Assembly: GCA_045541255.1 (NCBI GenBank)
Contig: JAZQIU010000006.1
Location: 43,663 to 107,662 of the forward strand
DNA from: Bacilli bacterium
Lineage (GTDB): Bacteria; Bacillota_I; Bacilli_A; RF39; UBA660
Direction of reading: 5' to 3'
DNA length: 64,000 bases
Part shown: positions 1-64,000 of the stretch, piece by piece
How positions within the stretch are numbered: position 1 is the first letter of the stretch
Layout: each line of letters opens with the position of its first letter
Position numbers and translations under genes: made by a program
Notes under the pieces: model-generated
Told to the model about the DNA's origin: nothing
Seen by the model: the letters and a program-made list of their open reading frames with translations, nothing else
The model's database searches: none

Positions 1-659
1 TGTTTCTTTGCTAATGCTTTAAGTTCTTTTCCTTGCTTATCCCCTATTTCAAATGCAATTAAATTCTTTTTATTTAAATAACTCTTACAAGTAGATAAAA
101 TATGTTTATAATATTTTAATCCTAAATCTTCTGCATATATAGCATTTTTTGGTTCGTATTTAATAGAATCATCTACTTCATCTTCATTTGTAATATATGG
201 AGGATTTGATATTAATATATCGTATTTATTTACTGGTTTAAATTTAAATATATCTTCATGTATAAAAGTAATATTTGCTTTATTTTGTTTAGCATTCTTT
301 TTAGCAACTCTTAAAGCTTTTCTACTTATATCTAAACTAGATACATTTAAGTTTTCTAACTCTTTTTTTAACACTATACTAATACATCCAGACCCTGTTC
401 CTAAATCTAATAATGATTTGTTTGTTAGATTAAGTTTCTTTATATATTCTATTGTTTTTTCTACTAATGTTTCTGTTTCAAATCTTGGTATTAAAACGTT
501 TTTATTAACATTAATGATATAACCATAGAAATTTACATTACCTATTAAGTATTGTACTGGGTAATTTTTTGATAATTTTTTTACTACTCTTTTTAAATTA
601 GAATATTTTGCTTTTAATAACTTCCAATCATTTGTTGTAATATTCTTTGGTTTTTCCAT
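1..659 (-). CDS. prmC: Release factor glutamine N5-methyltransferase PrmC/HemK, 3'-truncated by the window edge. Start ATG at 657-659 overlaps the prfA stop (TAATG).
   Basis: Reverse translation gives [15 protein letters not shown]...LDLGTGSGCISI (AdoMet motif) ...LISNPPYIT (NPPY catalytic motif). It lies immediately downstream of prfA as in most bacteria. It is absent from the ORF track because it is partial. Confidence 0.75.
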   Translation of the reverse strand, partial: MEKPKNITTNDWKLLKAKYSNLKRVVKKLSKNYPVQYLIGNVNFYGYIINVNKNVLIPRFETETLVEKTIEYIKKLNLTNKSLLDLGTGSGCISIVLKKELENLNVSSLDISRKALRVAKKNAKQNKANITFIHEDIFKFKPVNKYDILISNPPYITNEDEVDDSIKYEPKNAIYAEDLGLKYYKHILSTCKSYLNKKNLIAFEIGDKQGKELKALAKK

Positions 660-1714
660 TATTTTCCTTCAAGTTTCATTCTTTGGTCTTCTGTTATTAA
701 AGCATTTATTATTTCATCTACGTTACCTTCCATAACTCTATCTAAGTTCATAACAGAAAAATTTATTCTATGGTCTGTAACTCTATTTTGTGGATAGTTG
801 TAAGTTCTTATCTTTTCCGATCTATCTCCAGTACCTATTTTACTACGTCTTTCTGCACCTTCAGCTTCTAATTGTTCTTGCATTTTTTTGTCATAAAGAC
901 GTGTTTTTAATATTTTAATTGCTTTTTCTTTATTCTTTATTTGACTTCTTTCAGTTTGTGAGTAAACGATTATTCCTGTAGGAATATGTGTTAATCTTAC
1001 TGCTGAATCTGTTGTATTAACTCCTTGTCCCCCACAACCACTACTTCTTGTAACGTCAACTCTAACTTCACTCATATCTAATTCGAAATCAAAGTCATCA
1101 GCTTCAGGCATAACTAATACAGTAGCAGTTGATGTATGAACTCTACCTTGAGTTTCTGTTGCTGGTACTCTTTGTACTCTGTGTGAACCACTTTCAAATT
1201 TTAATTTTGAATAAACATTTTCGCCTTTGATAGAAAATTCTATTTGTGAGAATCCTCCACTTGTACCTTCATCTGCATTGTTAACTTCTATTTTCCAACC
1301 ATTTTTTTCTGCATATTTAGAATACATTCTAAATAAATCTCCAGCAAATATGTTAGCTTCATCTCCACCTGCTGCACCTCTTATTTCCATAATAATGTCT
1401 TTACCATCGTTTTCATCTTTAGGAATTAAAAGAATTTCGATTTCTTTAATTAATTCTTCTTTTCTTGATTCATTTGCTTCTAATTCCATTTTTGCCATTG
1501 CAGCCATTTCAGGATCGTTTACCATATCCTTTAATCCGTTGATTTCTTCTTCAACACTTACTAGTTCTTCATATTTTTTTACTGTCACTTCTAAATCACT
1601 ATGTTCTTTAGAAATTTTCTTCATATTGTTGTAATCTGACATAAGTTCTGGATTAAGTAATTCTTGTGATAATTCGTCATATCTGGCTTTTATTAATTCT
1701 AATCTTTCTATCAC
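659..1714 (-). CDS. prfA: Peptide chain release factor 1.
   Basis: 351 aa with GGQ motif ([16 protein letters not shown]) and RF1-specific PAT tripeptide (VPATETQGR). Conserved prfA–prmC pairing. Confidence 0.9.
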
Positions 1715-1736
1715 TTAAAAAACCTCCTTTGTAAAT

Positions 1737-2189
1737 TTATGCTATTTCATTTTCTTCATTTTCATCTAATATAACTAAATCTTTTAAATCGTCTTCAGCG
1801 TCATCATCGTCAACTAATTCTTCATCATAATTAATTGTTTCTTCTTCCTCTTCATCTTCATTAGTTTCTTCTACTTCATCTAATATTTCTTCGTCATCAT
1901 CTTCGTCATCAATTATTAATTTAGTAGAATGATTTATTTTTAAATCCCAATATCCTTTTTCTACCATAATAAATCTTTTATCTGTAGATAATAATTCAAA
2001 GAAGTCAGCTAAATGTTCTTCAAAAGCTGAATCTCCTAAATTCATAACTTTTATAACTTCTTTAAATAAATCTTGTATTTTCATTTTCTTTTGATTATTT
2101 TCTAATATTAAGTATGCAACATCATCATAAGACATAGTTGCTAATTCTTCTTCAGTTAAATTTATTTTTTTCATAAATAACTCCTCCAT
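1737..2189 (-). CDS. rpoE: RNA polymerase delta subunit (RpoE-like): N-terminal HARE-HTH-like domain plus a long poly-acidic tail.
   Basis: N-terminus resembles Firmicute RpoE (short helical domain). C-terminal half is a D/E-rich low-complexity tail, as in Bacillus delta factor. Confidence 0.55.
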   Translation of the reverse strand: MEELFMKKINLTEEELATMSYDDVAYLILENNQKKMKIQDLFKEVIKVMNLGDSAFEEHLADFFELLSTDKRFIMVEKGYWDLKINHSTKLIIDDEDDDEEILDEVEETNEDEEEEETINYDEELVDDDDAEDDLKDLVILDENEENEIA

Positions 2190-2259
2190 TTATAAATACT
2201 TATATGTACTTAAAACAAATATAATTTTATCATAAGATATATTATTGTCAACTACTTTT

Positions 2260-2631
2260 TTATATATACTCTATAGTTATTATATTAACAATATTTTCTT
2301 CTGTTTCTATTTTATATTTTATAGATATTATATTGTCTATTTTTTTATTTTCTATTACATTTATATTTAAATTTAAACTCATATTTTGTGGTTTTAATAT
2401 TATTTTACATATATTATTTTTTAAATCTAATGAAACTATATCTTCTTCTGTTTCTTTAATAAAAATATTATTATCATATGAATATTTTATACCATCAATA
2501 ACAAATGTTATTTTATTAAAACTTTCTATGCATTTTATATTCTTTTTATCTATTATAGTTTCTTCATTTTTTTCTAATTTAAAATTTATTAACTTCATAG
2601 TATCTCTTTCCTTTGTGATAGATTTTATCAT
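2260..2631 (-). CDS. Hypothetical small protein (123 aa; probable true start at internal Met MKLINF...).
   Basis: Intact ORF with its own upstream AT-rich promoter region. No recognisable motif. Confidence 0.35.
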   Translation of the reverse strand: MIKSITKERDTMKLINFKLEKNEETIIDKKNIKCIESFNKITFVIDGIKYSYDNNIFIKETEEDIVSLDLKNNICKIILKPQNMSLNLNINVIENKKIDNIISIKYKIETEENIVNIITIEYI

Positions 2632-2696
2632 ACTTTGTATAAAAATGCACTTATATTTAAAAAAATATTTTACATAATATTTTTAGGTGATTTCTT

Positions 2697-4607
2697 TTGA
2701 AAAAAATTAAATTTGGTTTTAAATTATGTATATTTGCTTTAATCTCTTTTATTGTATGCATGAGTTGTTTATATGTTTATGCATATTTATCTGGTGGAAT
2801 AGATATTAAAACTAGCAATTCATTTTATATATATGATAATAAGGAAGAATTAGTATATCAAGGTTCAGGTAATAGTGAATGGGTGGATTTGGAAGATGTT
2901 AGTCCTTATTTTTTGGATGCTATTGTAAGTACTGAAGATAAGTATTTTTATAAACATATGGGTTTTGATTATTTAAGAATTGCAAAATCTCTTTATACTA
3001 ATATTAAAAATGGTTATATTTCTCAGGGTGGTAGTACTATAAGTCAACAATATGTTAAGAATATGTATTTAGACTTTGATAAAACATGGTCTAGAAAAAT
3101 ACAAGAAGCTTTTTTAACTTTAAAATTAGAAACACATTATAGTAAAGAAGATATTTTAGAGGGTTATATAAATACTATTAATTTTGGTCAAGGTTGTTAT
3201 GGAGTTAGTGAAGCAAGTAAGTATTATTTTAATAAGAGTGCTAGTGAACTTAGTTTAGAAGAAGCTATTATTCTTGCTGGTATACCTAAAGCTCCTAATA
3301 CTTATAATCCAGTAGCAAATTATGAAAAAGCTGTTAAAAGAGGAAAGATTGTTGCTGAATGTATGTTAAATAATGAAAAAATAGATAGAAATACATATGA
3401 TAATTTATTTAAAACTACTTTAACTATTCATGGGAAAAGTGATTTAAATAATTTACAAACTCTTATGTATTATCAGGATGCTGTTATGAATGAGTTAGAA
3501 TCTTTACATGGTATTCCTAGTAGTTTAATAGAATCTGGTGGTTTAAAAATATATACTAATTTAGATATTGATTCTCAAACTAAATTAGAAAAATCAATTA
3601 TAGATAATATGCAAGATGATGAGATACAAGTAGCAAGTGTTATTGTTGAACCAAGTAGCGGAAAGATTATGGCATTAGCAGGTGGTAAAGATTATAAAAC
3701 TAGTCAATATAATCGTGTTACTAGCGCTAAAAGACAAGTAGGTTCAACTATTAAACCTTTCCTTTATTATGCTGCATTAGAAAATAACATGACTAGTGCT
3801 TCAACTTTCTTAAGTGAAAAAACTGATTTTGTTTTTTCTAATAGTCAAACTTATAGTCCAACAAATTATGCCGATAAGTATGCAAATACTGATATTACTA
3901 TGGCTGCTGCTTTAGCATACTCTGACAATGTATATGCAGTTAAAACACATTTATTTTTAGGAGAAGAAACTTTAGTTGAAACTATGAAAACAGTTGGTTT
4001 AGAAGAAGAATTAGAAGCGATACCATCATTAGCATTAGGTAGTAAAGAAATTAATATGTTAGATTATGCAGTTGCATATAATACACTAGCAAGTGGCGGT
4101 TTTAAACAGGATGTTTATTTGATAGATAGAGTTGAAGATTTACATGGTAATGTTTTATATCAACATAAACAAAAAAGAGAATTAGTTTTAAATACTAATT
4201 ATCTATATATTTTGAATGAGATGATGAGTAATACATATAATGAAAATTTTATTAGTTATAACTCTCCTACTGCCTTATCTATTAAAAATAAATTAACTAA
4301 AAAATATGCGATTAAAAGTGGTTCAACAAATAATGATTATTGGTTAGTAGGTTATAATCCTGATGTTATGATGATGGTTTGGACTGGTGAAGATAATAAT
4401 AAGGATGTTGAATCTAATTATTCTAAAATAACGAAAAATATATGGGCTGATACAGTAGAAAGTATATTAGAAGGAAAAGAAGAAACATGGTATAATCAAC
4501 CACAAAATGTAGATGCTGTATATTTGGATGCAGTAACTGGTGAATATACCACTCAAGATAATGGTTCTTTATTTTATTTTTTGAAAGGCACGGAGCCTGT
4601 AAATTAA
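2697..4607 (+). CDS. Class A bifunctional penicillin-binding protein (GT51 transglycosylase plus transpeptidase), TTG start.
   Basis: N-terminal TM helix; GT51 motifs EDKYFYKHMGFD and QGGSTISQQ; transpeptidase SxxK (STIKP). RBS AGGTGA 7 nt upstream of TTG at 2697. Confidence 0.8.
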   Translation: MKKIKFGFKLCIFALISFIVCMSCLYVYAYLSGGIDIKTSNSFYIYDNKEELVYQGSGNSEWVDLEDVSPYFLDAIVSTEDKYFYKHMGFDYLRIAKSLYTNIKNGYISQGGSTISQQYVKNMYLDFDKTWSRKIQEAFLTLKLETHYSKEDILEGYINTINFGQGCYGVSEASKYYFNKSASELSLEEAIILAGIPKAPNTYNPVANYEKAVKRGKIVAECMLNNEKIDRNTYDNLFKTTLTIHGKSDLNNLQTLMYYQDAVMNELESLHGIPSSLIESGGLKIYTNLDIDSQTKLEKSIIDNMQDDEIQVASVIVEPSSGKIMALAGGKDYKTSQYNRVTSAKRQVGSTIKPFLYYAALENNMTSASTFLSEKTDFVFSNSQTYSPTNYADKYANTDITMAAALAYSDNVYAVKTHLFLGEETLVETMKTVGLEEELEAIPSLALGSKEINMLDYAVAYNTLASGGFKQDVYLIDRVEDLHGNVLYQHKQKRELVLNTNYLYILNEMMSNTYNENFISYNSPTALSIKNKLTKKYAIKSGSTNNDYWLVGYNPDVMMMVWTGEDNNKDVESNYSKITKNIWADTVESILEGKEETWYNQPQNVDAVYLDAVTGEYTTQDNGSLFYFLKGTEPVN

Positions 4608-4610
4608 AAA

Positions 4611-4640
4611 AATTAACATATAATGTTAATTTTTATTTTT
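4611..4640. terminator. Bidirectional rho-independent terminator between convergent genes.
   Basis: Hairpin attaacat/atgttaat followed by TTTTATTTTT; the complement gives a T-rich run for the minus-strand gene. Confidence 0.45.
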
Positions 4641-5781
4641 CAAAGATAATTTTTGCTCCACTCTCTAACTCAATGTCTTTTATATAATTATATACATCTT
4701 TATTTGGGTTTAAATTAATATTCTTCACTTTATCAAAAACCTCTAATGTTTTTATAGTTGTTATATCATTAATTTTATTTCTATCAATCACATATAAATT
4801 ATTTTTATCATCTATAATTAATTCAAAACTCTTATCATCATTATAAGAAGCATAATCTTTAGAAACTTTTAAATAATATTTTACTTTTATATTAGAATTA
4901 TTATTTCTTACATTTTGTAAAATACCATCATAATTAATATTTATTATATCATCATAAGGATTGCATGTATTATCTAGTCTATTAATATAATTAAGATTTT
5001 CATCATCATAATAAGATTTTACAAATTTTTCTACTTCAATCAATTTGTTGTTAGTTAAAACAAAAATATTTTTTCCAATTTCAAAATAAATAAGAGTTTG
5101 TGCATCACAATCGACAGGATAATTAACAAATTTAATATTAATTATTGGTTCTAAATTTTTAATTTTGTTATATTCATAACTATTATATATTTCATTAGTT
5201 AATATATATTCATTATTATCATTATTCTTAGTAAATTCATTTCCCACTATTATTCGATATATATTATTATCACTAGTCACAACTACAAATGATTCTATCA
5301 ACTCTTCAAAAGAATCAATATAAAACATTTTAACATCATTTGTAATCTTTTTATCATATATCCATTCTCCAGAAATATTCCATAATAATTTATTATTTTC
5401 TATTTTTACAAAATTATATGGTTTAAATTTTTTGTTGCTATCTTCATTTAATTTAAATTTATTATATAAACTACACCCCTCTTCAAAGCATAAATACTCA
5501 TCATCATTATAATCTTTCATAGTAAAATATTTATTGTATAAATATTCATAATCCCATAAAATTTGATAATAATTTGACATATCATTTGGTAATAAATCAT
5601 TAATTAATGATTCTTCTATCTTTAAAATGGTAGTAGTTGTTGTAGTGTTATCATAATTAGGAGCTGTTTTATCCACTTTTAAAAAGTTATCATAAACTAC
5701 ATATCCAATTATTCCTAATACTAAAACTATTATTATTATAATTATCCAAATTAAACTTTTATTTTTGTTCTTTTCTTCCAT
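4633..5781 (-). CDS. Hypothetical membrane-anchored surface protein (382 aa). N-terminal signal-anchor, then an N/Y/K/D-rich extracytoplasmic domain.
   Basis: MEEKNKNKSLIWIIIIIIVLVLGIIGYVV TM segment; Thr-run linker; RBS GGAGAG 5 nt upstream of ATG (5779-5781). No homology recognised. Confidence 0.5.
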   Translation of the reverse strand: MEEKNKNKSLIWIIIIIIVLVLGIIGYVVYDNFLKVDKTAPNYDNTTTTTTILKIEESLINDLLPNDMSNYYQILWDYEYLYNKYFTMKDYNDDEYLCFEEGCSLYNKFKLNEDSNKKFKPYNFVKIENNKLLWNISGEWIYDKKITNDVKMFYIDSFEELIESFVVVTSDNNIYRIIVGNEFTKNNDNNEYILTNEIYNSYEYNKIKNLEPIINIKFVNYPVDCDAQTLIYFEIGKNIFVLTNNKLIEVEKFVKSYYDDENLNYINRLDNTCNPYDDIININYDGILQNVRNNNSNIKVKYYLKVSKDYASYNDDKSFELIIDDKNNLYVIDRNKINDITTIKTLEVFDKVKNINLNPNKDVYNYIKDIELESGAKIIFEK

Positions 5782-5862
5782 ATTTACTCTCCATTCTATG
5801 AATTTATATTACCATAAATATATTTTTAATAACATGAATTGTCAGTGTTATATTTTATTTAG

Positions 5863-5891
5863 ATTATCCCCCCCCCGAATATTTTTGTCAA
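5863..5891 (-). promoter_or_regulatory. Sigma-A-type promoter for the surface-protein gene, with the G9 tract inside the spacer.
   Basis: Minus strand reads TTGACA (5891-5886), then 17 nt (aaaatattc plus G8), then GATAAT (5868-5863). Start codon is ~80 nt downstream. Confidence 0.5.
5868..5876. repeat. C9 homopolymer (G9 on the minus strand) in a ~25% GC genome.
   Basis: Read directly: agattatCCCCCCCCCgaatat. It is the only G/C run of 6 or more that I could find in the window. Confidence 0.9.
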
Positions 5892-5894
5892 ATA

Positions 5895-5930
5895 AAAAAA
5901 GAGTTGTTATAATTTAACAATTCTTTTATT
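5895..5930 (-). terminator. parB terminator (palindromic, can act on both strands).
   Basis: Minus-strand hairpin aagaattgtta/taacaactctt followed by TTTTTTTATTT, immediately after the parB stop. Confidence 0.45.
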
Positions 5931-6945
5931 TTTCTATTTTAATAATTATTTGATATAAATCTTCAAAGTCGTAATCTTCAGTTTCTATTTGGAAACCAGC
6001 ATCTTTGATTTCTGTTTCTATATCTTTTAGAGAATTAATAACTGAGTTTAAATCTCCTGAAATTATTCTTTTTTTAGTTTCTTTTACTTCTTCTTTTGGT
6101 TCTTCTATATCTTCTATTTTAAATTCTTCAGCTGTAGGAATATCAAATATTTCATATTTATCTTGTAGTGTTTTTTTAGAATCTATTATTAATTGTGCTA
6201 TATCATCATTTTCTACAGTTGGTTCATTGTTATTAAAATCTAATGTTTCTATTTGATTTAATAAATTTTTATTTGTATCATTGTTTAATATATCAAATCT
6301 AGATGATGTTCCTGTTGATTCTGTAGATTCTGTTTCTTTATTTAAAACCTTTTTAATTTCAGCATCTAATTGTCTTACTGTATATCTATTATCAATAATT
6401 TTATTTAACATATTAATTTGATCATCTTTATCACTTAATTGTAATAAACTTCTTGCATGTCTTTCACTTATTTTTTCATTCATTAAGGCATCTTGAACTT
6501 CTTCAGTTAAGTTTAATAATCTTACTTTATTTGCTACTGAAGATTGAGATATACCTAATCTTTTTGCTAAAACTTCTTGAGTTAAATATCCTCTATCTAA
6601 TAATTTCTTATATGATTTTGCTTCTTCTATTGCAGAAAGATTACGTCTTTGTAAGTTTTCTACTAACGCTACTTCAGCTGATGCGTTATCATCTAAGTCA
6701 GCAATAATTGCTGGAACTTGATTTAATCCTGCAATTTGACTTGCTTTATATCTTCTTTCTCCTGCTATTATTTCAAATTTATCATTTGCTAATTTTCTTA
6801 ATACTAATGGTTGAATTATTCCGTGTTCTTTAATAGACATCGCTAACTCTTTTAATGCGTTTTCATCAAATGTTAATCTTGGTTGAAATCTATTTGGAAT
6901 AATACTTTCTACATTTATATATTGAACGTTTGGTTCTAATTTCAT
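5926..6945 (-). CDS. parB: ParB/Spo0J-family partition protein (339 aa). No adjacent parA/soj.
   Basis: ParB N-terminal box (PNRFQPR...GIIQPL...GERRYKAS), HTH (LTQEVLAKRLGISQSSVANKVRLL) and an acidic C-terminal region. It sits next to rsmG as in the Firmicute gidB-noc-soj-spo0J locus. Confidence 0.8.
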   Translation of the reverse strand: MKLEPNVQYINVESIIPNRFQPRLTFDENALKELAMSIKEHGIIQPLVLRKLANDKFEIIAGERRYKASQIAGLNQVPAIIADLDDNASAEVALVENLQRRNLSAIEEAKSYKKLLDRGYLTQEVLAKRLGISQSSVANKVRLLNLTEEVQDALMNEKISERHARSLLQLSDKDDQINMLNKIIDNRYTVRQLDAEIKKVLNKETESTESTGTSSRFDILNNDTNKNLLNQIETLDFNNNEPTVENDDIAQLIIDSKKTLQDKYEIFDIPTAEEFKIEDIEEPKEEVKETKKRIISGDLNSVINSLKDIETEIKDAGFQIETEDYDFEDLYQIIIKIEK

Positions 6946-7029
6946 AAGCCCCTACTCCTATTCTATATATAATAATACTTTATTTTGATCGAATTTTCAA
7001 TAGCAAAATAAAAAGAAACTCATTTAAAA

Positions 7030-7734
7030 TTATAATGGTTTCTTTAGTATTTGATTATATTGTCTAGGATATTTTTTATCTGTATTTTTAATTTTTTTGA
7101 TTAATATAAAGTTTCTAATACCTTCATTGTTTGGGAGATTTATATTTTTAGTAGTTAAGTATTCTCCACCCAATATATTTATTCCTTTTAGGCTATTGTT
7201 TAATTCTTCTTCATAGTCAGCTTTCATTGCTATAAATTGTCCGTTAATACTAACGAATGGAATAGATAATTCTATCAATACCGGAAGATTCTTTACTGCT
7301 CTTGCAGTTACTAAATCATAGTATTCTCTTCTTTCGTTGATAAATTCTTCTGCTCTATTGTTAATAACTTCTACGTTTTCAACATTTAAAATATCAATTA
7401 GATTTTTACAAAATGTTGTTTTTTTATTATTTGAATCTAATAAAGTTAATTTGATATGAGGAAAAACTATTTTTAAAACTAATCCTGGGAATCCAGCTCC
7501 GCATCCTATATCTAACATATTTTCTATATTATTAAAGTCTATTGTTTGAGATAAAAGTATAGAATCATAAAAATGTTTTAAATATACACTTTCTTTATCA
7601 GTTATAGATGTTACATTAGTATGTGAATTATATTCTACTAAATAATCATAATATTTTAATAGTTGTTGTTTTTGAATTTCAGTTAATTTGATATTTAACT
7701 TTTCTAATTCTTTATAAAATTCTAATTCATTCAT
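7030..7734 (-). CDS. rsmG: 16S rRNA (guanine527-N7)-methyltransferase RsmG (GidB).
   Basis: AdoMet fold motif DIGCGAGFPG; conserved position downstream of mnmG. Confidence 0.85.
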   Translation of the reverse strand: MNELEFYKELEKLNIKLTEIQKQQLLKYYDYLVEYNSHTNVTSITDKESVYLKHFYDSILLSQTIDFNNIENMLDIGCGAGFPGLVLKIVFPHIKLTLLDSNNKKTTFCKNLIDILNVENVEVINNRAEEFINERREYYDLVTARAVKNLPVLIELSIPFVSINGQFIAMKADYEEELNNSLKGINILGGEYLTTKNINLPNNEGIRNFILIKKIKNTDKKYPRQYNQILKKPL

Positions 7735-9607
7735 TTTTACTATATTCCTTTTTTAAATATATTGCCAGTATAGATAAATCTGCTGGGTTTACTCCACTAA
7801 TTCTTGCTGCTTGTGCCATAGTTTCTGGCATTACTGCTTTTAATTTTTGTTTTGCTTCACTAGCTAAGTTTGCTACTTTATCATAATCAATATCTTTAGG
7901 TATTTGTTTAGATTCTAACTTTAATAATTTATCTACTTCTTTTAATTCTTTATTTATGTATCCTTCATATTTAATTAAAATTTCTACTTGATTATATACT
8001 TCTTTGTCATATTTATTTTCTATTATATTTTCTTGTAATAATAAGTCTATATTTATTTCAGGACGTTTTAAGAATAAGTAAAGATTTGTACCTGATGCTA
8101 ATTCAGTAGATTGCATTTTATCTAAAATAACTGGTGTTATATTTTTATTATTTATTTTTGTATTTTTTAATTTTTCCAATAAAGTATTAATATCTTGTTC
8201 TTTTTTTATAAGTTTTTGATATTTTTCTTCACTTATTAAACCAGCTTCGTACCCATATTTTCTTAATCTTAAATCTGCATTATCATGTCTTAATAGAAGT
8301 CTAAATTCTGCTCTGCTAGTTAACATTCTATATGGTTCTTTTGTCCCTTTTGTTACTAAATCGTCTATTAAAACTCCAATATATGATTCGTTACGTTTTA
8401 ATATTAATGGGTTTTGATTTTTTAGTTTTTTTACTGCATTAATACCAGCAATTAAACCTTGCCCTGCTGCTTCTTCATAACCGCTTGTACCGTTTATTTG
8501 TCCGGCAGTAAATAAATTTTCTATTACTTTAGTTTCTAGAGATGGTTTTAATTGTAAAGGATTAATTGCATCATATTCTATTGCATACGCATATTTTAAA
8601 ATACGAGCGTTTTCTAATCCTGGTAAACTATGAACCATTTTTTCTTGTACATCAGTTGGCATACTTGTTGAAAAACCTTGTAAATATAAATCATCATAAT
8701 ATAAGCTTTCGGGTTCTAAGAATAATTGATGTTTTTCTTTATCTGCAAATCTTACTATTTTATCTTCTATAGAAGGACAATATCTAGGTCCTATACCTTC
8801 AGCATAACCACCATACATTGCACTTCTTGATAAATTTTCTTTTATTATATTATGGGTATTTTCATTAGTATAAACTAAATAACATTTTTCTTGTTTATCT
8901 TTATCATATGATATTTCGTTTTCACAATTAAAAGTCCAGTATTCATCGTCTCCTACTTCTTCTTTTAATTTTGAGAAATCTACAGAATTTTTATCAATTC
9001 TTTGAGGAGTACCTGTTTTTAATCTTAAAATATCAAAACCTAAATCTTTTAATTTATCACTTAAGAATTGTGAACGTCTTTCTCCATGAGGACCTTCTAA
9101 TTTATTTGTGTTTCCTATTAAAATTTTACTTTTTAAATAAGTTCCTGTTGTTAAAATTAAAGCATCACAATAAATTTCTTTTCCATCATCTAATATAATA
9201 CCTTTTATTTTATTATTTTCAACAATTAAGTCTTCTACCATACTTTCAAGAATAGTTAAGTTTTCTGTATTTTTTAATTCTTTTAACATATTTTGAGGGT
9301 ATGTAATTTTATCTGCTTGTGCCCTTAAAGATCTAACTGCAGGGCCTTTACCATTATTTAACATTTTTATTTGAATATGGCTCTTGTCTGCAACTTTACC
9401 CATTAATCCACCTAAAGCATCTATATCACGCACTATAATACCTTTTGCTGTTCCACCAATTGATGGATTACATGGCATATCTCCAATATTTTTTATATTA
9501 GAAGTTATTAATGCTGTATTCATTCCCATAGATGCTGTAGCATGACATGCTTCACATCCAGCGTGTCCACCACCTACTACTATTACATCATACTTCATGT
9601 ATGTCAC
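7727..9607 (-). CDS. mnmG: tRNA uridine-5-carboxymethylaminomethyl synthesis enzyme MnmG (GidA).
   Basis: FAD-binding N-terminus (YDVIVVGGGHAGCEA); 626 aa. Confidence 0.9.
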   Translation of the reverse strand: MTYMKYDVIVVGGGHAGCEACHATASMGMNTALITSNIKNIGDMPCNPSIGGTAKGIIVRDIDALGGLMGKVADKSHIQIKMLNNGKGPAVRSLRAQADKITYPQNMLKELKNTENLTILESMVEDLIVENNKIKGIILDDGKEIYCDALILTTGTYLKSKILIGNTNKLEGPHGERRSQFLSDKLKDLGFDILRLKTGTPQRIDKNSVDFSKLKEEVGDDEYWTFNCENEISYDKDKQEKCYLVYTNENTHNIIKENLSRSAMYGGYAEGIGPRYCPSIEDKIVRFADKEKHQLFLEPESLYYDDLYLQGFSTSMPTDVQEKMVHSLPGLENARILKYAYAIEYDAINPLQLKPSLETKVIENLFTAGQINGTSGYEEAAGQGLIAGINAVKKLKNQNPLILKRNESYIGVLIDDLVTKGTKEPYRMLTSRAEFRLLLRHDNADLRLRKYGYEAGLISEEKYQKLIKKEQDINTLLEKLKNTKINNKNITPVILDKMQSTELASGTNLYLFLKRPEINIDLLLQENIIENKYDKEVYNQVEILIKYEGYINKELKEVDKLLKLESKQIPKDIDYDKVANLASEAKQKLKAVMPETMAQAARISGVNPADLSILAIYLKKEYSKNE

Positions 9608-9609
9608 CT

Positions 9610-10965
9610 CTACTTTCCTAAACAGAAATTAGCGAATATTTCATCTAATAATTCATCCTTATATGTTGTACCTATTATTTCACCTAATAAATCAAAACAT
9701 TCTTTTATATCAATAGCTAATAAGTCTATTTCTATATTATTTTCTATTTGTTCTAAGCAATTATCGAGTGATTGTAAAGCTTGTTTAACTAATGAAATTT
9801 GTCTAGAATTTGACAAGTAATTCATATTACCACTATCTAATTGTTCTAAATTAAACATTTCTATTATTTTATTTTTTAATTGGTATAAATTTTTATAATC
9901 TTTTGTATTTCCATATACAATGTTTTTACATTCTATTTCTGTTTCATCTATTTTCTTTTCTAAATCATTTTTATTTATGTAAACTATTAAATTTTTATCT
10001 TTAATTGTTTTTATTAATTCTTTTTCTTCTTTTGAAAGTTCTTCATTATTATTTAATACTAATATAACTAAGTTAGCTTTTTCTAATATTTCTTTACTCT
10101 TGTTTACACCTATTTGTTCTACAATATCTTCTGTTTCTCTTATACCTGCTGTATCTATTAAATTTAATACAATACCTTCTAGAACAAATTTACCTTCTAC
10201 TATGTCTCTAGTTGTTCCAGCTACATTTGTAACTATTGCTTTATCTTCTTCTAGTAAAGTGTTAAGTAAACTACTTTTTCCTACATTTGGTTTACCTATT
10301 ATTGCAACATCAATACCATTTTTTATTAATTTACCGTTTTCTGCTTCTTTTAATAATTTTTCTAAATCTTTTTTTATTTCTAAAACTTTTGGTTTTACTA
10401 ATTCGTTAGTTAATACAATTGCATCTTCGTATTCTGGGTAATCTATATTTACTTCTATATTTGCACTTATACTTACTAATTTTTTTCTTATTTCATTTAT
10501 CATATTTGTTATACTTCCAGTAACACCATTTAATGATAAACTTCTACTTTTATCTGTTTCTGAATTAATTAAATCCCCTACTGATTCAGCTTCTATTAAA
10601 TCTATTCTTCCATTTAAAAATGCTCTTTTTGTAAACTCGCCTGGGTCTGCTAATCTACAACCTTTATTTAATAATAATTCTAATATTTTATTAGTAGTAG
10701 AAATTCCTCCATGACAATTTATTTCTACTATATCTTCAGTTGTATATGTCTTAGGGGCTTTCATAATTGAAACTAATACTTCATCTACTACTTCTTCACC
10801 ATCTACGATATAACCGTAATTTATTGTATGTGAAAGAACTTTAGTTAAATCTTTACCTTTAAAAATACTGTTAACTAAATGTATAGCATCATTACCTGAT
10901 ATTCTAACTATTGATATTGCTCCAACTCCCATTGTAGTTGAAATTGCACATATTGTGTCAAACAT
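9610..10965 (-). CDS. mnmE: tRNA modification GTPase MnmE (TrmE). Start moved to the internal Met (MFDTICAISTT...).
   Basis: G-domain GKPNVGKSSLLN and DTAG; C-terminal ...CLGK. An extended -10 (TGcTATAAT) lies upstream of the chosen start. Confidence 0.9.
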   Translation of the reverse strand: MFDTICAISTTMGVGAISIVRISGNDAIHLVNSIFKGKDLTKVLSHTINYGYIVDGEEVVDEVLVSIMKAPKTYTTEDIVEINCHGGISTTNKILELLLNKGCRLADPGEFTKRAFLNGRIDLIEAESVGDLINSETDKSRSLSLNGVTGSITNMINEIRKKLVSISANIEVNIDYPEYEDAIVLTNELVKPKVLEIKKDLEKLLKEAENGKLIKNGIDVAIIGKPNVGKSSLLNTLLEEDKAIVTNVAGTTRDIVEGKFVLEGIVLNLIDTAGIRETEDIVEQIGVNKSKEILEKANLVILVLNNNEELSKEEKELIKTIKDKNLIVYINKNDLEKKIDETEIECKNIVYGNTKDYKNLYQLKNKIIEMFNLEQLDSGNMNYLSNSRQISLVKQALQSLDNCLEQIENNIEIDLLAIDIKECFDLLGEIIGTTYKDELLDEIFANFCLGK

Positions 10966-11067
10966 AGCACACCACTCCATAATGTATTATAGCACATACT
11001 TTACATTATTTAAACATAAATAAATTTACAAATTATTTCCCGGGAAATAATTTTATTTTATTTACAT

Positions 11068-11091
11068 AAATGTGCAAAATATAATTTACCG
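11068..11091. repeat. 24-bp perfect palindrome AAATTATTTCCCGGGAAATAATTT, copy 1 (intergenic, ~100 nt upstream of the mnmE start).
   Basis: Read directly. An identical 25-nt string recurs at 24084-24108 inside dnaX. GC core CCCGGG in an AT-rich background. Confidence 0.9.
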
Positions 11092-11117
11092 TACTTTTAG
11101 TTGAATTTACGTAAACA

Positions 11118-11146
11118 AAAAACGTCAGCTATTTTTGACGTTTTAT
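11118..11146 (-). terminator. jag terminator (palindromic hairpin with a T-run on both strands).
   Basis: aaaacgtcag-ctattttt-gacgtttt, followed by T-runs on either strand. Confidence 0.5.
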
Positions 11147-11755
11147 TTACTTATTTAATTTTATAACAACATGTCTGTTTGGTTCTTCACCTTCACTTAT
11201 AGTTGAAACTTTTTTATTATTAGATAAAGTATTATGAATAATTCTTCTTTCATAAGAATTCATATTATCTAACTTTACATCAACCTTTGTTGTTATAACT
11301 TCTCTAGCTATTCTTTTGGCTAATCTTTCTAATTTCTTTTCTTGATTTTCTTTATAATTCTCTACATCTAATATTATATGTGGATGAATTCCATATTTAT
11401 TACTTAACATTTGTTTTACTATTACCATTAATGCTGATAATGTTTTGCCATCTTTACCTATTAAAATTGAATTATTATCGCTATACATCTTTACACATAT
11501 TTGTGTATCTCTAATTTTAGATTCGAATGTTACTTCTAATCCCATAAGTTTAGTTAATTCTAATAGATATTCCTTTACATAATTTTGTATATCAGTTAAT
11601 GTGTAAACTTTTATTTTATAACTACTTTTCTTTAGTAAACTACCCTTTATTTCTTCTTTTGTAATTATTACATCATCTTGAGTTAAATTAAGACTTTGTA
11701 AACTTGTGTCAATTAACTCACTCAAATTTTTTCCTTCGAATTCTTTTACTACCAT
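11147..11755 (-). CDS. jag: Jag/KhpB RNA-binding protein (Jag_N, KH and R3H domains).
   Basis: C-terminal R3H (YERRIIHNTL); KH-like core; conserved position after yidC. Confidence 0.7.
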   Translation of the reverse strand: MVVKEFEGKNLSELIDTSLQSLNLTQDDVIITKEEIKGSLLKKSSYKIKVYTLTDIQNYVKEYLLELTKLMGLEVTFESKIRDTQICVKMYSDNNSILIGKDGKTLSALMVIVKQMLSNKYGIHPHIILDVENYKENQEKKLERLAKRIAREVITTKVDVKLDNMNSYERRIIHNTLSNNKKVSTISEGEEPNRHVVIKLNK

Positions 11756-11760
11756 AATAC

Positions 11761-12690
11761 TTATCTCCTTTTTTTCAATAATAATGTTTGAATAACATTA
11801 AATCCATTTGTTACTATCCAATATAATGCAATTGCTGTTGGTAAACTAAATGATGCTATTGAAATGAATATCAACATGAATGTTGTCATGAATTGCATTT
11901 GTTTTTGTTGTTCTCCACTACCTGCATTTGACATACTAAATTTAAATGATAAGTATGTTGTTAATATTATTAGTGCAATTACTATTAAATAAATATAATT
12001 TCCAGACTTTATTCCTACTAATGGTGTTGTACCTAATTGTAAAGTGAATAATGTTTCTTCAAATATTGCTGGCACTCTGTTTATTGCTTCTAGGAAAGCA
12101 AAGAATAATGGTAATTGAATAAATGAAACTAAGCATCCACCCATTGGATTAATATTATATTTTTTATAAATTAACATTGTTTCTTGGCTTTTAGCCATCA
12201 TTGATTCACTATCAGTTTTATCTTTATATTTTTTTTCTAATCTTTCTAATTCTGGTTGAGCTTTTTTCATATTTTCACTTTGTTTAATAGTTTTTGCTGA
12301 AAATGGCATCAATATTAGTCTTAAAGCTAAACCTATTAACATTACTGAAATACCATAATTTTTTACTAATAGTCCTAATTTAATTATTAACCATGCTATT
12401 GGCATTACAAATAATTGAACCCATAAACCACTATAAGTATCTTTATCATAAATTTTCATATCTTTACATTTAGGTAAATCTGTTATTTTTACTTCCATGC
12501 TTTTTTCATATTTTTCATAAATAGATAATAATTCTTTATCTTGTGGTTTACAAAGGATATTTGATGTTAAACTTTGCCCTGTTTTTTCATTTGTTATTCT
12601 TTTATTATCATTATCACTTAAGTATTTAGTACATCCTGTTGTTAAAGATAAAAACAACAATAATATAATTAATAATTTTTTCTTTTTCAT
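11761..12690 (-). CDS. yidC: Membrane protein insertase YidC/SpoIIIJ (lipoprotein form).
   Basis: Lipobox LSLTTGC; multiple TM helices; a K/R-rich C-terminal tail typical of Gram-positive YidC. Confidence 0.85.
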   Translation of the reverse strand: MKKKKLLIILLLFLSLTTGCTKYLSDNDNKRITNEKTGQSLTSNILCKPQDKELLSIYEKYEKSMEVKITDLPKCKDMKIYDKDTYSGLWVQLFVMPIAWLIIKLGLLVKNYGISVMLIGLALRLILMPFSAKTIKQSENMKKAQPELERLEKKYKDKTDSESMMAKSQETMLIYKKYNINPMGGCLVSFIQLPLFFAFLEAINRVPAIFEETLFTLQLGTTPLVGIKSGNYIYLIVIALIILTTYLSFKFSMSNAGSGEQQKQMQFMTTFMLIFISIASFSLPTAIALYWIVTNGFNVIQTLLLKKRR

Positions 12691-13013
12691 ATGTTCTCCT
12701 TTAATTTTGTTTCTAAATTTTCTAATCTACTATTAAAAGATGTTTCTAAACATCCTTTCCTTATCATTATAATATAATCTGTGTTATTTTTAAATAATGT
12801 TTTTGTTTTATCTATAATTTCTCTTGTTTGTCTTTTTAACTTATTTCTTATTACAGCATTTCCTATTTTGTTACTTATAGCTATACCAAAACGTTTTTTT
12901 TCTAAATTGTTTTCCTTATAATATATAACAAAATCTTTCGTCTTAAAAAATTTAGCATTTTTAATTAAATTTGAAAATTCTTGCTTTGATTTTATTGTTT
13001 CATTTTTTTTCAT
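12687..13013 (-). CDS. rnpA: RNase P protein component RnpA. The track ORF overextends; the true start is likely MKKNETIKSK.
   Basis: RNR motif region (IAISNKIGNAVIRNKLKRQTRE); conserved rpmH-rnpA-yidC order. Confidence 0.8.
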   Translation of the reverse strand: MKKNETIKSKQEFSNLIKNAKFFKTKDFVIYYKENNLEKKRFGIAISNKIGNAVIRNKLKRQTREIIDKTKTLFKNNTDYIIMIRKGCLETSFNSRLENLETKLKENI

Positions 13014-13019
13014 AAAATC

Positions 13020-13052
13020 TCTCCCATAGATAAAAAACCACAAAACTGTGGT
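13020..13052 (-). terminator. Hairpin plus T-tract between rpmH and rnpA (partial terminator or attenuator).
   Basis: Minus strand reads CCACAGTTTTGTGG followed by TTTTTTATC, overlapping the 5' end of rnpA. Confidence 0.35.
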
Positions 13053-13175
13053 TTACTTACATAATACTTTACGACCTTTTTTTCTTCTTGATTTTAAAAT
13101 ATTCGTTTCTTTACGTGCAAAAAATCCATGTTTTTTACTTTTTTTACGATTATTTGGTTGATATGTTCTCTTCAT
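13053..13175 (-). CDS. rpmH: Ribosomal protein L34 (40 aa).
   Basis: Manual translation gives [40 protein letters not shown]. Strong RBS GGAGGTG. Not in the ORF track because it is under 60 aa. Confidence 0.85.
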
Positions 13176-13269
13176 AATTGCACCTCCACCTCTTTAAGCC
13201 TTTTTATTGTATTATATTTTGTTTTATAAGTCAATTAAAAATTAATTAAATTATTTATTAAGTTTTTCA

Positions 13270-13400
13270 ACGTTGATATGTGGAAAAAATATTAACCTGT
13301 TAATAACAATTTGTGGAAAATGTGGAAAAGTGATGTTTTCTCTTTATTTAAGGGTATTTAAATGTTTATAACTATGTGGAAATGTTGTGGAAATTAAAAA
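13270..13400. promoter_or_regulatory. oriC upstream DnaA-box cluster (rpmH–dnaA intergenic region).
   Basis: Five TGTGGAAAW motifs (the complement of the low-GC DnaA box TTTTCCACA) at 13278, 13312, 13321, 13375 and 13386, in an AT-rich 300-bp spacer. Confidence 0.6.
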
Positions 13401-13483
13401 TATTTATATTTCATGCTTTCTTTTTCAACAAAAGTGTTTTAAAATATTCTTAGTTACAAAAATAATCTTGAAAGCGGGGTGTT

Positions 13484-14830
13484 TTGATGGATGGTAATTT
13501 TTCTTGGAATGATTTTTTAAATATTATAAAATCTAAATTATCTAGCGTTTCATATGATACTTGGTTTAAAGATACTAAGCTTTCAAAGATTACTGAGGAT
13601 TCTATAAGTATTGAAGTACCTATGAGTTTTCATAAAGACTTTTTAAATAAAAATTATTATGAACTTATTGATAATATAATTACTAGTATTACAGGTAAAA
13701 GTTATGATATTAACTTTGTAGTAGAGGAGGATATTGTTAATAATGATATAGAAATTAACAATATTGTTCAAACGAAGTCTAATAACTTTCAATCAAATCT
13801 TAACCCACAATATACATTTGAATCATTTGTAATAGGGGATAGTAATCGATTTGCTCAAACTGCTGCTGTTGCAGTTGCTGAACAACCAGGAAAAGTGTAT
13901 AACCCTTTATTTATTCACGGAAAAAGTGGACTAGGGAAAACTCATTTAATGCATGCAATAGGAAACTATATTGTAGAAACTACAAATAAAAAAGTTTTGT
14001 ACGTTACAAGTGATAAATTTATATCTGATTTTATAGGAATAAATAGAAAAGATACTGAAAATTATGATGTAATAGAACATTTTAAAGAAAAATATAGAAA
14101 TATTGATGTTCTAATTATTGATGATATTCAATTTTTAGGTGGAGCTGAAAAAACTCAAGGAGAATTTTTCCATACATTTAACACTTTATATGATGCTAAT
14201 AAACAAATAATTATTAGTTCAGATAGATCTCCAGATGATTTGAAACTCTTAGAAGATCGTTTAAGAACTAGATTTAGATGGGGATTAACAGCAAATATAT
14301 TCCCACCTGACTTTGATTTAAGGTGTAAGATACTTAAAGATAAGATGTCTGGTTTGGAAGGAGCTAAATTAATAAAAGATGATGTGATAGAGTATATAGC
14401 TAATAATTGTGAAAGTGATGTTAGATATTTAGAAGGTTCTATTAGAAGATTATTTGCTTATGCTGCTATGTATAGTCCTCCAGAAATTAATTTAGACTTT
14501 GCAATAGAGGCTTTAAAAGACTATTTTGGTTCTTCAGTATATTCTAATAGTAATATTTCTAAGATTCAAAAAGCAGTTGCTGATTACTTTAATATTACTG
14601 TTGAAAACTTAAAAAGCAAGAAAAGAACTGCGGATATAAACAATGCAAGGCAAATAGCAATGTATCTATGTAGGATGATTACAGAGGAAACAACAACTAG
14701 AATAGGGTTAGAATTTGGTAATAGAGATCATTCAACTGTACTACATGCTATAGAAAAAGTTAGTAAAGATGTCAAAAATAATGAAGATTTAAAACATAAA
14801 TTAAATGAAATTAAGAGTAAAATAAATTAA
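13484..14830 (+). CDS. dnaA: Chromosomal replication initiator DnaA (start may be the ATG at 13487).
   Basis: AAA+ Walker A GKSGLGKTHL; box VII; C-terminal DNA-binding domain (RQIAMYLCR...EFGNRDHSTVLHA). Confidence 0.95.
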   Translation: MMDGNFSWNDFLNIIKSKLSSVSYDTWFKDTKLSKITEDSISIEVPMSFHKDFLNKNYYELIDNIITSITGKSYDINFVVEEDIVNNDIEINNIVQTKSNNFQSNLNPQYTFESFVIGDSNRFAQTAAVAVAEQPGKVYNPLFIHGKSGLGKTHLMHAIGNYIVETTNKKVLYVTSDKFISDFIGINRKDTENYDVIEHFKEKYRNIDVLIIDDIQFLGGAEKTQGEFFHTFNTLYDANKQIIISSDRSPDDLKLLEDRLRTRFRWGLTANIFPPDFDLRCKILKDKMSGLEGAKLIKDDVIEYIANNCESDVRYLEGSIRRLFAYAAMYSPPEINLDFAIEALKDYFGSSVYSNSNISKIQKAVADYFNITVENLKSKKRTADINNARQIAMYLCRMITEETTTRIGLEFGNRDHSTVLHAIEKVSKDVKNNEDLKHKLNEIKSKIN

Positions 14831-14957
14831 TAATGTGGAAAACTTTAAAGATATAAACAATGTTTTTTCTAGATGAAATCGAAGTTTTATTAAGTTATAA
14901 ACAATTTGAACATATATAATAATAATATGTTAATAAATAAAAGAAAGAAGGTATATT
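14831..14957. promoter_or_regulatory. dnaA–dnaN intergenic region: downstream half of a bipartite oriC (DnaA box at 14835-14843, AT-rich DUE-like stretch).
   Basis: The TGTGGAAAA box immediately follows the dnaA stop. Extremely AT-rich sequence follows. Confidence 0.4.
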
Positions 14958-16076
14958 ATGAAATTTACAATTGATAAAAATATTTTATTAGAAAGTTTAG
15001 TTAATGTAGTTAGAGCGATTAATCCAAAAAATATTATTCCTATATTAAATGGTATTAAGTTTGAATTAAGTAGTGATGGTTTAAATTTAGTAGCAAGTGA
15101 TAGTGATTTAACTATTAAAAGTTTTATTCCAAGTAGTGATATTAAATCTATAGATGAAGAAGGAACTATAATAATACAAAGTAAATATATTATAGATATT
15201 ATTAGAAAGTTACCTGGAGATGAAGTTAATATTGAAGTTATAGATGGTTTAAAGATAAGAATTTATACTGATAATAGTCAATATAATTTAAATTGTTTAA
15301 ATACTGAGGATTATCCACAAATTATTTTAGAAGATTCTAATAATCCTATAGTTATTAAAAGTGATATTTTAAAAAGTATGATAAGACAAACTATTTTTGC
15401 TGTTTCATTACAAGAATCTAGACCTTTATTAACTGGTTTAAATTTAAAAATTAATGAAAATAAAATGGAAGTAGTAGCAACAGATTCTTATAGACTTGCA
15501 AAAAAAACTATTACTTTAGATGAAACTTATCCTGAAAATATAGATATTACTATTCCAGGTAAAAATATAAATGAATTTGATAAAGTTATGAATGATGAGG
15601 AAGATGTTGAAATACATTTATTTAGTAATAAGATATTATTTAAATATAAAAATATTATTTTTCAATCTAGTTTATTAAATGGTAATTATCCAAATACTTC
15701 TAATTTGATTCCTAACGAGTTTGAAATTATAATTAATTCTTCTTTAAATTCTTTTTACGCTAGTATTGATAGAGCTGCATTACTTACTCAAAGTAAAGAT
15801 AAAAATATTGTAAGAATGGAAACTAATAACGATGATTTAAATATTACTAGTTATGCTAGCGAAATAGGTAAAGTAGAGGATAGAATTAAAGTTAGTAAAA
15901 ATACTGAAAAAGATATAGCTATATCATTTAGTGCTAAATATATGATGGATGCTTTAAAAACATTTAATGAAGACGAATTGTTAATATTATTAAATAATGA
16001 TTCTTCTCCTATAATTTTAAAATCAATTAAAGATGAAAGTTTAATTCAATTAATTTTACCAATAAAAACATATTAG
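14958..16076 (+). CDS. dnaN: DNA polymerase III beta sliding clamp.
   Basis: 372 aa; conserved position and three-domain length; C-terminal ...LILPIKTY. Confidence 0.9.
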   Translation: MKFTIDKNILLESLVNVVRAINPKNIIPILNGIKFELSSDGLNLVASDSDLTIKSFIPSSDIKSIDEEGTIIIQSKYIIDIIRKLPGDEVNIEVIDGLKIRIYTDNSQYNLNCLNTEDYPQIILEDSNNPIVIKSDILKSMIRQTIFAVSLQESRPLLTGLNLKINENKMEVVATDSYRLAKKTITLDETYPENIDITIPGKNINEFDKVMNDEEDVEIHLFSNKILFKYKNIIFQSSLLNGNYPNTSNLIPNEFEIIINSSLNSFYASIDRAALLTQSKDKNIVRMETNNDDLNITSYASEIGKVEDRIKVSKNTEKDIAISFSAKYMMDALKTFNEDELLILLNNDSSPIILKSIKDESLIQLILPIKTY

Positions 16077-16094
16077 AACTTGTAAAAGTTCTTT

Positions 16095-16135
16095 TTTTGT
16101 TGATAAATCGACTTTTATCAACAATTTTTTATATT
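16095..16135 (+). terminator. dnaN terminator.
   Basis: ttgttgataaa-tcgac-ttttatcaacaa followed by TTTTTT. Confidence 0.5.
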
Positions 16136-16173
16136 TATTAATGGTATAAGGAAGGCGTCAGGGAGGTGAGGTA

Positions 16174-16626
16174 ATGAAAGATTATGAAATATCTAAAGAT
16201 ACTTTAGCGGTTATACCAGTTGGTGAAAAGAAAAGTAAAGTTATAGAAAAAGATTGTAGTTTCATAATAAATCATAGTCCTAATAGAGTTATGGATGATA
16301 GTTGTAAATATTATGGAAGTTCTATGGATGGTAGACAAAAAGGTACTACTAATTTAACTGGTATAAGTTATAAAGCACCAATAATAGTTCAAGAAGAAGG
16401 AAATATTATATTTTTTCCTACTAGTTCACCACGATTAAAAAAATGTTGTTGGGTATCTTTAAATAATATAGATTCTTATTATTATGATTATGCTCGAAAA
16501 ACTTGTGTTATTGTTTTTGATAATAATGAAAAAATAGAATTTGATATGTCATATTGTGTTTTAAATAATCAAATTTTAAAATCTCATAGATTAGAGTCTG
16601 TAATTAATAAAAGAAAGGCAAAATAA
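16174..16626 (+). CDS. comK: ComK-family competence transcription factor homolog (150 aa).
   Basis: Aligns by eye to B. subtilis ComK: VIEKDCSF (IIEKDCVF), SCKYYGSS..GRQKGT (SCRFFGSS..GRKAGT), IIFFPTSS (IFLFPTLSS), CCWVS (CGWIS). Strong RBS GGAGGTGAGG. Confidence 0.65.
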   Translation: MKDYEISKDTLAVIPVGEKKSKVIEKDCSFIINHSPNRVMDDSCKYYGSSMDGRQKGTTNLTGISYKAPIIVQEEGNIIFFPTSSPRLKKCCWVSLNNIDSYYYDYARKTCVIVFDNNEKIEFDMSYCVLNNQILKSHRLESVINKRKAK

Positions 16627-16733
16627 TGCTAAAAATCTTTTTAAAAACTATTTTTTTATGATATAATGTAAATAGGTATAGGAGTATTAGAATACCTATT
16701 TATTTATTATTTTGATTTAAAAGAGGGTTTTAA

Positions 16734-17828
16734 ATGGAAATTACATCTTTGAAGTTATTTAATTTTAGAAATTTTGATACTTTAGAGTTAAATTTTTCTC
16801 CAAATAAAAATATTATCATAGGTAATAATGGAATGGGAAAGACAAATATTGTTGAAGCAATATTTGTTTTAGGCTTAACTAAGTCTTTTAGAACTAATGA
16901 TGATAATATTTTAGTTAAAGAAAATAATACTTTATATAAAATTGAAGGTAATGTTAAATCTTCTTTTGTTAACAATTATAAAATTGTATATCAAGATGGT
17001 GTTAAAGTAGTAAAAATAAATAATAATAAAATAAATAAATTTAGTGATTATATTTCAAATATTAATGTTATTTTATTTAGTTTAAATGATTTGAAATTAA
17101 TTAAGGATACTCCTAGTACTAGAAGAAAGTTGATTAACTTAGAAATATCTCAATTAAATAATGATTATATTAAATATTTAAATTATTATAATAAAATTTT
17201 GAAACAGAGAAATTCTTATTTAAAAACTTTATATAATGGAAGAATTAACTATGATTATATATCTATAATAGATAACCAATTAATAGATTATGGTTTAAAG
17301 ATTTATGAAATAAGAAAGAAATTTATTAATGAAGTTAATAAACTATTACCTAATATTTATAATAAGTTAGGTGGAAATAATGATTTAAATATTTATTATA
17401 AAAGTGATTATGAATCTAAAACATTGGATGATTTATTAAATATTTATAGAGAAACAGTTAATAAAGATATTAATTTTGGTTCTACTCAAATTGGAATACA
17501 TCGTGATGATTTTATATTTAGTATGAATAATCAAGAAATAAAGAATTTTGCGAGTGAAGGACAACAAAAAAATGCTGTAATATCTTTTAAATTAGCTGAA
17601 TTAGAGTTATTTAATGAAATTAATAAAGAATATCCAATATTAATATTAGATGATTTATTTAGTGAATTAGATATGAAAAAAGTTGAGAAAATTTTGAGTT
17701 ATATAAGTGATGATGTTCAAACATTTATTACTACAACTGATTTAAAAAAAGTTAAAAAGAGTTATCTAAAAAATAGTAAAGTGTTTAAAATAGATAATTC
17801 TGGTATAAAGGAGAGTTTGTATGAATGA
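16734..17828 (+). CDS. recF: DNA replication and repair protein RecF.
   Basis: Walker [10 protein letters not shown]; SMC-like signature; conserved position before gyrB. Confidence 0.9.
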
Positions 17829-19740
17829 ATATAATGATAGCGATATTCAAGTATTAGAAGGGTTAGAAGCGGTTAGAAAAAGACCTGGTATGTATATTGG
17901 TACAACTGATGTTAAAGGTTTACATCATCTAGTATGGGAAATTGTAGATAACTCTATAGATGAAGCTTTAGCTGGTTTTTGTAAAAATATAGAGATTATT
18001 ATTAATAAAGATAATTCTATTACTGTAAAAGATGATGGTCGTGGTATTCCAGTTGGTATTCATGCTAAAACTGGTATATCTACAGTAGAAACTGTTTATA
18101 CAGTTTTACATGCTGGTGGTAAATTTGGTGGTGGTGGATACAAAGTATCTGGAGGACTACATGGTGTTGGTGCCAGTGTTGTTAATGCTTTATCAAGATG
18201 GGTTACAGTAAGAGTTTATAAAGATGGTAAAATACATGAAACTCGTTTTGAAAATGGTGGGCATACTGTTCAAAAATTAGAAGTTATTGGTGAATGTGAT
18301 ATTAATAGAACAGGAACTACTGTAACATTTAAGCCAGATCCAGATATATTTGATACTGAAATATATGATTATGAAACTTTAAAAGTTAGAGTTAGAGAAT
18401 TAGCATTCTTAAATAAAGGTTTAAGACTAACATTAAGAGATGATAGAGATGAAGAGGATACTACTGGAGATAATTTCTTATATGAAGGTGGTATTGCTGA
18501 ATATGTAAGATTTTTAAATCAACATAAAACTCCTATTCACAATGAAATTATTCATTTAGAGGGAGAAGAAGCTGGTATTATCTTTGAAGTTGCAATGCAA
18601 TATAATTCTGGATATACAGACAATATTTATTCTTTTGTTAATAATATAAATACACATGATGGTGGAACACATGAAGAGGGTGTTAGAAGAGCATTAACTA
18701 GATTAGTTAATAATTATGCAAGAAAATCAAATATGTTAAAAGAAAAAGATGAATCTTTAACTGGTGAGGATGTTAAAGAAGGTTTAACTATGATAGTTTC
18801 TTGTAAACATCCAAATCCACAATTTGAAGGACAAACAAAAGGTAGATTAGGTAATAGTGAAGTAAGAAAACTAGCTGATAGTGTTTTTTCTAAAGGTTTT
18901 GATAGATTCTTGATGGAAAATCCAAACGAAGCTAAAATCATAGTAGAAAAGGCTATGTTAGCAAGTCGTGCAAGAAGTGCCGCTAAAAAAGCTCGTGAAA
19001 TTACAAGAAAAAGTGATTTATCAGTAAATAGTAATTTCTTTGGTAAATTAAGTGATTGTAAGAGTAAAGATGCAAAAGTTAGTGAAATATTTATAGTCGA
19101 AGGAGATAGTGCCGGTGGAAGTGCTAAAAAGGGTCGTGATTCAATGACTCAAGCTATCCTTCCATTAAGAGGTAAAATTTTAAATGTAGAAAAAACTAGA
19201 TTAGATAGAGCTTTAGGTAATGAAGAAATTAGAACTATTATTACAGCTTTTGGTACTGGAATTGGGCAAGAATTTGATTTATCTAAGTTAAGATATAATA
19301 AGATAATAATAATGACCGATGCCGATGTTGATGGCTCTCATATTAGAGTATTACTTTTAACGCTATTTTATAGGTTTTTTAGACCGATTGTTGAGAATGG
19401 GCATGTTTATGCAGCTCAACCTCCTTTATTCAGAATAATGCATGGAAAAACACGTAAATACGTATTAAATGAAGAAGAGAAAGAAAGATATTTAGCATCA
19501 TTACCAGAAAATGTTCGTGCTAGGGCGGAAATTGCTCGTATGAAAGGTCTAGGAGAAATGGATGCTGAAGAATTAAATGAAACAACAATGGATATTGAAA
19601 AGAGAATTTTAAGAAAAATTACTGTTGATGATTGTATGGCAGCAGATGCTGTATTTGCTAAACTTATGGGTGATGAAGTAGAACCTAGAAGAAGATTTAT
19701 AGAAGAAAATGCAGGCTACGTACAAAATTTAGATATTTAG
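17821..19740 (+). CDS. gyrB: DNA gyrase subunit B.
   Basis: GHKL ATPase and Toprim domains ([14 protein letters not shown]); 639 aa. Confidence 0.95.
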
Positions 19741-19753
19741 GAGGTGAATTGGT

Positions 19754-22336
19754 ATGAGAGAAAATGAAGAAAAGTTAGAAATTACTCAAGAAGAAAGCGA
19801 AATAATGGAAGAAATTATTGAAGCAGAAGAAACAGAAGCTAGTGAGGATGAAAGTAAGCCAAGTTTCAGTGGGTATTTTCACGAAAGAGATAGATTAGCA
19901 GAAAATAACATTGTTAATGAAGTTGAAACATCATTTTTAGAGTATTCTATGAGTGTTATTGCATCTCGTGCTTTACCTGATTTAAGAGATGGTTTAAAAC
20001 CTGTTCATAGAAGAATTTTATGGTCTATGTATGAATCTGGATATACACCTGATAAACCTCATAGAAAATCAGCTACAACAGTAGGATACGTTATGGGGCA
20101 TTACCATCCACATGGAGATTCTTCAATTTATGAAGCAATGGTAAGAATGGCACAAGATTTTAATCAACGTTATTTATTAGTTGATGGACATGGAAACTTT
20201 GGTAACATTGAAGGTGATGGAGCAGCAGCAATGCGTTATACAGAATCAAGATTATCTAAACTTTCATTAGAATTGTTAAGAGATATTAATAAAGATACTG
20301 TAGATTTTGATCCAAACTTCGATGAAACTCAAAAAGAACCTAAAGTTTTACCTTCCAGATATCCAAATATATTAGTTAATGGTACTATGGGTATAGCAGT
20401 TGGTATGGCAACAAATATTCCGCCTCATAATTTAGGAGAAGTTATTGATGGATGTGTTGCTTATATAGATGATCCTACAATTGATACATTAGGTTTAATG
20501 AATTATATAAAAGGACCAGATTTTCCAACTGGAGGTATTATTTTAGGTAATTCAGGTATAAAACAAGCATATGAAACTGGTAAAGGTTCTATAACAATAA
20601 GAAGTAGAGCAACTATAGAGGAAGTTAAAGGGCATCAATGTATTATAATTAATGAAGTTCCTTATGGTGTTAATACTATGGAATTAAAAAATAAAGTTGC
20701 TGAGTTAGTACATAATAAAATTATAGAAGGTATTAGTGATTATCATACAGATTTAAAAGATGGTGTAAAGATAACTATTACTTTAAAGAAAGATGCTAAT
20801 GCTCAAGTTGTATTAAATAATTTGTATAAACATACTAATTTTCAAACTTCTTTTGGTATAACACTATTAATGTTAGATGGTTTAACGCCTAAAACATTAG
20901 GTTTAAAGGATATTATTTCAAAATATATTGATCATCAAAAAGAAGTAATTATTAGAAGAACAAGATTTGATTTAAAGAAAAGTGAAAACAGAGTTCACAT
21001 ATTAGAAGGTTATAAAATAGCATTAGATAATATTGATGAAGTTATTAAAATTATTAAGGGAGCCGATACTGATCAAATAGCACGTGAGCAATTAATGAAA
21101 CGTTTTGGTTTAAGTCAAATTCAAGCTGATAGTATTTTAGAATTAAAATTACGTAGATTAACAGGTTTAGAAAGAAATAAGATAGAGGAAGAACTAAATA
21201 ATTTACTTAAATTAATTGAAGAATTAAAAGCTATTTTAGCTAGTGAACAAATGGTTCTAGATATTATTAAGAAAGAATTATTAGAAGTTAAGAATAAATT
21301 TGCAGATGAACGTAGAACTTCAATAGATATGACAGCAATTGATTATATTGAAGATGAATCTTTAATTCCTCAAGAAAATATAATAGTTACGTTAACAAAC
21401 AAAGGATATATCAAACGTTTGTCCGCTAATTCTTATAAAACTCAACATCGTGGTGGTGTAGGTGTAAAGGGAATGTCAACTAATGAAGAAGATTATGTCG
21501 ATCATATGATCAATTTATCAACCCACGACTATTTATTAATATTTACAAATAAAGGAAAAGTTTACAGAATGAAAGGTTATGAGATACCTGAGTTCAGTAG
21601 ACAAGCAAAGGGTTTACCTATCATAAACTTATTACAAGTTGAAAAAGATGAAGTTATCAACAGTCTAATTAAAATGTCACCAGAAGAAGAATCGAAGTAT
21701 TTAGTATTTGGTACTAAGAAAGGATTTATAAAAAAGACATTAATTAGCGAGTTTGAAAACATTAGAAATAGTGGTAAAATTTGTATTTCTTTAAGAAGCA
21801 ATGATGAATTAATAGGTGTAAAAAAATCTACTGGTTGTGACTATATAATGATGGCATCTACAGAAGGACGTATGGCAGTATTTAATGAAGATGAAATAAG
21901 AGTAATGGGTCGTACAGCTTCAGGAGTTAGAGGAATTAATTTAAATGACGCTGATTGTGTAGGATTAGAAGTAGTTACATTAAACGATAATATATTAATA
22001 GTAACTAGAAATGGTTATGGAAAGAAAACTCTTGTAAATGAATTTAGAACTACAAAACGTGGTAGTAAGGGTGTTAAAGCCTTAAACATTACAGAAAAAA
22101 ATGGTCCTTTAGTAGCATTTAAAATTATTGAAAAAGAACAAGATTTAATGATTATAACTAACTCTGGTATAATTATCAGGCTATCATTAGATCAAATTAG
22201 CCAACTAGGACGAGTTACACAAGGTGTTAGATTAATAAATTTAAAAGATAAACAAGTTGTTTCTACTATAAGTATTGTAGATAAAGAAGATGAAGAATCA
22301 GAAGAGTCAAAAGAAGAAGAGATTAATAATTATTAA
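19754..22336 (+). CDS. gyrA: DNA gyrase subunit A.
   Basis: AAMRYTE active-site region; GyrA box [10 protein letters not shown]; acidic C-terminal tail. Confidence 0.95.
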
Positions 22337-22347
22337 TCTCTTTTTTA

Positions 22348-22363
22348 TGTTTCACGTGAAACA
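22348..22363. promoter_or_regulatory. parS site 1 (TGTTTCACGTGAAACA, perfect 16-bp palindrome).
   Basis: Exact match to the Firmicute parS consensus tGTTNCACGTGAAACa. Followed by a TGTGGAAAA DnaA-box-like motif (22369-22377). Confidence 0.75.
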
Positions 22364-22460
22364 TTGAATGTGGAAAAGTTTAGTATAATATAAAAAACAT
22401 TTGTTAAAAAAACTATTTTATAAGAATTATTGTTAATAAAATAACAATATTATAATTTAA

Positions 22461-22476
22461 TGTTTCACGTGAAACA
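22461..22476. promoter_or_regulatory. parS site 2 (identical TGTTTCACGTGAAACA).
   Basis: Second perfect copy, 113 bp from the first, again followed by TGTGGAAAA (22484-22492). Confidence 0.75.
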
Positions 22477-22493
22477 TTAAATATGTGGAAAAC

Positions 22494-22522
22494 TTGAAAA
22501 CATTATATTGAAATGATAGAAT
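22494..22522 (+). promoter_or_regulatory. Promoter of the SRP RNA gene.
   Basis: -35 TTGAAA (22494-22499), 17-nt spacer, -10 TAGAAT (22517-22522); predicted TSS near G22529. Confidence 0.45.
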
Positions 22523-22528
22523 TATATT

Positions 22529-22600
22529 GTGCAATTAATTCTGTTATAAACTGGTCAGGACGGGAACGTAGCAGCCATATTAATAAGCATTAATGTGCAC
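22529..22600 (+). ncRNA. ffs: Small (4.5S-type) signal recognition particle RNA.
   Basis: Domain IV core GGUCAGG-ACG-GGAA-CGU-AGCAGCC matches the E. coli 4.5S GGUCAGG-UCC-GGAA-GGA-AGCAGCC motif (GNRA tetraloop plus symmetric loop). 5' GUGCAAUUAAU pairs with 3' AUUAAUGUGCAC. T7 terminator follows. Confidence 0.6.
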
Positions 22601-22620
22601 TTTTTTTATGGAGAAAAGTT

Positions 22621-23040
22621 ATGAAAGAAGAATATTATGATGATATTTTATATAAGTTAGCTACGAAAGCTTATAATAAGAATGAAATGCCTGTAAGTGC
22701 TATATTAGTTAGAAATAATAAAATAATTGCAAAAGCATATAATAGAAAAAATATTAATAATAATCCTTTATATCATGCAGAGATTTTATGCTTACAAAGA
22801 GCTTACAAAAAATTAAAAAGATGGAATCTAAATGATTGTACTTTATATGTTAGTTTAGAACCTTGTAATATGTGCAAGATGTTGATAGAAGAATCTAGAA
22901 TAGATCAAGTATATTATCTTTTAAATAAAGGAAAAAACAGTAATAAATATACCAAAACAAAATACGAACAAATGTATGTTGTTGGTGATGAAAAGTTTAA
23001 AAATTTAATTAATAAATTCTTTGAAAATTTAAGAAAATAG
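22621..23040 (+). CDS. tadA: tRNA-specific adenosine deaminase TadA.
   Basis: HAE...PCxxC zinc motifs (HAEILCL; EPCNMCKM); conserved tadA–dnaX neighbourhood. Confidence 0.8.
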   Translation: MKEEYYDDILYKLATKAYNKNEMPVSAILVRNNKIIAKAYNRKNINNNPLYHAEILCLQRAYKKLKRWNLNDCTLYVSLEPCNMCKMLIEESRIDQVYYLLNKGKNSNKYTKTKYEQMYVVGDEKFKNLINKFFENLRK

Positions 23041-23088
23041 GTTATTTATACGGGGTTCTATGTTATAATTATTGTGTAGGAGGTTTTT

Positions 23089-24705
23089 ATGGATTATAAA
23101 GTATTTTATAGAAAATATAGGCCTAAAAACTTTAATGAATTAGTTGGTCAAGATAGTATTAAAGATATATTGGTTAACTCAATTAAATTAAATAAAATAG
23201 CTCATGCTTACATATTTACAGGGCCTAGAGGTACTGGAAAAACGAGTACAGCAAAAATTTTTGCTAAGACTTTAAATTGTATAGATAATAATAATGGTCT
23301 TTCATGCGATTTATGTGATATGTGTAAATCTTATAATGAGTCAGCCGATATTATAGAAATTGATGCTGCAAGTAATAATGGTGTAGAAGAAATTCGTTCT
23401 TTACGTGATAGTGTTAAAATAGCACCGTACAATTCTAAGTATAAGGTATATATAATAGATGAAGTTCATATGTTGTCTAATAGTGCTTGGAATGCATTCT
23501 TGAAGACTTTAGAAGAACCTCCAAGACATGTAATATTTATTTTAGCAACAACTGAAATAAATAAAATTCCTGATACAGTAATGTCTAGATGTCAACGTTT
23601 TGACTTTAGTAAAATTTCTCAAAATTTGATGTTAGAACACTTGTCAAATATATGTAAAAAAGAAAATATTAAAATTACTGATGAAGCTTTGAATGAAATT
23701 TCTAAATTGTCAAATGGTTGTCTAAGAGATGCATTAAGCTATTTGGATAAGATATCTAAATATAATGTTGAAATTACAGTAGATTTAATAGAAGAAAATT
23801 TTGGTATTTTAAATAATGTAAAATTAGAAAATTTATTTAATGCTATAGATAAAGGAAATATAAAAGAAATTAATAAGTTGTTAGATGAAATAAGTGTCAG
23901 TGGTATAACACCTTTAAATTTTATCAATGAATTTGTAGAGTTTTTATTAAACAAAATAATTAATGGTGAAACTAATAAAGTAAACGATATTAAAGATTTA
24001 ATATACAAATTAAATAATTTAATAATTAATTTTAATTCTGTTGTAAATCCTTTTACACTTATAAAAGTAGAACTTATTTCTTTAAATTATTTCCCGGGAA
24101 ATAATTTTGTGAATATTTCCCATGAAAATGAAAAAGTTGTAAATGATAATGTAAATGTGGAAAAAAATAAAGTTTTAAACAATGATATTTTGGTTGAAGA
24201 AATTAATAAAGGTGTACGAGAAGAAATTAAACAAGAAGAAACAGAAAAATCTAGTATTAACTTTGATAAAATAAAACAAATAAGAATAAATAATAGTTTT
24301 TCAGGTGCATCTAAAGATGTTAAGGTGGATTTCATAAATAAATGGAAAGAATTTTTAAATAAATTAAATATAGATAATGATTATAATATATTGGGATATG
24401 TTGAAAATGCTAATATTGTTGTATCTTCAAAAACAAATACGATGTTTGCTTTTGAAAAAGAGAGTGAATCATTATTATTTAACGCAAATATAAGTGTTAT
24501 AGAAGATAAGTTTAATAAATTAAATAATTTAACTTATAAATTTATTTCCCTTTCTAATGAAGAATGGAATGTGGAAAAAAGTAATTTTATCAACAATAAA
24601 GATAAAAAATATGAATATATTGAAGAAATTGTTGAAGAAGAAAGTTTTGAAGCTAAGGATTTAGCAGAAAATATATTTGGAAATGATATAATTGAAATTA
24701 GATAG
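23089..24705 (+). CDS. dnaX: DNA polymerase III tau subunit (DnaX).
   Basis: Walker A GPRGTGKTS; Walker B IIDEVHMLS; Zn-module CxxC...CxxC; sensor SRCQRF. Confidence 0.9.
   Translation: MDYKVFYRKYRPKNFNELVGQDSIKDILVNSIKLNKIAHAYIFTGPRGTGKTSTAKIFAKTLNCIDNNNGLSCDLCDMCKSYNESADIIEIDAASNNGVEEIRSLRDSVKIAPYNSKYKVYIIDEVHMLSNSAWNAFLKTLEEPPRHVIFILATTEINKIPDTVMSRCQRFDFSKISQNLMLEHLSNICKKENIKITDEALNEISKLSNGCLRDALSYLDKISKYNVEITVDLIEENFGILNNVKLENLFNAIDKGNIKEINKLLDEISVSGITPLNFINEFVEFLLNKIINGETNKVNDIKDLIYKLNNLIINFNSVVNPFTLIKVELISLNYFPGNNFVNISHENEKVVNDNVNVEKNKVLNNDILVEEINKGVREEIKQEETEKSSINFDKIKQIRINNSFSGASKDVKVDFINKWKEFLNKLNIDNDYNILGYVENANIVVSSKTNTMFAFEKESESLLFNANISVIEDKFNKLNNLTYKFISLSNEEWNVEKSNFINNKDKKYEYIEEIVEEESFEAKDLAENIFGNDIIEIR
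24084..24107. repeat. 24-bp perfect palindrome AAATTATTTCCCGGGAAATAATTT, copy 2, inside dnaX (encodes ...LNYFPGNNF... in the tau linker).
   Basis: Read directly; identical to the copy at 11068-11091. Preceded by the in-frame heptamer T_TTA_AAT (24081-24087). Confidence 0.9.
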
Positions 24706-24717
24706 GAGAAAATTATT

Positions 24718-25017
24718 ATGAATATGAATAATTTGATGGCGCAAGCTCAAAAAATGCAAAAAGATATCCAAAAGAAACAAGAAGAAATTAATTCTATGAC
24801 TTTTATTGGAGAAAGTGAATGGGTTGAAGTAACTTTAACAGGTAATAAAACAATAGTAAAAATTAATATTAAAGATAAAAAAACTATGGATGAAGAAGAC
24901 TTAGAATGTTTAGAAGATATGATTAAAATAGCTATAAATGATGCATACAAAAAAATAGACAATGAAATAGAGAAAAAGTTAGGTATGTATGGTAAATTAG
25001 CAGGTGGATTATTCTAA
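24718..25017 (+). CDS. ybaB: Nucleoid-associated protein YbaB/EbfC.
   Basis: 99 aa; conserved dnaX–ybaB–recR order. Confidence 0.85.
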   Translation: MNMNNLMAQAQKMQKDIQKKQEEINSMTFIGESEWVEVTLTGNKTIVKINIKDKKTMDEEDLECLEDMIKIAINDAYKKIDNEIEKKLGMYGKLAGGLF

Positions 25018-25613
25018 TGTATCCAGATATTTTGGTAAAAACTATTGAATATTTTAAAAAATTTAATGGTATAGGTGAAAAAACTGCAGAAAGATTATCA
25101 TTATCTGTATTGGAAATGTCAAGTGAAGATGTTGATAATTTTTCTAAAAGTATTATTGAATTAAAAGAAAAAATAGTTAGATGTAAAGTTTGCGGACATA
25201 TAACTGATGATGAAGTATGTTCTATTTGTGCAAATAAATTTAGAAATGATAATTTAATTTGCGTAGTTGAAGATTATAAAAGTGTATTTATGTTTGAAAA
25301 AACTGGTAATTATGATGGAAAGTTTCATGTTTTAAATGGTGTTATATCTCCGATAGATGGTATAACTCCTGATGAGTTAAATATAAGTACTTTATTAGAT
25401 AGAATTTCAAAATTGGATGGGGAAAAAGAAGTTATAATTGCTTTAAAACCATCTATAGAAGGAGAAGCAACCACATTATATTTAAAAAAAGTTTTAGAGA
25501 AATATAATGTAAAGATTACACGTCTTTCTTATGGAATTCCAATGGGTGTTGAAATAGATTATTTAGATTCTATTACATTAGATAGAGCATTAAAAGATAG
25601 AAAAGATATTTAA
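25017..25613 (+). CDS. recR: Recombination protein RecR.
   Basis: C4 zinc finger CKVCGHITDDEVCSIC; Toprim domain. Confidence 0.9.
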   Translation: MYPDILVKTIEYFKKFNGIGEKTAERLSLSVLEMSSEDVDNFSKSIIELKEKIVRCKVCGHITDDEVCSICANKFRNDNLICVVEDYKSVFMFEKTGNYDGKFHVLNGVISPIDGITPDELNISTLLDRISKLDGEKEVIIALKPSIEGEATTLYLKKVLEKYNVKITRLSYGIPMGVEIDYLDSITLDRALKDRKDI

Positions 25614-25646
25614 TAATTAATTGCATATTATTTTATAGGTGATACT

Positions 25647-25823
25647 ATGAAATTATTTAAAATTGTTAGAAGATTATTCTTTTCTTTAGTTTATTTATTT
25701 GCTATAAATTTGTTTTTATCTAAACTAGGTTATAATATACCTTTAAATGCATTTAGTATAATTATTGTCTATATTTTTAGGTTCCCAGGGTTAATATTAC
25801 TTTTATTTTTAAGTAGGTGGTAA
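25647..25823 (+). CDS. BofA-like small membrane protein (58 aa, two TM helices), in the recR–yaaL–bofA position.
   Basis: Manual ORF MKLFKIVRRLFFSLVYLFAINLFLSKLGYNIPLNAFSIIIVYIFRFPGLILLLFLSRW. The pattern IPxN...S......G.PG...L resembles B. subtilis BofA (HVPINLVTTAISGILGIPGIAALVV). Under 60 aa, so absent from the track. Confidence 0.4.
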   Translation: MKLFKIVRRLFFSLVYLFAINLFLSKLGYNIPLNAFSIIIVYIFRFPGLILLLFLSRW

Positions 25824-25825
25824 AA

Positions 25826-26557
25826 GTGTTTATTTCAAAAAAATTTGATGAAATAAAAGTTGAATTTGATAATAAGAAAAATTCTCATTCGTATATGTTT
25901 TATACAAATGATTTTTTTAGTTGTCAAAAAGATGTAAATATTTTAATAAGAGATTTATTTAAAGTAGACAATTTAGAGTTAATAAAAACCGATTTAGTGG
26001 TAATTAAAAAAAGCGAAAAGAAAAACATTTTAAAAGAAGATATGCAAGATTTAAAAAATTTTTTTCAAAATACTAGTTATTTAAACAATTATAGAGTTTA
26101 TATAATAGAAGAGGCTCATAAATTAAATTCTACAACATCTAATATGATTTTAAAGTTTTTAGAAGAACCTATGGACAAAGTTATAGCATTTTTTATAACA
26201 ACAAATTTAGATGCTGTTTTACCAACTATAAAAAGTAGATGTCAAATAGTAAATGCTTTTTATGAAAGTTCAATTAATAATCAAGAAAAAGATATTACTA
26301 TATTAAAAGATTTTTTATATAATAATGATAAATATTTTGCTATATTTAAAGCGAAGAAATATTTTGAAAAATACGATCGAAATGAATTAATAGAATTGTT
26401 TATGACATATTTAGAGTATTGTTATAGAAATGAGCTGAACGCTAAACAAATTGAAGAAATAAAGATAATGAATAGAGCAATAGGAATGTTAAACAATAAT
26501 GTTAATGTAGATTATGTGTTTGATTATATATTTTTAGAAGGTGGTGGAAATATATGA
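25826..26557 (+). CDS. holB: DNA polymerase III delta' subunit (HolB), short form (~243 aa). GTG start with RBS AGGTGG.
   Basis: LKFLEEP and TIKSRCQ motifs (delta' sensor region); conserved holB–yaaT pairing. Confidence 0.6.
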   Translation: MFISKKFDEIKVEFDNKKNSHSYMFYTNDFFSCQKDVNILIRDLFKVDNLELIKTDLVVIKKSEKKNILKEDMQDLKNFFQNTSYLNNYRVYIIEEAHKLNSTTSNMILKFLEEPMDKVIAFFITTNLDAVLPTIKSRCQIVNAFYESSINNQEKDITILKDFLYNNDKYFAIFKAKKYFEKYDRNELIELFMTYLEYCYRNELNAKQIEEIKIMNRAIGMLNNNVNVDYVFDYIFLEGGGNI

Positions 26558-27336
26558 ATTTGGTAGCTATAAAATTTAAAAGTGATGGTAAAGCATATTA
26601 TTTTGATAGTAATGAATTAAAATTAGAAAAAAATGAATATGTTTTAGTAGAAACTGAAAAAGGTGTACAATTAGGTATTGTAAGCGATATAGATATAGAT
26701 ACTGAAAAGTTAAATCTTAATAAAGAGTTGAAAAAAGTAATAAAAAAAGCTAGTAAAAGTGATTATGATTTATATTTAAAAAATTTAAAAGACGCTGAAA
26801 TGGTTTTATTAGAGACTAGAAAAAAGATAGAAAAAGAACAGATTCCTATGAGATTAGTTGATGCTATGTATACATTTGATAAAGAACAATTAATATTAAA
26901 CTTTGTTGCTGATGAAAGAATTGATTTTAGAGATTTAGTAAAATATTTAGCTGCTAAATATAAGACACATATTGAATTACATCAAATGGGTGTTAGAGAT
27001 AAAGCTAAAGAAATTGGTGGAATAGGACAATGTGGTATGCCTTTATGTTGTAAAACATTTAAAGGTAATATGGATGGTATTTCTATAAACATGGCTAAGA
27101 ATCAATGTATTTCTTTGAATCCTTCTAAAATTAATGGTTGTTGTGGTAGATTATTATGTTGTTTGTCATATGAGGATGAAGTTTATACAGAATTAAAGAA
27201 AGAGTTACCTAAAATAAATGAGGAAATAGAAATTGAAGGTAGTTTAGGTAAAGTAAAAAAAGTTGATTTATTGAAAAAGTTAGTTGTTGTAGATATTGAT
27301 GGTGAAGAAAAAGTAGTTGATTATAATGTTGAATGA
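26554..27336 (+). CDS. ricT: PSP1-domain protein YaaT/RicT.
   Basis: Cys-rich C-terminal region (CGMPLCCKTF...GCCGRLLCC) typical of YaaT; gene order holB–yaaT. Confidence 0.7.
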   Translation: MNLVAIKFKSDGKAYYFDSNELKLEKNEYVLVETEKGVQLGIVSDIDIDTEKLNLNKELKKVIKKASKSDYDLYLKNLKDAEMVLLETRKKIEKEQIPMRLVDAMYTFDKEQLILNFVADERIDFRDLVKYLAAKYKTHIELHQMGVRDKAKEIGGIGQCGMPLCCKTFKGNMDGISINMAKNQCISLNPSKINGCCGRLLCCLSYEDEVYTELKKELPKINEEIEIEGSLGKVKKVDLLKKLVVVDIDGEEKVVDYNVE

Positions 27337-28003
27337 TTTATTAAATTATGAATTAAAAATATATCAGGAAGTAGATGCATTTAAGTTTTCCATTGATTCT
27401 GTGTTACTTGCAGAGTTTGTTAATATAAATTTTAGAGCAAAAAATATAATTGATTTTTGTAGTGGTAATGCTCCTATACCTATGATTCTATCTACTAAAT
27501 TTAATAAAAATATAGTAGGAGTAGAAATACAGAAAGATATTTATAGTTTAGGTTTAAAGAGTATTGAGTATAATAAGATAGAAAATATTAAATTTTTAAA
27601 TATGGATGTAAAAGAGTTGTCTAATTATTTTGATTATAAGTTTGATATAATTACTTGCAATCCTCCATATTTTAAGTATAATAATGATTCTATTATTAAT
27701 ATTAATAGTAGTAAAGCCATTGCAAGACATGAAATTATGATAACTTTAGAAGATATTATATCTGTATCTTCTGAAATAATTAATGATAGTGGGGGTTTAT
27801 ATTTAGTTCATAGATGTGATAGATTAGTTGAAATATTAGATTTATTAAAAAAATATAACTTTGGTTTGAGGCGTTTACAATTTGTTTACGATAGTATGAA
27901 TAGTCAATCATGTTTTTTATTAATAGAAGCTAAATATAAATGTAAAGATGACTTAAAAGTTTTAGAACCGTTGTATATTGATAAATATTTGGAGGGAAAA
28001 TGA
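27317..28003 (+). CDS. AdoMet-dependent N6-adenine methyltransferase, YabB/TrmN6-like.
   Basis: CNPPYF (NPPY/F) catalytic motif; AdoMet-binding DFCSGN. Confidence 0.6.
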   Translation: MIIMLNDLLNYELKIYQEVDAFKFSIDSVLLAEFVNINFRAKNIIDFCSGNAPIPMILSTKFNKNIVGVEIQKDIYSLGLKSIEYNKIENIKFLNMDVKELSNYFDYKFDIITCNPPYFKYNNDSIININSSKAIARHEIMITLEDIISVSSEIINDSGGLYLVHRCDRLVEILDLLKKYNFGLRRLQFVYDSMNSQSCFLLIEAKYKCKDDLKVLEPLYIDKYLEGK

Positions 28004-28542
28004 AGTTAATAGTTGGTTTAGGGAATCCTGGTAAAGAATATGTAAATACTCGTCATAATATTGGATTTATGTTAATTGATAAATATTTAGGTGATGTGAA
28101 ATTTAAAGAAAAGTTTAATGGTCTATATTATGAAACTAATAGTTTAGATAAAGTTATATTTTTAAAACCACAGACATTTATGAATAATTCAGGAGATTGT
28201 GTTGCTAAATTTGTTAATTATTATAATATTAAACCTGAAGATATTTTAGTTATTCAAGATGATTTAGATATAAATGTTGGTAAGTATAAATTTAAAATAA
28301 ATAGTAGCAGTGGTGGACATAATGGTATAAAATCTATTATTAATAACTTAGGTACTGAAAGTTTCTTTAGATTAAAGATTGGTATATCTAATTTGAGAAA
28401 AAAAGATGTTATCGACTTTGTCTTAGGTAAATTTAGTAAAGAAGAAATAAATAACATTAACTTTAACGAGTTGGTAAACGCAATTGATGATTTCATAAAT
28501 TATGATTATAGTTATGTAATGAATAAATATAATGGAAAGTGA
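28000..28542 (+). CDS. pth: Peptidyl-tRNA hydrolase.
   Basis: MKLIVGLGNPG...YxxTRHNIGF N-terminal signature. Confidence 0.9.
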   Translation: MKLIVGLGNPGKEYVNTRHNIGFMLIDKYLGDVKFKEKFNGLYYETNSLDKVIFLKPQTFMNNSGDCVAKFVNYYNIKPEDILVIQDDLDINVGKYKFKINSSSGGHNGIKSIINNLGTESFFRLKIGISNLRKKDVIDFVLGKFSKEEINNINFNELVNAIDDFINYDYSYVMNKYNGK

Positions 28543-28548
28543 TTATAA

Positions 28549-31500
28549 ATGTTTAAAGAATTATTTGAGTATAAGAATAATTTAACAGTGTCAGGATTGA
28601 GTAATACATTAATTAATGAATATATTTTAAATTTTTATGAAAATAATGAAAATGATTTATTAATTGTTGCTGATTCTTTATATGATGCTAATAAGATTTA
28701 TAAAAGTATACATAAGATATGCAAAGATGTATACTTTTTTCCAATGGATGAATTTGCTACAGTTTTAGCTATATCAAGTTCTCCAGATTTAAAAATAATT
28801 CGTATTGATACTTTGAATCAATTAAAAAAGAAGAAAAATATTGTTGTTACTAATTTAAGTGGATATTTAAAATATATAGATAAAAAGATAGATAACTTAA
28901 AAGTTGATTTTAATACTAAAAGAGAAGATTTATTAAAATTTTTGAGTGATAATTCATATGTAAAAACAAATTTAGTTACTACTACAGGAGAATATGCGGT
29001 TAGAAACTTTATAATTGATTTATATCCTTTAAATTATGAAAACCCTATAAGAATTGAGTTTTTTGGTAGCGATATTGAATTAATTAGATTTTTTGATAGT
29101 GAAACACAAATATCTAATAAAAGTATAGATTGTTTTGAACTATATAGTTTTAATGATAAAGTTAGTGAAAATAAAGAGAATATTATAAACAAATTGAATA
29201 ATCCTTTTGTATTCTTTGTTGATTATAAAAAAATACAGAAGTCTTATAATGATTTTCAAGGTTCTAAAAATGAATTTGAAATAACTATAGATAATAATAT
29301 TTTTAATGACTTTGAAAATATTGATGTGGAAAAAAAAATATTTATTAACACTTTAGATGATGTACCAGTTTTAAAGGACATAAAAAAATATCAATCTATG
29401 GGAGTTATAAATTTTAATAATAGTTTTGATAAATTGGAACAATATGTTAGAAATATCATAGATGATAAAATAGTAGTATTTATGTTAACTAATGAAAATT
29501 TAATTAATAAGCTAATAAGTATTTTTGGTAATGAAATATCTTTTAATACTATTTTAAAAGGTAGAGTTAATATAATAAAGAAGGATATTGATGAAGGTTT
29601 TATTTTTGATGATTTAGTAGTTATATCTCAATATGATATTGAAAATATTAAGAAACAATCTATATTTATAAATAAATATAATATTGGTAGAAAAATAAAA
29701 GGCTTTGAAGATTTAAAAAAAGGTGACTATGTAGTACATGTTATACATGGAATTGGGCAATATCAAGGTCTTGTAACATTAGAAAAGAATAAGATAAAAA
29801 AAGATTATTTATTAATTAATTATGCTGGTAATGATAAAGTATATATTCCAGCACAAAAAATAGAAACTATTTATAAATATAGTGATGGAGATTCTAATGT
29901 TCCTACTTTAAATAGTTTAAGTAGTTCTAATTGGCAAAAAACTAAGGCTAGGGTTAGAACTAAGATTAAAGATATTTCTAATGAATTGATAAAATTATAT
30001 GCTGAGAGAGAATTAGTAAGTGTTGAAAAGTATTTAAATTTTCCTGAAGAATTAATATTTGCAAATGATTTTGAATATGATGAAACGCCTGATCAAATAA
30101 AGTGTATTAATGAAATTTATAAAGATTTAGAAAGTAATAAACCTATGGATAGGTTGTTATGTGGAGATGTTGGTTTTGGTAAAACTGAAGTAGCTATGAG
30201 AGCTATGTTTAAAACAGCAATTAATAATAGACAGGTTGCTTATTTATGTCCTACAACTATCTTGGCCAAACAACAATATGAAAATTGTATTAAAAGATTT
30301 AGACATTTTCCTGTTAACATAGAATTATTAAATAGATTTACGTCAGTTAAAGATTTTTCAAGAATAAAAGAAGGTTTAAAAAAAGGAACTATAGATATTG
30401 TTATTGGTACGCATAAAGTATTAAATAAAGAAATAGAGTTTAAAAATTTAGGTTTACTTGTTATTGATGAAGAACAAAGATTTGGAGTATCTCAAAAAGA
30501 AAAAATAAAGCAAATGAAGAATAATGTAAATGTATTGACATTATCAGCGACACCAATACCAAGAACTTTAAAACTTGCTATGAGTGGTGTTAAGGATATG
30601 TCAATTATTGATACCGCTCCTATTAATAGATATCCAGTTCAAACTTATGTTGTACCCGAAAATGATTATCTTTTAAAAGAAGCAATATATAAAGAATTGT
30701 CAAGAGATGGTCAAGTATATATTTTAAATAATAATATTGAAGCATTAGATAATGAATATACCAAAATAATACAATTAGTACCTGATGCAAAAGTTTGTAT
30801 TGCACATGGTAGAATGGATAAAGATAAACTTAATGAAGTAATTAATGATTTTGTTGAAGGTAAATATAATGTTTTACTTTGTACAACTATTATTGAAACT
30901 GGAATAGATATACCTAATGTAAATACTTTGATTATTAAAAATGCTGATAGATTTGGACTTAGTCAACTATATCAAATTCGCGGTAGAGTTGGTCGAAGCG
31001 ACAAAATTGCTTACGCTTATATGATGTATGAGAAAAATAAAATGTTGAATGATATTGCTGTTAAAAGATTGCAAACTATTAGAGATTTTACTGAATTAGG
31101 TAGCGGTTATAAAATAGCTATGAGAGATCTTTCAATTAGAGGAGCAGGGGAATTATTAGGGAGTACTCAGTCTGGTTTTATAAGTTCTATTGGAATTGAT
31201 TTATATATGGATATGGTTAATGAAGAGATAAATAGGATAAAAGGAATTGAAGTTGAAGAAAAAGAAATTGATGAAAAAACTTTATTAGATGTTAATACTT
31301 CTATTTCAACAGATTATGTAGATGACGAATCTTTACGAATTGAAATACATAAGTTAATTAATGAGATATATTCTAAGGAATCTTTCGAAAAAGTTAAAAA
31401 CGAAATAGAAGATAGATTTGGTAAGGTTAATGATGATATTGTAAATTATATGTATGAAGAATGGTTTCAAAAAGAAGCTAAGAGTCTAAATATAGATAAT

Positions 31501-31731
31501 ATTAAGTATATTGGAAATAATGTAGAAATAGAGTTTCCTGAAGAGGTTTCTAATAATATAGATGGAGAAAAATTATTTTTACAAATATACAGTATTAATT
31601 CTAAATTTAAATTAAAATATTTTAATAAAAAGATTATTATTTCTTTAAATATTGTAAATAGAAATGGAGATTATGTAAAAGATTTATTAGATTTAATTTT
31701 ATTAATAAAATCCTGTATAAAAGAAGGATAA
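28549..31731 (+). CDS. mfd: Transcription-repair coupling factor Mfd.
   Basis: 1060 aa; SF2 helicase motifs (DVGFGKTEVAMRA; DEEQRFG); UvrB-homology N-terminus; pth–mfd order. Confidence 0.9.
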   Translation: MFKELFEYKNNLTVSGLSNTLINEYILNFYENNENDLLIVADSLYDANKIYKSIHKICKDVYFFPMDEFATVLAISSSPDLKIIRIDTLNQLKKKKNIVVTNLSGYLKYIDKKIDNLKVDFNTKREDLLKFLSDNSYVKTNLVTTTGEYAVRNFIIDLYPLNYENPIRIEFFGSDIELIRFFDSETQISNKSIDCFELYSFNDKVSENKENIINKLNNPFVFFVDYKKIQKSYNDFQGSKNEFEITIDNNIFNDFENIDVEKKIFINTLDDVPVLKDIKKYQSMGVINFNNSFDKLEQYVRNIIDDKIVVFMLTNENLINKLISIFGNEISFNTILKGRVNIIKKDIDEGFIFDDLVVISQYDIENIKKQSIFINKYNIGRKIKGFEDLKKGDYVVHVIHGIGQYQGLVTLEKNKIKKDYLLINYAGNDKVYIPAQKIETIYKYSDGDSNVPTLNSLSSSNWQKTKARVRTKIKDISNELIKLYAERELVSVEKYLNFPEELIFANDFEYDETPDQIKCINEIYKDLESNKPMDRLLCGDVGFGKTEVAMRAMFKTAINNRQVAYLCPTTILAKQQYENCIKRFRHFPVNIELLNRFTSVKDFSRIKEGLKKGTIDIVIGTHKVLNKEIEFKNLGLLVIDEEQRFGVSQKEKIKQMKNNVNVLTLSATPIPRTLKLAMSGVKDMSIIDTAPINRYPVQTYVVPENDYLLKEAIYKELSRDGQVYILNNNIEALDNEYTKIIQLVPDAKVCIAHGRMDKDKLNEVINDFVEGKYNVLLCTTIIETGIDIPNVNTLIIKNADRFGLSQLYQIRGRVGRSDKIAYAYMMYEKNKMLNDIAVKRLQTIRDFTELGSGYKIAMRDLSIRGAGELLGSTQSGFISSIGIDLYMDMVNEEINRIKGIEVEEKEIDEKTLLDVNTSISTDYVDDESLRIEIHKLINEIYSKESFEKVKNEIEDRFGKVNDDIVNYMYEEWFQKEAKSLNIDNIKYIGNNVEIEFPEEVSNNIDGEKLFLQIYSINSKFKLKYFNKKIIISLNIVNRNGDYVKDLLDLILLIKSCIKEG

Positions 31732-31760
31732 AAAATCATACTAATATTGGTGAAATCTTC

Positions 31761-32234
31761 ATGAATAATAATTTATTTAAGAAAAGAATTGATGAGTTAG
31801 GAAGAATTGTAATTCCTAAACAAATACGAAATACTTTTAAAATAAAAAATTTTGATGAATTAGAAATGTTCGTTGATAAAGATAGTATTATATTGAAAAA
31901 AAGTATTGGTATTGAAATGTATAAAGAAAAGTTAGAAAGATTGTTATTGTTTATAAAAAAATATGTTGATTTTGATATTTTAATTACTGAAAAACAAAAA
32001 GTTATAGTTTCTACAAAACAAGAAATCAAGAGTAATGATGAAATAGTTATAGAAAATATTGAGGGAAATATCAGTATAGTAGTAAAAGATAATGATAAGT
32101 ATAATGTTTCTTTTTTGCCAATAATAATTGATAGTAATAATATTGGAGAACTTTATTTTATAAATCAAGATAAAAGTTTAGATGATAATATTCAAAAACA
32201 AATTAGAGAACTAATTATTAATTTAATAAATTAG
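31761..32234 (+). CDS. spoVT: AbrB/SpoVT-family transcriptional regulator (SpoVT-like; N-terminal swapped-hairpin domain plus a C-terminal domain).
   Basis: N-terminus IDELGRIVIPKQIRNTFKI resembles AbrB/SpoVT (VDELGRVVIPIELRRTL). Sits after mfd as spoVT does in Bacillus and Clostridium. Confidence 0.6.
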   Translation: MNNNLFKKRIDELGRIVIPKQIRNTFKIKNFDELEMFVDKDSIILKKSIGIEMYKEKLERLLLFIKKYVDFDILITEKQKVIVSTKQEIKSNDEIVIENIEGNISIVVKDNDKYNVSFLPIIIDSNNIGELYFINQDKSLDDNIQKQIRELIINLIN

Positions 32235-32258
32235 CATAGAAATATGCTTTTTTTTGTT
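32233..32258 (+). terminator. spoVT-like gene terminator.
   Basis: agcata-gaaa-tatgct followed by TTTTTTTT. Confidence 0.5.
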
Positions 32259-32285
32259 ATATAATTTTTTGTGGAAGTGATATAT

Positions 32286-33035
32286 ATGTTAACAGATACT
32301 CATTGTCATATTTATAAAGAATATTATGAAGATATAGATAATTTGATGGTAGAAATAGAAAAAAGTGGAGTTAATCGTGTTATAAATAATGCTTGTAGTT
32401 ATGAAAGTTGTTTAGAGGTATTAGAATTATCTGCTAAGTATAATAATATGTATTGTGTTTTGGGATTACATCCTGGTGAGAATTTAGATGAAATAGATAA
32501 AGTTTTAGAATTATTAAATGAAAATCTTTATAATGATAAAGTTATTGGAGTAGGAGAAATTGGTTTAGATTATTTTTATACTAAGGAAAATAAAGATGAT
32601 CAAATTGCTGTTTTAAAAAGACAGTTGGAATTTGCAGAAAAAAATAATTTACCTGTTGTTATTCATAGTAGAGAAGCGACTGGAGATATGTTAGAAATAT
32701 TGAAACATTATAAAATAAAAGGTGTTATTCATTGTTTTAATGGTAGTGTAGAAGTTGCTAGAGAATATATAAAAATAGGATATAAGTTAGGAATAAATGG
32801 AGTTGTAACTTTTAAAAATTGCAAGTTAATTGATGTTATAAAAGAAATAGGTGTTGATGAATTGGTTTATGAAACTGATAGTCCTTATTTAACGCCGGTT
32901 CCATTTAGAAGTCTTAAGAATGATCCTAGTTATACTAATTATGTTGTTGATTATATTGCTGAAAATATGAGTATTAATAGAGAAAAATTGGTTGAAATTA
33001 GCAATAGAAATATACATGATATTTTTGACATCTAG
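32286..33035 (+). CDS. tatD: TatD-family metal-dependent DNase (YabD); ATG at 32286 (track ORF starts at GTG 32271).
   Basis: N-terminal DTHCHI; internal EIGLDY; RBS GGAAGTGA. Confidence 0.8.
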   Translation: MLTDTHCHIYKEYYEDIDNLMVEIEKSGVNRVINNACSYESCLEVLELSAKYNNMYCVLGLHPGENLDEIDKVLELLNENLYNDKVIGVGEIGLDYFYTKENKDDQIAVLKRQLEFAEKNNLPVVIHSREATGDMLEILKHYKIKGVIHCFNGSVEVAREYIKIGYKLGINGVVTFKNCKLIDVIKEIGVDELVYETDSPYLTPVPFRSLKNDPSYTNYVVDYIAENMSINREKLVEISNRNIHDIFDI

Positions 33036-33077
33036 TTTTATACATGATATATTATAAGTATTAATGAAGGTGATATT

Positions 33078-33608
33078 TTGAAATATATCAGTAGAGTTTT
33101 TAAAATATTAGTTATTATAATAGCTATATTTGGTATAAGTAAAATAAATGTTGAAAAAGACAATGGTGTAGTATTTAATGACAACAATAATAAAGTTTTA
33201 GATTTAACTGCTATGGCTGTTAAGATGGAAGAAATTAGAATGCAAGATTTGTATTATCCATTAGATACTTATGTAGGGGATTTAACTGGTTATGTTGCTG
33301 ATTGTCCTTTATGTGGAGGTACTTTAGGTTGTACTGGGCAAAATGTTTTGACAAATAGAATTACAACTTATGAAGATAAAGATTATGGTAAAGTTGATAT
33401 TATGGCATCTTCTACTAGTCTAAAGTGCGGTTCTATTGTTCAATTTAATTTAAATGGAGAAAAAAGAACTGCAATTGTTCTTGATAGAGGTGTAACTGGG
33501 ACTAATTTAGATTTATTAGTAAGTAGCGAGGATGAAGCTTATTCAATAGGTAGAAGAAATATAACTTATGATGTTTTAAGATTTGGATGGTCAAGAAGCA
33601 ATTCATGA
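33078..33608 (+). CDS. Secreted or membrane-anchored protein, possibly a 3D/RlpA-like domain protein (occupies the B. subtilis yabE position).
   Basis: N-terminal signal-anchor; Cys-rich motif CPLCGGTLGCTG; positional analogy only. Confidence 0.3.
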   Translation: MKYISRVFKILVIIIAIFGISKINVEKDNGVVFNDNNNKVLDLTAMAVKMEEIRMQDLYYPLDTYVGDLTGYVADCPLCGGTLGCTGQNVLTNRITTYEDKDYGKVDIMASSTSLKCGSIVQFNLNGEKRTAIVLDRGVTGTNLDLLVSSEDEAYSIGRRNITYDVLRFGWSRSNS

Positions 33609-33624
33609 TTTTTTAGGGGACTTT

Positions 33625-34398
33625 ATGGAAAAACATAATTTTAAGAAAAAATATGGACAAAACTTTTTAAAGAATGATGCTATTTTAGTTAAAATAGTAT
33701 CTTCTTTTGAATGTGATAAAACTTCAAAAATAATTGAAGTTGGTCCAGGTGATGGCGCGTTAACAAAGCAATTGGTAAAAAAAGAAGTACCTGTTTTTTC
33801 TTTTGAAATAGATGAATCTTTAAAACAATATTTAGATAAAATTGATGCTTCTAATTTAAATGTAATTTATGGCGATTTCTTAGCGGTAAGTTTAAAAGAA
33901 TATTTTAGTGAAAAAGATAAATTATTTGTTATTGCAAACATTCCATATTACATTACAACTCCTATTATTACTAAGTTTATAGAAGAAAAATATATTCCAG
34001 AAGTAATGGTTTTGATGGTACAAAAAGAGGTTGCAGAACGTTTAAGCGCTAAACCAAAAACATCTACTTATGGTGCAATAACTGCAATACTTAATTATTA
34101 CTTTGATATAGAATATTTATTTACAGTGGGTAGAAAAGAGTTTTATCCAGTACCAAATGTAGATAGCGCAATAATAAGATTAGTTAGGAAAAAGTATACG
34201 ATAGATTGTGATTTTGAAAAATATAAAAAATTAGTTAATGATGCATTTAAACAAAAGCGTAAGAATTTAAAGAATAATTTAAAAAATTATAATATTATTA
34301 AAATAGAAGAAATACTAAAAAAATATAATTTTAATCTGAGTAATAGGGCAGAAGAATTAGGTTTTGAAGTTTTTGTAGAAATTTGTAATAATTTATAA
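33625..34398 (+). CDS. rsmA: 16S rRNA (adenine1518/1519-N6)-dimethyltransferase RsmA/KsgA (start moved to MEKHNF...).
   Basis: KKYGQNFLKN N-terminal signature; NIPY motif (ANIPYYITTPI); RBS AGGGGA. Confidence 0.85.
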   Translation: MEKHNFKKKYGQNFLKNDAILVKIVSSFECDKTSKIIEVGPGDGALTKQLVKKEVPVFSFEIDESLKQYLDKIDASNLNVIYGDFLAVSLKEYFSEKDKLFVIANIPYYITTPIITKFIEEKYIPEVMVLMVQKEVAERLSAKPKTSTYGAITAILNYYFDIEYLFTVGRKEFYPVPNVDSAIIRLVRKKYTIDCDFEKYKKLVNDAFKQKRKNLKNNLKNYNIIKIEEILKKYNFNLSNRAEELGFEVFVEICNNL

Positions 34399-34418
34399 TA
34401 GTTATTGAGGTGGTTAAA

Positions 34419-35582
34419 ATGGTTGAAAAAGAAATAAGTGAAATATTAAGTCAATTTGATATAGATGGTGTTTTAATTAATACTCCATCTAGTAAGAATA
34501 ATGGAAATATAAATAAAACATTTGTTGCAACATATGAGATGGCTGATGGGGCAATAAAACATTTTATATTTCAAAAAATAAATACTACTGTATTTAAAGA
34601 ACCATATAAATTGATGCAAAACATAAAGAATGTTACTGAGTGGATAGAAAAAAAAGCAAATTTTTCAGGAGATGAAACTCATCCTTGTTTAAGAGTTATT
34701 CCTACTAAAAATCACAAATTGTTGGCAACATTACCTGATGAAAATGGAGAAAAACAATATTATAGGGCTTATAATTGTATTGAAAATTCAATCTCTTATG
34801 ATGTTTCTACAGATAAAAATGTTATTTATAATGCCGGAAAAGCTTTTGGGCATTTTCAAAAAATGTTGTTTGATTTTCCAATAGATAATTTAGAAGAAAC
34901 TATTGCTGATTTTCATAATACTCCTAAAAGATATGTAAATTTTTTGAAGGATGTTCAATTAGATGTTTGTGATAGAGTAGAGGAAGTTGCTAATGAAATT
35001 GTCTTTGTTTTAAAAAATGCATGGTGCGCTTCAATTATTACTAGTTTAATGGAAAAGGGTAGTATACCAGTAAGAGTAACACATAATGATACTAAAGTTA
35101 ATAATGTTATGTTACATGAAGAAACTGGAGAGTATTTAACTGTAATTGATTTAGATACAGTTATGTTAGGTAGTTCTTTATATGATTTTGGTGATGGTGT
35201 AAGAAGTGCGTGCGCAAATGCACTAGAAGATGAGACAGATTTAAGTAAAGTATTTTTAAGATTAGATTTGTTTGAAGCTTATACAGATGGATATTTAAGC
35301 GAAATGGCTCCTTACTTAACAGAAGATGAAGTATGTAATATGGCAGAATCTATAGAAGTTATCACATTTGAATTAGGTTTAAGATTTTTAAATGATTACA
35401 TTAATGGTGATACATATTTTAAAACTAATTATGATAAACATAATTTGGATAGAGCTCGAAATCAATTTAAATTATTAAGTGATATACAATATAAGAGAAA
35501 TCATATTGATAATTATATAATGAAAAAGTATAAAGAATATAAAGATAAAGATGTTCCTAAAAAATTAGAATTAAAACCATAA
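34419..35582 (+). CDS. Protein-kinase-like (APH/choline-kinase family) phosphotransferase.
   Basis: Brenner motif HNDTKVNNVML (HxDxxxxN) and the metal-binding IDLDTV; RBS GAGGTGG. Confidence 0.55.
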   Translation: MVEKEISEILSQFDIDGVLINTPSSKNNGNINKTFVATYEMADGAIKHFIFQKINTTVFKEPYKLMQNIKNVTEWIEKKANFSGDETHPCLRVIPTKNHKLLATLPDENGEKQYYRAYNCIENSISYDVSTDKNVIYNAGKAFGHFQKMLFDFPIDNLEETIADFHNTPKRYVNFLKDVQLDVCDRVEEVANEIVFVLKNAWCASIITSLMEKGSIPVRVTHNDTKVNNVMLHEETGEYLTVIDLDTVMLGSSLYDFGDGVRSACANALEDETDLSKVFLRLDLFEAYTDGYLSEMAPYLTEDEVCNMAESIEVITFELGLRFLNDYINGDTYFKTNYDKHNLDRARNQFKLLSDIQYKRNHIDNYIMKKYKEYKDKDVPKKLELKP

Positions 35583-35634
35583 GATAAAATGTTATATTTT
35601 GTCTTTTTTTTTATATAATTAATTGGTGATATAT

Positions 35635-36408
35635 TTGGAATTACAAATTGGTGATTATGTTAGTAGAAATAGTTATAATAATGATACTATTTTTAAAATA
35701 GTTGATATAAAAAATGATGTTGCTATTTTAAAAGGTGTTGATATACGTTTATTTGCAGATAGCGAGATAAATGATTTAGTTAAATGTGATTATGAAAATA
35801 AAGATGAAGAATTAATTGATTCTATTATGATTAGGGAAGATTTGGATAGAAGTGAATATTTTTATTTACCTGCCAAAGTACTTCATATAGATGGAGATAA
35901 AGATTACTTAAACAGATGTTTAGAGTTTTATAAAAAAGCTAATATTTTAGCTGTTGGTGAACATATAAAAGAAGCTGAATTATATAATGCAGTTCCTAAA
36001 TTGTTACGAAAATATAAACCTGATATAATGATTATTACAGGGCACGACTCTATTAATAAATCAAAAGATATTAAGGATATAAATAATTATAAAAATTCTA
36101 AGAATTTTGTTAAGGCTGTTTTTCAAGCTAGAGATTACGAAAAAAGTCATGAAAAATTAGTTGTTATTGCTGGAGCTTGTCAAAGTGATTACGAAGCTTT
36201 AATTAAAGCTGGAGCTAATTTTGCATCTAGTCCTAAAAGAATTAATATTCATGCATTAGATCCAGCAATAATTGCAGTTAATTTAGCTTTAACAGAAAAA
36301 GGGACAGAAATTGACTTGTTAAATCTTTTGGATAAAACTAAATATGGAAAAGATGGTATTGGAGGTCTTAAATCAACAGGTATGATGTATGTAGGTTATC
36401 CTAGATAA
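35635..36408 (+). CDS. yabG: Sporulation-specific protease YabG homolog (TTG start).
   Basis: N-terminus LELQIGDYVSRNSY...ILKGVDIRLFADSEINDLV aligns with B. subtilis YabG (MQFQIGDMVARKSY...ILHGDEVRLIADSDFSDLV). Confidence 0.7.
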   Translation: MELQIGDYVSRNSYNNDTIFKIVDIKNDVAILKGVDIRLFADSEINDLVKCDYENKDEELIDSIMIREDLDRSEYFYLPAKVLHIDGDKDYLNRCLEFYKKANILAVGEHIKEAELYNAVPKLLRKYKPDIMIITGHDSINKSKDIKDINNYKNSKNFVKAVFQARDYEKSHEKLVVIAGACQSDYEALIKAGANFASSPKRINIHALDPAIIAVNLALTEKGTEIDLLNLLDKTKYGKDGIGGLKSTGMMYVGYPR

Positions 36409-36483
36409 AGTATTGATTTTCTAAATATTTTGGTATAAAATGGAATTAGAGTTTGGATAAACTTGAAAGGAGTGCATGTTAAT

Positions 36484-36741
36484 ATGAAAATAACATCTGT
36501 AAATGTGAAAAAAGTTGAAAAAGAAGGCTCTAGAATGAAAGGAAAGGCATCTATATTATTAGATGATTCATTTGCTGTTCATGATATTAGAATTATTGAA
36601 GGAGATAATGGTTTATTTATAGCAATGCCAAGTAGAAAAACTGCTACTGGTGAATATAAAGATATTGCTCATCCAATTAATTCTGATGCAAGAAAAATGT
36701 TTGAAGATGCTATAATTGAAGCATATAATAACGCTGAATAA
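36484..36741 (+). CDS. spoVG: Septation/sporulation protein SpoVG.
   Basis: MKITSVNVKKV...ASILLDDSFAVHDIRIIEGDNGLFIAMPSRKTATGEYKDIAHPINS closely matches B. subtilis SpoVG. RBS AAAGGAG. Confidence 0.85.
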   Translation: MKITSVNVKKVEKEGSRMKGKASILLDDSFAVHDIRIIEGDNGLFIAMPSRKTATGEYKDIAHPINSDARKMFEDAIIEAYNNAE

Positions 36742-36815
36742 TGACTTTTAACCACGTATGTGGTTTTTTTTGTTATTAAATTTATTATTTTTTATATATT
36801 TAATTAGGTGATATT

Positions 36816-37103
36816 ATGGAAAACAATTTTGATAGTAATGTAATTAGTCATAGTGTTAAAGTGTTAGAAAGAAGTAATATATTTATAAGTGGCACTAAAA
36901 AAGTTCATAACTTTAATGAAAATGAATTTTTAATTAGTACTGTTATGGGAAATATTAACATAAAAGGTAGTGGTTTGGAGCTAATAAAACTAGATACTAA
37001 TGATGGGAATATATGTATAAAGGGAAAAATAAATAGTGTTGTTTATTTAGAAGGCTTAGACGGAGAAAAAGAAAATAGTTTCTTTAGTAAATTATTTAAA
37101 TGA
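36816..37103 (+). CDS. yabP: Sporulation protein YabP.
   Basis: ENEFLISTVMGNINIKG...VVYLEGL...SFFSKLFK matches the YabP family, including the identical C-terminal FFSKLFK. Confidence 0.75.
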   Translation: MENNFDSNVISHSVKVLERSNIFISGTKKVHNFNENEFLISTVMGNINIKGSGLELIKLDTNDGNICIKGKINSVVYLEGLDGEKENSFFSKLFK

Positions 37104-37321
37104 TAATACTCGGGAATATAGTTTTAACTTTTTTATATTGGGTTTTATTATTCTTATTTTTGAAGAATTTATCTTTAAATTTTTTTATAAAGGTATTATT
37201 TTTAATTTTGTTTTTTATAGGATATATAGTTATTTATTATTTTTTGTATGATGGATGTTTTAATTTTTATAATTATCTAATTATAATTTTTACATTTATT
37301 TACATATTTATTTATAAATAA
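37100..37321 (+). CDS. Small membrane protein in the YabQ position (spore cortex protein YabQ-like).
   Basis: 73 aa, two TM helices, translationally coupled to yabP (ATGA overlap); positional inference only. Confidence 0.35.
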   Translation: MIILGNIVLTFLYWVLLFLFLKNLSLNFFIKVLFLILFFIGYIVIYYFLYDGCFNFYNYLIIIFTFIYIFIYK

Positions 37322-37355
37322 AATTCAATTTTTTGTATTTTGTGGTATTATAATT

Positions 37356-37667
37356 ATGGTGGATAATATGAAGAAAGTTAATAAGGGTGCAAAAAGAAGA
37401 TTATTATGTTTATTTAGTATCTTTATTTTGTTATTGTCATACGTTTCATATTCTTCTTTTAATTATTGGAAACAAATTCTTGAAAATAAGAAAGAACAAA
37501 GAGAGTTAGAAGAAAAATATGAAAAATTATTAAACGATAAAGATATATTAGAGGAAGATGTTGTTAAGTTACAAGATCCAGAGTATGTTGCTAAATATGC
37601 CAGAGAAAAATATCTTTATAGTAAAGATGGAGAGCTTATTATAAAAATCATTGATGAAAATGATTAA
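37356..37667 (+). CDS. divIC: Septum formation initiator (DivIC/FtsB family).
   Basis: Single N-terminal TM then a coiled coil (QILENKKEQRELEEKYEKLLNDKDILEEDVVKLQDPEYV...); conserved yabP–yabQ–divIC order. Confidence 0.55.
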   Translation: MVDNMKKVNKGAKRRLLCLFSIFILLLSYVSYSSFNYWKQILENKKEQRELEEKYEKLLNDKDILEEDVVKLQDPEYVAKYAREKYLYSKDGELIIKIIDEND

Positions 37668-37690
37668 ATATGATATATTATCAACTACTT

Positions 37691-38049
37691 GGGGTCGTAA
37701 TGGTTTCGACAGAATATATTTCTATTTAATTGCAAGTGGATTGATAAGCCTAACTTATCAAACAGTTTAAATTAACTGACAACAAATTTAATACAAACGC
37801 TTTAGCATTTGCCTAATTTGGCATTAAAGCACTTTAATTATTCTCTCTTATAGGTTTAATTAGGGTTCATATATGTAAGATATAGCAAACTACTTTGTTT
37901 AGAGTAGTTTGCTGAATAATTTATAAACTATATTAATAAATAGATTGTTAGACTCTTTTTTATTAATGAATATTTAGTTCTAACTAAACTTGTAGATATT
38001 AAATAAGAAAGTATTTTGGACGTGAGTTCAATTCTCACCGGCTCCACCA
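37691..38049 (+). ncRNA. ssrA: tmRNA (SsrA), one-piece, 359 nt.
   Basis: 5' GGGGUCGUAAUGGUUUCGACAG (tRNA-like acceptor/D-analog); 3' GGACGUGAGUUCAAUUCUCACCGGCUCCACCA (T-arm plus CCA); internal tag ORF ...GAC AAC AAA UUU AAU ACA AAC GCU UUA GCA UUU GCC UAA (…DNKFNTNALAFA*). Confidence 0.85.
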
Positions 38050-38063
38050 TTATTGAAAAAATT

Positions 38064-38093
38064 GCAAACTAATATTAGTTTGTTTTTTATTAA
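38064..38093 (+). terminator. ssrA terminator.
   Basis: gcaaacta-atat-tagtttg followed by TTTTTTATT. Confidence 0.5.
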
Positions 38094-38131
38094 AAAAATA
38101 TTAATGTTATAATATATTTAGAGGTGTTTTT

Positions 38132-38911
38132 ATGGTGTTAGAAGAATTTGATGAAACTATAAATGCAACATTTGATCCATTTGAAGTTGAAAATGTTATT
38201 GATAATTTTCCAAAAATAGGAGTATCTTGTTTTTCTAAAAATTTATTTGACCAATTGGTAATGATTTTTAATGGAGAGGAAATTGCTTTATCTTCTAATG
38301 GAAATGGTAAATTGTCTGTTTATAAAATCACTTATAATGGAGTGGATATTGCTTTGTTTATGTCAAGGATTGGTGCGTCTGCTTGTGTTGTTCAATATGA
38401 AGAGTTATTTGCAATGGGATTAGAAAAAGTTGTTGTTTTTGGCACATGTGGTGTTTTAGATAAAAATATTAATGATTTAGCTATAATTATTCCATCTTCA
38501 GCTATTCGAGATGAAGGTACTAGTTATCATTATATTCCTTCTTCAAGAGAGATAATAACTAATCCGCTATATAAGGATGAATTTATGAAATTATTAAGTG
38601 AACATAATTATTCATATATAATTGGTAAAACTTGGACTACTGATGCTCCTTATCGTGAAACTAGAAATAAAGTTATTAAAAGAAAATCAGAAGGTTGTAT
38701 TTGTGTAGAAATGGAAGCTTCAGCACTTGCAGCATTAGCAAAATTTCGTAACAAAGAAATTTTCCAATTCTTTTATGCAGCCGATAATTTAGATGCAGCT
38801 AAGTGGGATATGCGTTCTTTAGGGAATACTGAAAAGTTAAGTGATAAGGAAAAGATTGGTTTATTAGCAGTAAAATTTGCGTATAGTTTGTCGAAAATTA
38901 AAAAAGATTAA
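38132..38911 (+). CDS. Nucleoside phosphorylase family protein (PNP/UDP_1 superfamily).
   Basis: Phosphorylase-fold motifs (GVDIALFMSRIGASAC...VVVFGTCG...AIRDEGTSYHY); 259 aa. Confidence 0.5.
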   Translation: MVLEEFDETINATFDPFEVENVIDNFPKIGVSCFSKNLFDQLVMIFNGEEIALSSNGNGKLSVYKITYNGVDIALFMSRIGASACVVQYEELFAMGLEKVVVFGTCGVLDKNINDLAIIIPSSAIRDEGTSYHYIPSSREIITNPLYKDEFMKLLSEHNYSYIIGKTWTTDAPYRETRNKVIKRKSEGCICVEMEASALAALAKFRNKEIFQFFYAADNLDAAKWDMRSLGNTEKLSDKEKIGLLAVKFAYSLSKIKKD

Positions 38912-39028
38912 TATTCTTAAACAAAATAGGTGAGAAGAACCTATTTTTTATTTTATATAAGTATATCAGAAAAATCTAATATATCATTTATTTTTTTAAC
39001 ATAATAAGATTAGGGTGGGTGATATAAA

Positions 39029-39193
39029 ATGACATTTAAGCCTAAGAATACAAAGGTGAAGGTTCCTACTACGTATAAATCTATTTATATTAAAGAGGAA
39101 TTGGTTAAAGAAATAGAAAAGATTGCTAGAGACAACAATACTTCTTTTAATAATGTTGTAATAAGTATGATAGAAGAATGTTTAAAGAAATAG
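39029..39193 (+). CDS. Small ribbon-helix-helix-like DNA-binding protein (54 aa).
   Basis: Manual ORF MTFKPKNTKVKVPTTYKSIYIKEELVKEIEKIARDNNTSFNNVVISMIEECLKK (beta-strand then two helices); RBS AGGGTGGGTGA. Not in the track because it is under 60 aa. Confidence 0.4.
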   Translation: MTFKPKNTKVKVPTTYKSIYIKEELVKEIEKIARDNNTSFNNVVISMIEECLKK

Positions 39194-39201
39194 GTGAGAT
39201 A

Positions 39202-39705
39202 ATGGGACTAAGTGTGTTTAAAGATAATAAAATTGATGATACTGTTTTAGAGCCTAAATTAAGTGAAATTAGAGAAGAAGGAAGAAAAAAAGAATTAGAA
39301 AAAAAAGTTATAGAAATTTGTGAGCACATAATTTTAACTAAAGATTCTTATAGAAAAACAGGGAAAATATTTAATGTTAGTGCAGTAACAGTAAAAGATT
39401 ATTGTGAAAGATTTTCAAAGTTGAAACCTGATAGGTATGAAGAATTAAAAAAGGTTATAAAATCTAATGCAGAACCTACTATTCAAGATGAAAATGTAAG
39501 AGTGAGAGTTTTAGAAAATGCTAAATTATTAGTAAGTGGAAAAACTTTAGAAGAAATCTCTTCAGATACTGGTGTTGAATATTGGGTTGTATATCGTGAT
39601 ATAACAAACAGATTAGAAAAGATTGATAAGGATTTGTATGCTCAAGTTAATATGATTTTAAAATCACGTACTCAAGCTAATTTAAATAGAGGAACAAAAA
39701 AGTAA
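39202..39705 (+). CDS. Tandem SpoIIID-like HTH protein (two SpoIIID-type domains).
   Basis: Both halves match the SpoIIID pattern (K/R-xIxI...TK..R...K.F.VS..TV.KD..ER....PD...E.K.I): KKVIEICEHIILTKDSYRKTGKIFNVSAVTVKDYCERF... and VRVLENAKLLVSGKTLEEISSDTGVEYWVVYRDITNRL... Confidence 0.45.
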   Translation: MGLSVFKDNKIDDTVLEPKLSEIREEGRKKELEKKVIEICEHIILTKDSYRKTGKIFNVSAVTVKDYCERFSKLKPDRYEELKKVIKSNAEPTIQDENVRVRVLENAKLLVSGKTLEEISSDTGVEYWVVYRDITNRLEKIDKDLYAQVNMILKSRTQANLNRGTKK

Positions 39706-39784
39706 TATTAGTTATTACTTTTTTTATTGATTAAATTTACTTTAATCAAATAATTTGATACAATTTTATTAGGAGGGAAATGGA

Positions 39785-40594
39785 ATGAAAGAAAAAAATA
39801 TTAATTATGGGTTAATTATATTTATTGTTATTGTTGTTATATTATTTATTCCTATAATTACAGATTATATTAAAAATCAAAATATTGAAGTATTATCTTC
39901 TAATGAAATATCTGAAAAAATTAAAGCTGATGAAACTTTCTTAGTTTATGTTGGTGATTTAGAAAAAGATACAAAAAAAGAATTAAGAAAAATGAGAGAT
40001 TTAACTAAAACTGACTATTCATATGATTATGGAATATATAATGTAAAAAGTAGTGATGATATTAAAGAAATATTAGGAGAAGATGTAGCAGTTTCTTTAT
40101 ATATTGAAGGAGATTTACAGAAAAATTATACTAAATATGACATAGATAGTTTAAATGAAGATGTAGAAAAATACTTTATAGGAAATTTAACAGAAGAAAA
40201 TAGAGCATATAAAGTTGCAGAGAATTTTAATTCGTTTAAAAAAATAGTAAAATCAGATGAAGTTACAGTAGCTGTATTTGGTAGAGACACATGTTTTTAT
40301 TGTAATAAATTTAAACCAGTATATAATGCTTTAGCTGAAAAATATAATTTAGATATTTATTACTTTGATTCTGATAACTATAATAAAAAAGAATATTCTA
40401 AAATTATTAATATGGATTTAACTGTTCCAGCAAAATGTAATACTGAAGGTGTTGAATTTAAAATGTCTGAAGGTTTCGGGACACCATTGACAATATTTAC
40501 TAAAAAAGGTAAAGTAGTTGATTGTATTAGTGGTTATGTTAATAGAAATTCATTAATAGAAAAATTAAAAAATAATAATCTAATAAGTGAGTGA
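39785..40594 (+). CDS. Membrane-anchored thioredoxin-fold protein (CxxC).
   Basis: N-terminal TM; FGRDTCFYCNKFKP active-site-like CxxC in a Trx-fold context. Confidence 0.45.
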   Translation: MKEKNINYGLIIFIVIVVILFIPIITDYIKNQNIEVLSSNEISEKIKADETFLVYVGDLEKDTKKELRKMRDLTKTDYSYDYGIYNVKSSDDIKEILGEDVAVSLYIEGDLQKNYTKYDIDSLNEDVEKYFIGNLTEENRAYKVAENFNSFKKIVKSDEVTVAVFGRDTCFYCNKFKPVYNALAEKYNLDIYYFDSDNYNKKEYSKIINMDLTVPAKCNTEGVEFKMSEGFGTPLTIFTKKGKVVDCISGYVNRNSLIEKLKNNNLISE

Positions 40595-40598
40595 TAGT

Positions 40599-41057
40599 AT
40601 GGAAAAAACTGTATTTAAAAGTGTAATGGAATTTAAAAAAAGATATCCGTCTACAATAATGTGGAGAGTAAAAAAACATTGTAAAGTTATAGAAAAGCAT
40701 TTAAATCCTAATGAAAAAGTTTTATATGCTTTTGCTGCTCAAAAGAATGAGAGTGCATTACATATATTTGATACTGCTGTTCTATGTGTTACTAGTGATA
40801 GGATATTAATTGGACAAGATCAAATATTATATGGATATACTTTAAATTCAGTAACTCCAGAAATGTATAATGATTTACAAGTTTTATCTGGTATTTTTTG
40901 GGGAAGAATAAGAATAGATACAGTTAAAGAGGTAATAACATTTACTAATTTCCAAAAAAAAGCATTAACTGAAATAGAGTCTATTATATCTATGTATATG
41001 TTAGAAGCTAAAAAGTTGTATCCTAATAAGGAGAAAATAAGTTCTGTTTTAAAATAG
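40599..41057 (+). CDS. Hypothetical protein, bacterial PH-like (bPH_2) fold suspected.
   Basis: Motif SDRILIGQDQILYGYTL resembles YdbT/bPH_2 proteins; weak. Confidence 0.3.
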   Translation: MEKTVFKSVMEFKKRYPSTIMWRVKKHCKVIEKHLNPNEKVLYAFAAQKNESALHIFDTAVLCVTSDRILIGQDQILYGYTLNSVTPEMYNDLQVLSGIFWGRIRIDTVKEVITFTNFQKKALTEIESIISMYMLEAKKLYPNKEKISSVLK

Positions 41058-41101
41058 AACTTTTTTTAATTATTTTTAATATATTATTAATAGGTGATAT
41101 T

Positions 41102-41407
41102 ATGAATAATTCTATGTATGATAATTATATTATAAAGAAAGGTGATACTTTATTTGGTATTAGTAAACAATATAATGTAAATCCTGAACTATTATCTTTA
41201 ATTAATGGTTTAAATATGAATGATTATATTTATGAGAATCAAGAAATTTTAATTCCTAAAAGTGGTTATAGTTATTATTTAACAAAGAGTGGAGATAGTT
41301 TGAATGGGGTTATGAAGTTGTTTAATGTGGATTATAATAATTTTTCTAAAGTTAATAGTAATATTCTTTTAGAAGAAGGACAATTATTAGCGTATAAAAG
41401 ATTATAG
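41102..41407 (+). CDS. Tandem LysM-domain protein (101 aa).
   Basis: Two LysM repeats: YIIKKGDTLFGISKQYNVNPELLSLINGL and YYLTKSGDSLNGVMKLFNV. Confidence 0.7.
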   Translation: MNNSMYDNYIIKKGDTLFGISKQYNVNPELLSLINGLNMNDYIYENQEILIPKSGYSYYLTKSGDSLNGVMKLFNVDYNNFSKVNSNILLEEGQLLAYKRL

Positions 41408-41470
41408 AAATATATCTTTTTTTTTGATATACTATCTATATAATAAAAGACTATATAAAGTGGTGATATT

Positions 41471-43033
41471 ATGGTATTTAAAAAACCTTATGCTTTTTTA
41501 ATAAAACATTTTAAATTAATAAATTTATTATTAGTATTTTTATTATCATATTTATGTTATAAATTAAGTTTGTTAAGGACTGTTATTGTTGATATATATA
41601 GTGGAAATATTACTAATTATAGTTCTTTAAGTTCAACCTATATTGGTTTTAAATTATATTTGGTATTAACAATTATAGGTGTTATTTTAGTTGGAATATT
41701 TTTGTTGTTAAAAAAGAAAGACAAACCTTTAAAAGATTATTTATTTTCATTACTTTATTTGGTGGTTGTATTTATATATTTAATGTTTGTTGGTAGTGTA
41801 TTTGTTACGTTAGATGAAACTATAGTAGAACAAACAAGTTTGAAATTGTATACTGATATTGCATTTTTAATAATTCTTCCACTAATATATTTTATTGTTA
41901 AATTCTTTTTAATGGGTATTGGTTTTAATTTAAGTAAATTTAATTTCAGTAAAGATATGTTGGAATTAAAACAAGAAGAAAAAGATAATGAAGAAGTAGA
42001 ATTAGTATTTGATAAAAATACATATAAATATAAACGAGGAATTAGAAAATGGTTTAGAGAATTAAAGTACTATTTTTTAGAAAATAAATTTTTGATTACA
42101 ATCATATTAGGAATAGTTGGATTAATATTAGGTGTTACATTATTTAGTTTTAAATTTTTAAATTCTAATAAAGTTAGAGTAGGTGAGAATTTCACTGCTG
42201 GTACTTTTCAATATAAAGTTGTAGATATGTATGAAACCAGGTATGATTTAAATAATAATATTGTACAAGATGGAAGTAAGTTTGTAATTGCAAGTATAAA
42301 TGTTAGAAATATATCTACAGAAAGTTCTTCTATTGATTTTAAGAGAATTAGATTGTTATTTGGTGAAGATTATGTTTATGCAAATAATTATTTTAATAAA
42401 TTTTTTCAAGATTTAGGGAATATTTATAATAATGAATATATAAAATCGAATGACTTAAAAAACTATTTATTTATTTTTAAGGTTCCATCTAATTATAAAT
42501 CTAAAAAATATGTGTTAAAATTTTATGATAGGGTATCAATAGAAAATGAAGAATTTATTGGAAGCTATAAAGAAGTTTCAATAAAAGCTGATAATCTTGA
42601 TAAAAATAAAAATGAAAAAAATTTAAATTTGAATGAAAATACTATATTTAATAAAAAAAATTATGGAAAATCTAATTTAACTTTGATTGATTATGATATT
42701 AAAAATAGTTATATTAATAAAGAAAAAGATAAAACTATGATAATTAGAGATAAGGATATAAACAATGTATTATTAATACTTGATTATAAGTTGGAGTTAG
42801 ATAGTAAAGTTGATTTAAAAAATTATTTTGCTGATTCTAAAGACTTTTTTAATAAATATTCAACCATTGAATATACTTATAATGATAGAAACAAAGTTAT
42901 AAATAATGTTAATGTGCTTGCTGATATTAATAATAAAGCAATGATTTCAGTTCCTTATGAAATTCAAAACGCAACTAACATAAAATTTATTTTGAATTTT
43001 AGAGACGTTAAAATAATATTTAATTTAAAATAG
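41471..43033 (+). CDS. Polytopic membrane protein with a C-terminal extracytoplasmic domain (DUF4352-like).
   Basis: About 6 TM helices in the N-terminal 230 aa; C-terminal beta-rich domain. Confidence 0.4.
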   Translation: MVFKKPYAFLIKHFKLINLLLVFLLSYLCYKLSLLRTVIVDIYSGNITNYSSLSSTYIGFKLYLVLTIIGVILVGIFLLLKKKDKPLKDYLFSLLYLVVVFIYLMFVGSVFVTLDETIVEQTSLKLYTDIAFLIILPLIYFIVKFFLMGIGFNLSKFNFSKDMLELKQEEKDNEEVELVFDKNTYKYKRGIRKWFRELKYYFLENKFLITIILGIVGLILGVTLFSFKFLNSNKVRVGENFTAGTFQYKVVDMYETRYDLNNNIVQDGSKFVIASINVRNISTESSSIDFKRIRLLFGEDYVYANNYFNKFFQDLGNIYNNEYIKSNDLKNYLFIFKVPSNYKSKKYVLKFYDRVSIENEEFIGSYKEVSIKADNLDKNKNEKNLNLNENTIFNKKNYGKSNLTLIDYDIKNSYINKEKDKTMIIRDKDINNVLLILDYKLELDSKVDLKNYFADSKDFFNKYSTIEYTYNDRNKVINNVNVLADINNKAMISVPYEIQNATNIKFILNFRDVKIIFNLK

Positions 43034-43084
43034 TTCTTGATTTATATAAGTTATGTGATATAATAGTTGCATAACTTGTGTGAT

Positions 43085-43158
43085 GGATCCATAGCCAAGT
43101 GGTAAGGCGTGGGACTGCAACTCCCTGATCGTTGGTTCAAATCCGACTGGGTCCTCCA
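43085..43158 (+). tRNA. tRNA-Cys (anticodon GCA).
   Basis: GGAUCCA acceptor pairs with UGGGUCC (one G·U); D-arm AUAGCCAAGUGGUAAGGC identical to B. subtilis tRNA-Cys; anticodon loop CUGCAAC; T-loop GUUCAAAUC; encoded CCA. Confidence 0.85.
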
Positions 43159-43165
43159 AAAATGA

Positions 43166-43200
43166 AATAAACTCTTCAAATAAAATTGAAGAGTTTTTAT
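43166..43200 (+). terminator. tRNA-Cys terminator.
   Basis: aaactcttcaa-ataaaa-ttgaagagttt followed by TTATATT. Confidence 0.6.
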
Positions 43201-43364
43201 ATTAAGGAAGGTTAGTATTTATTATAAATATATAATTTTTTAATATAAATCTTTAAATATTTGTTTTTAATTTAATGTAAATAGTAATGTGTTATTTTGT
43301 AAGTTGAAATAATTAAAAAAATATATTATAGTGTTTATATAATTTTTTTATTGTGAGGTATTTT

Positions 43365-44060
43365 ATGTCAAAGTTTTTAATATTTATTTTTATATTTTTT
43401 ATTGGTAGCATTCTAGGTTATATATTGGAATTATTTTATAGAAGAATTGTTGGTGGTAAATGGGTTAACCCTGGATTTTTAATTGGACCATACTTACCTA
43501 TTTATGGTTTTGGATTGTGTACTTTGACTGGAATATATATAATATTTTCTAGATTAACTATAAATCCAATTTTAATTATTCTTTTAATGGGATTATGTAT
43601 GACAATTATAGAATTAATTGGTGGTTTGTTTTTTATTAAGGCAGGCGCTGTTAAGCTTTGGGATTATAGTAATTTAAAAGGGAATTATAGAGGTATAATT
43701 TGTCCTCAATTTTCTATAATTTGGACTTTATTAGGGGCGTTATATTATTATTTTTTAGCAAGTAGTATTTTGAAGGCTTTAGTTTGGTTCTCTAATAATT
43801 TATCATTTTCTTTTATACTAGGCATATTTTTTGGAGTAATTGTTGTGGATTATGTATATTCGACTAAAACTTTTGTTAAGATAAGAAAATTTGCTAAGAA
43901 TAATAATTTTATTATCAGATATGAAGAGTTAAAAAAACATATAAAAGAAATACAAGAGAAAAATAAAGATAAATATTCTTTTTTGTTTCCATTTAAACAA
44001 AATAGAAATTTATTAGATTATTTAGATGCTTATAATAAAAAAATTAGAAAGAGAAAGTAA
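43365..44060 (+). CDS. Polytopic membrane protein (putative type IV ABC-transporter-like/CmpB-like).
   Basis: 6-7 TM helices; basic C-terminal tail; RBS GTGAGGT. Confidence 0.35.
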   Translation: MSKFLIFIFIFFIGSILGYILELFYRRIVGGKWVNPGFLIGPYLPIYGFGLCTLTGIYIIFSRLTINPILIILLMGLCMTIIELIGGLFFIKAGAVKLWDYSNLKGNYRGIICPQFSIIWTLLGALYYYFLASSILKALVWFSNNLSFSFILGIFFGVIVVDYVYSTKTFVKIRKFAKNNNFIIRYEELKKHIKEIQEKNKDKYSFLFPFKQNRNLLDYLDAYNKKIRKRK

Positions 44061-44217
44061 ATTTGTTGCTTCGCTCTATTTTTGTAATAGTTTTTTTATT
44101 ATATTAAATTTTAGTAAGTTTTATATTTTTGAAGAAGTGTTAGAAAATTTTTATTGTATTTTTTTTATAAATAGGATATAATTTAATTAGTAATCATTAC
44201 TGATAAGGGGTGATTCT

Positions 44218-44586
44218 TTGAGAAATACTAGACAAAAAGATTTAGTATATAATGTAGTAACTTCAAGCTGTTGTCATTTGACTGCAGATGAAGTTTATAA
44301 TGAATGTATTAAATCTATACCTAATATAAGTTTAGGAACTGTGTATAGAAATTTAAATAGTTTAGTAACTTCAAAAAAAATTAAACGAATTAAAATGCCT
44401 AATAATATAGATAGATTTGATAAGACTATTATTCATTCACATATTATATGTAATAAATGTGGAAGAATAGATGATGTATTTTTAAATTATGATATAGAAT
44501 TACCAGAATTATTAGAATATGATGTAATTGATTACGATTTATGCTTTAATGGCATTTGTAATAATTGTAGAGATGGGAGAAATTAA
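44218..44586 (+). CDS. perR: Fur-family metalloregulator, likely PerR (TTG start).
   Basis: Two CxxC pairs (CNKCG...CNNC) plus a His-rich metal site (HSHII); adjacent rubrerythrin gene. Confidence 0.7.
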
Positions 44587-44587
44587 A

Positions 44588-45127
44588 ATGGAATTAAAAG
44601 GATCAAAAACAGAAGCAAATTTAATGGCTGCGTTTGCTGGAGAAAGTCAAGCAAGAAACAAATATACTTATTATGCATCAAAAGCAAAAAAAGATGGTTA
44701 TGAACAAATAGCAGCAATATTTGAAGAAACTGCAAATAATGAAAAAGAACATGCTAAAATGTGGTTTAAAGAATTACATGGAGGTTCTGTTCCAACAACT
44801 ATGGAAAATTTAGTTGATGCTGCTAATGGCGAAAATTATGAATGGACAGATATGTATGCTGAATTTGCTCAAACTGCTCGTGAAGAAGGTTTTGATAGAA
44901 TAGCAACTTTATTTGAAGGCGTTGCTGCTATTGAAAAAGAACATGAAGAAAGATATAGAAAATTAATTGAAAATATTGAAGGTGGATTAGTATTTAGTCG
45001 TGATGGAGATAAAATTTGGCAATGTAGAAATTGTGGACATATTTGTATAGGTAAAGAAGCTCCAGAAATGTGTCCTGTATGTGCTCATCCAAAAGCATAC
45101 TTTGAAATAAAGAAAGAAAACTATTAA
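44588..45127 (+). CDS. rbr: Rubrerythrin (ferritin-like di-iron domain plus C-terminal rubredoxin-like CxxC...CxxC). Start moved to MELKGSK.
   Basis: ExxH di-iron motifs ([10 protein letters not shown]; [10 protein letters not shown]); C-terminal CRNCGHIC...CPVCAHP. Confidence 0.85.
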
Positions 45128-45202
45128 TAAAGTGATATATATCACTTTTTTTCTTGTTAAAAATATATTTATATGTTAGATTTAATTAAGTGGTGATTTT
45201 TT

Positions 45203-46786
45203 ATGTTGAAAGTTAGCAATTTAGAGTTAAGATTTACAACTAAAGTATTATTTCAAAATGTAAATTTAGAATTTAGTGGAGATAATTGTTATGGAATTAT
45301 TGGAGCTAATGGAGCAGGAAAAAGTACTTTTTTAAAAATATTAGATGGTAGAATAGAATCTACTAAGGGTGAGGTTATTCTTGGTAAGGGTGAAAGAATA
45401 TCAACTTTAGTTCAAAATCATAATGAGTATGATGAATATAATGTAATTGATACTGTTATTATGGGAAATAAAGAATTATATAGTATTATGCAAGAAAAGG
45501 ATGCTATTTATTCTAAATTAGATTTTACTAATGAAGATGGTATGCGTGCTGCTGTTTTAGAAGAAAAATTTGCTGATATGGATGGTTGGAATGCTGAAAG
45601 TGATGCAGAAAAATTATTGAATGGTTTAGGTGTAGATAAATCATTATTTAGTTTAAAAATGAGCGAACTTAAGGATTCTGATAAAGTTAAAGTTTTATTA
45701 GCAAGTGCTTTATTTGGTGAGCCTGATGTACTTCTTTTAGATGAACCTACTAATGGATTAGATATAAAAAGCAAAATGTGGTTAGAAGAGTTTTTAATTA
45801 ATTTTAAAAATACTGTTTTAGTTGTTAGTCATGATAGAGCATTCTTAAATAAAGTTTGTACTCATATGGTTGATATAGATTATGAAAAAATTACTATGTT
45901 TGTTGGCAATTATGATTTTTGGTATAAATCTAGTCAGTTAATACAAAAACAAATGAAAGATTCTAATAAGAAAAAAGAAGAAAAGATTAAAGAATTAGAA
46001 GATTTTATTAGAAGATTTAGTGCAAATGCTAGTAAAAGTAAACAGGCTACTAGTAGAAAGAAAGCTTTGGAAAAGATTCAATTAGATGAAATAAAAGCAA
46101 GTAGTAGAAAATATCCTTATATTAATTTTGATTTAGAACGTGAATTAGGTAACGATGTTATTATCGTAGATAATGTATGTTATAAAGATATTTTACATAA
46201 TGTTAGATTTGTATTAAGAAAAGGAGATAAGATAGGACTTATTGGGAATAATGAAATAGCTAAGACGACTTTATTAAATATATTAAGCGGAGAGTTAAAG
46301 CCGGATAGTGGAGAAATAAAGGTTGGTACTACAGTAAAAATTTCTTATTATGAAAAGAATCATGATAAATACTTTGATAAAAATATAGATATGATGGAAT
46401 GGCTAAGACAATTTAGCGAAAGTACAGATGATACTTTTATTAGAGGGTTCTTAGGGAGAATGTTGTTTTCTGGAGATGAAGTATTTAAAAAAATTGGGGT
46501 TTTATCGGGAGGAGAAAAGGTTCGTTTAATGTTTTCTAAAGTAATGTTAAATCACGGGAATGTGTTATTAATGGATGAACCTACAAATCACTTAGATATA
46601 GAAAGTATTACAGCTTTAAATGAAGGTTTAGAAAGATATAAAAGTTCTTTAATTATAAGTACATTTGATGAAGAGATAATAAATACTGTATGTAATAGAT
46701 TAATAGAAATCAAAAAAGATGGAACTATTCGTGATAAAGAAATTAGTTATGAAGAATATATAGAAAAATTTGGTTTAGAAAGTTAA
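45203..46786 (+). CDS. ABC-F family ATPase (two ABC domains, no TMD).
   Basis: Domain 1 Walker A GANGAGKST, signature and Walker B LLLDEPTNGLD. Domain 2 signature LSGGEKVRL and Walker B LLMDEPTNHLD, but a degenerate P-loop GNNEIAKTT. Confidence 0.85.
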   Translation: MLKVSNLELRFTTKVLFQNVNLEFSGDNCYGIIGANGAGKSTFLKILDGRIESTKGEVILGKGERISTLVQNHNEYDEYNVIDTVIMGNKELYSIMQEKDAIYSKLDFTNEDGMRAAVLEEKFADMDGWNAESDAEKLLNGLGVDKSLFSLKMSELKDSDKVKVLLASALFGEPDVLLLDEPTNGLDIKSKMWLEEFLINFKNTVLVVSHDRAFLNKVCTHMVDIDYEKITMFVGNYDFWYKSSQLIQKQMKDSNKKKEEKIKELEDFIRRFSANASKSKQATSRKKALEKIQLDEIKASSRKYPYINFDLERELGNDVIIVDNVCYKDILHNVRFVLRKGDKIGLIGNNEIAKTTLLNILSGELKPDSGEIKVGTTVKISYYEKNHDKYFDKNIDMMEWLRQFSESTDDTFIRGFLGRMLFSGDEVFKKIGVLSGGEKVRLMFSKVMLNHGNVLLMDEPTNHLDIESITALNEGLERYKSSLIISTFDEEIINTVCNRLIEIKKDGTIRDKEISYEEYIEKFGLES

Positions 46787-46851
46787 TTTAATAAATTGAC
46801 TTTTTTTGTATATTATTTTATAATTTGTTTTATGTTTATGGGGTGAATTAT

Positions 46852-47697
46852 ATGTTAGATATAATAATTGATACTTTATTAGATGGGTTAAAATTGATTC
46901 CATTTTTATTTGTGGCATTTTTAATAATAGAATTATTGGAACATAAATTTAATAACAAAACAAAAAATCTTATAAAGAAATCAGGGAAATTTGGTCCTAT
47001 TATAGGAAGTGTTTTAGGTTTATTTCCTCAATGCGGTTTTTCTGTAGTAGCAACTAATTTTTATATAACACGTGTTATTTCTATAGGAACTTTGTTTGCA
47101 ATTTATCTTTCTACTAGTGATGAAATGTTGCCTATTATGTTAAGTGAGGGAGTTTCTTTTAAAACAATTATATTAATTTTATTTATAAAGTTTATGTGTG
47201 GTTGTATATTTGGATTATTAATTGATAAATTAATTAGAAGAAAGAATTTAAAAATAGAATATAATTATCATATGTGCGATGAGGAGCATTGTGATTGTGA
47301 TCATAGTATTTTTAAGTCTAGTATAAAACATACTTTTAATACATTATTATTTGTTATAATCATTTCTTTCATAATAAATATTTTATTTGAATTTTTAGGC
47401 GTTAATTTAATAAGCAAAATATTTATGAAAGATAATTTGTTTGGTCCTTTTGTTGGATCGTTGATAGGTTTAATACCTAATTGTGGTGCTAGTATTGCAA
47501 TAACTGAATTATTTTTAAAAGGTGCAATTAATTTAGGAACTTGTATATCTGGATTATTAACTGGTAGTGGAGTTGCTTTAATTATTTTATTTAAAACTAA
47601 TAAAAATATTAAAGAAAATATTTTTGTTGTATCAACTTTATATTTGATTGGAGTGCTTGTTGGTATATTTATAGAGTTTATAAGTATACTAATATAA
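46852..47697 (+). CDS. Two-repeat permease of the ArsP/DUF318 (YraQ) family.
   Basis: Repeated GLFPQCGFS and GLIPNCGAS motifs; internal HCDCDH metal site; about 8 TM helices. Confidence 0.55.
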   Translation: MLDIIIDTLLDGLKLIPFLFVAFLIIELLEHKFNNKTKNLIKKSGKFGPIIGSVLGLFPQCGFSVVATNFYITRVISIGTLFAIYLSTSDEMLPIMLSEGVSFKTIILILFIKFMCGCIFGLLIDKLIRRKNLKIEYNYHMCDEEHCDCDHSIFKSSIKHTFNTLLFVIIISFIINILFEFLGVNLISKIFMKDNLFGPFVGSLIGLIPNCGASIAITELFLKGAINLGTCISGLLTGSGVALIILFKTNKNIKENIFVVSTLYLIGVLVGIFIEFISILI

Positions 47698-47794
47698 AGT
47701 ACTTTTTTTATTTATAAATTTTTATATTTTAGCACTTAGGGTTGACAAGTGCTAAAATGGTGGTATAATTAAATTATGAAAGGAAGAGAGATAT

Positions 47795-48187
47795 ATGAGT
47801 TTGATACCTAGACAATATTTTTTAGATGATTTTTTTGAAGATTTTGTTACACATAAAGATAATTCTATGATGAAGTGTGATATTTATGAAAAAGATGGTA
47901 ATTATAATATAGAAGTTGATTTACCAGGCTTTGATAAAAAAGATATTAAATTAGAATGTAAAAATGGTTATTTATCTATAACTGCAAAAAGAGAAAAAAC
48001 AGAAGAAAGCAATGATAAAAATTATATAAAAAAAGAAAGAAGTTATGGTGAATATACTAGAACATTCTATTTAGGTGAAATAAATACTAATTTAATAGAA
48101 GCTAAATTTAATAATGGTACTTTGTGTATAACTGTTCCAAAAGAAGAAAAACAAGATAATAAAACTGTTATTGAAATAAGTGAATAA
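47795..48187 (+). CDS. Hsp20/alpha-crystallin small heat-shock protein.
   Basis: Alpha-crystallin domain (DIYEKDGNYNIEVDLPGFDKKDIKLE...LSITAKRE...GTLCITVPK). Confidence 0.8.
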   Translation: MSLIPRQYFLDDFFEDFVTHKDNSMMKCDIYEKDGNYNIEVDLPGFDKKDIKLECKNGYLSITAKREKTEESNDKNYIKKERSYGEYTRTFYLGEINTNLIEAKFNNGTLCITVPKEEKQDNKTVIEISE

Positions 48188-48256
48188 AGGGAGTTTTCCC
48201 TTTTTAATTTGCAAAATATAAAAAATATATTATAATTTATGTGTGGTGATAATTTA

Positions 48257-49195
48257 ATGAAAAATTGTGTTGTAATTTACAATCCAAATAGTGGCCATAC
48301 TATGAATGAGGCAAATTTAAAAAGTGTTAAGAATATTTTGCCTAAATATGGATATAATGTTAAAATTATGCCTACTAGATATGCGGGGCACGCCAAAGAA
48401 ATAGTTAGTCATTTAGAAACTTGTGATTTAGTGATTAGTGTAGGTGGAGATGGGACTTTCAATGAAGTTGTAACAGGTAATATGCAACGTAAGAATAGAT
48501 TATTGGTCGCTAATATTCCTATAGGAACTACTAATGATGTAGGTATGATGTTTGGATATGGTAAAAGTTTTGATAGCAATTTAAAATTATTGATGGAAGG
48601 TTCTAAGAAAAAAATAGATATTGTTACTGTAAATGATAGACCTTTTGTATATGTTGCAGGGTTAGGTAAGTTTATTAATATTGCTTATGATACTCCTAGA
48701 TATATGAAGAAAAAGTTTGGCTATTTAGCTTATTTGTTTGAAGGTATAAAAGACTTTTTTAGACCTATAAAATCATATAAAGTTAATTATGAAGTGAATG
48801 GTTTAAAGAAAACTGGATATTTTTCATTTATATTAATTAGTAATGCAAATCGTATTGCGGGAATGAATATGTTTTATAAAGATGTAAGATTGGATGATAA
48901 TCAATTTGAACTTTTATTATGTAATTTTCCTACAAGACGTTCAATTATTAAAGCTTTAAGATTATTAATAGATAATGATCCTAATAATGTTAGTGGTATT
49001 GAATTTTATAAAACAAGTAGAGTGCATTTTGAATTTGAGCAATACCCTAAAAAAGCTTGGTGTGTAGATGGTGAAAAATTAGATAGGGCAACGAAAGAAT
49101 TTGTATTTAAAACTATTAATGATTTTGAAATAATGATGCCAAATAAAAATGTTAAAAAATTGTTTACAAAAAAGACTAATCTTATTGATGAATAG
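48257..49195 (+). CDS. Diacylglycerol/lipid kinase (DAGK_cat, YegS/DgkB-like).
   Basis: GGDGT motif (VISVGGDGTFNEVV); IPIGTTND; RBS GTGGTGA. Confidence 0.7.
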   Translation: MKNCVVIYNPNSGHTMNEANLKSVKNILPKYGYNVKIMPTRYAGHAKEIVSHLETCDLVISVGGDGTFNEVVTGNMQRKNRLLVANIPIGTTNDVGMMFGYGKSFDSNLKLLMEGSKKKIDIVTVNDRPFVYVAGLGKFINIAYDTPRYMKKKFGYLAYLFEGIKDFFRPIKSYKVNYEVNGLKKTGYFSFILISNANRIAGMNMFYKDVRLDDNQFELLLCNFPTRRSIIKALRLLIDNDPNNVSGIEFYKTSRVHFEFEQYPKKAWCVDGEKLDRATKEFVFKTINDFEIMMPNKNVKKLFTKKTNLIDE

Positions 49196-51752
49196 TCTTT
49201 TTTCTTTTTATTATTAAATAAGTAGTTGTAAGTATAGCAGTTGTTATACTTATAGCAATGCCTATATCTATATTATTTGCTGTATATTTTAAAGTTATGT
49301 TATTTTTTCCTTTGTTTAAATCAAAACCTAACAATGAATTGTTGATTTGATAAGTATTTATTTCTTTTCCGTTAGAATAAACTTTCCATCCTTTATCGTA
49401 AGGTATAGAAGTATATATAGTAGTATTTTCTTTAAGGTTTATTTTCCCACTTATTTTATGTTCTTTAAATGAAGTAATTTCAATTTCTTTTTCTTTGAAT
49501 AAGTTATATGCACTTAAAAATTTGTTGTTGTTTATAGTGTAAATATCTGGTTCTTCATATAAATAATTTTTGTAACTGATATATATTTCTATATTTTCAT
49601 TATTTGAAGTCTCGTTAATTACATAAGGTTCATCATATGTATGGAAGTTATATATGTCAGTGTTTGTTTTTAGTTGTATTTCATTAATATCTATTTCACT
49701 ATTGTAATATGCTGTATCATTTATTACTATATAATTTATTAATGTATTATCAGCGTAAATATAAATATTATCAAATTCGTTCTTATATGTAAATTTTATT
49801 ATTTTTTCAGTATTATTTTCAAATACTATTTTTTTATTTTTTAGTGTTAATCTATATAAAACATTTTCTATATTTGTTGTATTTTCTATAAAATCATTTT
49901 GGTACTCTAATGGATTTATATAGTTGTTATTCCAGTGTTTTATTGTGCTGTTTACTCCAAACATTAATCCTGTTGTGTAATTAAATTTATAAGTTTCGGT
50001 ATTATTTTCATTTGATGTTAGCGAATATCTTTTATTATCTTTATTTGAACCTATTGTATATTTAATATCAAATATTAAATCATAAATAGGGGTGTTTTGT
50101 TTATAATAATAACTATTTATATTGTTTCCTGGCTGACCTAAATCATTTTGTAGTTCTGCAATATTGTTATATGCCATTGAACTAAAAGTTGTTTGTCCGT
50201 AATAATCATACCATGCGCCGTCGTTTAATGTTAATATTTCGTTTTTTTCAGTTCTATAAAATAATTCATTGTCTTTTTTATCTGTAAGTTTTATGCTTGT
50301 ATTTATATCATTATAGTCTGCATAAAACTCATCTATATATTGTAAAATATCCCAATTGTGATTTATTGAAACTATACATTCTAATGCTATTACTCCTAAG
50401 AATAATGTGCATGATATTTTTTTGAATTTCGGATAGAAGTGATAAAGTGTATAAATTAAGAAGTATGTTGTTATTAGTAAATAATTTATTTTTATCATGT
50501 TATCAGTAATATTATCAAATTTTGTTAAATATACGAAAGTTATAAAAGAAATACTTAAAATGTATACTATTAATACTTTTAAAAATGAAATATCTTTTAT
50601 ATCTTTCAATGTATAAGCTGATATTATTATTAGAATAAAACTATATAAAAATGAATATCTATATGGTAAATCATTTGGTACATGGAATGCATGCCATATA
50701 TAGTCTATTGGTGCTATATAAAAAGATAATAATAAGAATGCTAGTATACTTGTGTATACTATTTTTCTTTTTAATGATACTTTTTTATTTAACCAAAATA
50801 GTAGAAATAACGCTATTGATAATATTCCACATGATACGTTAGGGCTGTTTGATATATCGCTAGCAAAAACTGTTGATGTTACACCTGTTAAATGATTTTT
50901 AAAAAATTCTGGTATAGTGAATGCATAATATTGACTTGTAGGTATAGAACCCATTGTAGCATTAGTGCTTGTTAAAGCTTCAAACATAGGGATAAGTGCC
51001 CATGCATTAAAAGCACCGGCAATAAGGGAACATATTGTGAATAACCCTATGGTTTTTAACAATTTTTTTAATTTGATTTTTTTAGTTTTAATAATTAAGT
51101 ATGCTAAGAAATAAATACAAGAGAATATACAAATCATATATCCAATAAAGTAATTTGAGTAAAGCATTACAGTTAAAGATATAGTATAAAGTATACCGTT
51201 GTTTTTATTTATTATATTTTCAATTCCAAGTATGATTAGAGGTAAGAATATTAAACCATCTAACCACATTATATTCCAATAGTAAGCTGTGAAATATGCT
51301 GAGTAAGCATATAATAAACCTAATCCTATTAGTATGGGTGTTTTAGTATCAAATTTTTTTCTTAAATAATAACTCATTGTTATTGCTGATATTATAGAAC
51401 GGATCCCTATAATAATTGAGTAAGACATTATTAAATCTTTTCTTTTAAACAAAAATATTAATATATTTAGAGGACTAGATAAATAATTAAAGAAATTTCT
51501 AAAAAACGGTAGCCCTAAACCAGTATTAAATGAATATAATAAACTTTCTCCTGAATGTATTCTGTCGAAAAACTCTGCAAGCATTGGTCCATATTGATGA
51601 AAGAAGTCTACTGTTAACATTGAGTTTCTTCCAAAAGGAGCAACATCTTGTAATATATATACTGTAATTATTACTATTAAACCTAAAAGTCCTGTTAAAT
51701 ATAAATAATTATAATTTTTTAAATGATTAAGTATTTTCTTCATGTTTACCAC
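49182..51752 (-). CDS. YfhO-family polytopic membrane glycosyltransferase-like protein (856 aa).
   Basis: About 14 TM helices, then a large C-terminal extracytoplasmic domain and a terminal TM; architecture typical of YfhO. Confidence 0.5.
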   Translation of the reverse strand: MVNMKKILNHLKNYNYLYLTGLLGLIVIITVYILQDVAPFGRNSMLTVDFFHQYGPMLAEFFDRIHSGESLLYSFNTGLGLPFFRNFFNYLSSPLNILIFLFKRKDLIMSYSIIIGIRSIISAITMSYYLRKKFDTKTPILIGLGLLYAYSAYFTAYYWNIMWLDGLIFLPLIILGIENIINKNNGILYTISLTVMLYSNYFIGYMICIFSCIYFLAYLIIKTKKIKLKKLLKTIGLFTICSLIAGAFNAWALIPMFEALTSTNATMGSIPTSQYYAFTIPEFFKNHLTGVTSTVFASDISNSPNVSCGILSIALFLLFWLNKKVSLKRKIVYTSILAFLLLSFYIAPIDYIWHAFHVPNDLPYRYSFLYSFILIIISAYTLKDIKDISFLKVLIVYILSISFITFVYLTKFDNITDNMIKINYLLITTYFLIYTLYHFYPKFKKISCTLFLGVIALECIVSINHNWDILQYIDEFYADYNDINTSIKLTDKKDNELFYRTEKNEILTLNDGAWYDYYGQTTFSSMAYNNIAELQNDLGQPGNNINSYYYKQNTPIYDLIFDIKYTIGSNKDNKRYSLTSNENNTETYKFNYTTGLMFGVNSTIKHWNNNYINPLEYQNDFIENTTNIENVLYRLTLKNKKIVFENNTEKIIKFTYKNEFDNIYIYADNTLINYIVINDTAYYNSEIDINEIQLKTNTDIYNFHTYDEPYVINETSNNENIEIYISYKNYLYEEPDIYTINNNKFLSAYNLFKEKEIEITSFKEHKISGKINLKENTTIYTSIPYDKGWKVYSNGKEINTYQINNSLLGFDLNKGKNNITLKYTANNIDIGIAISITTAILTTTYLIIKRKKTIHQ

Positions 51753-51895
51753 CTAAGTTGATTATATCTTATTGTTTTTTTTTAATCAATTATATTTTGG
51801 TCGTATGTTCTTATATTCTCAAATATCGTTTTTTCTTGCAAAATAAAGCGTTTTGTTGTATTATTAACTAGTTATTTAAAAAAGGGAGTGAAACC

Positions 51896-53698
51896 ATGGA
51901 TAAAATTATAAATGTTGCGGTTGTTGCACACGTAGATGCTGGAAAAAGTACTTTAGTTGATGCATTACTAGAACAAAATGGTGTATTTAGAGAAAATGAA
52001 GTAGTAGATGAAAGAGTAATGGATAGTAATGATTTAGAAAAGGAAAGAGGTATTACTATTTATTCTAAGAACTGTGCTATAAGATATAAAGATTATAAAA
52101 TTAATATAGTAGATACTCCAGGACATGCTGACTTTTCAAGTGAGGTAGAAAGAGTTATTAAAACTGTTGATACTGTAATCTTAATAGTAGATAGTGCTGA
52201 AGGTCCTATGCCTCAAACAAGATTTGTTTTAAATAAAGCTTTAGAACAAAATTTAAAACCAATATTATTTATTAATAAAATAGATAAAAAAGATGCTAGA
52301 CCAGAAGAAGTTGTTAATATGACTTTTGATTTATTCTGTGATTTAAATGCTACTGATGAACAATTAGATTTTCCAATTGTATATGGTATTGCAAAAGAAG
52401 GTAAATCTACAATAGATTTAAGTCAAATGGAAGATAGTATTTCACCACTATTAGATACAGTTTTAGCGCAAGTCAATCCATTTGAAGGAAATGAAAATGA
52501 TGATTTACAATTGCAAATAAGCACTTTAGATTATGATGATTATATTGGTAGACTTGGTATTGGTAGAATTAATAAAGGTAAGATTAAAAGCGGAGAAACA
52601 GTTACTTTAGTTAGTAATGATGGTAAGGAAACAAGTTTTAGAGTTAGTAAATTATTTGTTAATGAAGGTATTAATAGAGTTGAAAAAACTGAAGCTTATT
52701 ATGGGGATATAGTAACTATTGCTGGTTGTGCTACAATTAGTATTGGTGATACTGTTTGTAGTTTAGGTAAACCTAATCAATTACCTCCTATCCACATAGA
52801 TAAACCAACTTTAAGTATGAATTTCTTAGTTAATAATAGTCCTTTTGCTGGACAAAGTGGAAAATTCTTGACTAACAGACATATTAAAGAAAGATTAGAA
52901 AAAGAGTTGGAAACTAACGTTGGATTAGAAGTTGAAGAGTTAGGAAATAGTGATGGATTCAAAGTTAGTGGTAGAGGTGAATTACATTTATCAGTTTTAT
53001 TAGAAAACATGCGTAGAGAAGGATATGAGTTATCTGTATCTAAACCTCAAGTTTTAATTAAAGAAATTGATGGAGTAAAAAGTGAACCATTTGAAAAAGT
53101 TATAGTTAATTGTCCTAGTGATTATGCTAGTACTGTAATTAATGACTTACAAGAGAGAAAAGGTATGTTATTAAGTATGCAAACTACTGAAGATGATTAT
53201 ACTCATATGGAATTTAGTGCTCCAACACGTGGTTTAATTGGTTATAGAAGTTCATTTATAACTAATACTAAAGGTGAAGGAGTTATGGTTAGAAGTTTTG
53301 ATGACTATAAACCTTATGTTGGAGATTTACAAACTCGTAAAAATGGTGTTTTAGTTTCAATGGAAGCTGGAAAAACTTTAGGATACTCATTATGGAACTT
53401 ACAAGATAGAGGAACTTTAATAGTTGGACCTGCTACTGATGTATATATTGGTATGGTTGTTGGTATACATAATCGTGATAATGACTTAAATGTTAATCCA
53501 TGTAAAAATAAACAATTAACAAATACACGTGCAAGTGGTAGTGATGATGCAATCCAATTAATAAATCCAAAAACTTTCTCTTTAGAAGAAGCATTAGAAT
53601 TTATAGAAGAAGATGAGTATGTGGAAATTACACCAGATTGTATTCGTATTAGAAAAGCAATACTAGATCCAAAAGATAGATTTAGAAATAATAGATAA
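51896..53698 (+). CDS. typA: Translational GTPase TypA/BipA.
   Basis: G1 AHVDAGKST; G3 DTPGH; G4 NKID; EF-G-like domains; 600 aa. Confidence 0.9.
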   Translation: MDKIINVAVVAHVDAGKSTLVDALLEQNGVFRENEVVDERVMDSNDLEKERGITIYSKNCAIRYKDYKINIVDTPGHADFSSEVERVIKTVDTVILIVDSAEGPMPQTRFVLNKALEQNLKPILFINKIDKKDARPEEVVNMTFDLFCDLNATDEQLDFPIVYGIAKEGKSTIDLSQMEDSISPLLDTVLAQVNPFEGNENDDLQLQISTLDYDDYIGRLGIGRINKGKIKSGETVTLVSNDGKETSFRVSKLFVNEGINRVEKTEAYYGDIVTIAGCATISIGDTVCSLGKPNQLPPIHIDKPTLSMNFLVNNSPFAGQSGKFLTNRHIKERLEKELETNVGLEVEELGNSDGFKVSGRGELHLSVLLENMRREGYELSVSKPQVLIKEIDGVKSEPFEKVIVNCPSDYASTVINDLQERKGMLLSMQTTEDDYTHMEFSAPTRGLIGYRSSFITNTKGEGVMVRSFDDYKPYVGDLQTRKNGVLVSMEAGKTLGYSLWNLQDRGTLIVGPATDVYIGMVVGIHNRDNDLNVNPCKNKQLTNTRASGSDDAIQLINPKTFSLEEALEFIEEDEYVEITPDCIRIRKAILDPKDRFRNNR

Positions 53699-53710
53699 TT
53701 AAAAAAGATA

Positions 53711-54961
53711 CTATTTAGTTGTAGTATCTTTTTTCTTTGTGAATTCATTTGATAATAAGTTGTTTTTTTCAACTATCTTAAATTTCCAGTTGCTAATTAC
53801 TAAATCTAATTCTCCAATATATTCAGTAATTGTTGGGTTGAATCCTATTTTAAATTTATTTAGTCCTGCAAAACGAGATTCGTTAGAGAAATCATCTGCT
53901 ATACCATTTATATCAACTATTTCATATTCATCTTTATACATTTCAAATATTTTATGGTGTAGGAAATAGTTTGGGTTTAGATAATTATAGTTTTTATCAA
54001 CACCAGCTATTGCTATACTAACTTTGTTTCCATATTTAATTACTATAGCTCCAGCAATATATGTTTCTTCGTTTTTCTTTAATCCAGCAGTTGCATATAT
54101 AACATCTTGTTTATAATCTTCTAAGATTTTGTCTGAATTCATTTTTTCTTTTAGATTTTTTTCGCTAGGTTCTTGTTGTAATCTTTCATTTAATTCTTCG
54201 TTTCTAGCTGTTTCTTCTTCAACTTTTTTCTTAGCATTTAATAAATAAGTTTCATAATTTACTTTAACTAATAATAAATCGGCTTGACTAGATTTTTTAA
54301 ATGAATTATAAAAGTTTCTATAATAATTTACGCTTCTATCTTTCATGTATTTAACAAAATTATACAAAATATCTATTTTAGTAGCATCAGCTATTTCTAA
54401 TTCAAGACCATTAGTTTCTGTTGAACGTATATTGTTTCGTATTCTCTTATCTAAATCGTTTATATCATAGTTTTTTAAATCTACTAATGCAGTTAATTTA
54501 GGTTGTAATAATTGTAAAGGTTCTGTTTCTCTTCTTTTTTTGAAACCTAATTTTTTTAAATGATTAAGTATATCTATATTAGAATTTGTTATTCTATTAT
54601 AATTGTTTTTTATATCTATTGTTGCAATTGGTATCTCTGGATTTATTTTTAAAAAAATAACATTCTTTCTTTTATAGTATTTAATTAAGTTATTTGTGAA
54701 TCTCCTAACTAAATCCGCATCATCGTAATTTATGATGAAACCCTTTGGACAATATGCATAGTAGTAACTTCCAATTTTTTTTGTTAAAAACATACCAGCT
54801 GCAAGAATTTCATAATCATTAGTTGTGTATCCTACAAAAGAGTAGTCAAAACCAGTTTCAGCCATAAGCATTCCATAATTTGCTGATTGACAGTAATTAT
54901 TATATGGGCTTTTGCTAGCAAATTCTTCAAATTTTTCTCTAGTTAATTCTATCATTCTCAT
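53711..54961 (-). CDS. FemAB-family peptidoglycan branch aminoacyltransferase (FemX/MurM-like).
   Basis: N-terminus EFEEFASKSPYNNYCQSANYG matches the FemA signature (EFGAF...PYSHFTQT). Central coiled-coil insert and C-terminal acyltransferase fold (YATAGLKKNEETYIAGAIVIKYG). Confidence 0.75.
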   Translation of the reverse strand: MRMIELTREKFEEFASKSPYNNYCQSANYGMLMAETGFDYSFVGYTTNDYEILAAGMFLTKKIGSYYYAYCPKGFIINYDDADLVRRFTNNLIKYYKRKNVIFLKINPEIPIATIDIKNNYNRITNSNIDILNHLKKLGFKKRRETEPLQLLQPKLTALVDLKNYDINDLDKRIRNNIRSTETNGLELEIADATKIDILYNFVKYMKDRSVNYYRNFYNSFKKSSQADLLLVKVNYETYLLNAKKKVEEETARNEELNERLQQEPSEKNLKEKMNSDKILEDYKQDVIYATAGLKKNEETYIAGAIVIKYGNKVSIAIAGVDKNYNYLNPNYFLHHKIFEMYKDEYEIVDINGIADDFSNESRFAGLNKFKIGFNPTITEYIGELDLVISNWKFKIVEKNNLLSNEFTKKKDTTTK

Positions 54962-55151
54962 AAGAATACACCTCTTTATTAGTATATCATAAAAACTTAA
55001 TAACTTTTTTGATAAATATTGTATTTTTGCCTAAAAGTGTAAATTATTTAAATTATTATGGTATTTTAATATTAAATATTGTTTTATAGCGGAAAATGCT
55101 TGAAATAGGCTTTATTTTATGATAAATTAGTTATTGAAATTGGGTGATTTA

Positions 55152-55367
55152 ATGGAAACTATATTATTAGTTGTTTCAATATTATTAATAGTTTTAGTAT
55201 TATTACAAAGTAATAAAGCAAGTAGCGGTGCACAAATTATATCTGGTGGGAATGCTGATTTATTTCAAAATCAAAAAGAACGTGGTTCTCAATTATTAAT
55301 TACTAGAATAACTGCTATACTAGGTGTTTTATTCTTTGTTATATCTTTTATTTTATATATTAAATAA
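55152..55367 (+). CDS. secG: Preprotein translocase subunit SecG (ATG at 55152).
   Basis: METILLVVSILLIVLVLLQSNKASSG... two TM helices with the LLQ.GKG-type loop; secG–rnr–smpB order as in Bacillus. Confidence 0.7.
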   Translation: METILLVVSILLIVLVLLQSNKASSGAQIISGGNADLFQNQKERGSQLLITRITAILGVLFFVISFILYIK

Positions 55368-55399
55368 TAGAGGAAAAGTGATTTACATTACGACATAAA

Positions 55400-55435
55400 T
55401 ATTTATTATATTTATGTTTTTTTATGTTATAATTT
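55400..55435 (+). terminator. secG terminator.
   Basis: acataaatat-ttatt-atatttatgt followed by TTTTTTATG. Confidence 0.45.
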
Positions 55436-55458
55436 ATCTATAAAGGATAGAGGGTAAT

Positions 55459-57588
55459 ATGAAAGAACAAGTATTGAATGTAATGAATGATAGATATGAA
55501 GCATTAGATGTTATTGAAATAAATGATTTATTAGGTTTAACTACACCTGAAGATTTGAGTAGATTAAATAATGCGTTAGATGCTTTAGTTAAAGAAAATT
55601 TACTTTATAGAACAAAGAAAAATAAATTTATTTTGTTTAAAAATTGTCCTAACTTAAAAGTTGGTGTTCTTTCAATTAATAAAAAAGGCTTTGGTTTTCT
55701 TTTAGTACCTGGTGGAGAAGATATTTATATTGATAAAGATAATATAAATAATGCGGTTAATGATGATAAAGTTTTAATTGAAATAATAAATAATTTTGGT
55801 AAAACAGAAGGTAGAGTTTTAAGAGTATTAAGTAGAGATTTAAATAATTTAATAGGTGAAATTTATATCCATAATAATAAACCTTGTATTAAATTAGATG
55901 ATGAAAAGAAAAAGATTGAAATAAGATTAGATGAAAAAAGTTCTAAAGGGTTAGTAGAAGGAACTAAAGTAATTGTTTCAGTAGTAAAGGAAATGTCTAG
56001 AAATAAATATATGGGTAAAATAACAACTGTTATCGGCCATAAAGATGATCCTGGAATAGATATAAAATTAGTTTCATATAAGTATTCTATATATGAAGAA
56101 TTTTCAAATGATGCTTTGGAACAAACAGAAAGTATTCCAATTGAAGTGTTGCCACAAGATAAAGTTGGTAGAGTAGATTTAACTGATAAACAAATATTTA
56201 CTATAGATGGTGCTGATACTAAAGATATAGACGATGCAATTAGTTATGAGTATGAAAATGGATTACATGTTTTAGGTGTTCATATTGCTGATGTTAGTTA
56301 TTATGTTACTGAAAATAGTTTTTTAGATAGAGATGCATTATCAAGAGGTACAAGTTCATATTTAGCAGATAGTGTTATTCCAATGCTTCCTCATAAGTTA
56401 TCTAATGGTATTTGTTCTTTAAATGAAGGTGTAGAAAGATTAACACAATCTTGTGTTATGAAAATTGATAATAAAGGAAATGTAGTTGATTATGATATAT
56501 TTCCAAGTTTTATAAAATCCAAAAAGAAAATGACATATAGTAAAGTAAATGATATTATTATGCGTGATATTATTGATCCTGAGTATACTGAATATGCAGA
56601 TACTTTAAAACAAATGAATAATTTAGCTCATATATTACGTGAAAATAAAGTTAGACGAGGTTATATAGATTTTGATTTAGATGAAGCGAAAGTTATTGTT
56701 GATGAAGATAAAAATGTAATAGGAATAGAAAAAAGAGTTCGTGAAGATGGAGAAAAATTAATAGAAGATTTTATGATTGCTGCCAATGAAACAGTTGCAA
56801 TTCATATATTTAATATGAATTTACCTTTCCTTTATCGTGTTCATGACGTCCCTAATGTGGAAAAAGTAGATAAATTCTTAAAAATGGTTAGTTTATTAGG
56901 TTATAAATTAACTGGTAAAGTTAAAGATTTAACTCCTATTAGTATGCAAAAACTTTTAAATCAATTAAAAGATGTACCTCAGTATAAAATATTATCTAGT
57001 ATGCTTTTACGTAGTATGAGAAAAGCGGTATATCAAAGAGAAAACATTGGACACTTTGGGTTAGGTAGTAAGTGTTATACACATTTTACATCCCCAATAA
57101 GACGTTATCCAGATTTAGAAGTTCATAGACTACTTAGAAAATATTTATATGAAAATCAAATAAATGAAGAAACTATTGATTATTATCAAGCTAATTTAGA
57201 TATTATATGTACTCAATCTAGTGAAAGAGAACAAGCAGCTGTTGATGCTGAAAGAGAAGTTATGGATATGAAAATGGCTGAATATATGGAAAGTCATATC
57301 GGAGAAGAGTTTGAAGGTATTATTACTGGTGTTGAGAATTTTGGATTCTTTGTAGAGTTAGATAATATGGTTGAAGGTTTAGTTCATGTTAATAGTTTAA
57401 AAGGTGATTATTATAATTATGTTGAGGAATTATTATGTTTAATTGGACAAAATACTAAGAAACGTTATACAATGGGAGATAGTGTTAAAGTTAAATGTGT
57501 AGGTGCTTCTAAAGAAGCTAGAACTATAGATTTTGAATTAGTGGGGGATAAAAATGATAGAAATAAAGAACAGAAAAGCGTACTTTGA
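55459..57588 (+). CDS. rnr: Ribonuclease R.
   Basis: RNB catalytic domain ([13 protein letters not shown]); C-terminal S1 domain; 709 aa. Confidence 0.9.
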
Positions 57589-57991
57589 TTATTTTATTGA
57601 AAGTGAAGTTGAAGCAGGTATAGTTTTAACTGGAACTGAAATAAAGTCAATTAGAAAAGGTAGTGCAAATTTAAAGGATACTTATGCAAGAATAAAAAAT
57701 GATGAAGTATTTATTTTAAATATGTATATTGCTCCTTATGAAGAGGGGAATAGGTATAATGTTCCTGAACGTAGAGAGAGAAAATTATTGTTAAAGAAAC
57801 ATGAGATTTTGAAACTTAAAAGTCAAGTTGTTAAAGAAGGATATAGTTTGATACCTCTTAAACTTTATTTTAAAGGAAATAATGCTAAGATATTATTAGG
57901 ATTATGTAAGGGTAAAAAACTTTATGATAAGCGAGAAACTATTAAAGAACGTGATTTAGCTAGAGAAAGTAAGAAAATTAATTTATATTAG
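57554..57991 (+). CDS. smpB: SsrA-binding protein SmpB.
   Basis: [12 protein letters not shown]...GTEIKSIR signature; 145 aa. Confidence 0.9.
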
Positions 57992-58043
57992 TTTTCTTTT
58001 TTTTATGTTTTTGTTATAATACGAAATCGTGAGTGTGATTTAT

Positions 58044-59162
58044 ATGGAAAAATTACCTTTAGAATTAATTAGCGGAAGAAAAATTTTAATAAATAAAAAA
58101 GTAATTGAAACTGAAGTAGAAGATCTTAATTTTTGTCTGGGAAATAAAAAATTTTTAGATAATATAGATTTTTCTAAAAAAGTTATGTTTAGCCATGAAA
58201 TTAAGAGTAATAATAATATTGAGGGTATTAATGATGATATAGATTTAATAAGAAGAGTTATAGATAAGCAAAAAGATATTAAAGACATCGAAAAAAGAAA
58301 TAGAATTATAAATTTATATAAAGGTTATCAATATATTTTAGGTGCTGGTGACATTAATAAAGAAAGTTTAAGAGAATTATATTCTATATTAAGTGATGGT
58401 TTATTAACGGAAAACGAGAAAAAAGATATGGGAGAGTATTACCGATTGAGAACGGGAATAATTTTATATAAAGGAAGATTAGATGATTCCTATGAAAAAA
58501 CTATGGATGTAAAATATGTTAATGAGTTAATGGATAAATTATTAGAGTATATAAATACTGATAATAATTTAGATACAGCGACTGAGTATTTTATAAAATC
58601 TCAAATAATTCATTTTTATTTTGTATATATACATCCTTACTTTGATATTAATGGTAGAACAAGTAGAACAGTTGCTATGTGGTATTTATTAAATAATGAA
58701 TGTTTTCCATATATAATTTTTAATCGTGCGATAAAGAATGAGTTCCCAAAATACGATGAAGCTATTATAGAAGCTAAAAGATATGGAAATGTAACTTACT
58801 TTATAAAGAATATGTTGATTAGTGTTAAGAAAGAATTAGAGAAAGAGTTTGTAATAGAAGATATAAGAAAAAGCGTAAGCGCTAAATTATCAACTATTGA
58901 TTATCAAACCCTAAATTATATATTAAGTATGAAAGGTGTTACTACTTTATTAGATTTTGTTCAAGTGTATAATCGTGATAATGATAAAAAAAGAGCTTGT
59001 GATATCTATAATGAGATGATTTTACCATTACTTGATAAAAAAGTTATTGAGTTAGTTCGTTACACTAATAAAAGCTATGGCTCGACTCAAAAGAATTTTG
59101 AATTTAAATTAAATGAACAAAATATAAATAGAGATGAAAAGTTTTTGAAATATTTAAAATAG
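58044..59162 (+). CDS. Fic/Doc-family protein (putative AMPylase) with a long N-terminal extension.
   Basis: Fic motif HPYFDINGRTSR (HxFx[DE]xNGRxxR); N-terminal S/T-xxxEG-like segment (KSNNNIEGIN). Confidence 0.7.
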   Translation: MEKLPLELISGRKILINKKVIETEVEDLNFCLGNKKFLDNIDFSKKVMFSHEIKSNNNIEGINDDIDLIRRVIDKQKDIKDIEKRNRIINLYKGYQYILGAGDINKESLRELYSILSDGLLTENEKKDMGEYYRLRTGIILYKGRLDDSYEKTMDVKYVNELMDKLLEYINTDNNLDTATEYFIKSQIIHFYFVYIHPYFDINGRTSRTVAMWYLLNNECFPYIIFNRAIKNEFPKYDEAIIEAKRYGNVTYFIKNMLISVKKELEKEFVIEDIRKSVSAKLSTIDYQTLNYILSMKGVTTLLDFVQVYNRDNDKKRACDIYNEMILPLLDKKVIELVRYTNKSYGSTQKNFEFKLNEQNINRDEKFLKYLK

Positions 59163-59178
59163 TGCATTAAATAATGCA

Positions 59179-59454
59179 CTATTTCTTTGTGTTTTCATAA
59201 TAATTTCTTTCGGTTAGTGTGGCTAATAAATTTTCTAATTCTTCAATATCTTCATAATCTAAAATTTCTTCTATTTTTATCATTAAATCTCTTAATGAAT
59301 TTGATACTTCATAATTTATATTATATTTTTTTAATATTTCAATTTGATTATTAGTCAGATATAAATTTTCGTTTATTTTTTGCAATTTATTATTATTAAA
59401 GTCTATTTCATTTAATATTTTTTCTATTTCTTTATTCATTTTTTTCACTCTCAA
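59179..59454 (-). CDS. Hypothetical small helical protein (91 aa).
   Basis: Intact ORF; overlaps the upstream membrane-protein gene by 23 nt (operon). Confidence 0.35.
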   Translation of the reverse strand: MRVKKMNKEIEKILNEIDFNNNKLQKINENLYLTNNQIEILKKYNINYEVSNSLRDLMIKIEEILDYEDIEELENLLATLTERNYYENTKK

Positions 59455-59857
59455 ACAATTTATTATTTATAACAATATTATAGTTATTGTCTATAATTCC
59501 TTTTATATTGTTATCAAAATTTATTTCATTATTTTTAATAATTATTGTTCCTTCATAATGTTTTGTTTCGCAATTTTCATTTGTTAAACTTAATGAATAT
59601 GATTTGTCTGGGCTTATAATTATATAATCTTTAATATTGCATTCAGTAATATTAATTTTTTTGCCTGTTATTTTATTTATATTAACTGCATTAAGGTATG
59701 GTGTTAATATTTTGTAGGTAATAAGGATTAATATACCTAAAATAATTATTGTTATAAAAGTTGTGATAATTTTACCTGTAGATTTTTTTTTATTATCTTC
59801 AGGTGGTAATGACTCAATTACTTTTATTTTCTTTTTTAATGTTACCATATAAATCAA
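59432..59857 (-). CDS. Hypothetical single-pass membrane protein (141 aa).
   Basis: TM helix ITTFITIIILGILILITYKIL followed by a Cys-containing extracytoplasmic domain. Confidence 0.4.
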   Translation of the reverse strand: MIYMVTLKKKIKVIESLPPEDNKKKSTGKIITTFITIIILGILILITYKILTPYLNAVNINKITGKKINITECNIKDYIIISPDKSYSLSLTNENCETKHYEGTIIIKNNEINFDNNIKGIIDNNYNIVINNKLFESEKNE

Positions 59858-59903
59858 CCTTCTATTTTATTTATTATAACATATATTTAGTTTAATTTAA
59901 AAC

Positions 59904-59917
59904 AAAACAATTGTTTT
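59904..59917. promoter_or_regulatory. 14-bp perfect palindrome AAAACAATTGTTTT in the divergent promoter region (candidate operator).
   Basis: Read directly. It lies just upstream of an extended -10 (TGcTATACT, 59931-59939) for the plus-strand operon. Confidence 0.4.
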
Positions 59918-59962
59918 GTGATTGTTTTTGTGCTATACTTTTTATAGTATGGGAGGCTAGAT

Positions 59963-60925
59963 ATGATGTATATCAATTCCTTTATAACAGAACTATCAAA
60001 GAAGATAGAAACTGTTGATACACAGTTAAAAGATTTTGAAAGTAAAATGGATAGAATTAATGAAGTTAAAAGTATGCTTACTTTAAAAACTTTAAAAGAT
60101 ATAGATAGTTTAAAAGGGGAAGATTTGAGTTTGCTTACAAAAGAAGAGTTTGCTCAAATTTTAGATGCATTTAATTTTGATGATAAGGAAGAAAGAATGA
60201 AAATATTTTTTAATGCTTCAGTATCATTAAAAGTAAATCAAAAACTAGTAAGTGATGGAGTAATTGAAGTTAATAATAAAACTGAAGTTGATAACTATGT
60301 TAAATGGTTAGATGAACAAATTAATTTTATTAAAGAATATTTAAAAGATTTTAATGAGAATAATAAAGAATATTATAATAGTTTAAAAATAAGTGATAAT
60401 TTATATAAAAAGTATATAGGTTATTTTAAGAATGATAAATTAATTAAACCAATATATGATATTGAAGAATTTAATGAGGTAATAAAGAAAAGTGGTATTA
60501 TTACTAGTGAAAAATGGCAATTACTAAAATATGTTGGTGAAAAAAATATAGAGTTTCAAAAGAAGAGTGAAGCTAATAAAGAAGAAAAGATTGAATATAG
60601 CGATGAAGAAATTATTTCTTTTGTCGAGAGTATATTAGCTAGAGAAAAGAGCTTAATATTAAATTTAAATGAAGAGTTAATTAATATTTCTTTAAGTATG
60701 CTTGAATATGATGATGAAAAGATACAAAGTATGAATTTAACAGAGGAAGACATAGTTAGATATCAAAAGATTCCTATATTAGATGCTATGAATAAAATGT
60801 ATCAAGAAACTAAAAAAATGTTAAAAACTGATGAAGATAAAGATGCTATAAAAATAGAAAAAAACTTAAAAGATTTATTGCAATTGGTTGATTCATATGA
60901 TGTTATTAAAAAACTTGAAAAGTAG
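59963..60925 (+). CDS. Hypothetical protein (320 aa, K/E-rich helical).
   Basis: Intact ORF, RBS GGGAGG. No recognisable motif. Confidence 0.4.
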   Translation: MMYINSFITELSKKIETVDTQLKDFESKMDRINEVKSMLTLKTLKDIDSLKGEDLSLLTKEEFAQILDAFNFDDKEERMKIFFNASVSLKVNQKLVSDGVIEVNNKTEVDNYVKWLDEQINFIKEYLKDFNENNKEYYNSLKISDNLYKKYIGYFKNDKLIKPIYDIEEFNEVIKKSGIITSEKWQLLKYVGEKNIEFQKKSEANKEEKIEYSDEEIISFVESILAREKSLILNLNEELINISLSMLEYDDEKIQSMNLTEEDIVRYQKIPILDAMNKMYQETKKMLKTDEDKDAIKIEKNLKDLLQLVDSYDVIKKLEK

Positions 60926-60937
60926 GAGGGGATAATT

Positions 60938-62503
60938 TTGGATGGAATAAATGTTTTATTAGAATATTTTTTGATATTTAAAAATATTGAAATAAAGAAT
61001 GAAAATAATTTACAAATTATAAAAAAGATAGATAAAATAATTAAGGTATTAGAAAATGCTAAAAATCGTACTAAAGCAAATATTGAATATTTAACTGATT
61101 ATAATTTAGTTGAAGAGTTATCTAAAAGATATGATAGTAATTTAGTTAATAGTGAATTAAATAGTAAAGTTTTAAGTGAATATGGTTTTAGTAATGAAGA
61201 TGAAATAAAAACTAGTGATAAAGTTCCTAGTTATTTAAAAGAAATGTTAAATTCTAGTAAAAAGGGTATAGATAATATTTTATATGATATTATGTTAAAT
61301 CTAGATAGATATAATGTTTATTTTATGAATAAGAAAACTAAGAGTGTTGATTTACCTTTAACTAGTGATATACCTTTTGAAGAATTAGATGTTCAGTTAA
61401 AAGATGTATTATCTTATTTAGAAGTTAAAGAAGCGGAGTTAGATAAAGAGCTAGTTACAGATTTAGGAAGATATGCTGATTTAGATAAATTTAAAGAAAT
61501 GGCTATTGCAATTAAAACTAGCAATGATGTTAAATTTGCTTTATTTGATAAAATACAAGATAAGAATGTTTTGGTTTCAATACTTTTACATTCAAATTTA
61601 GAAACTATTGAAACTATTGGTAAAGTATTTGAAAAATATAAAGATAAAGTTAATAAAGTAGTTGCTGGTGTACCATCTATATTTATTAAAGATGTTGTTA
61701 GTAGCAAATGTAAGTATAACGTTTTAACTCATTATAATAATTTTTTAGGAAATGTTGCTTTAGTTCAAGAGTATAATTTAGATTTTAAAAGTATGACAGA
61801 AAACCCTGTATTTTTGGTTAATGATCATATAAAAAACAAACAAATGATAGAACAATTAAAAAATATGGGTGTTAAAATAAATAATGTTTTAGAATATGTT
61901 GGTAATATATTAGTGATAAAACCTGATATTGTATTTAGAAATATAAATACATTAGCTTTATATGGCATAAATTTGACTGATGACAATAATAATTATGGTT
62001 ATAGTTTATTAGGTATGGAAGAACTGGATATTAAGTTAGATTATTTGATAGAACAAGGTTTATGGAAAAAAAGTGATGGAATTAGATTAGATAATTTAGA
62101 CTTAATTAGAGGTTTAATTATAAAAGATGATTATTTAAAGTGGAAAAATAATTTTAAATATGATAGACTAGATAGTGCTTCACTTGAAAAGTGTGAATTT
62201 TCTAATGAACCATTCGATTTAACTAAGAGAGAAATAATATTAGAACAATATCCTGAAGTGGCTGATATTGAATCTAAATTTTTAGTTAGTGAAGAAGATT
62301 ATTATTCTGTTGGTTTTAATGTAATAAGTAGAAATAGGGTTTTGAGAAATTTATATAATTATAAGAATAAAGATAAGAGTAATTTTAAAGAAATGTTTAT
62401 TAAATCTTTGGAATATAAATCTAATGTAAAAGATAGTGAAGAAGTGTTTGGTGCTATTAAGCAGCCATTAGAAATGGGTGATGAAAGTGTTAAGTTATCT
62501 TAA
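60938..62503 (+). CDS. Hypothetical protein (521 aa, soluble, helical-repeat-like), TTG start after RBS TAGGAGGGG.
   Basis: Intact ORF. The N-terminal motif EYLTDYNLVEEL...EYGF recurs in the next ORF. Confidence 0.4.
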   Translation: MDGINVLLEYFLIFKNIEIKNENNLQIIKKIDKIIKVLENAKNRTKANIEYLTDYNLVEELSKRYDSNLVNSELNSKVLSEYGFSNEDEIKTSDKVPSYLKEMLNSSKKGIDNILYDIMLNLDRYNVYFMNKKTKSVDLPLTSDIPFEELDVQLKDVLSYLEVKEAELDKELVTDLGRYADLDKFKEMAIAIKTSNDVKFALFDKIQDKNVLVSILLHSNLETIETIGKVFEKYKDKVNKVVAGVPSIFIKDVVSSKCKYNVLTHYNNFLGNVALVQEYNLDFKSMTENPVFLVNDHIKNKQMIEQLKNMGVKINNVLEYVGNILVIKPDIVFRNINTLALYGINLTDDNNNYGYSLLGMEELDIKLDYLIEQGLWKKSDGIRLDNLDLIRGLIIKDDYLKWKNNFKYDRLDSASLEKCEFSNEPFDLTKREIILEQYPEVADIESKFLVSEEDYYSVGFNVISRNRVLRNLYNYKNKDKSNFKEMFIKSLEYKSNVKDSEEVFGAIKQPLEMGDESVKLS

Positions 62504-62783
62504 AGATTATAATTTAACAGATGATCAAATAAAAGATATAATTAATACTTATGATAATGAACTTTTAAAAAGTTTAAGTTTTTCAAAGAAAAATGTTAAA
62601 GAAATAATAAAATATTTATTAGAATTTGGTGTTGAAGATATATATAATGTAATTAAAAGACGTATTGATTTATTCTTCTTACCAGTAACTTTAGTAAAAC
62701 AAAATTTTACTAAATTAGATAAAAATATGCTTGTTTATTTATTAAATAATTCTATTGATGATTTAATAAATTATAATATTTGA
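62478..62783 (+). CDS. Hypothetical protein (101 aa), +1 frame relative to and overlapping the preceding gene by 26 nt. Possibly a frameshifted C-terminal extension of it.
   Basis: SYLKDYNLTDDQI...LEFGV repeats the motif seen in the upstream ORF. Confidence 0.3.
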   Translation: MMKVLSYLKDYNLTDDQIKDIINTYDNELLKSLSFSKKNVKEIIKYLLEFGVEDIYNVIKRRIDLFFLPVTLVKQNFTKLDKNMLVYLLNNSIDDLINYNI

Positions 62784-62786
62784 GTA

Positions 62787-62812
62787 ACTACTTTTGTAGT
62801 TATTTTTTTGTT
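62787..62812 (+). terminator. Operon terminator.
   Basis: taactac-tttt-gtagtta followed by TTTTTTTG. Confidence 0.5.
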
Positions 62813-62870
62813 AAAAAACATTTAAAGAGACAGTAAATTTTGATATAATAATTATTAGTGAGGTAGAATA

Positions 62871-64000
62871 TGGAATTACTAGATAATTTAAATAAACAAC
62901 AAATAGAAGCGGTTAAACATATAGATGGTCCATGTTTAGTAATGGCTGGTGCAGGAAGTGGTAAAACTAAGGTTTTAACTACTAGAATTGCATATTTAAT
63001 TGAAAATGGTGTTAGAGATTATAATATACTAGCTATTACATTTACTAATAAAGCTGCTAAAGAAATGAGAGAAAGAGTTAATAATATTGTTGGTGAAATT
63101 AATTCTTTTATTGGTACCTTCCATTCATTTGGATTAAGAATAATTAGAGAAAACTATATGTATTTAGGTTTAGATAAAAACTTTACTATTATAGATAGTG
63201 ATGATGTATTAAGTATTATAAAAAAGATATTAAAAGATAAGAATTTAGATCCTAAACATTATAGTCCTTATTATATAAGAAATAAGATTAGTTTTATTAA
63301 AAGTCAAATGTTAAGTGATATAGAAATAGAAAAATATTTTAATACTGAAATAGATTTAGTGGTTAAAGATGTTTATTATTTATATCAAGATAAGATGGTA
63401 AAGAATAATTCAATAGATTTTGATGATTTAATAAGTAAACCAGTTGAGTTATTTAGAAATCATAGGGAAATTTTAGAGCATTATCAAGAAAAATTTAAAT
63501 ATATTTTAATAGATGAATACCAAGATACAAATCCAGTGCAATATAAATTAAGTACTATGCTTGCTAATAAACATAAAAATATATTTGTAGTTGGTGATAT
63601 GAATCAAAGTATTTATGCATTTAGACAAGCAGATTATAGAAATATATTAAATTTTGAAAGAGATTATGAAGATTGTAAAGTTATAAAGTTAGAAGAAAAT
63701 TATCGAAGTACTAATAATATATTAAATGCTGCTAACTCTGTAATAAAAAATAATAAAGAGAGAAAAGATTTGAATTTATGGAGTGAAAAAGGTGACGGTT
63801 TAAAAATAAAATATATGAGAGCCTATGACGAAAAACATGAAATAAAACTTGTTATCGAAGAGATTAATAAGTTGTTAGATGAAGGTTATAAGAGAAGTGA
63901 AATAGGTATTTTATATAGAACTAATGCTCAGTCTCGTGTAGTTGAAGAAGGATTTTTAAATAAAGGTATTCCTTATAAAGTTGTAGGTAGTTATTATTTC
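62871..64000 (+). CDS. pcrA: ATP-dependent DNA helicase PcrA/UvrD, 3'-truncated by the window edge.
   Basis: Motif I AGAGSGKT; Ia; II VDEYQDTN; III FVVGDMNQSIYAFRQA; RBS GTGAGGT. Confidence 0.85.

Follow-up and report, generated by a model that had tools for sequence, protein, structure and literature searches.

A candidate phase-variable poly-G promoter upstream of a putative surface-protein gene in uncultivated low-GC Bacilli

Repeat tracts in the promoters of described systems

To our knowledge, most of the established contingency loci that are driven by repeats come from a few pathogens (Neisseria, Haemophilus, Campylobacter, Helicobacter and Mycoplasma), and the phase variation studied so far in gut commensals is almost entirely DNA inversion (Bacteroides, C. 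difficile). In Haemophilus influenzae hifA/hifB, promoter strength depends on how many dinucleotide repeats the spacer contains. The same is summarised for the TA repeats in the promoter spacer of Mycoplasma mycoides Vmm (Persson 2002, via PMC10502178), which, like the vlp genes of M. hyorhinis, acts through the length of that spacer (PMC10502178). In the vlp genes the repeat is a homopolymer, poly-A, which the same overview places in the promoter of each individual gene, between -35 and -10 (Citti & Wise 1995, via PMC10502178). Promoter-spacer tracts are also recorded for Neisseria porA (poly-G), fetA/frpB and opc (poly-C) (van der Ende 1995 and Carson 2000, both via PMC5320596); fetA and porA act through spacer length, and variation of the tract between strains serves as a criterion of candidacy (PMC5320596). 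In M. pulmonis vsa and M. agalactiae vpma, a conserved 5' expression module is joined to alternative 3' cassettes (PMC10502178, PMC2268961).

The locus described here lies in the window, by which we mean the whole 64-kb stretch of DNA analysed. We consider it fairly probable that its G9 tract is a hypermutable repeat (SSR) in the spacer of a sigma-A-type promoter that drives an accessory membrane-anchored protein, and that slippage in the tract alters the spacing and hence transcription. By analogy, the closest counterpart in function is M. hyorhinis vlp. As far as the overview cited above describes the vlp genes, both place a homopolymer in the promoter spacers of individual genes, and in both a conserved promoter and N-terminal membrane-targeting leader are fused to divergent parts that are surface-exposed in vlp and probably so here; a low-GC host of the Bacilli/Mollicutes radiation is a further likeness. 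The protein is nevertheless not a member of the Vlp family, since its leader looks like an uncleaved transmembrane anchor without lipobox cysteine and not like that of a lipoprotein, the tract is poly-G instead of poly-A, C-terminal tandem repeats for size variation are missing and there is no sequence homology. Moreover, the loci are dispersed here, whereas vlp forms a single cluster, and the host is cell-walled.

Neisseria porA, fetA and opc share with this locus a G/C homopolymer of 9-14 nt between -35 and -10 whose length differs among strains; according to the source cited for them, it makes the transcription of a surface protein graded ('volume control') or on/off, a likeness that we propose for the present tract. 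They differ in encoding Gram-negative outer-membrane proteins at single loci, without a shared portable promoter-leader module or exchange of ectodomain cassettes, and in having been verified experimentally, whereas the switch here is a candidate. Vmm and hifA/hifB also have a repeat in the spacer, but of dinucleotides and not a homopolymer. Finally, vsa and vpma resemble the locus in combining a promoter and leader module with alternative 3' coding cassettes; they rely, however, on site-specific DNA inversion within one genome, whereas the cassette differences seen here are between strains only, with no recombinase or flanking inverted repeats found.

The mechanism is classical, and what is new is the host lineage of uncultured, cell-walled gut Bacilli, the gene family and a portable poly-G promoter coupled to a leader beyond which ectodomains are exchanged. 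If the proposal is correct, SSR-based switching would extend to a new part of the microbiome (an uncultured Bacilli lineage), contingency-locus biology, known mainly from pathogens, would be operating in an uncultivated commensal, and the proteins on which phage or host immunity most likely exerts a fluctuating selection would be singled out. The signature TTGACAAAAATAxTC-Gn-TATAAT is readable directly from metagenomic reads, and the interest of the locus would grow if read-level heterogeneity and a genome-wide repertoire were confirmed.

The poly-G promoter and its surroundings

The initial annotation had pointed to a C9 run as the only long G/C homopolymer in the window, set in the 17-nt spacer of a consensus promoter ahead of an open reading frame with a good ribosome-binding site, and each of these points was borne out. 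The run (C9 at 5868-5876 of the + strand, G9 on the - strand) is the sole G/C run of at least 6 nt in the window, where GC content is 24.2% (on the + strand, C 9.2% and G 15.0%) and where chance would give 0.002 G/C runs of at least 9 nt if bases are independent and ~0.004 in a first-order Markov model. In a consensus scan, the top promoter match of the region was TTGACA (5891-5886), 17 nt, GATAAT (5868-5863) on the - strand, which agrees with the consensus at 11/12 positions. Only 10 sites of at least 11/12 exist in the whole window on both strands, and the chance of the unique run landing within the spacer of one of them is p ~0.001. One nuance is that the last G of the tract already belongs to the -10 hexamer, as its first base; the tract thus provides 8 spacer positions plus position -12 and occupies the 3' half of the spacer (5885-5869; AAAATATTC then G8). 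At nine residues the tract is within the length associated with slippage (~8 or more for G/C) and, at the sequence level, it sits between the -35 and -10 hexamers, as promoter-spacer tracts do.

On the - strand, the parB stop codon (5928-5926) is followed by a hairpin with T7 (5924-5894), the promoter directly after this terminator, a 70-nt leader region, the ribosome-binding site GGAGAG (5792-5787) and the ATG (5781) of the 382-aa frame (4633-5781). The promoter lies 82 nt upstream of this frame, and GGAGAG ends 5 nt before the ATG, with its GGAG core 7 nt away. The parB terminator folds at -8.1 kcal/mol (z = -2.4 against shuffled sequence), whereas folds of the 5' UTR, including the inverted repeat listed in Table 1, are no better than those of shuffled sequence, and an Rfam search of 5700-6000 gave no match.

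Table 1. Features of the locus, all on the - strand (positions in the window)
Feature	Position	Strand	Remarks
parB terminator, hairpin ~5924-5901 + T7 5900-5894	5894..5925	-	ends 2 nt before -35; kept in all parB-locus alleles
-35 hexamer TTGACA	5886..5891	-	invariant in 8/8 module copies at 3 loci
AT-rich 5' part of spacer, AAAATATTC	5877..5885	-	AAAATA[A/T/G]TC or AAATTAATC in other copies
Poly-G tract G9, candidate slippage site setting the -35/-10 spacing	5868..5876	-	unique; different in every allele
-10 hexamer GATAAT	5863..5868	-	TATAAT or TATATT in other alleles
Inverted repeat ATAACAC-N9-ATGTTAT in 5' UTR	5829..5851	-	kept in leader-gene copies
Second, weaker promoter-like site CTGACA, 17 nt, TATATT	5817..5845	-	10/12
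Ribosome-binding site GGAGAG	5787..5792	-	
Shared N-terminal leader: Lys-rich N-terminus, transmembrane helix, GYVVYDNFLKVDKTxPNYDN, start of Thr-rich linker	5641..5781	-	
382-aa open reading frame, ATG start, type-A ectodomain	4633..5781	-	
The gene's own terminator TTAACAT-TATA-TGTTAA + T7	4606..4629	-	abuts stop codon of convergent PBP1A gene
Whole accessory cassette: terminator, promoter, gene, terminator	4611..5925	-	absent in L029

The inverted repeat, in the form ATAACAC-N9-(G/A)TGTTAT, is kept just downstream of the -10 hexamer in the window, L001, L008, L013, L027 and L028, and it overlaps the -35 element of the second promoter-like site; its role may be that of an operator or of an RNA stem. 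On the opposite strand, a further site (5885-5913; TTGTCA, 17 nt, TATAAT with an upstream TG, 11/12) would transcribe antisense to parB. It shares the palindromic core of the -35 hexamer, its -10 falls inside the parB terminator hairpin, and it is probably a by-product of this AT-rich hairpin.

Other readings of the region were considered and rejected. A 50-aa frame on the + strand that runs over the C tract (5765-5917) would be frameshifted by each tract variant. A promoter of the MerR type, with a spacer of 19-20 bp, is contradicted by a spacer without dyad symmetry. An invertible promoter was discarded because neither flanking inverted repeats nor a recombinase was found: the best inverted-repeat pair (5877-5895 and 5946-5964) does not flank the promoter, as only the terminator lies between its arms and the proximal arm covers the -35 hexamer together with the 5' spacer, and no recombinase is present among the neighbouring genes.

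Tract alleles among strains and loci

The syntenic parB locus was taken from independent assemblies, which gave five alleles with the window included (Table 2). For ParB itself, about 35 variants of 95-99% identity are listed. Two checks proposed in the initial annotation, namely a comparison of the tract across strains and a search for similar tracts at paralogous genes, both came out positive. The tract is not invariant: 5/5 parB-locus alleles have different tracts, with spacers of 17-19 nt, within near-invariant flanks (variable columns, 5/11 in the tract vs 13/157 in the flanks; Fisher p = 0.0025). Between the window and L027, too, the differences are localised: from rsmG to the stop codon of the gene, similarity is lowest (91%) in the 100-bp block with the promoter. 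The promoter module TTGACA-AAAATAxTC-Gn-TATAAT, in turn, is found at two further loci, twice with G11 and once decayed, and x is A or G there. Together, the differences between strains and the module at these loci support, at the level of sequence, the earlier suggestion of a candidate phase-variable locus. The comparison sequences are all metagenome assemblies, some of low coverage (L010, ~3.6x), and single tract lengths or interruptions may contain errors. Uninterrupted tracts are those of SRR33013278 (G10), JAZLAK01 (G11) and ERZ15610166 (G11), besides the window, and interrupted ones those of ERZ28613621, ERZ27298615 and ERZ27302611. Two pattern scans were negative, that of JGI metagenomes with the gapped promoter pattern returning seven unrelated promoters and no tract, and that of viral contigs returning nothing.

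Table 2. Alleles of the poly-G promoter module
Allele	Locus	5' spacer prefix	Tract	-10	Spacer (nt)	Remarks
Window	parB	AAAATATTC	G9	(G)ATAAT	17	
L001 (Logan)	parB	AAAATAATC	G10	TATAAT	19	protein 93% identical
L027 (ENA)	parB	AAATTAATC	GGGGGGGTGG (G7TG2)	TATAAT	19	protein 99% identical
L028 (ENA)	parB	AAATTAATC	GGGGGAGGG (G5AG3)	TATAAT	18	
L008 (ENA)	parB	AAAATAATC	GGGGGGAGG (G6AG2)	TATATT	18	different gene body
L013 (MAG labelled SGB_4643)	2		G11		20	
L011 (same sample as L001)	2		AAGG		13	tract decayed
L010	3		G11		20	ahead of unrelated 185-aa membrane protein

Homopolymer lengths are error-prone, some of the assemblies have low coverage, and one Logan contig (L009) starts exactly at the TATAAT that follows the tract, all of which would fit a sequencing or assembly artefact (poly-G from two-colour chemistry, or a homopolymer miscall). 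Artefactual poly-G, however, sits at the ends of reads or contigs and is much longer, whereas the tract occupies the same position of a conserved promoter in seven independent assemblies (NCBI MAG, Logan and several from ENA), and the L009 break is equally explained by the module as a multi-copy repeat; an artefact is therefore a very remote prospect. As a multi-copy repeat that contains a homopolymer, the module seems to interrupt assemblies, and this combination is likely to leave those of these genomes broken or mis-sized.

Promoters of the sigma-70/sigma-A type are strongest with a spacer of 17 nt and weak with one of 19-20 nt, and we infer that this optimum applies to the tract promoter. 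Under the slippage model, slipped-strand mispairing at replication would add G residues to the tract or remove them and so change the distance from TTGACA to the -10 hexamer. The promoter would work at near full strength with 17 nt, as in the window, more weakly with 18 nt, and weakly or not at all with 19-20 nt. The optimal spacer is found only in the window allele; the other uninterrupted alleles (G10, G11 and G11) have spacers of 19-20 nt, 2-3 steps off the optimum, and would be OFF or low. If the tract switches frequently, lineages would differ, heritably yet reversibly, in whether and how strongly the protein is displayed. The dependence on spacing may be lessened by the G residues at -14 and -13, acting as a partial extended -10, and the second promoter-like site (5845-5817) could give a basal expression independent of the tract.

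A or T interrupts the tract in 3/5 parB-locus alleles, and such interruptions should reduce slippage, which suggests that many strains have a tract that is locked or in decay. The tract might accordingly be labile without being a selected switch, i.e. a slippery spacer that derives from a duplicated promoter module and is drifting or decaying, the differences between strains being fixed alleles. The complete loss of the tract in L011 agrees with this, as does the comparison of the window with L027, in which some of the promoter differences lie outside the tract (AAAATATTC vs AAATTAATC), a pattern that fits recombination between backgrounds better than slippage alone. What makes drift unlikely as the whole account is that uninterrupted tracts of G9-G11 persist at three loci in a genome of 24% GC where even G6 is rare, and which drift should erase quickly, and that the module is conserved ahead of non-homologous genes.

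The reading of the tract as a slippage-controlled spacer also depends on which promoter is used. The functional promoter might lie elsewhere, for instance at the CTGACA-17-TATATT site 46 nt downstream (5845-5817), in which case TTGACA and the G tract would serve upstream of it in regulation or insulation, for example as a protein-binding site or as a GC clamp behind the parB terminator. That downstream site scores 10/12, is conserved at the parB locus and in L013, and is overlapped by the inverted repeat; on the other hand, it is degenerate in L011 and absent in L010, whereas TTGACA is invariant in all copies, and the spacer lacks the dyad symmetry that an activator of the MerR type needs. In L010 (locus 3), the G-tract module is the only promoter-like element, with no second site, and stands ~40 nt from the ribosome-binding site of a different gene. 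This locus is, from its sequence, the best argument that the G-tract element would be a self-sufficient promoter and not an upstream appendage of a weaker downstream site, and it leaves a promoter elsewhere quite improbable.

Locus 2 is situated downstream of SpoIID, an M23 peptidase and a 117-aa gene. In L011 (5921-5965), the 5' UTR contains a 9-bp stem (ATTAGAATA/TATTCTAAT) followed by T8 that resembles a terminator or attenuator; none of the other copies has it.

Leader, ectodomain cassettes and host

The 382-aa product consists of a Lys-rich N-terminus, a transmembrane helix, a Thr-rich linker of low confidence or disordered, and an all-beta domain with a weak resemblance to a beta-propeller, as modelled with AF2 (mean pLDDT 71.5; helix at residues 6-33). 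From the N-terminal transmembrane helix, the linker and the all-beta domain of this model, the protein is probably membrane-anchored and extracytoplasmic or surface-located. Neither it nor five leader paralogues could be assigned to a significant family in searches of Pfam, PADLOC and PHROGs. Cysteine is absent from 7/7 aligned leaders, which are thus without lipobox, and TRF detected in the gene only weak low-complexity arrays (scores <=57), with no C-terminal tandem repeats.

The first ~45 residues (MEEKNKNKSLIWIII...GYVVYDNFLKVDKTxPNYDN-Thr-rich) have up to 93% identity across P0010-P0013 and precede unrelated C-terminal domains. An exhaustive search of representative proteins with a profile gave 309 matches, ~30 of them full-length relatives; among the 150 protein clusters listed from these 309, >100 match only profile positions ~1-55, and many of the leader-only matches are fragments of 40-110 aa. 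A word-indexed protein search with the leader alone returned 2 matches only.

This membrane-anchor leader stands on unrelated ectodomains at two of the three module loci. At the parB locus of L008, promoter and leader are kept and continue into a different protein of 259 aa, the DNA homology to the window ending at ~5655, and at locus 2 the ectodomains of L011 and L013 differ. In L029, the whole cassette is absent and a single 30-nt hairpin is in its place, next to a ParB protein identical to that of L027 and L028, which makes a clean presence/absence polymorphism beside the origin region. On these three sequence comparisons (the ectodomain swap in L008, the ectodomain differences at locus 2 and the missing cassette in L029), the gene appears to belong to the accessory set, to be exchangeable and to move between strains, as would be expected of a contingency locus.

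The window and L027 show 100% identity over the gene body of 900 bp (4638-5540 in the window), though their flanking rsmG and parB genes reach only 95-99%. The pattern points to an ectodomain cassette that was exchanged horizontally not long ago, with a breakpoint close to where the leader ends.

In the proposed system, the promoter would be a portable module present at three or more loci and coupled, at two of them, to the conserved leader, behind which ectodomains would be exchanged by recombination; tract promoter, leader and exchanged ectodomains would then form a contingency system for surface variation. A broader version, which we hold only tentatively and regard as somewhat doubtful, is that of a Vlp/vsa-like system in cell-walled gut Bacilli, in which the module of poly-G promoter and 45-aa leader would serve both as a slippage on/off switch and as a 5' homology anchor for the exchange of hundreds of unrelated ectodomains between loci and strains.

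Regarding the host, the genome had been described as 'Clostridia-like', where a mechanism known from Mycoplasma would not be expected. This was not confirmed: relatives with the same leader are deposited as uncultured Bacilli bacterium, Candidatus Onthocola, uncultured Tenericutes and uncultured Mycoplasma sp., and a Mycoplasma-like mechanism is consequently less out of place than it had seemed. The host is an uncultivated low-GC Bacilli lineage, not Clostridium, and is cell-walled, since it encodes PBP1A and SpoIID is encoded by a related contig (L011).

The locus is ~7.5 kb from the replication origin, in the gene order prfA, PBP1A (convergent), target gene, parB, rsmG, mnmG, mnmE, khpB/jag and yidC, after which come three TTTTCCACA DnaA-box-like sites (13279-13329) and then dnaA, dnaN and recF. 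Two large frames (17821-22336) lie where gyrB and gyrA usually do. The parB gene directly follows rsmG (5926-7734), and neither parA/soj nor noc occurs between the two or close by in the origin region.

In L010, a cluster of small membrane-protein genes (42-2695) includes two leader-type genes back to back, the second beginning 22 nt after the first and lacking a promoter of its own, followed by the G11 promoter with its 185-aa membrane protein and by a 129-aa DUF4190-like protein; this cluster may be a surface-protein island.

Follow-up and report, generated by a model that had tools for sequence, protein, structure and literature searches.

Two identical 24-bp palindromes in the origin region of an uncultured Bacilli bacterium, predicted to be Noc-binding sites

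The closest described system is Noc with its binding sites (NBS) in Bacillus subtilis, Geobacillus thermoleovorans and Staphylococcus aureus (Wu 2009; Adams 2015, PMC4331003; PMC7383237; PMC8429893; PMC5540599). Noc is the standard example of how a ParB paralogue gained another DNA specificity together with a membrane switch. The consensus NBS, TATTTCCC-GGGAAATA, was defined experimentally in Bacillus and Staphylococcus, and the consensus parS is TGTTTCAC-GTGAAACA (Jalal 2020, PMC7383237). The parS/ParB (Spo0J) centromere shares with it the length of the site, the layout in half-sites and the nucleation that is followed by a CTP-dependent sliding clamp, and differs by two bases in each half-site, which are A and C in NBS and G and A in parS. 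Specificity was assigned to four positions of the protein, 173, 179, 184 and 201, which read QKKR in Noc and R..G in ParB; Q173 and R201 switch the specificity, for which a single lysine at 179 or 184 is enough, R173 is invariable among parS binders, and position 201 is mostly T or S in variants of dual specificity (PMC7383237).

Site binding, CTP, clamp closure and spreading of Noc have been described (PMC8429893), and spreading in S. aureus covers 8-10 kb (Pang 2017, PMC5540599). An amphipathic helix (~residues 1-10), highly conserved and predicted in all Noc homologues examined, tethers the Noc-DNA complex of B. subtilis to the membrane, and removal of the first 10 residues (the N-delta-10 truncation) abolishes the membrane localisation. 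The nucleoid-occlusion activity is lost as well in this truncation (PMC8429893). In the model organisms the membrane-tethered, coated DNA blocks division over the nucleoid. The SlmA sites of E. coli are a functional analogue, as they are dispersed palindromes, free from the terminus, which load a nucleoid occlusion factor, but their sequence differs from that of NBS and SlmA is not relevant to Bacilli. The SlmA protein is of the TetR type, a family unrelated to Noc.

The window (the whole stretch of DNA analysed here, 64,000 nucleotides) is the origin region of a Bacillota genome with 21-31% GC. The genes were arranged as prfA ... noc-like, rsmG, mnmG, mnmE, jag, yidC, rnpA and rpmH on the minus strand, and as dnaA, dnaN ... 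gyrB, gyrA, SRP RNA, tadA, dnaX, ybaB and recR on the plus strand, with the GC skew changing its sign at ~13 kb. A perfect palindrome of 24 bp, AAATTATTTCCCGGGAAATAATTT, was found twice in the window, and no third copy appeared in a search with up to three mismatches:

11030-11053, NBS-1: 24-bp palindrome with core 11034-11049, exact match, in the jag-mnmE spacer
24084-24107, NBS-2: identical 24-bp palindrome with core 24088-24103, exact match, inside dnaX

The distance to dnaA was ~2.4 kb for NBS-1 and 10.6 kb for NBS-2. A sequence-only reading of this DNA had already reported a 24-bp palindrome in two copies, and both proved to be perfect; its second copy, starting at 24084 in dnaX and translated as LNYFPGNNF, was located correctly, whereas the interval 11068-11091 that it gave for the first was 38 nt off and held no palindrome. 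The identical string of 25 nt that it described was also recovered, consisting of the 24 bp and one extra T. Beyond this string the identity ends, the flanking bases being c versus t before it and a versus g after it. A larger duplication linking both loci was rejected, since the identity ends at 25 nt. No copy of the palindrome was expected in 100 dinucleotide-preserving shuffles of the window, in agreement with the earlier remark that two copies would be unlikely by chance.

The 16-bp core of both copies, TATTTCCCGGGAAATA, was equal to the consensus NBS at 16 of 16 positions, and both copies also contained the 14-bp NBS core ATTTCCCGGGAAAT. Judged from the sequence, there is a probability of roughly 85% that both palindromes are NBS and serve as loading sites for the Noc-like protein encoded at 5926-6945. 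In likeness to the described Noc/NBS system, the core is identical, the gene lies beside rsmG as in Bacillus, and the sites are origin-near, single in genes and spacers, and amount to ~1 per 30-60 kb. The NBS is a known kind of site, and the local system is a variant, characterized by an extended site, a Noc without its helix and, in relatives, arrays of parS and NBS.

The 18-mer TTATTTCCCGGGAAATAA was scanned in one genome per species, giving more than 120 loci, which were mostly from uncultured Bacilli and from MAGs of 'Tenericutes' or Mycoplasmatota, several of them with regularly spaced copies. The taxonomic spread fits Noc, covering Bacilli with Listeria, Planococcus, lactobacilli and many uncultured Bacilli. 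A tRNA- or CRISPR-like reading of the spaced copies was rejected, as 11 array loci gave no tRNA with ARAGORN and the repeats of one of them (L005) were units of parS and NBS.

The extent of the site was read from 170 exact cores in 85 low-GC loci. The four bases flanking the core on each side were AAAT and ATTT, with an A in 85-91% of cases from -4 to -2 versus 37% in the background; the full 24-bp palindrome was present around 100 of the 170 cores, and there was no sequence information beyond 12 nt on either side of the centre. These flanks were unconserved in higher-GC Bacilli. Since they were conserved only in the low-GC clade, the 24-bp AAAT...ATTT form, longer than the textbook NBS, is the clade's own version of the site.

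The protein which would load at these sites is encoded ~4 kb from NBS-1:

5926-6945, minus strand: gene of a Noc-like ParB-family CTPase, 339 aa, directly downstream of rsmG

The gene is preceded by a ribosome-binding site and a promoter-like sequence (TTGAAA-17-TATTAT) of its own, and Pfam domains ParB_N and HTH_ParB were identified in the product. The protein scored 298.9 bits with TIGR04285 (nucleoid_noc), below the curated cutoff of 315, versus 174.3 bits with parB_part. Its best solved relatives were Noc proteins, those of Geobacillus (7ng0/7nfu, 215 bits) and B. subtilis (7ol9, 190 bits), and the Spo0J/ParB structures scored lower (162-133 bits). The ParB N-terminal domain, which holds the CTP-binding motifs in characterised ParB/Noc, has its GERRY and ENLQR motifs intact, and the C-terminus, where Noc has its dimerisation domain, reads ...YDFEDLYQIIIKIEK and presumably resembles that of B. 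subtilis Noc.

At the equivalents of 173, 179, 184 and 201 the protein carries Q, K, N and R (Q134, K140, N145 and R162), invariant in ten clade members with identity down to 72%. The equivalents of Q173, K179 and R201 are present as in Noc, and the first of them is Q in place of the R173 of parS binders; position 184, in contrast to textbook Noc, is N and not K. By the published specificity rules these residues predict a protein specific for NBS. The order mnmE-mnmG-rsmG-noc was observed in the window and in four relatives' contigs (L121-L124), where soj-spo0J do not follow noc, unlike in Bacillus. No second ParB or ParA was found in the window by phmmer and a Walker-motif scan, nor within 10 kb of noc in L121.

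A departure from textbook Noc is seen at the N-terminus. The protein begins only 5 residues before the ParB N domain, and its residue 6 aligns with residue 27 of Geobacillus Noc, so that the start is equivalent to residue ~22-27 of the latter, with ~21-26 N-terminal residues missing; both the amphipathic membrane-targeting helix and the alpha2 helix are absent. The ATG has its own GGAG and is preceded, 2 codons before it, by a stop, and all 10 clade members examined begin alike, with MNLEPNVQYINVE. A replacement cationic amphipathic segment was not seen elsewhere in the protein. Also different from textbook Noc is a long acidic linker, which carries the conserved motif KYEIFDIPTAEE at residues 263-274. 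The literature search found nothing relevant on Noc in RF39, Erysipelotrichales or Mollicutes, and no paper describing a Noc without the helix.

Directly downstream of the noc-like gene is an ORF of 382 aa with an N-terminal transmembrane segment (4633-5781, minus strand). As a membrane partner encoded beside noc this ORF was rejected, having no Pfam match and not being conserved beside noc in L121.

In addition to the two palindromes, a pair of exact parS sites was revealed in the window, together with the RNA gene next to them:

22348-22363, parS-1: TGTTTCACGTGAAACA, the exact 16-bp consensus, in the gyrA-tadA spacer
22461-22476, parS-2: exact consensus, 113 bp from parS-1, in the gyrA-SRP RNA-tadA spacer
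22523-22609, plus strand: SRP RNA, bacterial small (RF00169), 53.6 bits, between the parS pair and tadA

Each of the two sites matches the parS consensus at 16 of 16 positions and is enclosed in an 18-bp palindrome, ATGTTTCACGTGAAACAT. The pair marks the chromosomal centromere region and is the companion system to the NBS.

The gyrA-tadA spacer of the window, with two parS and no NBS, is the simple form. In 37 loci spanning this spacer, nearly all had several parS (up to 8), and NBS were frequent among them as well (up to 6). Loci which had been ascertained only through a site in dnaX still showed 3-6 parS there. In contrast to textbook Noc/NBS, the NBS of relatives were interleaved with parS in tandem arrays: 40 of the 52 clusters with at least three sites mixed both kinds, often as strictly alternating tandem units. 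In L005 (2263-2962) six tandem units of ~126 bp each contained both palindromes, and the following further interleaved arrays were recorded:

L084, 1117-1568: period 126 bp, as in L005
L004, 19-434: 7 units of ~63 bp, 10 bp between NBS and parS
L087, 2162-3033: interleaved parS/NBS array
L080, 4759-5698: interleaved parS/NBS array
L092, 88-375: period 136 bp

No description of interleaved parS/NBS arrays was found in the literature searched.

For the placement of sites, every NBS in the fetched loci (16-mer, up to one mismatch) was positioned by using the window proteins as probes. An NBS in the jag-mnmE spacer was found in 10 motif-ascertained species (L022, L025, L033, L034, L037, L043, L046, L064, L078 and L100), with the closest relative, L037, being ~82% identical to the window in its flanks. 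The same spacer also carried an NBS in L121 and L122. These two contigs derive from different samples, share one and the same Noc homologue, and had been fetched through that protein instead of the motif. The sequence-only reading had suggested that two copies lacking conservation in related genomes would point to coincidence or a recent local duplication, and what was found is a site kept in dozens of related species.

The setting of NBS-1 in the window was defined by two features of the same strand:

10986-11014, minus strand: mnmE promoter, with -35 TTTAAA (11014-11009), a 17-nt spacer and TG-extended -10 TATAAT (10991-10986)
11119-11144, minus strand: jag intrinsic terminator, separate from NBS-1

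The likely true start of mnmE, as read from the sequence, is MFDT..., with GGAG upstream. Because NBS-1 lies between the jag terminator and the mnmE promoter, it is upstream of mnmE and downstream of jag; the earlier placement upstream of both genes thus holds for mnmE and not for jag.

This position leads to the alternative that the palindrome is an operator, by which Noc itself or another dimeric repressor would control the unit mnmE-mnmG-rsmG(-noc), the copy in dnaX being incidental. A gap of 16 bp separates NBS-1 from the mnmE -35 hexamer downstream of it, noc follows further downstream in the same orientation, and the site in the spacer was kept in at least 11 species. ParB-family proteins such as KorB can silence or regulate neighbouring genes. 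Yet in many species the same 24-mer is part of dnaX, remote from promoters, and it recurs in gyrA-tadA arrays of up to 7 copies; the distance from the spacer site to mnmE is variable, ranging from 11 to 117 nt among the species, and noc has promoter-like and ribosome-binding sequences of its own. An operator as the primary role is improbable on this evidence. The dimeric regulator operator proposed earlier stands in so far as the palindrome is a site for a dimeric helix-turn-helix protein, namely Noc, and fails as a classical operator given the copies in dnaX and the arrays beside parS. Any effect of NBS-1 on transcription may come along with Noc loading and need not be the primary role.

That the palindromes are Noc loading sites is further suggested by the copy in dnaX. 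NBS-2 occupies codons 332-339 of dnaX (23089-24705, plus strand), read as L-N-Y-F-P-G-N-N and followed by F340, at the boundary of DnaX domain III and the variable linker. In 24 genomes, the window counted, 28 NBS were found in dnaX, all aligned with residues ~341-392 of the window protein. Five of the 28 (that of the window among them) were read in the frame NYFPGN and the other 23 as (K)IISREI(I), and the species sharing the site had a DnaX identity of 36-59%. As a control for ascertainment, species whose locus had been ascertained by another site and whose dnaX was complete were counted, and the dnaX NBS was present in 16 of these 31. The codons forced by the site are very rare in this genome, CCG making up 2.8% of Pro codons and TTC 13.8% of Phe codons and, with the IISREI frame included, CGG 0% of Arg codons and TCC 1.2% of Ser codons. 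The two reading frames and the rare codons therefore show selection on the DNA and not on the peptide; together with the syntenic copies in the spacer, the sequence comparison indicates that the conservation is a DNA-level rather than a protein-level constraint.

In the DnaX alignment the window protein had no extra residues compared with orthologues that have no site, and the Y-F encoded by the site aligns with the conserved ...L-x-Y-F in which domain III ends, so the DNA site was sculpted into the start of the linker and is not an inserted peptide. The earlier suggestion of an insertion tolerated in a linker was therefore right about the place, the boundary of domain III and the linker, and wrong about the insertion. 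The dnaX NBS offers a clean case of a DNA-site constraint which shapes a protein-coding linker.

A perfect NBS half-site, TATTTCCC, was also observed at 24114-24121 within TATTTCCCATGAAAAT, starting 26 bp after the first base of the NBS-2 core, and it may be a decayed second site. In three relatives (L021, L065 and L068) dnaX contains two full NBS, 90-129 nt apart.

A small mobile or selfish palindromic element of the REP, BOX or MITE-like kind, inserted at both places, would also give identical copies in unrelated contexts, one of them intragenic, and many copies in related genomes; the relatives do carry further NBS copies in unrelated contexts. However, the conserved unit is just 24 bp without flanking arms, it keeps syntenic positions across the species with such divergent DnaX, and comparison with orthologues shows no insertion at the copy in dnaX. 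A phage or mobile origin was rejected, as the 24-mer had 0 matches in 2.9 million viral contigs. With no conservation past 24 bp a REP- or MITE-type repeat is ruled out, and the REP/BOX-like option of the sequence-only reading falls with it; a mobile element of any such kind is very improbable.

Hardly more can be said for a restriction-modification or site-specific recombination target at CCCGGG (SmaI/XmaI-type), which had also been offered earlier. Both CCCGGG of the 64-kb window lie inside the palindromes, but only 0.16 would be expected at 24% GC, and for this reason the rarity of CCCGGG needs no explanation; the two are simply the NBS cores. The conserved span is 24 bp and not 6, and no recombinase or restriction-modification gene was conspicuous among the window ORFs that were read. 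Sites targeted by restriction are normally avoided and not kept at syntenic positions. With no positive evidence for it, this target is scarcely credible.

An RNA element, either a terminator or attenuator hairpin or a stimulator of -1 frameshifting in dnaX that gives a short gamma-like product, is similarly implausible: the palindrome can form a 10-bp stem, and a T_TTA_AAT heptamer stands immediately before NBS-2 with a -1 frame TAA inside the palindrome (24074-24107), but the folding energy of -5.9 to -7 kcal/mol (z -0.65 and -1.04 for the two strands) was no better than that of shuffles, the palindrome had no Rfam match (the SRP RNA being the sole one in 9-27 kb), and the stem would begin within the slippery site without a spacer. 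NBS-1 is not itself a terminator, since jag has a proper one of its own at 11119-11144. The dnaX gamma-type frameshift signal was dropped as a superficial resemblance, as the heptamer is unconserved in the other species which use the same frame as the window and the site is read in a different frame in most species.

If the two palindromes are taken as Noc loading sites, a course of events can be proposed by analogy with the characterised proteins. A Noc dimer would dock on the palindrome through its helix-turn-helix domains, with Q reading the A:T pair and R reading the C:G pair which distinguish NBS from parS. Site binding would stimulate the binding of CTP, upon which the N-terminal domains would close into a clamp; the clamp would then slide off, further dimers would follow, and the DNA may become coated for several kb in both directions. 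A coat spreading from NBS-1 and NBS-2 would reach oriC/dnaA and the gyrA-dnaX-recR region.

The last step, in which the coated DNA is tethered to the membrane and the FtsZ ring is occluded, is doubtful here because the helix is absent, and that the sites mediate membrane-dependent nucleoid occlusion is held with much lower confidence than their assignment as Noc-type loading sites. Alternative outputs could be an organisation of the origin region together with ParB/parS, a control of initiation as in S. aureus, or the binding of a partner through the conserved linker motif.

As a tentative and so far speculative extension, the Noc paralogue of this clade may have lost membrane tethering and the classical role in nucleoid occlusion, may read the 24-bp NBS, and may load beside ParB at a composite, origin-proximal centromere. 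This centromere would consist of the interleaved parS/NBS arrays between gyrA and tadA and, as conserved satellites, of the sites within dnaX and ahead of mnmE, with two different CTP-dependent clamps on one stretch of DNA. Its outputs might be origin organisation or segregation, SMC loading or the control of initiation, perhaps via KYEIFDIPTAEE.

For annotation, the gain is that two puzzling palindromes would become NBS and two more become parS, and that these sites would mark the chromosome-organisation landscape at the origin of an uncultured gut bacterium. The lineage retains and even lengthens the NBS, yet it is without the membrane helix required in the model organisms, and many members of the clade place NBS and parS a few bp apart in tandem arrays. 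If confirmed, the variant would help to separate the DNA role of the Noc clamp from its membrane role, and would provide a natural system in which to study how two CTP-dependent clamps load on shared DNA. For these features the variant system merits specialist attention.

Two minor observations were made on the contigs of relatives. ComK-, SpoIIR- and SpoIID-family proteins are encoded near the origin in L121, a close relative (389-841, 15781-16293 and 19653-20609). Sporulation is probably among the functions of the lineage, or was so until recently. Eight MAG contigs (L020, L022, L023, L027, L044, L045, L050 and L106) are labelled as Muribaculaceae or Bacteroides helcogenes. All of them except L045 have the synteny of low-GC Bacilli (gyrA-tadA-dnaX, and jag-yidC in L022), and the gyrA of L044, L050, L106 and L027 is 71-75% identical to that of the window, with L045 sharing the motif only; the contigs with these labels are probably mis-binned or mislabelled.

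Follow-up and report, generated by a model that had tools for sequence, protein, structure and literature searches.

Paired parS sites with adjoining putative DnaA boxes in the gyrA–SRP-RNA spacer of an uncultured Bacilli bacterium

Introduction

ParB/Spo0J and Noc both restrain DnaA-dependent initiation of chromosomal replication, either indirectly, via Soj, or, in the case of Staphylococcus aureus Noc, by a route that is still unexplained. The spacer between gyrA and the SRP RNA gene of an uncultured Bacilli bacterium raises the question of whether segregation and initiation might also be linked directly on the DNA. A first-pass annotation of this locus described two parS sites, each joined to a DnaA-box-like motif and a promoter-like element, and proposed that ParB loading sites are physically coupled there with DnaA binding close to oriC. 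It is already known that parS sites lie near oriC, that DnaA boxes occur outside oriC, and that DnaA acts at the Caulobacter centromere. Canonical parS sites joined one-to-one to DnaA boxes, and additionally to Noc-binding sites (NBS), were not found in the literature searched, and reports beyond that literature are possible. Binding sites of segregation and initiator proteins that stand base-to-base and are kept across genera would suggest that the control of replication is linked with segregation on the DNA itself. The locus is examined here in its surroundings of 64 kb (the window, i.e., the whole stretch of DNA that was analysed) and in related and distant metagenomic contigs.

The origin region

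The window covers the region around the replication origin of a Bacilli bacterium with 24% GC; the nearest GTDB record is the metagenome-assembled genome (MAG) JAZLAK010000140, whose GyrA C-terminal domain is 96% identical. The GC skew switches sign at 12-14 kb of the window. The left block consists, in this order, of prfA, rpoE (delta subunit), a penicillin-binding protein gene (assigned by eye from its translation), and a gene without assigned function. A minus-strand run comprising noc-like, rsmG, mnmG, mnmE, jag, yidC, rnpA, and rpmH genes comes next, followed by dnaA (13484-14830), dnaN, a comK-like gene, recF, gyrB, and gyrA (19754-22336), while the SRP-RNA gene, tadA, dnaX, ebfC, and recR lie 3' of gyrA. 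The DnaA protein encoded in the window is a full-length orthologue (TIGR00362, 506 bits).

The spacer of interest is delimited by two RNA features. gyrA ends in an intrinsic terminator hairpin (22314-22347, plus strand), an inverted repeat with a 15-bp stem that overlaps the stop codon and is followed by a T run; in the RNA fold, the stem pairs AAGAAGAGAUUAAUAA with UUAUUAAUCUCUUUUUU, and the 171-nt region has a z score of -7.1. The terminator directly abuts the first parS site, and the same terminator-then-parS layout is also seen in relatives. At the other end, the small bacterial SRP RNA gene (ffs; approx. 22523-22609, plus strand) scores 53.6 bits with Rfam family RF00169, for which the gathering score is 40, and a search of the region against Rfam returned the SRP RNA only. 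The terminator, the Rfam match, and a distance of approx. 9 kb from dnaA confirm the position originally given for the sites, between gyrA and the SRP RNA gene near oriC.

Two perfect parS sites

Exact copies of the 16-bp palindrome TGTTTCACGTGAAACA lie at 22348-22363 (parS1) and 22461-22476 (parS2), 113 bp apart from start to start, just as they had been reported; together with its flanking A and T, parS1 forms an 18-bp palindrome. Both sites have 0 mismatches to the consensus TGTTNCACGTGAAACA, and they are the only parS-like matches in the 64 kb, even when up to 3 mismatches are allowed (the chance expectation for the window is 0.01 at up to 2 mismatches and 0.24 at up to 3). The pair is located 8.9 kb from the dnaA start and is thus origin-proximal. 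The description of the two modules as an imperfect direct repeat also holds: the sequence around parS is repeated over 30 nt with 90% identity at a spacing of 113 and then over 25 nt with 76% identity at a spacing of 115, the shift in spacing being due to a 2-bp indel between parS and the 9-mer that follows it.

The locus was compared with those of nine related contigs of identical synteny, which were collected as contigs of GyrA homologues 79-97% identical to that of the window; a scan of genome contigs with the GyrA C-terminal domain had returned two close relatives only. In each of the nine, the gyrA–SRP-RNA spacer holds 2-4 perfect parS sites. Across the 10 clade loci (256 kb), 26 parS sites are found at up to 1 mismatch, all of them in this spacer; 25 of the 26 are perfect, and position -1 is A and position +1 is T, likewise at 25 of 26. 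Perfect orthologues of parS1 are present in the two closest relatives (L001 and L026), and parS2 is kept in every relative as the SRP-RNA-proximal parS. The parS sites are very probably real.

The parS-adjacent 9-mers resemble oriC DnaA boxes

The sequence TGTGGAAAA follows parS1 at a distance of 5 bp (22369-22377, plus strand; box 1) and parS2 at a distance of 7 bp (22484-22492, plus strand; box 2). At both places this 9-mer, which reads TTTTCCACA on the other strand, has one mismatch to the DnaA-box consensus TTATCCACA. It occurs 10 times in the window, against 0.87 copies expected, on the plus strand every time, and four of the copies are located in the two spacers that flank dnaA. In the rpmH–dnaA half of oriC (13279-13394, plus strand), TGTGGAAAA is found at 13279, 13312, and 13321, and TGTGGAAAT at 13375 and 13386, in the same orientation as the parS-adjacent boxes. 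In the dnaA–dnaN half, TGTGGAAAA, followed by C, stands at 14834-14842 (plus strand), immediately 3' of the dnaA stop codon.

Moreover, the 9-mers next to parS vary as those of oriC do. In relatives, the position after the dnaA stop codon is occupied by TGTGGAAAA, TGTTGAAAA, TGTTGATAA, or TGTGTATAA, and orthologous oriC positions in the nine related contigs interchange TGTGGAAAA, TGTTGAAAA, TGTTGATAA, TGTGGATAA, TGTGTATAA, TGTTAATAA, and TGTGGAAAT; the variant spectrum of the parS-adjacent 9-mers matches that of these orthologous boxes. In L001 and L026, the perfect consensus TGTGGATAA (i.e., TTATCCACA) stands at the orthologous position of box 2, and box 1 is invariant while the 5-bp spacer before it reads TTGAA, TAGAT, or TAGAG. 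Because the same 9-mers with the same variants are found at oriC, and because the nearest relatives carry the perfect consensus, the reading of the parS-adjacent motifs as DnaA boxes is accepted, and TGTGGAAAA can be taken, from these comparisons, as the putative preferred oriC box type of the organism. In this respect the first-pass annotation was correct: the type is identical to that of the boxes in both oriC spacers.

The origin also contains a lone inverted box, TTTTCAACA, at 13422-13430, approx. 55 bp before dnaA starts. This box, the sole oriC box of opposite orientation, is kept in six of eight relatives (as TTTTCCACA in L027).

The parS–box pairing is maintained in close relatives

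A 9-mer of this family is located 0-10 bp downstream of 21 of the 26 clade parS sites, in the same orientation, against 0.24 expected. For TGTGGAWAA, a class that includes both boxes of the window, the corresponding count is 12 of 26 against 0.045 expected, and the 26 sites are phylogenetically related, so that Poisson P-values overstate their independence. Inverted boxes, or upstream boxes at the mirror position, accompany none of the 26 clade sites. The box is absent at four of the sites, mostly where parS directly follows the gyrA terminator.

In the three closest genomes, the parS and box sequences do not vary, whereas the intervening 5 bp and the following 80 bp have diverged. Within the clade, the box is retained at gaps of 0, 1, 3, 4, 5, 7, and 10 bp, and the information content anchored on parS is at background beyond +11. 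The turnover of the flanks, the keeping of the box at seven different gaps, and the end of the information at +11 argue for selection over mere inheritance. The boxes are thus probably real and kept next to parS by selection, as judged by these patterns of conservation.

Variants of the TGTTGAAAA type contain the -35 hexamer TTGAAA, and such 9-mers were considered as pure -35 elements. This is feasible in L028, in which the 9-mer is the -35 of the SRP-RNA promoter, but not at the TGTGGAWAA sites, and the idea was rejected.

A less closely related contig (L002, 73% identical) has a tandem array of slightly degenerate parS sites without boxes that runs into the contig end. At 11142-11279, from the gyrA terminator to the end of the contig, it comprises six or more 27-bp repeats in tandem, all of which contain TGTTCCACGTGAAACT; the array may be a true parS minisatellite or the result of assembly collapse.

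Distant lineages carry parS–box–NBS triple units

A metagenome scan for parS-N(0-30)-TGTGGAWAA returned at least 120 contigs, some of them related to one another. The histogram of gaps from 0 to 30 bp among the matches listed has an excess at 0-14 bp, which is suggestive of a general enrichment and is not a calibrated enrichment test. Below 30% GC, a gap of 1 bp is dominant (6 of 12 contigs among the matches listed). In particular, units of the form parS-T-TGTGGATAA are found, among the matches listed, in the gyrA–SRP-RNA spacer of L052, L039, L081, L088, L095, and L140; in L081, units are also present 3' of tadA. The GyrA proteins of these distant low-GC lineages are approx. 60-70% identical to that of the window, and in the contigs below 30% GC the units lie between the 3' end of gyrA and SRP-RNA-tadA-dnaX, wherever the fragment extends that far. 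The occurrence of the boxes at the same locus at approx. 60-70% GyrA identity indicates that the gyrA–SRP-RNA centromere arrangement is old.

In L052, L039, L127, and L095, the unit is extended to TGTTTCACGTGAAACA-T-TGTGGATAA-A(A)TT-ATTTCCCGGGAAAT, i.e., a parS, a perfect DnaA box, and a perfect NBS within approx. 44 bp, the NBS lying 3-5 bp from the DnaA box. These triple units are present in 2-5 copies per contig, approx. 270-480 bp apart and with solitary NBS interspersed, in arrays between gyrA and the SRP-RNA gene (L052 209-1760; L095 940-1470; also in L039 and L127). The units of these four contigs and of L088 are inverted relative to gyrA; thus, their polarity with respect to replication is not universal. 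Another arrangement is found in contigs with 44-57% GC, in which a consensus DnaA box is sandwiched between two parS sites (parS, 15-19 bp, box, 1-2 bp, parS), namely at L142 3007-3070, L152 8313-8460, and L089 1036-1100. These contigs are unrelated, and the L142 sandwich is located just upstream of a parA gene.

The Noc orthologue and the source of ParB

The sole ParB-family gene in the window (5926-6945, minus strand) encodes a Noc orthologue, with a TIGR04285 score of 298.9 bits against a cutoff of 315. Compared with PDB entries, the protein scores 215 bits with Noc (7NG0) and 162 bits with Spo0J (1VZ0). It carries Q/K/N/R at the four positions of specificity for NBS versus parS (Q173, K179, N184, and R201), position 184 being N and not the near-invariant K. 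It has been reported that Q173 and R201 plus one permissive lysine suffice for NBS specificity (PMC7383237). The Noc orthologue is accordingly predicted, from its residues, to be NBS-specific. As the local ParB-family protein, it was considered as a reader of the parS pair and rejected in view of its orthology to Noc, its NBS-type residues, and its own perfect NBS sites. The protein starts 7 residues before the conserved core, where Bacillus subtilis Noc has approx. 30 residues, and it has an acidic-rich C-terminal extension of approx. 135 aa. In B. subtilis Noc, the N-terminal stretch includes a membrane-targeting helix.

Perfect NBS (ATTTCCCGGGAAAT) are located at 11035-11048, in the mnmE–jag spacer, and at 24089-24102, inside dnaX and 1.6 kb downstream of the parS pair; both positions are kept in all relatives that cover them. 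The two cores sit in identical 24-bp palindromes, AAATTATTTCCCGGGAAATAATTT (11031-11054 and 24085-24108), and the one in dnaX imposes two codons, CCC and GGG, that are rare in a genome of 24% GC. dnaX also contains a copy of TGTGGAAAA at 24156-24164, 53 nt downstream of its NBS. This copy is kept in several relatives (L001 7128, L026 14510, L028 14295) and could reflect a coding constraint (V-E-K) or another pairing of NBS and DnaA box.

For ParA, neither the deviant Walker A motif KGGxGK[ST] nor a Pfam match was found in the 64-kb window. A parS-type ParB and SMC were likewise not found in the window by motif and Pfam, and there is no parAB operon nearby. A ParB that reads these parS sites would therefore have to be encoded elsewhere, and the Soj/ParB–DnaA rationale of the first-pass annotation, though it may still hold, is left without local support. 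Its proposal of a physical coupling between parS and DnaA boxes thus stands in part: the juxtaposition is kept across species, as functional coupling predicts, whereas the promoter element of module 1 and the Soj-based part are not supported.

A candidate centromere with parS–DnaA-box units

On balance, these sequence comparisons lead us to prefer, with moderate confidence, the explanation that the gyrA–SRP-RNA spacer is an origin-proximal centromere with selected parS–DnaA-box units. ParB, encoded outside the window, would nucleate at parS and build a partition/SMC-loading complex. Each parS is abutted on its origin-distal side by an oriC-type DnaA box, at which DnaA, via domain IV, would bind beside the ParB dimer. 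With the adjacent boxes, a few DnaA molecules would sit within the partition complex or on its border, and the boxes might act as a small initiator-binding locus, similar to the DnaA-box clusters (DBCs) of B. subtilis or to datA, by which the availability of DnaA is tied to the state of the centromere. Box 2, at -45 to -37, may in addition render the SRP-RNA(-tadA-dnaX) promoter DnaA-responsive. The sequences show the sites, their identity with the oriC boxes, and their conservation, polarity, and enrichment; from these we infer the binding of ParB and DnaA, as well as any regulatory consequence.

A DnaA-sink or coupling mechanism is suggested here only tentatively and is considerably less certain than the parS sites and their boxes. 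The number of boxes speaks against a sink: there are two boxes only in approx. 125 bp, far fewer than in a B. subtilis DBC, and 2-5 per spacer in relatives, which falls short of a dense cluster of the DBC type or of a sink such as Escherichia coli datA. The locus is not classed as a DBC, though it may work like one. A rigid contact between ParB and DnaA is disfavoured because the spacing ranges from 0 to 10 bp and the polarity is reversed in sister lineages (L052 and L088). The absence of ParB, ParA, and SMC genes from the window, the clade sites that have no box, the box-less array of L002, and the -35 hexamer within TGTTGAAAA-type variants also count against the preferred explanation.

It is more speculative still that the parS–DnaA-box units (and the parS–DnaA-box–NBS units) might serve as a cis landing pad of approx. 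45 bp, at which ParB or Noc clamps control DnaA, or vice versa, without ParA/Soj. If true, such a landing pad would be a compact, ParA-independent route for coupling replication, segregation, and division, and such coupling is still mechanistically unexplained for Spo0J in B. subtilis and for Noc in S. aureus. The units offer a short, defined DNA substrate for the study of purified proteins with respect to cooperativity, mutual exclusion, roadblocking of clamps, and DnaA sequestration. Moreover, a single-locus centromere in the gyrA–SRP-RNA spacer across a group of uncultured gut Bacilli aids the annotation of origins and centromeres in MAGs.

Promoters and alternative roles of the boxes

The sole credible promoter of the spacer is that of the SRP RNA (22494-22522, plus strand). 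It has the structure TTGAAA-17-TAGAAT with an extended -10 TG (10 of 12 matches; TTGAAA at 22494-22499 and TGaTAGAAT at 22514-22522) and hardly varies in L001 and L026. A single base pair separates the end of box 2 from its -35; the box covers approx. -45 to -37 relative to the probable start, and the centre of parS2 falls near -60. The promoter probably also feeds tadA-dnaX, as only 11 nt separate the T run of the SRP-RNA gene from the tadA ATG. The second module had been thought to drive the SRP RNA gene; a real promoter indeed stands beside it, but downstream of box 2, with TTGAAA as its -35, and does not use TTAAAT, so that the TTRAAT motif loses its role as a -35. The first module had been described as lacking an obvious transcript; it has neither a sigma-70 call nor an Rfam match. 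The -35-like hexamer assigned to that module did not withstand comparison: no promoter was called, and neither its TTGAAT, in place of which L001 and L026, the two closest relatives, have TAGATT and TAGAGT, nor its TATAAT is conserved. A promoter or transcript of module 1 was rejected on these grounds. The inter-module spacer (22378-22460) diverges fast, being much less conserved in the alignment than the parS and box blocks, and contains no conserved promoter, RNA, or ORF; the only small ORFs, three of 25-26 aa, read through parS or the SRP-RNA gene and were discarded.

The position of box 2 brings up the possibility that the boxes are transcriptional operators, by which DnaA would regulate the SRP-RNA-tadA-dnaX-ebfC-recR promoter, parS doing no more than sharing a short spacer with them. 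A box-C-TTGAAA or box-C-CTTGAT layout is found in the window, L001, L026, L027, L032, and L034, the downstream genes are replication genes, and a role of DnaA as a transcription factor is well established in B. subtilis, e.g., at sda and dnaA. However, box 1 and the remaining upstream boxes stand beside parS copies that lack a conserved promoter; in L031 and L033, the box is followed by the SRP-RNA promoter only after 20-30 bp; the units of L052, L039, and L088 are inverted and located up to 1.5 kb from the SRP-RNA gene; and those of L081 recur after tadA. The operator reading is plausible for box 2 only, and as an account of the units in general it is unlikely.

The strict polarity of the clade, in which the box is on the SRP-RNA side every time, would also be expected if DnaA by parS were a one-sided roadblock or insulator for CTP-loaded ParB clamps, or stood between ParB and Noc clamps in the triple units. 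Spreading would be biased toward gyrA/oriC and the SRP-RNA promoter would be shielded. The boxes adjoin the 18-bp palindrome, most often at a gap of 1 bp, and lie exactly between parS and NBS in L052, L095, and L127, and the sliding of ParB is blocked by DNA-bound proteins in vitro. This reading, attractive for the triple units, is awkward for tandem arrays, in which each box would trap the clamps loaded at the next parS; in addition, ParB can bypass obstacles via dimer-dimer recruitment, and the polarity with respect to gyrA is reversed in sister lineages. The roadblock reading is unlikely, and somewhat less probable than a role as operators.

An improbable alternative is that a unit of approx. 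30-35 bp has been duplicated locally, the box-like 9-mers being functionless passengers at parS. The window modules are, after all, direct repeats (90% and 76% identity), and relatives have 2-4 copies of parS, with larger tandem duplications seen in arrays. Yet passengers would not be expected to behave as the boxes do: the 9-mer persists while the sequence beyond it is randomised, it is retained at each of the seven gaps, its substitutions are confined to the spectrum of oriC boxes, and perfect consensus boxes are found at 60-70% GyrA identity. A non-DnaA reader of the 9-mer, which would make the 9-mer, for instance, part of an asymmetrically extended ParB site or a box of the Spo0A type (TGTCGAA-like), is very improbable, for although the organism has sporulation-type genes and TGTGGAA is one base off the 0A box, the 9-mer is the very one that is clustered on either side of dnaA, several lineages have the exact universal consensus TTATCCACA in its place, and a symmetric ParB dimer gives no cause for a one-sided, variably spaced extension.

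Relation to known systems

The preferred explanation, a centromere with selected parS–DnaA-box units, has several partial precedents. In Caulobacter crescentus, segregation is enabled by DnaA, which binds to DnaA boxes within the parS locus (Mera et al. 2014, as summarised in the review PMC6399470). As in the spacer described here, the DnaA boxes lie inside the centromere locus, a few kb from the origin, which supports the idea of initiator–centromere communication in cis. Caulobacter belongs to another phylum and relies on ParA-driven polar translocation, whereas here the boxes lie 0-10 bp from individual parS sites with a fixed polarity and the window contains no ParA.

The parS sites themselves resemble other origin-proximal parS of Firmicutes, such as those of B. 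subtilis Spo0J/ParB (TGTTNCACGTGAAACA), in that the palindrome is exact, within 10 kb of oriC, and present in several copies. In B. subtilis, parS sites load ParB-CTP clamps and SMC. Unlike there, all copies of the present locus are in one spacer, boxes abut them, and no parAB operon is nearby. Extra-oriC DnaA boxes near the origin are also shared with B. subtilis, in which oriC-proximal DBCs restrain initiation and their loss is synergistic with the loss of spo0J; thus, DBCs and ParB affect a common process (Okumura et al. 2012, PMC3245932). The B. subtilis clusters are larger and lie apart from parS, whereas the boxes of this locus are single and interleaved one-to-one with parS.

Noc of S. 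aureus restrains DnaA-dependent initiation by an unexplained route, and weak Noc peaks flank dnaA at DnaA boxes (Pang et al. 2017, PMC5540599). Here, too, a ParB-family CTP clamp and DnaA are concerned, and the triple units of sister lineages put an NBS 3-5 bp from a box. The S. aureus study describes no such composite cis-element, and in the window the dnaX NBS lies 1.6 kb away and is not fused to the units. In rctA/parS2-B of Vibrio cholerae chromosome 2 and in cisII/cisMP of Deinococcus, centromere sequences are also bound by the initiator of the replicon (PMC3688505, PMC7671480). These cases have in common with the present locus that the sites of partition protein and initiator overlap or adjoin in cis; they concern secondary replicons with plasmid-type initiators or iteron-like repeats, whereas here a canonical parS and a DnaA box of the primary chromosome are combined.

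Further genes of the window

Genes of the sporulation type are present at 31761-32234 (SpoVT/AbrB-like), 35623-36408 (YabG peptidase), and 39178-39705 (SpoIIID-like), and BofA is found in L033; the lineage, reduced and of 24% GC, may thus be able to sporulate. A ComK-family gene (16174-16626, plus strand; PF06338, 136 bits) is located between dnaN and recF, and its position is kept in eight related contigs.
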